Shown one piece after another: positions 1-24,000 of a DNA stretch of 24,000 nucleotides. A program made the position numbers and the translations under genes. Positions within the stretch are counted from its first letter, which is position 1; the number at the start of each line of letters is the position of its first letter. Source of the DNA: Crenobacter caeni (GTDB lineage Bacteria; Pseudomonadota; Gammaproteobacteria; Burkholderiales; Chromobacteriaceae); contig NZ_JAAGAA010000015.1 in the NCBI RefSeq assembly GCF_010435965.1, positions 7,842 to 31,841 of the forward strand, read 5' to 3'. The notes beneath the pieces were generated by a model, which saw only the letters and a list, made by a program, of their open reading frames with translations, made no database searches and was not told where the DNA came from.

Positions 1-282
1 GGCTTTCTGACCGTCAACGGCATCCAGACCATGTCCGATGGCTGCCACGCGCTGCTGCCGCACCTGACCGACATCGCCGCCATCGGCGTGTCCGCGGTGC
101 GGGTGAGCCCGCAGGCCACCGGCACAGCCGAGGTGGTCGCCGCGTTCCGCCGGGCCATCGCAGGCGACGTGGTCGAGATGGACAGCCTGCCGCGCCCGGA
201 CGGCGCGTGCTTGGTCGACGGTTACTGGCGCGGCGAAGCCGGCATCAACCCGATTGGAGAACACCACCATGCGTGTGCCTGA
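1..282 (+). CDS. 3' end of a U32-family (peptidase U32 / UbiU-UbiV-like) gene, 5'-truncated by the window edge
   Basis: Frame 1 is open from nt 1 to the TGA at 280-282 (GFLTVNGIQTMSDGCHALL...GVSAVRVSPQ...). Its end overlaps the SCP2/UbiT-like gene that follows, as in O2-independent ubiquinone (ubiU/V/T) loci. The family call is from memory of U32 C-terminal regions, not a search. Confidence 0.5.
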   Translation, partial: GFLTVNGIQTMSDGCHALLPHLTDIAAIGVSAVRVSPQATGTAEVVAAFRRAIAGDVVEMDSLPRPDGACLVDGYWRGEAGINPIGEHHHACA

Positions 283-703
283 CCTCACCCTGCCCCCGCT
301 CTTTGCCAGCGTGGTGTCCCGCCTGCCGGCCACCCCGCCCAACCTCGCGCTGGTCACCCTGCTCAACCAGTTGCTCAAGCGCGGCGTGCTGCCGGCCGAC
401 ATGAGCCTGCTCGCGGGACGCCACTTCGCGGTCGACGTACTGGACGCCGGCCTCAGGCTGCGCTTTGGCGCCGACGACAACGGCTTCGTGCTGGACGACG
501 GCCACGCCGAACCCGACCTGCGCTTCGCCGCCAACGCATCCGACCTCGCGCGCATGATGCTGCGCGAGGAAGACCCGGACACGCTGTTCTTCAACCGCAA
601 GCTGACCATCGAGGGCGACACCGAGCTGGGCCTGATCGTGAAGAACCTGCTCGACAGCGTCGACTGGAGCGAGACGCCGCTCGCGCGCTTCATGGCGGCC
701 TAA
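269..703 (+). CDS. ubiT: SCP2 (sterol-carrier-like) domain protein, UbiT/YhbT-like ubiquinone biosynthesis accessory factor
   Basis: ORF track 254..703. I prefer the ATG at 269, which has GGAGA at 256-260. The protein has the SCP2-type pattern (...DLRFAANASDLARMMLREEDPDTLFFNRKLTIEGDTELGLIVKNLL...). Confidence 0.7.
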   Translation: MRVPDLTLPPLFASVVSRLPATPPNLALVTLLNQLLKRGVLPADMSLLAGRHFAVDVLDAGLRLRFGADDNGFVLDDGHAEPDLRFAANASDLARMMLREEDPDTLFFNRKLTIEGDTELGLIVKNLLDSVDWSETPLARFMAA

Positions 704-933
704 TCCGAGACATTTTGCGCTTACCAGATTGCGCGGAAATGATCAGCATCCATTGTCATTTTCAGAAGACGCACGCGGTCAACTAGGATGATTTTCCGGC
801 CTCTTTCATTCGGGTGATCTGCCCCAGCCAGCCGTGCCAACGATAAGGAGAGAAGTCCTAAGTCCACATGATCGGGTCGACAGTGATGGGGATACCGACG
901 CTTGAACTCGCCGACTATCCACGCAAACCGGGT

Positions 934-1389
934 TCACTCCTTGAACGCGGCGGTGTCACCGGGGCGGCGCAGCATCTTGTTGACCTCATCTTGATGCAGC
1001 TCCTCAGCCAGGATCATTTCGCGAGCGTACTCTTCCAGCAACACCGAATGCCCCTCTGAAATCTTCAGCAAGTCGTAGTAAGCCGCCAGAGTCACCTTCT
1101 CATGCTCAAGGCTTTCCCGCAGGATATCTCCAATGTCATGCTTCTGCGTTTCCAGCAAAGAGGCAATCTTGAGCGATGGATGCCCCCCAAGCAGCGTTAC
1201 CAGCTCGCCGGCCTTGTTGGCATGATTCAAGCCCTCTTCAGCGTTGTCTTTCAACCAGGATACGATGGGGATACGGTTGTAGCCGTACACCATGAGGGAG
1301 TAATGGGTGTACTTCACCACACCGGCTAACTCCAGCTCCATGATGCGGTTCAGTGCGTCGATGGCCGCTTTGGTCGTTTTGTCGTCCAA
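934..1389 (-). CDS. ferritin-like (bacterioferritin/Dps-like) four-helix-bundle protein
   Basis: 151-aa ORF with a ferritin-like pattern (AIDALNRIMELELAGVVKYTHYS...AEEGLNHANKAGELVTLLGGHPSL...LEHEKVTLAAYYDLL...). It is divergent from nsrR. Confidence 0.65.
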   Translation of the reverse strand: MDDKTTKAAIDALNRIMELELAGVVKYTHYSLMVYGYNRIPIVSWLKDNAEEGLNHANKAGELVTLLGGHPSLKIASLLETQKHDIGDILRESLEHEKVTLAAYYDLLKISEGHSVLLEEYAREMILAEELHQDEVNKMLRRPGDTAAFKE

Positions 1390-1567
1390 GGCACTTTCCT
1401 CCTGTGAATGGGGTGCCTCTCAAAAGTAGCCTGCTGCTGGTCGCTTTCCCATCTTTCCATCAGGTAGCTATGCAACTTGCCAAGCAATGTGCGCTGGCCA
1501 TCGGTGCGGCAAGCGGCATTGGCCTCACTTTAGCCCGACCGTCTACAGCCGAAGGGCCTGCGGTGGC

Positions 1568-1618
1568 AATCCCCGTCCTTTCCGGCCTCAAGAGCCTCAA
1601 GACTGGCTCGCGAACGAA
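1568..1618. repeat. partial copy of an intergenic repeat shared with nt 7218-7262
   Basis: AATCCCCGTCCTTTCCGGCCTCAAG (1568-1592) matches AATCCCCGCCCTTTCCAGCCTCAAA (7218-7242) at 23/25 positions. The downstream CTGGCTCGCGAACGAA resembles GCTGGCAAGCGAAAACGAA. This copy carries a tandem 9-nt duplication, GCCTCAAGA at 1585-1593 and 1594-1602, and lacks the 3' arm of the hairpin. Confidence 0.6.
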
Positions 1619-1631
1619 TCGTGTTTATTTA

Positions 1632-1642
1632 AACATGTATTT
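1632..1642. promoter_or_regulatory. possible NsrR half-site in the ferritin-like/nsrR divergent intergenic region
   Basis: AACATGTATTT matches the NsrR half-site consensus AAGATGCATTT at 9/11. The same 9-mer AACATGTAT occurs in the box at 2656. There is no convincing second half. Confidence 0.35.
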
Positions 1643-1681
1643 GGAGGACAATATTTCCCACCTTATCTTGCGTACCCTGCC

Positions 1682-2125
1682 ATGCGCCTGAACGCTTTTA
1701 CCGATTACTGCCTGCGCACACTGATCTACCTATCAGTGCAACCTGACGGGCTGGCTACGCGCGCGCAAATTGCCGCCGCCTACGCTGTGTCAGACAACCA
1801 TCTGATGAAAGTCGTGCATTTTCTCGGCAAGGCAGGATTGATCGAGACGCTGCGCGGTAGGCACGGTGGGATGCGGCTGGCGCGTCTGCCAGCCGATATC
1901 CGCATTGGTACGCTGGTTCGTCTGTGCGAGGAGGACGTGCCGGTAGTCGAGTGCTTCGAAAAGGGTAGCGGCTGCCGCATTGACGGCTTGTGCGCGTTAA
2001 AACACATCCTGTTTGAGGCGCGCGAGGCGATGTACGCTACGCTGGATTGCTACACGCTGGCGGACTTGAGCGCCAACCGCGAGGCACTGGCTATGCAACT
2101 GGGGCTGCCGCAGGCTGCGGAGTAG
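1682..2125 (+). CDS. nsrR: Rrf2-family NO-sensing transcriptional repressor NsrR
   Basis: From the ATG at 1682 the protein reads [17 protein letters not shown]...[29 protein letters not shown]...[16 protein letters not shown]..., an Rrf2 winged helix followed by a three-Cys cluster region. It is colinear with my recollection of E. coli NsrR. The longer track ORF starting at 1487 is unlikely. Confidence 0.85.
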
Positions 2126-2260
2126 GCGCCACACCCCACAGGGGCGTGGCGCTACTAGTTGCCGTTCAAAGCACGCCTACGCCGTCCGCGCCATCCTTTC
2201 CCGGCCCTAAGGCCGAGACTTGCGGCGCACCTCCCTCTGTGGCAGACACTGGTGTCGTCT

Positions 2261-2632
2261 TCAGTCTGCCGCTGTCAACGCTTCCAGCGCCGGGAACAAC
2301 TCTCTTTCCTCAAAGCGCACATGGGCTGCCAGTTTTTGCCCAAATTCGGGAAGAACGGTCAGTTCTGTCGCATGCAACCGCGCCATCAGCGCACGCAACT
2401 CGGCGTGATCATCAGCGAAACGGCAAGCCAGTTGTGGCAAGGTAGCCAATGTAGCGGAAAATTGGGCTTCTTCTGCCGAAAAGTGGGCCTCGAGATCGGC
2501 AAGAAACGCCGGTGCGGGTTGGACTGCGGCCAGAGCATGCACGTCGTTACCGGCACGGTTGATGCGCATGGCAAGTACCAGTGCCGAGTGATGCTCTCTT
2601 GAGAAGCTGATCAATGCAGGACTACGCTTCAC
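2261..2632 (-). CDS. hemerythrin (HHE cation-binding) domain protein
   Basis: 123-aa ORF with SREHH...HFSAEE...HVRFEERELFP hemerythrin-like metal-ligand motifs. An NsrR-like box lies just upstream of its start. Confidence 0.7.
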   Translation of the reverse strand: MKRSPALISFSREHHSALVLAMRINRAGNDVHALAAVQPAPAFLADLEAHFSAEEAQFSATLATLPQLACRFADDHAELRALMARLHATELTVLPEFGQKLAAHVRFEERELFPALEALTAAD

Positions 2633-2655
2633 TGTTGTTACTCCTTGCGATCTAA

Positions 2656-2678
2656 AACATGTATATAGTTTACATCTT
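2656..2678. promoter_or_regulatory. NsrR-type operator (11-1-11 imperfect inverted repeat)
   Basis: AACATGTATAT-a-GTTTACATCTT matches the consensus AAGATGCATTT-n-AAATGCATCTT at 8/11 and 7/11. It sits between the divergent hemerythrin gene and the DUF2249-ytfE-nnrS genes, which are typical NsrR regulon members. Confidence 0.55.
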
Positions 2679-2877
2679 TAACGGGTGGGCGCATAATGCG
2701 TAAAGGAAGTCGTAGCGATGCGTCTCGCGGCCGCCGGCGTGCGCGTCTGGAGGTCAGTTGGGGGTGAGGATCACGACCCTTGGCCACGATGGTGCTGTCC
2801 ATGCGCCCGGTTGCCGACTAGCAGCGCAACATTTTTAGGTTGACGGATAGCCCGTCTGTGCAACGTTAAGGAAAAGC

Positions 2878-3144
2878 ATGATGGCCCACGATTGTTCCAT
2901 TCCCGTCATTCAGGACGGTATCTACAGTTTTGACGCACGCGGCATCGCCAGGCGTTTCCGTCACGCGGCAATCTTCGGCGCACTAAACGCGCTGCAGCCA
3001 GGTGAAACCATGCGCTTTTGCAATGACCACGACCCACTGCCGCTGCTCTCGCAGATCGGGCAATTTTTCGGTGAGCGGGTACGCATCGAGTATGTGCGGC
3101 GCGAACCTGGCGAAATTGTCATCGATTTTTGCGTTGCCTCCTGA
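2878..3144 (+). CDS. DUF2249-like small protein (commonly linked to ytfE/nnrS/hemerythrin genes)
   Basis: 88-aa ORF with AAGGAAAAG upstream of the ATG at 2878. The sequence (...FDARGIARRFRHAAIFGALNALQPGETMRFCNDHDPLPLL...IEY...) fits my memory of DUF2249. The genomic context supports the call. Confidence 0.6.
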   Translation: MMAHDCSIPVIQDGIYSFDARGIARRFRHAAIFGALNALQPGETMRFCNDHDPLPLLSQIGQFFGERVRIEYVRREPGEIVIDFCVAS

Positions 3145-3280
3145 CCGATCCAGCCGCCGCAGGAGGCGCTGCCACATTGCGAATGGCCGCTTGGCCTGTT
3201 CGTGCTTGTTGACGGCTGCCTCGCTTGCCGGTGCGGCTGAGGTGACCTGCTTTTGAACTTGATTGTGTGGAGAATCCGCC

Positions 3281-4006
3281 ATGACGACCCAGCAAACCGC
3301 GATAGTCATTGATGCAACGCAACCCATCGGCCAGATTGCCGTTGCCTTACCAGGGGCGATAGCTGTATTTCGCCGCTTGAAACTCGATTACTGCTGCGGC
3401 GGACAAATCAGTCTGCAGAAAGCCGCGCAGGACAAGGATTTGTCGTTGGAGCCGATTCTTGCGGAGCTGGCGGCACTGCAACGCCAAGACGACACGCCCG
3501 AGTTTGCCAGTGCCGGCGCACTGATCGACCACATTCTCGAGCGCTACCACGATGTCCATCGAGCCCAGTTGCCCGAGTTGATCGAGATGGCCAAGTGCGT
3601 GGAGGCCGTGCACCGCGGTCACGCCAACGTGCCGGCGGGGCTTGCCGTGTTGCTGACCGAGATGCAGGCTGAGCTGTTCGATCATATGAAGAAAGAGGAG
3701 CTGATCCTGTTTCCGATGCTTAGAACCGGCGGTAATCCTTACGCGGCGAATCCGATCGGGATGATGCGCAGCGAGCACGTCGAGCATGGCGCGACACTGG
3801 AGTATCTGGCGGCAAAGACAAATGACATGATTGCGCCTAATGACGCTTGCACGACCTGGCAAGCGCTGTACGCCGGACTGAGGCAGTTGAGGGAAGATCT
3901 CATCAACCACATTCATCTGGAAAACAACGTTCTGTTTCCGCAGTTTGAAAACAATACCGCCAGTACCGGATGCGGCCCCAACGGCTGCGCGTGTAGCGGA
4001 ATGTAA
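3281..4006 (+). CDS. ytfE: iron-sulfur cluster repair di-iron protein (RIC; YtfE/DnrN/NorA/ScdA family)
   Basis: ATG at 3281 with GGAG at 3269-3272. There is an N-terminal ScdA_N-type motif (LKLDYCCGG), followed by hemerythrin-type motifs (ERYHDVHRAQL, HMKKEELILFP, MRSEHVEHG, HIHLENNVLFP). Confidence 0.9.
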   Translation: MTTQQTAIVIDATQPIGQIAVALPGAIAVFRRLKLDYCCGGQISLQKAAQDKDLSLEPILAELAALQRQDDTPEFASAGALIDHILERYHDVHRAQLPELIEMAKCVEAVHRGHANVPAGLAVLLTEMQAELFDHMKKEELILFPMLRTGGNPYAANPIGMMRSEHVEHGATLEYLAAKTNDMIAPNDACTTWQALYAGLRQLREDLINHIHLENNVLFPQFENNTASTGCGPNGCACSGM

Positions 4007-4010
4007 CTGT

Positions 4011-5255
4011 ATGCGGCACACATCCGGATCCCAAGCCGGGCGCACGCCGGCACCCACCGAGCCTGCGTCGTCGGTGAGACTGTTAACGCTGGCGCCTCAT
4101 CGCGCCGGCTTTTTTCTTGGCGGCAGTGTGCTGCTGCTGGCACTGCTGTGGTGGCTATTGGAGTTGGTCGGACGCAGTTACGGGGTCAGTCTGTCAGAAC
4201 TGCCAGCAAGTTTCTTGCACGGCCAACTGATGTTAAGCGGCTTTTTCCCGCTCTTCATACTGGGATTTATCTACACGGCCGGGCCGAAGTGGCTGAGCGT
4301 CGTACCGCCAGCCACCACTGTGTGGCTGGCGGCCATCTTGCCTTATGCCTTGGGCAGTGTCGGCTTGTTGCTGGCGACGCGCCTGCCTGTGTTATGGCCG
4401 CTTGCCAGTATGCTGCAGGCGCTCGCCTGGCTGTGGGCTTGCCTAATTTGGGGCGGCCGCATTCACGCGAGCACCACACCGGACCGCAAGCACGCATTGC
4501 TGATCTTGGCCGCCTTCGCGCTAGGGGCGGCTGCGCTTGGCTTGTACGCATTCGTTGCAGTGAGCAGGCAATGGCAGCTCGTCCACCATGCGGAGACCCT
4601 GTTGCTGTGGGGGATGTTGCTGCCCGTCTTCCTGATTGTCTGTCATCGCATGTTGCCGTTTTTCTCGGCCAACGTGCTGCAGCCCTACCGGACGTGGCGC
4701 CCCCTCTGGCTGCTGTACGCCATGGTAGGCGGCGCATGGCTGCATGGCCTCATGCACCTGATGGCGCTGCCAAGCTACTTGCTTGATGCCGGGCTGGCTG
4801 GGCTACTGCTGTTTACCAGTTGGCGCTGGCGACTTGCCCGGTCGTTCAAGGTACCGCTCCTTGCCATGCAGCACGTCGCCTTTCTGTGGGCCGGCTTGGG
4901 AATGGTCGTGCTTGTCCTGGAAACTGGGCCTTTCTCAACGCCGATCATCGGCGCAGGCTACGCGGCTTTGCACGCGCTGGCTCTGGGTTTCATGCTGTCG
5001 ATGTTGTTGGCGTTTGTCACCAGGGTGACGCTCGGTCACTCTGGACGGGCGCTGATCGCCAGTCGATTGACGTGGACACTGTTCTGGTGTCTGCAGGCCT
5101 TGACTATGCTGCGCCTGCTGGGGGAGTGGGTGCCCGGCCTGCGCACCCCGCTGTTGCTGGCAACTGCAGTCGGCAGTGTTCTGGTACTGGGGGCGTGGTC
5201 CGCACGTTACATGCCGATGTATACGCAGCCAAGGCCGGATGGGAAAGAAGGATAA
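4011..5255 (+). CDS. nnrS: NnrS-family heme/copper membrane protein (NO-stress associated)
   Basis: The ATG at 4011 lies 5 nt after the ytfE stop. The protein is about 414 aa, polytopic and hydrophobic, with an NnrS-like N-terminal region (APHRAGFFLG...HGQLMLSGFFPLFILGFIYTAGPKWL). Context: downstream of ytfE, with nsrR in the same cluster. Confidence 0.75.
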   Translation: MRHTSGSQAGRTPAPTEPASSVRLLTLAPHRAGFFLGGSVLLLALLWWLLELVGRSYGVSLSELPASFLHGQLMLSGFFPLFILGFIYTAGPKWLSVVPPATTVWLAAILPYALGSVGLLLATRLPVLWPLASMLQALAWLWACLIWGGRIHASTTPDRKHALLILAAFALGAAALGLYAFVAVSRQWQLVHHAETLLLWGMLLPVFLIVCHRMLPFFSANVLQPYRTWRPLWLLYAMVGGAWLHGLMHLMALPSYLLDAGLAGLLLFTSWRWRLARSFKVPLLAMQHVAFLWAGLGMVVLVLETGPFSTPIIGAGYAALHALALGFMLSMLLAFVTRVTLGHSGRALIASRLTWTLFWCLQALTMLRLLGEWVPGLRTPLLLATAVGSVLVLGAWSARYMPMYTQPRPDGKEG

Positions 5256-5924
5256 AGAGTACTAATTAAAGATCTTGATCGTGAGCGTTCGGTGGCTTCA
5301 CCTTGTCAAGCCGGCGCAGTAGCGATCAACGCTTGAGAAGAAGGAGTTCGTCGATACGGCTGTTCGGCCAGACAGGGAGCTTTTCTGATCTGAGGGGTAG
5401 ACAGCCGGATCCAGAATGTTGCGTCCGGCGTTGGTCAGCAGGCTCTGGATGGCGGCCGCACGTCGGCCGGTGTGTTCGCAGGGGGTGCTGCGGGGTAGCG
5501 GCACTTGGGCACGGCCGGCGATTGCTTTACACCTGAAGTTTCGATGGTGTGACTACCGCCAGCCACACCTGCTCGGCGCGTATCATGTCAGGCGCCGCAA
5601 CAGTTCGGCCAGCCTAGCCGGCGAAGTGGTGCCCGGCAGGCTGAGGCGCCAACTGGCCTGCCCCAGCGCGACGGGCGCAGCAGGGGGCATGATATGTACC
5701 GGAACCATGACGGGCATGCTGTCCTGCAGGGTAAACGCTCGTTGCCATCGGCACTGGGAAGATGAAGCCAGTCCCAGCTGGCGGGCATTAGCGCTCAGGT
5801 TCAGACCGCTACACGCCCCGCCTTTATTTGTCTTATTTCGCTATCGGGATCTTACCATTATGACCCAACGAACCAGGAATTAAGATTCAACGATGAGCGA
5901 TACCACCAAGACTGACCGCAGCCC

Positions 5925-7097
5925 TTGGGTTATTTTTTGATCTTTCTCAGGCTTGGCCTGACCTCCTTCGGCGGCCCGATAGCCCATTTAGGCTACTTCC
6001 GTGATGAATTCGTAACACGACGACAGTGGTTGACCGATCGCAGCTATGCGGGTCTGGTCGCCCTCTGCCAATTCCTGCCGGGGCCGGCCAGCAGTCAGGT
6101 CGGCATCGCAATTGGGCTGTCCCGATCCGGCTATGCAGGAGCGTTGGCTGCGTGGGCGGGTTTCACGATACCTTCAGCGATTGCGCTGATCCTGTTTGCA
6201 CTGGGGATGGCCAGTCACGGGAGTGCGATGCCTGCTGGCGTACTGCACGGATTGCAAGTGGTTGCCGTGGCGGTGGTCGCGCAAGCCGTATGGGGAATGG
6301 CTCGCAATCTCTGTCCAGATGCACCGCGCATCACCGTCATGGCTGCGACAACTTGCTTTGTACTTCTGGTACCGTCCGTTTGGGGGCAGGTAGGAGTCAT
6401 TGCCATTGCGGCGTTCATTGGTCTGTTGCTGTTCAAACCTCAGCAGAGGGCGGCGCATGACCCGTTGCCAATTGCCATGCGGCGTCGCGTTGGCCTGCTC
6501 TGGCTAACACTGTTCTTTGCGCTGCTGATCGGGTTGCCGTTGTTGACAGCCATGTTCCCGAGTCAGACGCTGGCGATGGTGGATGCCTTCTACCGGGCAG
6601 GATCACTGGTCTTTGGTGGAGGGCATGTCGTGCTGCCGTTGCTGCAAGCCGAGGTCGTGCCTTCCGGTTGGGTCAGTAATGATGCATTTCTGGCAGGCTA
6701 CGGTGCCGCGCAGGCCGTCCCTGGCCCTCTGTTCACCTTTGCGGCGTTTCTCGGCGCTTCGATGAACCAGGCACCCGCCGGCTGGTTGGGTGGCTTGGTC
6801 TGCCTGCTGGCGATCTTCGTTCCGTCCTTCCTGATGGTCGTGGGTGCGTTGCCGTTCTGGGAGCGTCTGCGCCGCAACATCCGAACGCAAGCGGCGTTGT
6901 TGGGCATCAATGCGGCCGTGGTTGGCCTGCTGCTGGCCGCTCTCTATCAACCGGTCTGGACGAGTACGATTCACGCACCGCAAGACTTCGGCTTGGCCCT
7001 TGTGGTGCTGATTGCCTTGATGTTCTGGAAACTGCCACCGTGGCTGGTCGTAGTTGGCGGTGGTGTCGCGGGCTGGTTTTTAAGCGTGGCCCTGTAA
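5925..7097 (+). CDS. chrA: chromate transporter (CHR family, ChrA); 5' end probably disturbed by a frameshift
   Basis: FLRLGLTSFGGPIAHLGYFRDEFV..., and a second internal repeat ...GSLVFGGGHVVLPLL..., are typical of the ChrA duplicated CHR domain. The track start is a TTG at 5925 without an SD. See the finding about the ATG at 5893 and the T6 run. Confidence 0.85.
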   Translation: MGYFLIFLRLGLTSFGGPIAHLGYFRDEFVTRRQWLTDRSYAGLVALCQFLPGPASSQVGIAIGLSRSGYAGALAAWAGFTIPSAIALILFALGMASHGSAMPAGVLHGLQVVAVAVVAQAVWGMARNLCPDAPRITVMAATTCFVLLVPSVWGQVGVIAIAAFIGLLLFKPQQRAAHDPLPIAMRRRVGLLWLTLFFALLIGLPLLTAMFPSQTLAMVDAFYRAGSLVFGGGHVVLPLLQAEVVPSGWVSNDAFLAGYGAAQAVPGPLFTFAAFLGASMNQAPAGWLGGLVCLLAIFVPSFLMVVGALPFWERLRRNIRTQAALLGINAAVVGLLLAALYQPVWTSTIHAPQDFGLALVVLIALMFWKLPPWLVVVGGGVAGWFLSVAL

Positions 7098-7135
7098 GGT
7101 TCTGAGCTTGACCGACAAAGCCCTTTACGGCGGGT

Positions 7136-7275
7136 CGATTGATCAGTTGCGCGGCAAACCTCGCCCTTCAGGGCGGAGAAGGATAGCGCGGTCAGCGTAG
7201 CGGTCAGACGCAATAGGAATCCCCGCCCTTTCCAGCCTCAAAGCTGGCAAGCGAAAACGAAAGGTCGGGGAGGAT
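7136..7275 (-). mobile_element. gene-less IS200/IS605-like miniature element (PATE-like): a long hairpin plus a copy of the IscB-element right end
   Basis: The reverse complement of 7136-7190 aligns by hand with 12771-12823, the right end of the IscB element, at about 41/53 positions. The alignment includes a hairpin with compensatory stem changes. 7221-7270 forms a 12-bp-arm hairpin (CCCCGCCCTTTC...GAAAGGTCGGGG) whose arm begins like the IscB left-end hairpin arm CCCCGCCCT. Confidence 0.45.
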
Positions 7276-7338
7276 GTCAAAGTCCGTGCAGCCGTATTCT
7301 GAAAACGACAGTTTGGTCTTGCCGAGACTTTAGGCTCA

Positions 7339-8124
7339 CTAGGAACTAGCTAGTTCGCCTTTAGGGTAGTGGCCCGCAATTGACCCGATAAAAAGCAATG
7401 ACGGTGGTTTGATGCCGGTTTCCTTCAGCGTTAGTGGTAATGCTGACAGGACAGTGCGTACGCAGCGCTCGCTAAGGCGTGTAGCATTTTCGACCACGGC
7501 AACCGGTGTCATTGGGCTGCGGCCGGCAGCCAGCAAAGCCTCGACAATGGCTGATGCTTCACCGATTCCCATGTAGATGACAAGTGTTTCATCTTCATCA
7601 CCATGCAGTGCCCAAGACAAATTACTAAGTCCGTTTCTGCGATGCCCAGTGACAAAGCGGCATGACTGTGCGTGATCACGGTGTGTCAGCGGAATGCCAC
7701 ACGATGCTGCCGCGCCCAACGCAGCGCTGATGCCGGGAACGACCTCCCATTTGATGCCGGCATCACCCAAAGCATCAATCTCTTCCCCGCCGCGCCCGAA
7801 CATGAACGGATCACCACCTTTGAGCCTGACGACGCGCTCGCTACGTTGAGCCGCGGCAACTAACTCGGCGTGAATTTGTGCTTGCGCCATGGTATGCGTG
7901 CTGGCGCGCTTACCCACACAGACCATGCGAGCATGCTTCGCCAGCTTAAGGATCGCCTCGTCAACCAGCAGATCGTAGAACACGGCGTCCGCCTCTTCCA
8001 ACCGCCTCAGGGCGACCAGCGTCAGCAGGCCTGGATCGCCGGGACCCGCGCCGACCAGGCTGACGCTGCCGGGGGGCTGGCTGCTGATATTGCTCCAGCC
8101 TGAAAAAGTAACTGATTGCTCCAT
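7339..8124 (-). CDS. nirE: uroporphyrinogen-III C-methyltransferase (SUMT; NirE/CobA) for heme d1 synthesis
   Basis: VGAGPGDPGLLT...RLKGGDPFMFGRGGEE...VVPGISAA...THR... are SUMT signatures. I place the start at the ATG whose complement is at 8122-8124, which has GGGAG 7-8 nt upstream. The track ORF extends to 8292 but would overlap norC. Context: nir/nor island. Confidence 0.85.
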   Translation of the reverse strand: MEQSVTFSGWSNISSQPPGSVSLVGAGPGDPGLLTLVALRRLEEADAVFYDLLVDEAILKLAKHARMVCVGKRASTHTMAQAQIHAELVAAAQRSERVVRLKGGDPFMFGRGGEEIDALGDAGIKWEVVPGISAALGAAASCGIPLTHRDHAQSCRFVTGHRRNGLSNLSWALHGDEDETLVIYMGIGEASAIVEALLAAGRSPMTPVAVVENATRLSERCVRTVLSALPLTLKETGIKPPSLLFIGSIAGHYPKGELASS

Positions 8125-8182
8125 GGTGTGCTCCCTCATGCAATTTGCACGGCCAGTGTGGGTACTCCTGCTGCCGAAATCG

Positions 8183-8196
8183 TTGATTCCGGTCAA
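8183..8196. promoter_or_regulatory. FNR/DNR/NNR-type box in the nirE-norC divergent promoter region
   Basis: TTGATtccgGTCAA versus the consensus TTGAT-N4-ATCAA. Its centre is about 83 nt upstream of the norC ATG. Confidence 0.7.
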
Positions 8197-8272
8197 TGCT
8201 ATTCGAATTGCGTGGTTCGTATAGTTGACCGCGGTGCCGGGGCTTTCCGGCGTGTGTTTCGGGAGAGATGCC

Positions 8273-8698
8273 ATGAGTTCAAGCTTCACCAAATCGACAG
8301 CACGAAATATTTTCTTCGGCGGAAGTATGTTCTTTTTCCTGCTGTTTCTCGCTTTGAGTTACGACACCGTTCAAGCCATTCCCAAGCAAAGTCCGAAAGC
8401 AGTCATGACCGAACAGGTTGCGTTGGGGAAGCGGGTGTGGGAGGTCAATAACTGCATCGGCTGCCATACCTTGCTGGGCGAGGGCGCATATTTTGCGCCC
8501 GAACTTGGCAACGTCTACCAGCGGCGCGGCCCCGAGTTCATCAAGGCTTGGATTCAGGCACAGCCGACCAATGCACCGGGTCGCCGCCAGATGCCGCAGT
8601 TCCATCTGAGCCAGGAAGAGCTTGATGCGGTCGTTGCCTTCCTCAAGTACAGCTCCGAGATCAATACCAACAACTGGCCGCCGAACATCGAGGGCTGA
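8273..8698 (+). CDS. norC: nitric oxide reductase subunit C (membrane-anchored mono-heme cytochrome c)
   Basis: ATG at 8273 with GGGAGAG at 8261-8267. The protein has an N-terminal TM helix, then ...VWEVNNCIGCHTLLGEGAYFAPELGNV..., which contains CxxCH. norB follows directly. Confidence 0.92.
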   Translation: MSSSFTKSTARNIFFGGSMFFFLLFLALSYDTVQAIPKQSPKAVMTEQVALGKRVWEVNNCIGCHTLLGEGAYFAPELGNVYQRRGPEFIKAWIQAQPTNAPGRRQMPQFHLSQEELDAVVAFLKYSSEINTNNWPPNIEG

Positions 8699-8727
8699 GT
8701 TCAGATGAAAGCTGCAAAGATTCATAA

Positions 8728-10176
<1,449 letters not shown>

Positions 10177-10195
10177 CGAAGCGCTGACCTTGTCC

Positions 10196-10795
10196 GTGCC
10201 GGTGCACGGACAAGGCCGGGGTGATCGTTTAACGCCCGGCGAGCGATCCCTGTCGGGCGATCTGGCCATGTGGGGACTGATCGTCGCTGAGTTGGCCGTT
10301 TTTGGACTGCTGTTTTTTGCCTATGCCTGGCAGCGGCGCAGCCACGCCGAAGCGTACGCGACAGCACAGGCGACGCTGGCGTTGTGGCCGGCGCTCGTAG
10401 GGACGCTGGGCTTGCTCACTGGCAGCTTCGGTGTCGCGCTGGCCGTGCACGCCTGGTCACAGGGCTGGCACGCGCTGGCGCGCGCGGCGCTTTATCTTGG
10501 CATCGTGTCTGGTGCGGTCTTTATCCTGCTCAAGGGCGCTGACCTGCTGTCGCTTGGCGGTCGGGGCATCAGCCTGTCAAGCGGGGGGTTCTGGACGTTC
10601 TATCTTTTTCTGACTGGCTTTCACTACCTGCACGTGCTGCTGGGCTGGGGCTTACTACTGGTTGTAGCCTGGCGTGCCCGGCGCGGACGCTACGACCACG
10701 GCGACTATTCAGGCGTCGAAACGGTCGCCGCCTATTGGCACATGGTCGACCTGGTCTGGGTTGTCTTGTTCGCACTAATCTATGTCGCACGTTGA
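10196..10795 (+). CDS. norE: NorE, cytochrome c oxidase subunit III-like accessory protein of NO reductase (start uncertain)
   Basis: COX3-family signature (...FWTFYLFLTGFHYLHVLLG...VETVAAYWHMVDLVWVVLFALIYV). The frame is open from 10127. In-frame TTG 10190, GTG 10196 and GTG 10202 lie after the norB stop; I cannot choose among them. Confidence 0.75.
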   Translation: MPVHGQGRGDRLTPGERSLSGDLAMWGLIVAELAVFGLLFFAYAWQRRSHAEAYATAQATLALWPALVGTLGLLTGSFGVALAVHAWSQGWHALARAALYLGIVSGAVFILLKGADLLSLGGRGISLSSGGFWTFYLFLTGFHYLHVLLGWGLLLVVAWRARRGRYDHGDYSGVETVAAYWHMVDLVWVVLFALIYVAR

Positions 10796-10832
10796 TCCGC
10801 GCGTGTCCGATGCTGTCGGCCAGGGGAAAAAA

Positions 10833-11093
10833 ATGGAATCGAAACCTCGGCTGGATTTTCCGCTGTTAAGGCTGATCGTGGTGTTGCTGTTGCTGCTGGG
10901 CTTGTCGCTGGTTCAGGCAGGCGGCGAGCGCGAAGCCTGGCCGATGTCTGTTTTTATGCTTTTTGCCTGGCTCAAGGGCGCGCTGATCGCCGAGTACTTC
11001 ATGGCGCTGGCGTGGGCGCCGTGGGTGTGGCGGCTGCTGATCCACGTCTGGCTGCTGCTGGTTTGTGCCGGGCTTGCCCTGAGCTTCTTCTGA
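10833..11093 (+). CDS. small two/three-TM membrane protein, NorF/NirP-like (prokaryotic cytochrome oxidase subunit IV-like)
   Basis: Hydrophobic ORF containing WLKGALIAEYFMAL, which resembles the K..L....FM.L motif of bacterial subunit IV-like proteins. It sits after norE, as in norEF pairs. The ATG at 10833 has AGGGGA upstream. An alternative ATG at 10782 overlaps the norE stop. Confidence 0.5.
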   Translation: MESKPRLDFPLLRLIVVLLLLLGLSLVQAGGEREAWPMSVFMLFAWLKGALIAEYFMALAWAPWVWRLLIHVWLLLVCAGLALSFF

Positions 11094-11400
11094 GAAATAA
11101 CCGTCAACTACCCCGCCCTGAAGGGCGGAACTTGCTAACCGCGAGCTAGGTTGACCAGGGCGAGCGGATTTCCGAATCCGCTACGTGTGCAACAGGTCGT
11201 TAAGACTTACCAAGGGATGCTTCCTCAGTCCCTTGCTCTAAAAGGATTCGATCATGCTGGCGAAAGGTAAAGCGCCGAAGGTTGTTTCCGCCGCAAAAGC
11301 GGGAGCCGGTTGCGGACATGCCCGAGGAGAGCGAGGCGAAAGCCTCTGTCACAAGGCGCGTAAGCGCAAGATTTAGGAGTAATACGCAGTGAGCGTGTTT
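11094..11400 (+). ncRNA. candidate IscB omega-RNA (HEARO-type RNA); exact 5'/3' ends unknown
   Basis: About 295 nt of non-coding sequence lies immediately 5' of iscB on the same strand, where the omega-RNA lies in characterised IscB loci. It is dense in GC stems. Examples: 11113-11128; 11163-11182 (AGCGGATT-tccg-AATCCGCT); 11211-11235 (CAAGGGA-N11-TCCCTTG); 11333-11346 (GAGGC-GAAA-GCCTC); 11356-11367 (GCGC-GTAA-GCGC); and long-range GTCAAC 11103-11108 with GTTGAC 11150-11155. Confidence 0.6.
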
Positions 11401-12717
11401 GTACTCGATAAACGCAAAAAGCCGCTGATGCCGTGTTCGGAGAAACGCGCCCGCAAGCTGCTGGATGCAGGCCGGGCGGTGGTGGTTCGCGTCGTGCCGT
11501 TCACCATCCGGCTGAAAGACCGCGTGGGCGGGGAAGTCCAGCCGCTTCAGGTCAAACTCGATCCCGGCAGCAAAACCACCGGCATCGCGTTGGTGCGCGT
11601 AGAGGACGAGGCTGATCCTGAAAGCGGAGAGATGCGTCGCACTGTCCATCCGCTGTGGCTCGGCCACTTGCAACATCGCGGCGCAGCCATTCGGGAGGCG
11701 TTGCAGGCGCGACGCGCCTTGCGCCGCCGTCGCCGCAGTCAAAACCTGCGCCATCGTGCGCCACGGTTCGACAATCGCACCAGACCGGAAGGCTGGCTTG
11801 CACCCTCGCTACGGCATCGGCTGGAAACCACGCTGTCGTGGGTGCAACGGCTGTGCCGCTGGACGCCGGTTTCCGCGCTCGCTGTTGAGCGCGTGAGGTT
11901 CGACATGCAGGCGATGCAAAACCCCGAGATTACCGGCGTCGAATACCAGCAAGGCACGCTGCACGGGTACACCGTGCGCGAATACTTGCTGGAAAAATTC
12001 CAGCGCCAGTGCGCGTACTGCGATGCCTCGGACGTTTCCCTGCAAGTCGAGCATGTCCAGCCGCGTGCGCTGGGCGGATCGGATCGCGTCAGCAACCTCG
12101 CACTGGCTTGTCCGCCGTGCAACCAGAAGAAGGCTGCACAGCCGGTCGAAGTATTCCTGGCGAAGCAGCCGGAACGACTGGCCAAGCTGCGCCGGCAACT
12201 GAAGACCCCGTTGCACGACGCGGCTGCGGTCAACAGCACGCGCAATGCCATCGTGCAGGTGTTGCGGAAATCCGGCCTGCCCGTTGAGGCATCGGACGGT
12301 GGCAGAACGAAATACAATCGCCTCGCGCTGTCCGTACCCAAGATATATGCGCTGGATGCAGCCTGTGTCGGCAGAGTTGATGCGATTGGACTCTGGCAGC
12401 GCCCAGTGCTGGGAATCAAAGCCACCGGACGCGGCAGCTACCAGCGCACGCGACTGGATGGTTCGGGTTTCCCGCGTGGCTACCTCACCCGCAGCAAATG
12501 GCATTACGGCTTCCAGACCGGCGACCGGATACGGGCAGAAGTACAGACTGGCAAGAAAGCCGGTTCGTACACGGGGCGTGCGGCAGTTCGCGCCACCGGA
12601 AGTTTCAACATCCAGATTGCCGGTCAGCCGGCTGTACAAGGAATCAACCATCGGCATTGCCGGCTGATCCAGCGTGCGGACGGCTACGGTTACGCTTTTC
12701 AACCAAAGGCTGCTTAG
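11389..12717 (+). CDS. iscB: IscB, RNA-guided RuvC/HNH endonuclease (OMEGA system effector, Cas9 ancestor; RRXRR/HNH family)
   Basis: GTG start at 11389 with AGGAG at 11373-11377. Motifs: PLMP (KPLMPC, aa 11-16); RuvC-I KLDPGSKTTGIAL (D58); Arg-rich bridge helix RRALRRRRRSQNLRHRAPRFDNRTRPEGWL; RuvC-II AVERVRFD (E167). The HNH insert is CAYC...VEHVQP...SNLALACPPCNQKK (C208, C211, H222, N236, C241, C244). RuvC-III-like PKIYALDAACVG follows. The C-terminus GFQTGDRIRA...GSYTGRAAVRATGSFNI is TID-like. Confidence 0.9.
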   Translation: MSVFVLDKRKKPLMPCSEKRARKLLDAGRAVVVRVVPFTIRLKDRVGGEVQPLQVKLDPGSKTTGIALVRVEDEADPESGEMRRTVHPLWLGHLQHRGAAIREALQARRALRRRRRSQNLRHRAPRFDNRTRPEGWLAPSLRHRLETTLSWVQRLCRWTPVSALAVERVRFDMQAMQNPEITGVEYQQGTLHGYTVREYLLEKFQRQCAYCDASDVSLQVEHVQPRALGGSDRVSNLALACPPCNQKKAAQPVEVFLAKQPERLAKLRRQLKTPLHDAAAVNSTRNAIVQVLRKSGLPVEASDGGRTKYNRLALSVPKIYALDAACVGRVDAIGLWQRPVLGIKATGRGSYQRTRLDGSGFPRGYLTRSKWHYGFQTGDRIRAEVQTGKKAGSYTGRAAVRATGSFNIQIAGQPAVQGINHRHCRLIQRADGYGYAFQPKAA

Positions 12718-12752
12718 AGAAAGGAGAGCGGGTACAGGGAGCAGTCCAGCAT

Positions 12753-12800
12753 CGACGCCTGAGGCGTCGGCGCTATCCCTCCCCGGCATGAATGCCGGGG
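12753..12800 (+). repeat. two hairpins in the right-end region of the IscB element
   Basis: CGACGCC-tga-GGCGTCG (12753-12769) and CCCCGGCA-tgaa-TGCCGGGG (12781-12800). Neither is followed by a T-run, so they do not look like intrinsic terminators. The second is homologous to the hairpin at 7161-7178. Confidence 0.6.
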
Positions 12801-12816
12801 CTTCCCGCGCAAACTG

Positions 12817-13617
12817 ATGAATGCATTGCTTGAAATAATCCCGGCGCCGCCTTTTTACCAGAGTGTCGGTCGCGAGTGCGAGGTCTTTACTGCAGCATTC
12901 GAGGCGCGGCTGCCGGTACTGATCAAGGGGCCGACCGGTTGCGGAAAAACCCGTTTCGTCAGCCACATGGCCGAGCAGCTGGGGCTGACGCTGCATACCG
13001 TTGCCTGCCATGATGACCTGACCGCGGCCGACCTGGTCGGGCGGCACTTGATCACTGGCGGCGACACGGTCTGGGTTGACGGCCCGCTGACCCGTGCCGT
13101 GCGCAGCGGTGGTATCTGTTACCTTGACGAAGTGGTCGAGGCACGCAAGGACACGACGGTGGTCCTGCACCCGCTGACCGACGACCGGCGGATCCTGCCG
13201 ATCGAGCGCACGGGCGAGTTGTTGCACGCGCATCCTGACTTCATGCTGGTGGTGTCGTACAACCCCGGCTACCAGCATGTGCTGAAGACGCTCAAACCGT
13301 CGACGCGGCAACGTTTTGTCGCGTTGTCGTTCAATTTTGCCAGCCCCGAACTCGAGCGATCGGTACTGGTGACCGAGACCGGACTGGACGCCGGGCGCGC
13401 CGCCAGCCTGGTTACGCTCGCCGGACAAATCCGCCGCCTTGCCGGCGTCGACCTTGAAGAAGCTGTCAGCACCCGTTTGCTGGTCTACGCCGCGCGGTTG
13501 ATGGTCGCCGGCATGGACGAACGTGTCGCCTGCCGCGCCGCGCTGGTCGAGCCGCTGAGTGACGAGGAAGACACGCTCGCCGCCCTTGAGACCATCATCG
13601 CCGCCCAGTTCGGTTAA
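12817..13617 (+). CDS. norQ: NorQ/NirQ (CbbQ/MoxR-type AAA+ ATPase) NO reductase maturation factor
   Basis: Walker A PVLIKGPTGCGKTRFV and Walker B ICYLDEVVEA. The protein is 266 aa and norD follows. The ATG at 12817 has no SD and lies inside sequence homologous to the second right-end copy. Confidence 0.9.
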   Translation: MNALLEIIPAPPFYQSVGRECEVFTAAFEARLPVLIKGPTGCGKTRFVSHMAEQLGLTLHTVACHDDLTAADLVGRHLITGGDTVWVDGPLTRAVRSGGICYLDEVVEARKDTTVVLHPLTDDRRILPIERTGELLHAHPDFMLVVSYNPGYQHVLKTLKPSTRQRFVALSFNFASPELERSVLVTETGLDAGRAASLVTLAGQIRRLAGVDLEEAVSTRLLVYAARLMVAGMDERVACRAALVEPLSDEEDTLAALETIIAAQFG

Positions 13618-13626
13618 GGAGTCGCA

Positions 13627-15438
13627 GTGGAAGATACCGTCGGTAAGTGGTGGGACCGCCTGATCCGGCGAGTCGCGCGGCGTAGCTACCCACAAGCGGC
13701 GGTGACGCTGGAACAGGTCGAGCGGCTGGCACCCGTATTTTTTCGTGCATTGGGCGGTAGCAGCGCGCTGACGCTCAAGAGTGCCGTGGGCAGTCAGCAC
13801 GGCGCGCGGCGACGGTTTATCGAGCGTATTGCCGGTATCGGTGAGCGCGCCGAATTCGCCTGGGCCGATGACCATTCGTTTTTCCTGCCGGCGACCATGG
13901 ACGCGTTTGCTTCGCCGGACCTGAACCGTGACGTCTACCTGTGGCTGATCGCCTTGCTGGCGTTCGACGGTGGCGAGGCGTCGTGGTTCGAGCGCAACGT
14001 GCTGGCCAGCCGGCGCGTGTTAGCCGCGCTGCCGGGCTTTGTGCCGCTTTACCGGCGCTTGGTCGCCGCGCACCTGGCCCAGCGTGCGCCAGCGCCAGCG
14101 CCGGCCGCCGCTTTTGAGCACGCGCTGCGCCGGCAACTGACTGACACTGCGGCCGCCCTGGCCTGGTCCGGCCCGGTGCCGGCGCACGAGCCGGTGCCGC
14201 TCTGGTTGCACCCGTCAGCACCGGCCGAAGGTGCCGCCGCTGCGCCTAGGTCGGCACAGGACAACGCCGGTGGTAAAAGCCAGGACGGCAAACGCCGCCG
14301 GCGTTACCGGACGCGCCGTGAAACGCCGGACGAGCGGTGCAACGGCATGCTTCTGGTATTCCGTGCCGAGAGCATTTTCACCTGGGACGAGTACGTAAAA
14401 GTCAATCGACACCAGGACGAGGACGACGGCGACAGCTGCGCCAGCGCCGCCGAGGACATGGATCGGCTGACGCTGGCGGACGGCACGACCAAAGCCGGAC
14501 GCTTGCGCTTCGACCTTGACCTGCCCGCGGCCGCCTACGATGACACGCCGCTTGGCCCCGGCATCCTGTTGCCGGAGTGGCACTGGCGGCAGCAAAGGCT
14601 GGTGCCGGCACACTGCCACCTAAAACCGATGTACCCGGCCAGCGTGGTGGCACAGCCGCTGCCGGAGCATTTGCGCCGGACGGCACGCAGCCTGCGGCGC
14701 CAGTTTCAGGCACTGGCGCCTGAGCGGCAGCGGCGCAGTGGTGAAATGGACGGGCCGCAGATCGACCTTGACCGGCTGATTGCGTTTTTGAGCGAGCGCC
14801 GGCACGGCAATGTCAACGCCGAACCGGCGCTGTACCAGGCGTGGCCGCGTGCTGCGCGCTCGCTGGCATGCCTGACGCTGGCCGATTTGTCGTTGTCCAC
14901 CGAGAGTTGGGCGGGGAGTGCCGGGCGGGTAATCGACGTGATCCGCGATAGCCTGCTGCTGTTTGGCGAAGCACTCGACGCGTGCGGCGACGCGTTTGGC
15001 GTCTACGGCTTTTCCTCGATCCGGCGCAGTGAAGTGCGCTACCTGCTGCTTAAGGACTTCAGCGGCCCGTGGGATGACCTGGCGCGCGGCCGCATCATGG
15101 CGCTGCGGCCGGGCTACTACACCCGGCTGGGTGCCGCCATTCGCCATTCGGCTTCCATCCTGGCCGGCCAGCCGGCAGCGCGCAAACTGCTGTTGATCTT
15201 GTCTGACGGCAAGCCGAACGACCTGGACCATTACGAAGGCCGCTACGGCATCGAGGACACGCGCCAGGCTGTGCTCGAAGCGCGCCGTGCCGGGCTGGTG
15301 CCGTTTTGCGTTACCGTCGACGCCGAGGGGAGCGAGTATCTGCCGCACCTGTTCGGTGCCAACGGCTACGTCGTCGTCACGGACCCACGTCGGCTGCCTG
15401 CGGTGCTGACCCGGCTGTACAGCACGCTGACGCGCTAG
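13627..15438 (+). CDS. norD: NorD, von Willebrand factor A-domain NO reductase activation protein
   Basis: GTG at 13627 with AAGGAG at 13615-13620. The protein is 603 aa with a C-terminal VWA domain (...LLLILSDGKPNDLDHYEGRYGIEDTRQAV...VPFCVTVD...). It pairs with norQ. Confidence 0.9.
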   Translation: MEDTVGKWWDRLIRRVARRSYPQAAVTLEQVERLAPVFFRALGGSSALTLKSAVGSQHGARRRFIERIAGIGERAEFAWADDHSFFLPATMDAFASPDLNRDVYLWLIALLAFDGGEASWFERNVLASRRVLAALPGFVPLYRRLVAAHLAQRAPAPAPAAAFEHALRRQLTDTAAALAWSGPVPAHEPVPLWLHPSAPAEGAAAAPRSAQDNAGGKSQDGKRRRRYRTRRETPDERCNGMLLVFRAESIFTWDEYVKVNRHQDEDDGDSCASAAEDMDRLTLADGTTKAGRLRFDLDLPAAAYDDTPLGPGILLPEWHWRQQRLVPAHCHLKPMYPASVVAQPLPEHLRRTARSLRRQFQALAPERQRRSGEMDGPQIDLDRLIAFLSERRHGNVNAEPALYQAWPRAARSLACLTLADLSLSTESWAGSAGRVIDVIRDSLLLFGEALDACGDAFGVYGFSSIRRSEVRYLLLKDFSGPWDDLARGRIMALRPGYYTRLGAAIRHSASILAGQPAARKLLLILSDGKPNDLDHYEGRYGIEDTRQAVLEARRAGLVPFCVTVDAEGSEYLPHLFGANGYVVVTDPRRLPAVLTRLYSTLTR

Positions 15439-15718
15439 CCTACGACCCGGCCAAGCCGCCTTCCTGCACGAGGGCGGGGCGGCATGATTGTCCTCACGGC
15501 GCTGCCGTGCAAGCAGGCGTTTCCCTAGGTGTGTGGTAGCACCGTCACGTCTGCCACTTCCCCCTGTTGCGCCCCCTGCCTGCGGCTGGCGCCTGGTCGC
15601 TTAGTCTCGGCGAACGGATAACTGTGGTCCCATTAGTGGTGCACCCGTGTGGCGCCAGGCGTGTTGTGTGCGGACAGGTCGGGGGGCTTCCGCGTCCGGC
15701 TGTGCTTCTTGCGAATCA

Positions 15719-15732
15719 TTGACCCGAATCAA
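15719..15732. promoter_or_regulatory. FNR/DNR/NNR-type box upstream of nirS
   Basis: TTGACccgaATCAA, with its centre about 70 nt upstream of the nirS ATG at 15796. Confidence 0.7.
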
Positions 15733-15741
15733 GGCTGCTAG

Positions 15742-17520
<1,779 letters not shown>

Positions 17521-17571
17521 GCCCGGTTAACCGATCATTGATCCGAAGCGATACACCTCAAGGAGAGAAGC

Positions 17572-17880
17572 ATGAGAACGCTGTTGATTGGACTGACTGC
17601 TGCGGCCTTGCTGCTGCCGTCCGTGGTGCGCGCGGCCACGCCGCAGGAAATGGCCAAGCAGTACAACTGTCTGGCGTGCCATAGCACTGACAAGAAGCTG
17701 GTCGGCCCGTCGTTCAAGGAGATTTCCGCCAAGTACAAGGGGCAACAAGTGGAAGCGCGGCTGGTGGAGAAGGTCAAGAAGGGGGGGGCTGGCAGTTTCG
17801 GACTGGTGCCGATGGCACCCAATGCACAGGTACCGGACGCTGACCTGAAGGCCATGGTCAAGTGGGTACTGGCGATGTAA
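17572..17880 (+). CDS. nirM: cytochrome c551 (class I c8-type), electron donor to NirS
   Basis: 102 aa with a signal peptide, then NCLACHSTDKKLVGPSFKEISAKY...GLVPMAPNA...MVKWVL. It is colinear with Pseudomonas cytochrome c551 as I recall it. AAGGAGAG lies upstream. Confidence 0.85.
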   Translation: MRTLLIGLTAAALLLPSVVRAATPQEMAKQYNCLACHSTDKKLVGPSFKEISAKYKGQQVEARLVEKVKKGGAGSFGLVPMAPNAQVPDADLKAMVKWVLAM

Positions 17881-17890
17881 GAGCAGGGGG

Positions 17891-17910
17891 CCGGTCCTGT
17901 GTCGGGCCGG
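17891..17910 (+). terminator. possible weak intrinsic terminator/attenuator after nirM
   Basis: CCGGTCC-tgtgtc-GGGCCGG is a 7-bp stem including one G-T pair. It is followed by CTGTTGTCCAGTTTGT, which is only moderately T-rich. Confidence 0.3.
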
Positions 17911-17937
17911 CTGTTGTCCAGTTTGTGGAGTTGACTG

Positions 17938-18288
17938 ATGAAGCGCGTGCTGGAGGTCTTGAGACTCCTGATGGAGACAGCAGTGCTGGTGGGTGCGAGC
18001 CTGATGTTTGTATCCGAAGCCTTCGGAGAAGAGCTAAGTGCCATTAGACAGGCGGAACTCCGCTATCTGGTACGCCAGGACTGTGGCGCGTGCCACGGTC
18101 TGACCTTGCAAGGCGGCCTGGGCAGCCCGCTAACTGCCGCGGCGCTGGCCGGCAAGGACGACGACGGCTTGGTGGCCACGATCTTGCAAGGCCGCCCCGG
18201 CAGCGCGATGCCGCCGTGGCAGGCGTATATCAACGGAGCTGAGGCGCAGTGGATCGTGGATTGGCTGCGCGCGGGGGGGCAACCATGA
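17938..18288 (+). CDS. nirC: cytochrome c55X-type mono-heme cytochrome NirC
   Basis: 116 aa with a signal/TM segment, then LVRQDCGACHGLTLQGGLGSPL...GRPGSAMPPW, as in NirC. It is positioned between nirM and nirF. Confidence 0.8.
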   Translation: MKRVLEVLRLLMETAVLVGASLMFVSEAFGEELSAIRQAELRYLVRQDCGACHGLTLQGGLGSPLTAAALAGKDDDGLVATILQGRPGSAMPPWQAYINGAEAQWIVDWLRAGGQP

Positions 18289-19442
18289 AACGGCTTGTGT
18301 GGTGTGTGCTGGCACTACTGGCCGGCTGCAGCACGGTACGCGGCAGCGGCGACTTGGGCGTCGTCATCGAGCGCGCGTCGGGTAGCGTCCAGGTGGTCGA
18401 GCACAGCGGCGAGACCCGTCTGGGTCGGGTGGAGGGACTGGGTGACCTGTCGCACGCGTCAGTCGTGTTTTCGCGTGACGGCCGCTACGCTTTTGTCTTC
18501 GGCCGCGACGGCGGCTTGTCCAAGGTCGACCTGCTTGAGCGCAAGCTGGTGCGCCGGGTGCTGCAGGCAGGCAACAGTATCGGCGGCGCCATTTCAAGCG
18601 ATGGCCGCATTGTTGCGGCACAAAATTACCAACCCGGCGGGGTACGCCTGTTTGACACGGACACGCTCTCGCCGCTGGCCGATATCCCGGCACGCGACGA
18701 ACAGGGCACACCGTCCAAGGTCGTCGGCCTGGCTGACCTGCCTGGCAACCGTTTCGCCTTCAGTCTGTTTGACGCCGGCGAGATCTGGCTGGTCGACGCA
18801 AGCCAGCCGCAAGCGCCGAAAGTAAAAAAATTCCAGAATATCGGCCGCCAGCCGTACGACGCGCTGGGCAGTTATAACGGCCGCTACTATATCGCCGGCC
18901 TGTACGGCGAGGATGGACTGGCGCTCCTGGACACCTGGGCGCCCGAGAGTGGCGTACGCCGCATTTTGGCCGGCTACGGCCGCGGCGAGCAAAAGCTGCC
19001 GGTGTACAAGATGCCGCACCTGCGTGGCTGGGCACTGGCGGGCAACCGTGCTTTCCTGCCGGCAATCGGCCGCCACGAGGTGCTGGTGGCTGACGGCACC
19101 AACTGGCAGGAAGTTGGCCGCGTCAAGGTGCACGGCCAGCCGGTGTTCGCGATGGCCGAGCCTTCCGGGCGCCGGGTGTGGGTCAACTTTGCATTTCCGC
19201 ACAACGATACCGTGCAGGTGATCGACGTGCCGACGCTGACAGTGGCGGCGACGCTCAAGCCCGGACGCGGCATCCTGCATATGGAGTTTACCCCCAAGGG
19301 TGACGCAGTCTGGCTGTCCAGCCGCGACGACAACAAGGTAGTGGTGGTCGATACCGCAACGTTGACGGTGCGGCGCGAGCTGGCGGCGGTGTCGCCGTCG
19401 GGAATCTTTTTTAGCTGGCGTGGGAGCCGCATGGGGATGTGA
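18285..19442 (+). CDS. nirF: NirF, cd1-like beta-propeller protein of heme d1 biosynthesis (lipoprotein-type signal)
   Basis: The ATG at 18285 overlaps the nirC stop (ATGA). Lipobox LLAGC. The protein has d1-domain-like repeats without a CxxCH motif (...VFSRDGRYAFVFGRDGGLSKVDLL...). Confidence 0.85.
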   Translation: MKRLVWCVLALLAGCSTVRGSGDLGVVIERASGSVQVVEHSGETRLGRVEGLGDLSHASVVFSRDGRYAFVFGRDGGLSKVDLLERKLVRRVLQAGNSIGGAISSDGRIVAAQNYQPGGVRLFDTDTLSPLADIPARDEQGTPSKVVGLADLPGNRFAFSLFDAGEIWLVDASQPQAPKVKKFQNIGRQPYDALGSYNGRYYIAGLYGEDGLALLDTWAPESGVRRILAGYGRGEQKLPVYKMPHLRGWALAGNRAFLPAIGRHEVLVADGTNWQEVGRVKVHGQPVFAMAEPSGRRVWVNFAFPHNDTVQVIDVPTLTVAATLKPGRGILHMEFTPKGDAVWLSSRDDNKVVVVDTATLTVRRELAAVSPSGIFFSWRGSRMGM

Positions 19443-20425
19443 TGGCAGAACTGCTGATGCGCTTATTGCCCCTGATCGACGCCTCGCAGCACCGTTTGCC
19501 ACTGTGCCCGCGCCCGTTCGCCGAGCTGGCTGCACGCTTCGGGCTGGTCGAAGACGAAGTCATCGCCGGCTTGGCGCAGTTGCAGCGCCGTGGCACCGTC
19601 AGCCGGATCGGTGCCGTCTGCGCGCCGGGTGCCGTCGGCGCGTCGACGCTGGCGGCGCTGTCGGTACCGCCGGCGCGCATGGCCGAGGTGGCGAGCATGG
19701 TTAGCGCACAGGCCGAAGTCAATCACAATTACGCCCGCGCCCATCGCTACAATTTGTGGTTTGTGCTGACGGCAGCCGACCGTGCCGGCGTCGAGGTGGC
19801 GCTTGCGCGCATTGGCCGTGATAGCGGTCTGGCGGTGCTGGACTTGCCGCTGACGCGCGAATACCACATCGACCTCGGCTTCTCGCTGACCCAGACGGCG
19901 CCGGCACGTGCGCGGGCGGTTCGCCCGGCGGCGGCGTTTTTGCAAGACGCCGCCGAGCGCGCCTTGCTGCGCCGGCTGGCCAGGGGGCTACCGCTACAGG
20001 CGGCGCCTTACGCTGCGGTGGCTGCCGAACTGGGCTGCAGCGAAGCGTGGGTGCTGGATACGCTGGCCCGCCATCTGGACAGCGGTGCCGTGCGCCGCTT
20101 CGGTGTGATTGTCCGCCACCACGAACTGGGCTGGCGCCACAACGCGATGTGCGTGTGGCACATCGCCGACGAGGCGCAGCGCGACGCCGCCGGCGCGGCG
20201 CTGGCGCGCGAGCCGCACGTCAATCTTTGTTACGCACGCCGCGCTGCGGTGGGCTGGCCGTATACCCTGTACGCGATGCTGCACGGACAGGACGCGCTGG
20301 CGATGCGTGACCTGGCCGCCGCACTGTCGCGCCGGCATGGTTTGTCGGCGCTGCCGCGTGCCGTCTTGTTATCGACCTGCCGTTTCAAGCAAAGAGGAGC
20401 GCGCTATGACGCCCGAGCTGGATGA
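19442..20425 (+). CDS. nirDL: fused NirD-NirL (AsnC/Lrp-like siroheme decarboxylase subunits)
   Basis: The ATG at 19442 overlaps the nirF TGA; a GTG at 19439 is also in frame. There are two tandem AsnC-like modules, each with ...RPFAELA...GxVxRxGAV.../...VNHNYAR...NLWFVL... type motifs. Confidence 0.8.
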   Translation: MAELLMRLLPLIDASQHRLPLCPRPFAELAARFGLVEDEVIAGLAQLQRRGTVSRIGAVCAPGAVGASTLAALSVPPARMAEVASMVSAQAEVNHNYARAHRYNLWFVLTAADRAGVEVALARIGRDSGLAVLDLPLTREYHIDLGFSLTQTAPARARAVRPAAAFLQDAAERALLRRLARGLPLQAAPYAAVAAELGCSEAWVLDTLARHLDSGAVRRFGVIVRHHELGWRHNAMCVWHIADEAQRDAAGAALAREPHVNLCYARRAAVGWPYTLYAMLHGQDALAMRDLAAALSRRHGLSALPRAVLLSTCRFKQRGARYDARAG

Positions 20426-21383
20426 ACTGGATAGCCGCCTGATCGACAACCTGCAGGCGGATTTTCCGCTATTGCCCCGCCCGTTCGCCGCGTTGGCACC
20501 CGACTTCGGCCTGGACGAGACGACGCTGATCGGACGGCTGAGCGGTTTGCTTGAGCGCGGCGTGCTGACCCGCTTCGGGCCTCTGTACCAGATAGAACGG
20601 CTCGGGGGCGTGTTCATGCTTGCCGCGCTGCAGGTGCCGGAAGCGGTGTTTGATAAGGTGGCTCAGCAAGTGAACGCCTACCCGCAAGTCGCGCACAACT
20701 ACCGGCGCGAACATCCACTGAACATGTGGTTTGTGCTGGCGGCCGACTCGGACGCCAGCTTGCAGGCGGCGGCCGCTGCGATCAGTAGCCAGACCGGCTT
20801 GCAGGTGCACTGCTTCCCCAAGGAGCGCGAGTACTTTGTCGGCATGCGCTTTAGCGTAGGCGGTCACGCACCGGTTGGCGCCTGCGCGCTGGCTACACCA
20901 CCGTTACCTTACCAGGCGCAGCCGGAAGACCTGGCGCTGGTGCGGGCGACGCAGCAGGGGCTGCCGCTGTTGGCACAACCTTATCTTGAGGTTGGACGCG
21001 GGCTGGACATGTCGTGCCAGCAAGTACGCGACCGACTGGCGCGCCTGCTGGCCAGCGGCGTGATCCGGCGCATCGGGGTGGTGCCCAACCACTACGCGAT
21101 TGGCTACCTCGCCAACGGCATGGCGGTATTCGACGTGGACGACGATCAGGTCGACGCGGCCGGCGAGGCGATCGGCCGGCTGCCTTTTGTCAGCCACTGC
21201 TACCGGCGCGCCCGGCATCGGCCGGCGTGGCCTTACAATCTGTTCGCGATGTGCCACGGCGCAACGCGCGCAGCGGTGATGCAGCAGCAGCAGACGTTGC
21301 GCGCGCTGCTGGGATCAGACTGCCGCGGTAGCGACGTGCTGTTTTCCTGTCGGATCCTGAAAAAAACCGGACTGCGTTTGTAG
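20406..21383 (+). CDS. nirGH: fused NirG-NirH (AsnC/Lrp-like siroheme decarboxylase subunits)
   Basis: ATG at 20406 with GAGGAG at 20393-20398; it overlaps the nirDL end by 20 nt. There are two modules (LDSRLIDNLQADFPLLPRPFAAL...VAHNYRREHPLNMWFVL... and ...LPLLAQPY...VSHCYRRARHRPAWPYNLFAM...). The longer track ORF from 20109 is not credible. Confidence 0.8.
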   Translation: MTPELDELDSRLIDNLQADFPLLPRPFAALAPDFGLDETTLIGRLSGLLERGVLTRFGPLYQIERLGGVFMLAALQVPEAVFDKVAQQVNAYPQVAHNYRREHPLNMWFVLAADSDASLQAAAAAISSQTGLQVHCFPKEREYFVGMRFSVGGHAPVGACALATPPLPYQAQPEDLALVRATQQGLPLLAQPYLEVGRGLDMSCQQVRDRLARLLASGVIRRIGVVPNHYAIGYLANGMAVFDVDDDQVDAAGEAIGRLPFVSHCYRRARHRPAWPYNLFAMCHGATRAAVMQQQQTLRALLGSDCRGSDVLFSCRILKKTGLRL

Positions 21384-21472
21384 CTGCCGTGCATATCGTT
21401 GACGGCAGTCAAGGCGAGCAGCAACCCAATCCGTGACATTGATGATGTCATAATTTGCGGGTGGGCAAGCCA

Positions 21473-22687
21473 ATGCTGCGACTGACACCTTACCTTGCCA
21501 TGCTGGAGCATGGCACCCCGGCACCGCGCGTCAGGGCACCTGCCGCGCCGGTCGTGATCTGGAACCTGATCCGCCGCTGCAACCTGACCTGTGCGCACTG
21601 CTACACGACTTCGGCGGACAAGGATTTTTCTGGCGAGTTAAGCACCGACGAAGTGATGCGGGTGATGGACTCGCTGCGTACGGCCGGCGTACCGGCGCTG
21701 ATCCTGTCCGGCGGCGAGCCGCTGATGCGGGCGGATATCTTCGAGATCGGCGCCCGGGCCAAGACGCTGGGCTTCTACCTTGGGCTGTCGAGTAATGGCA
21801 CCCTGATCGACCCGGCCTCCGTGGCGTCGATGCAAGCGAGCGGTTTTGACTACGTTGGCGTCAGCCTGGACGGGATAGGCGCCACGCACGACCGCTTCCG
21901 CCGCCAGGAGGGCAGTTACGCGCGGGCACTCAACGGCATCCGCCTGGCGCGCGACGCCGGCCTCAAGGTGGGCGTGCGCTTTACGCTGACTGAGGATAAC
22001 GCGGCAGATTTGCCGGCCTTGCTCGACCTGATCGACACTGAGTGCATCGATAAATTCTACTTCTCACACCTTAACTTCGCCGGGCGCGGCAACAAGCACA
22101 AGGACCACGCCGCGCGCCACGCGCAGGCGCGCCACGCGATGCTGCTGCTGTTCGAGCGCGCACGGATCGACGTGCGGGCCGGGCGCGAGCGCGATTGGGT
22201 GACCGGCAACAACGACGCGGACGCGGTCTTCCTGCTGGCCTGGGCGCGTCAGCACTACCCGCGGCGCGCCGACGCGCTGCAGGCGGCATTGCAGGCGTGG
22301 GGTGGCAACGCCAGCGGGGTCAATATCGCCAATATTGACAACCTGGGCAACGTCCACCCCGACACCATGTGGTGGAAAATCACGCTGGGCAACGTGCGCG
22401 AACGCGAGTTCATCGATATCTGGCGTGACACCTCCCACCCGCTGATGGCTGGTCTCAAGGCGCGGCCGCGGCCGGTACACGGGCGCTGCGGTGCGTGCGC
22501 CTACCTCGCGCTTTGCAACGGAAACACCCGGGTGCGGGCGTGGGAAACCACCGGCGACTGGTGGGCCAGCGACCCGGCGTGCTACCTCAGCGACGAGGAA
22601 ATCGGCGTATCCGGTGCGGCGCAGCCCGCCGCCCGCCACCCGCACTTTCCCATCTACGCGGCGGAGGCATCATGTGGCGCTTCCTGA
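21473..22687 (+). CDS. nirJ: radical SAM heme d1 biosynthesis protein NirJ
   Basis: CNLTCAHC (CxxxCxxC) near the N-terminus and a SPASM-like Cys-rich C-terminus (...HGRCGACAYLALCNG...). The ATG at 21473 is preferred over the TTG at 21455. Confidence 0.88.
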   Translation: MLRLTPYLAMLEHGTPAPRVRAPAAPVVIWNLIRRCNLTCAHCYTTSADKDFSGELSTDEVMRVMDSLRTAGVPALILSGGEPLMRADIFEIGARAKTLGFYLGLSSNGTLIDPASVASMQASGFDYVGVSLDGIGATHDRFRRQEGSYARALNGIRLARDAGLKVGVRFTLTEDNAADLPALLDLIDTECIDKFYFSHLNFAGRGNKHKDHAARHAQARHAMLLLFERARIDVRAGRERDWVTGNNDADAVFLLAWARQHYPRRADALQAALQAWGGNASGVNIANIDNLGNVHPDTMWWKITLGNVREREFIDIWRDTSHPLMAGLKARPRPVHGRCGACAYLALCNGNTRVRAWETTGDWWASDPACYLSDEEIGVSGAAQPAARHPHFPIYAAEASCGAS

Positions 22688-24000
22688 TGGTGCTGACGCT
22701 GCTGGCTGCGCCGGCGCAGGCAGCCACGCCCGAACAGCTGTACCAACAGCACTGCCTGACATGCCATGGCAGCGGCAGGATGGGGGCGATGGCACCGGCC
22801 TTGTTGCCGCAAAGCCTGGACCGGTTGCGGCCGCAGCAGATCGAACAGCTGATCCGCAGCGGGCGCACGGCGACGCAGATGGCCGGCTTTGCCGACCGGC
22901 TGAACGAGGATGAAATCCGCGCCCTGACCCAGTGGCTGCTGCAGCCGCCGGCGCAGGCGCCAAAGTGGGACGCCGCAGATATCACGGCTTCACACGTGAT
23001 CCACCATCAGCCAGACCCGCAGGCGCGGCTGCCGGCCTCGATCGACCCGCTCAACCTGTTTGTCGTGGTCGAAGCCGGTGACCATCACCTGAGCGTGGTT
23101 GACGGCGACCGCTTCCGGGTACTGGCCCGGGTGCCGACGCGCTACGCCTTGCACGGCGGGCCGAAGTTTTCGCCGGATGGCCGCTTTGTCTACCTGGCCA
23201 GCCGCGACGGCTGGGTAAGCCAGTTCGACCTGTATACACAGCAGATGGTGGCTGAAGTCCGGGTCGCGCTGAACACCCGCAACGTTGCGGTCTCGTCCGA
23301 CGGCCGCTGGGTGCTGGCCGGCAATACCCTGCCTGAAACGCTGGTGCTGCTGGATGCCAACGGCTTGCGTCCGGTGCGCACCCTGCCGGTATGCGACGCC
23401 CGCGGCAATACCTCGCGCGTCTCGGCGGTATACGACGCGGCGCCGCGCAACAGCTTTGTCGTCGCGCTCAAGGACGTTCCCGAACTGTGGGAGATTTCAT
23501 ACGACCCGAAAGCCGGGAAGATTTATCCGGCGTTCGTGCACGACTACAAGATGGGCGAAGGCTTCGCGCTGGACGGCTACCTCAACCCCAGGGTCACCGC
23601 GCTGGACGGGGTGCTGGACGACTTCTTCTTCGATCCGAGCTACCGCTACGTGTTCGGCGCCTCGCGCGACGGGCGGGCGCAGGTGATCAATCTGGACATC
23701 CGACGCAAGCTGGTCGACCTGCCGCTGGTGGGTATGCCACACCTGGGCTCCGGCATCACGTTCGAACGTAGCGGGCGTACCCTGATGGCCAGCCCGGACC
23801 TGAAAGGCGGGCAGATCGACGTCGTCGACCTGGCATCGTGGCAAGCAGTGGCGCAGATCAAGACCCCGGGCCCCGGTTTCTTTTTGCGCAGCCACGAAAG
23901 AACGCCGTACGCGTGGACCGACTCGATGATGAGCAAGGACGCGCGCGACACCATCACGCTGATAGACAAGCGGACGCTGGCGGTAGTCAAAACCTTGCGC
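22672..24000 (+). CDS. nirN: NirN, cytochrome cd1-like dihydro-heme d1 dehydrogenase, 3'-truncated by the window end
   Basis: This ORF is absent from the track because it has no stop. My manual translation of frame 1 from the ATG at 22672 (GGAGG at 22663-22667) is open to nt 24000, 443 codons. Signal peptide MWRFLMVLTLLAAPAQA, then QQHCLTCHG (CxxCH), then d1-type propeller repeats (...FSPDGRFVYLASRDGWVSQFDL...). Confidence 0.85.
   Translation, partial: MWRFLMVLTLLAAPAQAATPEQLYQQHCLTCHGSGRMGAMAPALLPQSLDRLRPQQIEQLIRSGRTATQMAGFADRLNEDEIRALTQWLLQPPAQAPKWDAADITASHVIHHQPDPQARLPASIDPLNLFVVVEAGDHHLSVVDGDRFRVLARVPTRYALHGGPKFSPDGRFVYLASRDGWVSQFDLYTQQMVAEVRVALNTRNVAVSSDGRWVLAGNTLPETLVLLDANGLRPVRTLPVCDARGNTSRVSAVYDAAPRNSFVVALKDVPELWEISYDPKAGKIYPAFVHDYKMGEGFALDGYLNPRVTALDGVLDDFFFDPSYRYVFGASRDGRAQVINLDIRRKLVDLPLVGMPHLGSGITFERSGRTLMASPDLKGGQIDVVDLASWQAVAQIKTPGPGFFLRSHERTPYAWTDSMMSKDARDTITLIDKRTLAVVKTLR

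Follow-up and report, generated by a model that had tools for sequence, protein, structure and literature searches.

The nor operon of Crenobacter caeni carries, between norF and norQ, a segment that codes for an IscB-like nuclease, and the locus raises the questions of what kind of element this is, where it begins and ends, and what its nuclease can be expected to do. These questions were addressed in a stretch of 24,000 nucleotides (GCF_010435965.1 NZ_JAAGAA010000015.1:7842-31841), hereafter the window, with positions counted from its first letter. The insert is very probably a non-autonomous element of the IS200/IS605 type (ISC), consisting only of an omegaRNA gene and iscB, that entered the gap separating the stop codon of norF from the start codon of norQ in the C. 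caeni lineage. Small mobile elements with IscB, the RNA-guided nuclease ancestral to Cas9, form a well-known class, and this one is an ordinary member. Its features are as follows.

11087-11102, plus strand: inferred omegaRNA guide, 16 nt, CTTCTGAGAAATAACC, flank-derived, directly 5' of the scaffold
11103-12816, plus strand: whole mobile element, 1,714 bp, with the omegaRNA gene, iscB, and a 99-nt right-end region
11103-11337, plus strand: omegaRNA scaffold, Rfam HEARO RF02033, 93.7 bits (gathering score 83)
11113-11128, no strand assigned: left subterminal hairpin CCGCCC-TGAA-GGGCGG, 10 nt inside the boundary; an omegaRNA stem, with covarying pairs at columns 11-26
11333-11367, plus strand: two more omegaRNA 3' hairpins, GAGGC-GAAA-GCCTC and GCGC-GTAA-GCGC, past the end of the Rfam model
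11389-12717, plus strand: iscB, 442 aa, GTG start, with RRXRR, HNH, NF040563, PDB, and Foldseek matches
12346-12348, plus strand: codon TAT, Tyr320, at the RuvC-III catalytic His position, three residues ahead of D323
12781-12800, no strand assigned: right subterminal hairpin CCCCGGCA-TGAA-TGCCGGGG, 16 nt inside the boundary
12817-12822, plus strand: ATGAAT, the native norQ start codon and 3 nt; inferred TAM, with TTCAT on the bottom strand as the transposon target motif

The 442-aa ORF at 11389-12717, which an initial annotation had described through a series of IscB motifs, is present as stated, and the motifs occupy columns that are conserved in 120 homologues. P12-L13-M14-P15 (KPLMPC) and D58 (LDPGSKTTG) lie in conserved columns of that alignment, and the columns of the Arg-rich stretch, AVERVRFD (E167), and ALDAACVG (D323) are invariant or nearly so. 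The HNH domain sits between RuvC-II and RuvC-III and keeps its catalytic His/Asn and two CxxC pairs; the columns of C208/C211, H222, N236, C241/C244, and N245 are invariant or near-invariant. An AGGAG Shine-Dalgarno sequence is found at positions 11375-11379. The TGA at the right junction (12815-12817) was considered as the end of iscB and rejected, since it is out of frame; the stop codon is TAG at 12715-12717.

Two of the checks proposed in the initial annotation, profile searches and comparison with solved IscBs, both placed the protein where it had been expected. The iscB product matched the whole of the Pfam RRXRR model (PF14239) over residues 3-189 with E = 2.8e-72, and Pfam HNH (PF01844) over residues 208-249 with E = 6e-11. 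Its score against the NCBIfam equivalog NF040563 (guided_IscB), 430.2 bits at a cutoff of 175, identifies it as a full-length IscB. Solved IscBs from the PDB align with E down to 1e-35, and the homologues align across 99-100% of the length, the C-terminal WED/TAM-interacting region included. When an AF2 model (pLDDT 73.8) was submitted to Foldseek, the top 10 PDB matches were IscB/IsrB-omegaRNA complexes (E = 1e-20 to 1e-12), with TM-scores of only ~0.4, since the model of this multi-domain protein did not include RNA. Homologues at E <= 1e-20 number at least 7,995. IscB-omegaRNA elements are well known: biochemistry and structures exist, the NCBI pipeline names them automatically, and thousands of close homologues are available. 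No record of the exact IscB, NorQ, or P0121 proteins was found in the contig collection, which is one without the C. caeni genome.

A structured non-coding region had been noted upstream of the ORF, and it proved to be an omegaRNA gene. The match to HEARO at 11103-11337 (E = 2.9e-18) covers model positions 1-211 of 211, and the fold z-score of the region is -2.9. HEARO was found at the same place in all 18 relatives tested, at 90-122 bits, so that the 93.7 bits of the window copy is at the low end. Compensatory changes were observed at 48 of 78 pairs in an alignment of 19 copies. The two additional hairpins at 11333-11367 covary in the consensus structure (columns 264-277 and 290-301) and also appear in the single-sequence fold; RF02033 is known to be without the downstream elements of the omegaRNA (Meers et al., 10.1101/2023.03.14.532601).

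The locus was compared with characterised systems of the IscB-omegaRNA (OMEGA) kind in IS200/IS605 (ISC) elements, namely OgeuIscB (PDB 7UTN, 7XHT), AwaIscB of Allochromatium, and the IscB elements of G. stearothermophilus (Meers et al.). It shares with them the domain order (PLMP, RuvC-I, bridge helix, RuvC-II, HNH, RuvC-III, and C-terminal WED/TI), an upstream HEARO-type omegaRNA on the same strand with a putative guide from the flank, and, at the opposite end, a motif that fits a 3' NNRR-type TAM. Like them, it has subterminal hairpins and runs in the direction of the host gene upstream of it. The Allochromatium IscBs are 64-67% identical to the window IscB, whereas identity to OgeuIscB is only ~20% over the structural alignment. 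The RNA resembles HEARO as originally defined (RF02033; Weinberg et al. 2009) in matching at full length and being followed by an ORF of the HNH-endonuclease type behind the motif's name; the Rfam model does not span the whole functional omegaRNA, which also has the 5' guide and the two 3' hairpins at 11333-11367.

The split RuvC with its HNH insert, the Arg-rich bridge helix, and a detectable fold similarity are also found in Cas9 and Cas9d. A remnant or minimal type II CRISPR-Cas system would account for a match of the HNH region alone to the Cas9d model NF049971 (E = 2.7e-7) and for the Cas9 folds that appear at rank 11 and lower in Foldseek. However, that match reaches 29.6 bits against a cutoff of 375, the IscB equivalog model is passed, the RNA is HEARO, and the REC lobe is missing. 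The window contains no CRISPR array, tracrRNA, cas1, cas2, or any other cas gene, its two short tandem repeats both lying within norD, and the guide comes from the transposon flank. The tests thus refute a CRISPR origin, which we consider next to impossible. TnpB-omegaRNA systems (IS605/IS607) are likewise transposon-borne RNA-guided nucleases with a flank-reading guide and a TAM that equals the target motif, but TnpB is a Cas12-like protein with a single RuvC, works with an omegaRNA from the 3' end of its gene, and recognises a TAM 5' of the target; the window has no TnpB.

The ends of the element were mapped by alignment with copies elsewhere. On the left, the conservation of more than 60 aligned loci begins at GTCAAC (11103). 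On the right, homology to the two Craterilacuibacter copies (L001 and L002) breaks off at ...CGCGCAAACTG (12816), so that the element directly abuts the norQ start codon, on the same strand as the flanking genes. The limits proposed previously, 11094-12823, differ from these ends by 9 nt and 7 nt. Their source is probably the heptamer GAAATAA, which occurs at 11094-11100 and 12831-12837; as a target-site duplication this pair was rejected, being off the mapped ends and missing from other copies. A left end at 11100 (ACCGTCA, common to L002) was discarded as well, since 60 other loci place the start of conservation at GTCAAC. At the mapped ends, there is no terminal inverted repeat and no target-site duplication, and the flanks (AACC|...|ATGAAT) share none.

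Similar hairpins had been noted at both ends, and they do lie near them. The omegaRNA side of such elements is the transposon right end, RE (Meers et al.), and by analogy the hairpin at 11113-11128 is the putative TnpA-binding hairpin of the RE. The hairpin at 12781-12800, whose fold as bottom-strand single-stranded DNA has z = -3.9 and whose counterpart is kept in related copies, is the putative TnpA-binding hairpin of the left end (LE) in the bottom-strand reading. In agreement with the initial annotation, no tnpA was detected: none of the 26 ORFs scanned across the window matched Y1_Tnp, and the element is too small to hold such a gene. Because there is no Y1 transposase in the window and no room for one in the element, the element is considered non-autonomous. 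Most ISC members also lack tnpA within the element.

The junction with the host genes could be reconstructed from relatives. In four of them, all of other genera (L083-L086), norCBEF-norQD is uninterrupted and contains no IscB, and the norF stop codon and the norQ ATG are separated by 9-11 nt. In silico excision of 11103-12816 leaves the norF stop codon, 9 nt, and the norQ ATG (ATGAA), as in L085 and L086; the predicted junction without the element is CTTCTGAGAAATAACCATGAATGC. At the uninterrupted junctions, NorQ begins with ATGAACGC (M-N-A). The proposal that a co-directional insertion between norF and norQ splits the operon is therefore borne out, and the suggested comparison with nor clusters in relatives yielded an empty site. 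The protein, its omegaRNA partner, the ends, and the empty sites all agree with an RNA-guided nuclease borne by an IS200/IS605-type element.

The empty-site evidence comes from other genera only, with NorQ identity of just 73-77%, because no same-species empty allele turned up: metagenomes scanned for the 5' end of norQ and for the junction predicted in the absence of the element yielded 0 matches. Crenobacter luteus was rejected as a comparator, since its norQD is at a separate locus, away from norCBEF. With the insertion, norQ loses its native ribosome-binding site; the gene is needed for nitric oxide reductase activation. The nor operon with the element is part of a denitrification and NO-response island.

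By analogy with other IscBs, the omegaRNA guide would be the 16 nt directly in front of the scaffold, CTTCTGAGAAATAACC (11087-11102), which span the norF stop codon TGA (11091-11093). The flank at this position differs in every copy, and within the window no sequence other than that flank matches the guide at up to 3 mismatches. A 5' guide of 16-17 nt is established for IscB (PMC9640706). On the other side of the element, we infer that ATGAAT serves as the TAM of the window IscB. The TAM of AwaIscB is reportedly ATGA, which would match this motif. In OgeuIscB, the TAM is 3' of the target, and its NNRR core fits ATGAAT (PMC9640706; PMC11666462).

Transcripts of the element probably arise by read-through of the nor operon, since no promoter of its own was detected; neither a sigma-70-like promoter nor a terminator stood above background in 10700-13000. 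The read-through transcript would yield the omegaRNA, with its 5' 16 nt from the norF-end flank, and the omegaRNA would be bound by IscB. After excision by a TnpA acting in trans, the rejoined CTTCTGAGAAATAACC|ATGAAT would present a guide match with an adjacent TAM and would be cut, while the occupied site would be spared, because the guide match there runs into GTCAAC instead of the TAM. This scheme, with its read-through transcription, the length of the guide, the TAM, homing, and the consequence of the residue discussed below, is extrapolated from characterised relatives, for which both the mechanism and the co-orientation with the upstream gene have been described (Meers et al., 10.1101/2023.03.14.532601).

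The position of the element in nor follows a habit of its clade. Among 47 loci, the right junction reads ATG in 43, ATGA in 41, and ATGAA in 29, and the left flanks of the copies are unrelated to one another. At 34 of the 47 loci, the docking site is an ATGA start codon (p ~4e-11). Judged from these junctions, the location reflects clade-wide docking on ATGA start codons, with nothing special to nor. In about 40% of the copies, the stop codon of iscB is supplied by target bases and overlaps the host start (TGATG or ATGA). It is possible, though we hold the idea only tentatively, that this IscB clade, whose target motif and TAM, ATGA, amounts to a start codon with one more A, has specialised in docking at the 5' edge of co-directional genes and rides on transcription of the host operon, with possible translational coupling between host gene and iscB; the nor element would be one instance, perhaps with a nickase variant of the nuclease. 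Such sites and the frequent overlap of stop and start codons bear on how elements of this kind stay harmless and yet are expressed. Insertion of HEARO beside ATGA or GTGA is reported to occur. In the full texts searched, nothing relevant was found on HEARO with ATGA or on IscB with start codons.

The nuclease itself departs from its relatives at one residue. The initial annotation had credited it with the full IscB architecture and had listed misaligned catalytic D/E/H positions among its possible refutations. The domains are all there, and D58, E167, and D323 align, but the RuvC tetrad D-E-H-D is incomplete, Tyr320 replacing the His, which had been overlooked. Y320 aligns with the His of PKDHYLDAYCI and PKTHMNDA in solved IscBs. 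Across 121 aligned sequences, His occupies this position in 119 of 120 homologues and Pro in one, Tyr being found in the window IscB alone; an adjoining Thr-to-Ile change is also unique to it. The His codon is CAC in L001 and CAT in L002, and His-to-Tyr requires a single C-to-T change. In Cas9, the equivalent substitution, H983A, abolishes RuvC cutting. The four RuvC catalytic residues of OgeuIscB are D61, E193, H340, and D343 (PMC9640706), the H340 of that protein being the residue replaced by Tyr here, and a RuvC-dead IscB works as a nickase (PMC11666462). From the sequence, cutting of the non-target strand is probably lost or much weakened. Because the RuvC catalytic His is Tyr, the window IscB is probably at best a nickase that cuts the target strand through HNH. 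The substitution bears on predicted activity and not on IscB ancestry.

Several readings of the element's present state were weighed against this one. The protein could be a fully active double-strand nuclease, and the element a normally working homing element, if Tyr is tolerated or if the residue is a sequencing or assembly error. The omegaRNA is complete, a single base change would suffice, and the remainder of the gene appears normally constrained. Values of dN/dS against the nearest copies are 0.13-0.15, as expected under purifying selection; the 25 unique amino-acid changes in the lineage are in no excess over the 22 and 26 of sister copies; and of 176 highly conserved columns, the protein departs from the consensus at only 6, a number that 12 of the 120 homologues reach as well. 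General decay of the ORF was rejected on the same grounds, with no signal of relaxed selection. The changed residue is, however, one of the four named for RuvC catalysis and kept by all but one homologue, the Cas9 equivalent is inactivating, and the neighbouring Thr-to-Ile change is likewise unique, which makes full activity unlikely.

The element could instead be an immobile relic that, lacking a genomic transposase and with its nuclease crippled, persists as a passenger in the nor transcript and is heading for decay; this appears less doubtful, though we do not favor it. The absence of tnpA from the window and Y320 speak for it, as do the lack of a nearby TnpA at most IscB/HEARO loci (PMC9755519; PMC13565253) and the existence of decayed copies in the family, with early stops in L044, L047, and L064. 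Against it, the ORF is unbroken and shows no relaxed selection in this lineage, and the omegaRNA is intact, as are the hairpins at both ends.

Far less credible is co-option by the host, in which the RuvC-disabled IscB would use its RNA to nick or bind DNA and so take part in the expression of nor or denitrification genes, by analogy with nuclease-dead regulators derived from TnpB. The changed catalytic site of a gene that is otherwise constrained, together with a place in an operon of the denitrification island, would suit such a role, and a precedent is provided by the part of the literature that describes domestication of TnpB into RNA-guided transcription factors (10.1101/2023.11.30.569447). 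But the guide fits its own flank only, and the window offers no second target at <=3 mismatches; the protein keeps an intact HNH and is thus not nuclease-dead; related nor operons have no insert; the start-codon habit of the clade explains the location; and Y320 is confined to this copy and not common to a clade.

We therefore return to a non-autonomous ISC element whose IscB probably nicks at best. Taken alone, it is of little importance, since characterised IscB-omegaRNA elements exist already, but the locus makes a clean worked example: the ends are exact, a guide and a TAM can be proposed, the empty site has been reconstructed, and norQ has lost its ribosome-binding site. Of specialist interest are the quantitative evidence for docking of the clade on ATGA start codons and the natural exchange of His for Tyr at the RuvC site of an otherwise constrained IscB, which may be a natural nickase.

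The window covers an island of genes for denitrification and NO response: those for an Rrf2 regulator, hemerythrin/ScdA, NnrS, NorC, NorB, and NorE-like and NorF-like proteins precede the element, and those for NorQ, NorD, NirS, and NirF, together with heme-d1 genes, follow it. NorQ of the window matches a Crenobacter caeni protein with 100% identity. The order norC-B-E-F-Q-D without an IscB gene was found in four relatives (Paludibacterium, Aquitalea, and two other assemblies), whose NorQ proteins are 73-77% identical to NorQ of the window. In these relatives the norF stop codon is separated by 9-11 nt from norQ, which begins ATGAACGC (M-N-A). Removal of positions 11103-12816 from the window leaves TGA, 9 nt, and ATGAATGCA (M-N-A), the same layout. 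The element is thus an insertion, after which native norQ sequence resumes with ATGAA. Comparison with the nor clusters of relatives, proposed in the initial annotation, therefore revealed the empty site in four relatives, all from other genera; a search for an empty allele of the same species found none. In Crenobacter luteus (SLXG01000002.1), norQ-norD lies behind a divergent SBP_bac_3 gene, away from norCBEF, and so nor gene order varies within the genus. Two short imperfect tandem repeats in norD of the window (14010-14071 and 14307-14344; periods 20 and 19, 2-3 copies) look like coding repeats of the NorD low-complexity linker, and are not CRISPR-like.

The right end of the element was mapped by aligning the window with two Craterilacuibacter copies located in unrelated flanks; homology stops at ...CGCGCAAACTG (12816). 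The conserved left end starts with GTCAAC (11103) in more than 60 loci, the preceding three bases being variable. Together, these ends define the element and its parts as follows:

11103-12816, + strand: whole element, 1,714 bp
11103-11337, + strand: omegaRNA, full-length Rfam match to HEARO (RF02033), 93.7 bits vs. a gathering score of 83
11113-11128: left subterminal hairpin, loop TGAA, 10 nt from the left end
11389-12717, + strand: iscB ORF, GTG start, 442 aa
12781-12800: right subterminal hairpin, loop TGAA, 16 nt from the right end

The inserted element that had initially been placed at 11094-12823 was borne out, with limits moved to 11103 and 12816. A GAAATAA pair (11094-11100 and 12831-12837) was considered as a target-site duplication and rejected, as it is off the mapped boundaries and missing from other copies; lying shortly beyond each end, this repeat is due to chance, and may be the source of the earlier coordinates. 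Neither terminal inverted repeats nor a target duplication were found at 11103/12816. The similar hairpins reported at both ends were recovered, and subterminal hairpins without inverted repeats or target duplication are the IS200/IS605 layout. In iscB elements, the omegaRNA side is the transposon right end (Meers et al. 10.1101/2023.03.14.532601). The loop sequence TGAA of the two hairpins (11119-11122 and 12789-12792) also forms the core of aTGAAt, the target motif; in bottom-strand reading, the loops are TTCA and the target is TTCAT. As noted initially, no tnpA is present in the window, and the element is therefore called non-autonomous; lack of tnpA is usual for the IscB/ISC group (PMC9755519; PMC13565253).

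The ORF is present exactly as first annotated, and its translation contains all the motifs named at that time. The protein matches Pfam RRXRR (residues 3-189, E = 2.8e-72) and HNH (residues 208-249, E = 6e-11), and scores 430 bits with the NCBIfam equivalog NF040563, "RNA-guided endonuclease IscB" (cutoff 175). It can be aligned with solved IscBs, TbaIscB, OgeuIscB, and HfmIscB among them, and the best 10 PDB matches of its AlphaFold2 model (43-sequence input, pLDDT 73.8) are IscB/IsrB-omegaRNA-DNA complexes, with Cas9d and Cas9 ranking after. There are at least 7,995 homologues at E <= 1e-20, many already carrying the NCBI name IscB; the closest (85-86% identity) come from a Craterilacuibacter MAG. 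The NCBIfam models, and the absence from the window of a CRISPR array, which had been noticed from the outset, led us to reject a CRISPR system as the identity of the element.

The structured non-coding region described ahead of iscB corresponds to HEARO, the RNA now called IscB omegaRNA (Meers et al. 10.1101/2023.03.14.532601; PMC13565253). HEARO was found at the same position in all 18 related loci tested (90-122 bits). In a 19-copy alignment, compensatory two-sided changes preserve 48 of the 78 predicted pairs, including those of two GNRA-capped hairpins outside the Rfam model (11333-11346 and 11356-11367). Profile, fold, and RNA matches thus uphold the proposed IscB (OMEGA) identity, and by every sequence test the element is assigned to the IscB-omegaRNA (OMEGA) elements of the IS200/IS605/ISC group, as a further member of an already known group. 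The sole defining feature that it lacks is a complete RuvC tetrad, which lowers the predicted activity of the protein and leaves family membership unaffected.

The full IscB architecture claimed initially holds for domains and motifs and breaks down at the RuvC catalytic histidine. While D58, E167, and D323 are retained, as are the residues of the HNH site, position 320 is tyrosine. It aligns with the histidine of PKDHYLDAYCI and PKTHMNDA in solved IscBs and corresponds to H340 of OgeuIscB, whose RuvC catalytic residues are D61, E193, H340, and D343 (PMC9640706). Among 121 sequences (the window protein and 120 homologues), this column contains 119 His, one Tyr (the window), and one Pro; the codon is TAT in the window vs. 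CAC and CAT in the nearest copies. The protein departs from consensus at 6 of the 176 columns that are highly conserved, with equally many departures in 12 of the 120 homologues; pairwise dN/dS is 0.13-0.15, and 25 unique amino-acid changes in the window lineage, compared with 22 and 26 in the sister copies, are no excess. By these measures, the gene is otherwise not decaying, and Y320 is most simply read as one recent mutation that struck the RuvC site. Since RuvC-dead IscB (D61A) acts as an HNH nickase (PMC11666462), the window copy is probably a target-strand nickase at best. Decayed iscB copies with early stops at 74, 80, and 356 aa were seen elsewhere (L044, L047, and L064; hosts Ectothiorhodospira, Sulfobacillus, and a Pseudomonadota MAG); their ends are still recognisable.

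In IscB omegaRNAs, the 5' end is a guide of 16-17 nt; the TAM, the motif beside the guide match, is located 3' of the target (PMC9640706; PMC11666462). The putative guide would accordingly be 11087-11102, CTTCTGAGAAATAACC, across the norF stop codon; it occurs once in the window. The candidate TAM is ATGAAT, the first six norQ bases, whose ATGA is compatible with the NNRR core of the OgeuIscB TAM. Scarless excision would bring the guide match and TAM side by side, while in the occupied locus GTCAAC, not a TAM, follows the guide match, so that the resident copy would be spared. Such a retention mechanism was demonstrated experimentally for related elements (Meers et al. 10.1101/2023.03.14.532601). 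No promoter- or terminator-like sites above background were found between norF and norQ, in keeping with reports that IscB elements tend to follow a host gene in the same orientation and to be transcribed by read-through (Meers et al. 10.1101/2023.03.14.532601).

In relatives, a Shine-Dalgarno-like sequence overlaps the norF stop; the insertion places norQ 1.7 kb from it, and the 20 nt ahead of ATG 12817 (12797-12816) contain no such sequence. The NCBI start of C. caeni NorQ (263 aa) is TTG 12826, three codons past this ATG, from which the protein would open M-N-A, as in relatives.

The most interesting by-products are docking at start codons and stop/start overlaps. Among the 47 related loci whose right end could be detected, the right junction reads ATG in 43, ATGA in 41, and ATGAA in 29. 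In 34 of the 47, an ORF of 80 codons or more starts at this ATG, compared with 26% (298/1,144) of control ATGA sites in the same loci (binomial p ~4e-11). Selection by itself should produce part of this bias, since ATGA sites within genes are disruptive. The elements adjoin start codons of mutually unrelated, co-directional host genes (resembling, by N-terminal sequence alone, MiaB, HisG, HisC, PheT, and an epimerase); the nor location probably has no nor-specific cause. In 9/43 loci (L012, L017, L018, L023, L026, L027, L029, L033, and L035), the stop codon of iscB shares bases with the junction ATG (TGATG or TAATG), and in 8/43 (L015, L016, L021, L031, L037, L041, L045, and L056) iscB ends on the TGA within the junction ATGA; in L028, the iscB frame stays open into the host gene (963 aa). 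The long-form IscBs (~454-472 aa) are those that have their stop at the junction. The window copy belongs to the other class, its stop lying 100 nt upstream of the junction. The overlaps could translationally couple the host gene to iscB. Insertion beside ATGA/GTGA was reportedly noted in the HEARO paper and the AwaIscB TAM is said to be ATGA, so we make no claim of novelty for the docking or the overlaps. At L013, the junction ATG (4402) is followed ~150 nt later by a SECIS_3 element (RF01989; 4549-4607, 66.6 bits vs. a gathering score of 63); the apparent 50-codon ORF at this site probably stops at a UGA that encodes selenocysteine, which would place an IscB element at the start of a selenoprotein gene.

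Follow-up and report, generated by a model that had tools for sequence, protein, structure and literature searches.

The 24,000-nt stretch of Crenobacter caeni DNA analysed in this study (referred to as the window) contains a nor gene cluster arranged in the order norC-B-E-F-Q-D, whose features are listed in Table 1. The cluster is located in a denitrification context, with nirS and haem-d1 genes downstream, and genes encoding NsrR, ScdA, NnrS and ChrA upstream. The same norC-B-E-F-Q-D synteny is also seen in relatives, and the NorQ protein of the window is 100% identical to a protein of Crenobacter caeni (P0001). As listed, the norB and norE-like genes overlap by 50 nt (10127-10176), and the norE-like and norF-like genes by 14 nt (10782-10795). 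In relatives these are separate genes with gaps of 50-110 nt, and the GTG start listed for the norE-like gene is probably located too far upstream.

Table 1. Features of the nor locus and of the IscB element inserted in it (positions are those of the window).
Feature	Position	Strand	Basis or remarks
norC	8225-8698		
norB	8746-10176		
norE, COX3-like	10127-10795		
norF-like gene, COX4_pro family	10782-11093	+	Pfam, 34.2 bits; likely source of read-through
Predicted omega-RNA guide, 16 nt, CTTCTGAGAAATAACC	11087-11102	+	host sequence outside the element; boundary between 11102 and 11103
Whole non-autonomous ISC (IscB) element, 1,714 bp, 5'-GTCAAC ... ACTG-3'	11103-12816	+	blastn, end alignments, in silico excision
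Omega-RNA scaffold according to Rfam HEARO (RF02033)	11103-11337	+	covariance model, full length
3' extension of the scaffold, two terminal hairpins (11333-11346, GAAA loop; 11356-11367, GTAA loop)	11324-11368	+	covariation; partly outside the Rfam model
iscB, GTG start, 442 aa, AGGAG Shine-Dalgarno sequence upstream	11389-12717	+	NCBIfam, Pfam and PDB matches
Subterminal hairpins (12748-12774; 12781-12800), TAM-proximal end	12748-12800	+	inverted repeats; presumed binding sites of a Y1 transposase
ATGA(A) target site, presumed TAM, host sequence (start codon of norQ)	12817-12821	+	end alignments
norQ	12817-13617		
norD	13627-15438		

The norF-like gene and norQ are separated by an insertion that contains an iscB gene. 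The product of this gene matches NCBIfam NF040563 (guided_IscB, RNA-guided endonuclease IscB) with 430.2 bits against a cutoff of 175, the Pfam families RRXRR (242.7 bits) and HNH (42.7 bits), and IscB chains of the PDB, including OgeuIscB. It is composed of (i) a PLMP motif (residues 12-15), (ii) an RRXRR/bridge helix region, (iii) a split RuvC domain, (iv) an HNH domain and (v) a C-terminal domain. This protein is absent from a database of 5.8 billion proteins, in which the best match was 85%, and from the gene-position index. Unlike IscB, the NorQ of the same species is present in the protein database at 100%. Possibly the source annotation treats iscB as a pseudogene or does not call it at all.

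A scan restricted to one genome per species yielded 80 related IscB loci (44-86% protein identity), which originate from Proteobacteria, Nitrospirae, Firmicutes, Chloroflexi, Verrucomicrobia and others. Comparison of the region 10500-13500 with these loci by blastn revealed that similarity begins at 11100-11103 and stops at 12820-12823 in dozens of unrelated genomes. In alignments of the ends, each copy starts with GTCAAC and finishes with a G directly followed by ATGA(A), and the sequences outside are unrelated between loci. Conservation begins abruptly at GTCAAC (position 11103) in all 39 loci aligned on this side, the preceding 40 nt being unrelated, and ATGA is located directly after the element in 37 of 38 loci. 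These sharp shared ends with unrelated flanks indicate that the 5' edge of the RNA scaffold described below is the end of a transposon, and that the host sequence immediately preceding this edge constitutes the guide. The initial annotation had assigned the guide to the left end of the transposon; in TnpA-centred nomenclature this is the right end.

In place of terminal inverted repeats the element contains subterminal imperfect hairpins, and no target-site duplication is present around it. In the end alignment, compensatory changes preserve the subterminal hairpin; the hairpins at 11113-11128 and 12781-12800 are both GC stems with TGAA loops. Subterminal hairpins have been described in ISC elements, and empty sites have shown that proteobacterial and cyanobacterial ISC elements have a 5'-GTCA terminus and insert at N/ATGA, where the slash marks the junction (Kapitonov 2016, PMC4810608). 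No gene for a TnpA (Y1) transposase was found in the element or anywhere else in the 24-kb window.

The target site could be compared with uninterrupted norC-B-E-F-Q-D clusters of relatives, in which the norF-norQ spacers have 11 nt (L083, a metagenome) and 9 nt (L084, Pseudogulbenkiania subflava). In these orthologues NorQ begins with ATGAAC (MNA) at the same place. In silico deletion of 11103-12816 generated the junction ...TTCTTCTGAgaaataacc/ATGAATGCA..., which restores a norF-norQ spacer of 9 nt. The reconstructed site matches the uninterrupted junction of P. subflava (...TTCCTGTGAgagaacgcc/ATGAACGCA...), in which NorQ likewise starts with MNA. The unoccupied nor site that the initial annotation had envisaged is thus recreated by this in silico excision. 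The NorQ of Crenobacter luteus (L081) was also considered as an empty-site comparator, and was dropped since it occurs in a different context, with no norCBEF genes upstream.

The element is therefore inserted, without target-site duplication, immediately 5' of an ATGA that constitutes the start codon of norQ. On the basis of the conserved insertion motif, this ATGA is presumed to be the TAM of the window's IscB, and the predicted scarless joint after excision would be ...GAAATAACC/ATGAAT. The start of P0001 (263 aa) is placed at TTG 12826, and the orthologues begin with MNA at the ATG adjoining the element (12817), so the annotated norQ start looks three codons late.

The stop codon of the norF-like gene (11091-11093) and the GTG of iscB (11389) are separated by 295 nt, as the initial annotation had counted. 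It had proposed that this gap encodes a HEARO-like omega-RNA, transcribed in the same direction as iscB and ending near its start codon, and had suggested a covariance-model search with RF02033, an accession that proved to be the correct one for HEARO. This model matches positions 11103-11337 of the plus strand over its entire length (model positions 1-211 of 211) with 93.7 bits against a gathering score of 83 (E=2.9e-18), and is the sole Rfam match of the entire window at gathering thresholds. It also matches all 19 related loci that were tested, with 87-121 bits. The scaffold ends at approximately 11368 and is followed by a bona fide iscB gene on the same strand, so that the omega-RNA is co-oriented with iscB and located directly upstream of it.

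The individual stems that had been noted in the gap (11113-11128, 11163-11182, 11211-11235 and the two hairpins with GNRA-type GAAA and GTAA loops) all lie within the conserved structure. The long-range pairing of GTCAAC (11103-11108) with GTTGAC (11150-11155) corresponds to the outermost, first helix of the Rfam consensus and to helix 1 of our alignment; the first three stems correspond to the inner hairpins of HEARO. A single-sequence fold reproduces the long-range pairing and these three hairpins. Its z-score is a modest -2.4, and the case for an RNA is thus carried by comparative evidence.

For this purpose, 39 non-redundant upstream regions were aligned, each of which starts 16 nt ahead of the conserved edge and ends just beyond the start codon. 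RNAalifold predicted 61 base pairs, of which 41 show at least one compensatory double change. In the 39 sequences, 96.3% of the cells are paired, compared with 30-48% after displacement of the 3' partners by 1-3 columns. Double changes occur in 341 cells, compared with 89 ± 7 in shuffled alignments, and the observed value was attained by 0 of 500 shuffles on each of five measures. The covariation among homologous iscB upstream regions that the initial annotation had named as a check is thus present. Chance GC-rich stems were rejected as an explanation in view of this result and of the HEARO match above the gathering score.

The covariation is distributed as follows. Helix 1 (GTCAAC/GTTGAC) is nearly invariant, i.e. 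conserved, and hence shows little covariation. Double changes were found in 4 of the 7 pairs of helix 2 (11113-11128; CCGCCCT/AGGGCGG) and in 6 of the 8 pairs of helix 7 (11211-11235); helix 4 corresponds to 11163-11182. Helices 10 and 11 (11333-11346) and helix 12 (11356-11367) covary as well (9 of 12 pairs with double changes), though they are largely outside the Rfam model, beyond whose end the RNA structure extends by about 30 nt. This agrees with the presence of terminal hairpins 1 and 2 in the omega-RNA of OgeuIscB (Kato 2022, PMC9640706), and with the report that RF02033 lacks the downstream structure (Meers et al., bioRxiv 10.1101/2023.03.14.532601). A nexus pseudoknot between CCUC (11223-11226) and GAGG (11324-11327) is sequence-compatible, with 96% of cells paired, although its columns are invariant and a slide of +2 pairs equally well. 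Every helix of the RNA is intact in the window's own sequence.

The statement of the initial annotation that the gap contains no credible ORF stood with respect to coding conservation, but a 40-aa ORF does exist at 11254-11376. An ATG-initiated ORF of 30-50 codons beginning with MLAKGKAPKV is present in many relatives, which could point to a cis-acting leader or a small-protein gene controlling iscB or norQ, instead of a trans-acting guide RNA. However, 9 of the 39 sequences lack the ATG, several are interrupted by stops within 3-21 codons, and indels make the frame diverge after approximately 10 codons. The conserved stretch coincides with a covarying hairpin (helix 8), and the region is fully accounted for by the Rfam model and the solved structures of IscB-omega-RNA complexes. 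The 40-aa ORF was therefore rejected as a real gene, and we give hardly any credence to a leader or small-protein function of this region.

The structured stretch upstream of iscB is the standard guide RNA of IscB (HEARO/omega-RNA) of a small mobile element. Taken as a whole, the region from 11103 to approximately 11368 is, with high confidence, the IscB omega-RNA scaffold at the guide-proximal end of a 1,714-bp non-autonomous ISC element (IS200/IS605 superfamily) located on the ATGA of norQ.

IscB guides have a length of 16-17 nt (Kato 2022, PMC9640706) and are encoded by the flank adjoining the transposon end (Meers et al., bioRxiv 10.1101/2023.03.14.532601). From this published length and from the element boundary, the guide is predicted at about 11087-11102, which also sets the putative 5' end of the RNA. 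The predicted guide covers the TGA stop codon of the norF-like gene and the 9-nt spacer, and its sequence occurs only once in the window, also when up to 3 mismatches are allowed. The range proposed in the initial annotation (11078-11112) was correct as to its location in the norF-like stop region; its extent was too wide and ran 10 nt into the scaffold. Part of the guide and spacer, GAAATAAcC (11093-11102), recurs as GAAATAAtCC (12833-12842) 16 nt into norQ, where it encodes the codons E-I-I-P. This AT-rich 7-mer (GAAATAA) in a GC-rich region is missing from the uninterrupted orthologues, and its repetition is probably due to chance.

A scan of 10600-13000 for sigma-70 promoters and terminators detected no promoter, in line with the initial annotation, and no terminator between the norF-like gene and the element. 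The norF-like gene is co-oriented with the element and ends 9 nt before it; the guide RNA would thus naturally arise by read-through of nor transcription, an origin that is plausible by analogy with related systems. It has been argued that transcription of the IscB guide has to enter the element from outside, and the upstream genes showed a strong preference for the co-oriented arrangement; donor-joint cleavage and transposon retention were demonstrated for elements of such anatomy (Meers et al., bioRxiv 10.1101/2023.03.14.532601).

The mechanism of the element may be outlined from its characterised relatives, as regards transcription and processing of the RNA, RNP formation and homing activity. 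Read-through transcription of the nor operon would yield an RNA whose 5'-terminal 16 nt or so (11087-11102, the stop region of the norF-like gene) could serve as the guide, and the downstream scaffold would bind IscB to form an RNP. If a Y1 transposase (TnpA) acting in trans excised the element, the rejoined site, CTTCTGAGAAATAACC/ATGAAT, would match the guide perfectly and have the presumed TAM, ATGA, directly behind the match. The RNP would be expected to cut this site, after which the element would be restored through recombination with a sister copy.

The catalytic residues of OgeuIscB are D61, E193, H340 and D343 of RuvC, and H247 of HNH (Kato 2022, PMC9640706). In the IscB of the window the HNH residues H222, N236 and N245, as well as the zinc cysteines C208/C211 and C241/C244, are all conserved. 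The RuvC tetrad is incomplete: D58, E167 and D323 are kept, and residue 320 is Tyr (codon TAT, 12346-12348) instead of His, so that the RuvC-III motif K-T-H-A-L-D-A reads K-I-Y-A-L-D-A (window 12343-12348, residues 319-320). At this position His is found in 119 of 120 database relatives, in both closest relatives and in all properly aligned loci. In Cas9, where H983 is the equivalent residue, its substitution destroys or severely impairs RuvC activity, so that the enzyme becomes an HNH nickase. Since the catalytic His corresponding to OgeuIscB H340 is replaced by Tyr, full homing by double-strand breaks is doubtful, and the RNP of the window would probably at best nick the target strand by means of its intact HNH domain. 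H320Y may represent a natural nickase, early decay or a sequencing error. The missing His weakens the claim of a fully active nuclease, not that of homology.

It is possible, though we consider it somewhat doubtful, that the element is a stranded, decaying relic, whose fold is still readable but whose system is dead, with H320Y, no transposase nearby, and fixation in the nor operon. Apart from the replacement of a His kept by 119 of 120 relatives, the substitutions T319I and P217S are atypical of the family, the match to HEARO (93.7 bits) lies in the lower half of the range of the relatives (87-121), TnpA was not found in the 24-kb window, and the IscB protein is missing from the protein database. 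Against decay, the ORF is full-length, and D58, E167, D323, the HNH His and Asn residues, the zinc cysteines and the PLMP motif are intact, as are all RNA helices. The protein departs from highly conserved columns (at least 95%) at 7 positions, compared with 0-7 in close relatives, and the absence of a nearby TnpA is common to most IscB elements (Meers et al., bioRxiv 10.1101/2023.03.14.532601). The gene-wide dN/dS of 0.13-0.15 against the closest relatives points in the same direction, though it mostly reflects the history before any recent inactivation.

Some nuclease-dead relatives of TnpB act as repressors. The single substitution in the catalytic site of an otherwise well-preserved IscB, and the location of the element in a regulated operon, could accordingly be viewed as signs of an RNA-guided DNA binder or nickase co-opted by the host, e.g. 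to regulate or mark the locus. Such domestication is very unlikely: the guide matches only its own flank, with no second target in the window at up to 3 mismatches, the intact HNH means that this IscB is not nuclease-dead, the substitution was observed in one genome only, and ordinary transposon ends are retained.

As an ISC element with its omega-RNA, the insertion may be compared with several known systems. The omega-RNA of OgeuIscB (HEARO RF02033; PDB 7XHT/7UTN; Kato 2022, PMC9640706) has the same position and strand relative to iscB, and a 5' guide located outside the element. Shared structural features include (i) a guide-adaptor hairpin enclosed by a long-range stem, (ii) a long central/nexus stem, (iii) two terminal hairpins and (iv) a hairpin with a CUUCCUC loop that has the potential to pair with a GAGG run further downstream, although in our alignment the columns of this putative pseudoknot are invariant and lend it no support by covariation. 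The scaffold of the window is longer (approximately 266 nt versus 206 nt), the protein shows low identity to OgeuIscB (phmmer E~1e-27, aligned in pieces), and the presumed TAM is ATGA, in contrast to NWRRNA/NNRR of OgeuIscB.

The elements ISC2-1_HM and ISC2-1_MS (Kapitonov, Makarova and Koonin 2016, PMC4810608), described before the omega-RNA was recognized, are likewise non-autonomous, approximately 1.3-1.7 kb in size, and contain IscB only. They have in common with the element of the window the 5'-GTCA terminus, insertion just upstream of ATGA without target-site duplication, and subterminal imperfect hairpins; the copy studied here differs in residing in a Crenobacter-like betaproteobacterium, on a start codon inside a nor operon.

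The system of Meers et al. (bioRxiv 10.1101/2023.03.14.532601) also comprises a flank-encoded guide, a co-oriented upstream gene, and a donor joint composed of the guide match and the TAM, and most of its copies lack a nearby tnpA, as is the case here. There, experiments established an AT-rich TAM and demonstrated nuclease activity and retention, whereas the element of the window is known from its sequence, with the catalytic RuvC His substituted.

The closest relatives are two elements of Craterilacuibacter sp. MAGs (L001 and L002; proteins P0122 and P0123), which share 85-86% protein identity and approximately 83-85% DNA identity over the whole element. They have the same ends and the same GTG start, and their ATGAA targets are also host start codons, of genes with MiaB-like and HisG-like N-termini. 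Unlike the copy of the window, they retain the K-T-H-A-L-D-A RuvC-III motif, and their guides and host loci differ.

ISC transposons, omega-RNA and homing to the donor joint have already been published, and the element is a routine member of this known, curated and structurally characterised system. As an instance it has little significance: the RNA and protein families are curated, structures are solved, the role is published, and standard pipelines would label both parts. It does provide a clean worked example, in which the ends, the guide, the TAM and the ancestral empty site can be read at single-base resolution, of an RNA-guided transposon within a denitrification operon, between nitric-oxide reductase subunit genes and norQ/norD. 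Two features may be of specialist interest, namely the natural RuvC His-to-Tyr variant of IscB and the tendency of the ATGA-targeting clade to occupy start codons.

The latter tendency was analysed in 38 of the related loci. In 28 of them, the ATG of the terminal ATGA opens a reading frame that either comprises at least 80 codons or continues beyond the contig end, with a recognisable N-terminus in some cases, e.g. the MiaB-like MKKVYIKTFGCQMNE in L001. Reconstructed empty sites were also examined under a stricter definition, by which the ORF had to comprise at least 80 codons and to have an in-frame stop no more than 30 codons upstream. Of 25 such sites 11 qualified, compared with 6.1% of the ATGA sites that served as background within these flanks (binomial p≈8e-8), and a co-oriented ORF ends within 90 nt upstream at 12 of the 25 sites. 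The ATGA-targeting IscB clade thus sits on host start codons far above chance.

No statement on a start-codon tendency of ATGA-type IscB was found in the literature searched; it follows readily from the published ATGA target combined with the published bias for co-oriented upstream genes. ATGA has been reported as the TAM of AwaIscB, and ATGA or GTGA next to HEARO was reportedly noted by Weinberg in 2009; neither point was used as evidence in this study. That the clade is specialised to host start codons in co-oriented operons, with the copy of the window perhaps surviving as a RuvC His-to-Tyr target-strand nickase, is a speculative and rather unlikely proposal. If true, host transcription would make the guide RNA and the abutted ATG would stay the start of the gene, so that the insertion would be nearly harmless, and retention might require no more than a nick at the donor joint.

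One of the related loci, in Ectothiorhodospira shaposhnikovii (L013, 4402-4607), contains an ORF that starts from the ATGA of the element and stops after 50 codons. This stop coincides with a bacterial SECIS element (Rfam RF01989, 4549-4607, 66.6 bits); it is therefore probably a selenocysteine codon, which would place the insertion at the start of a selenoprotein gene.
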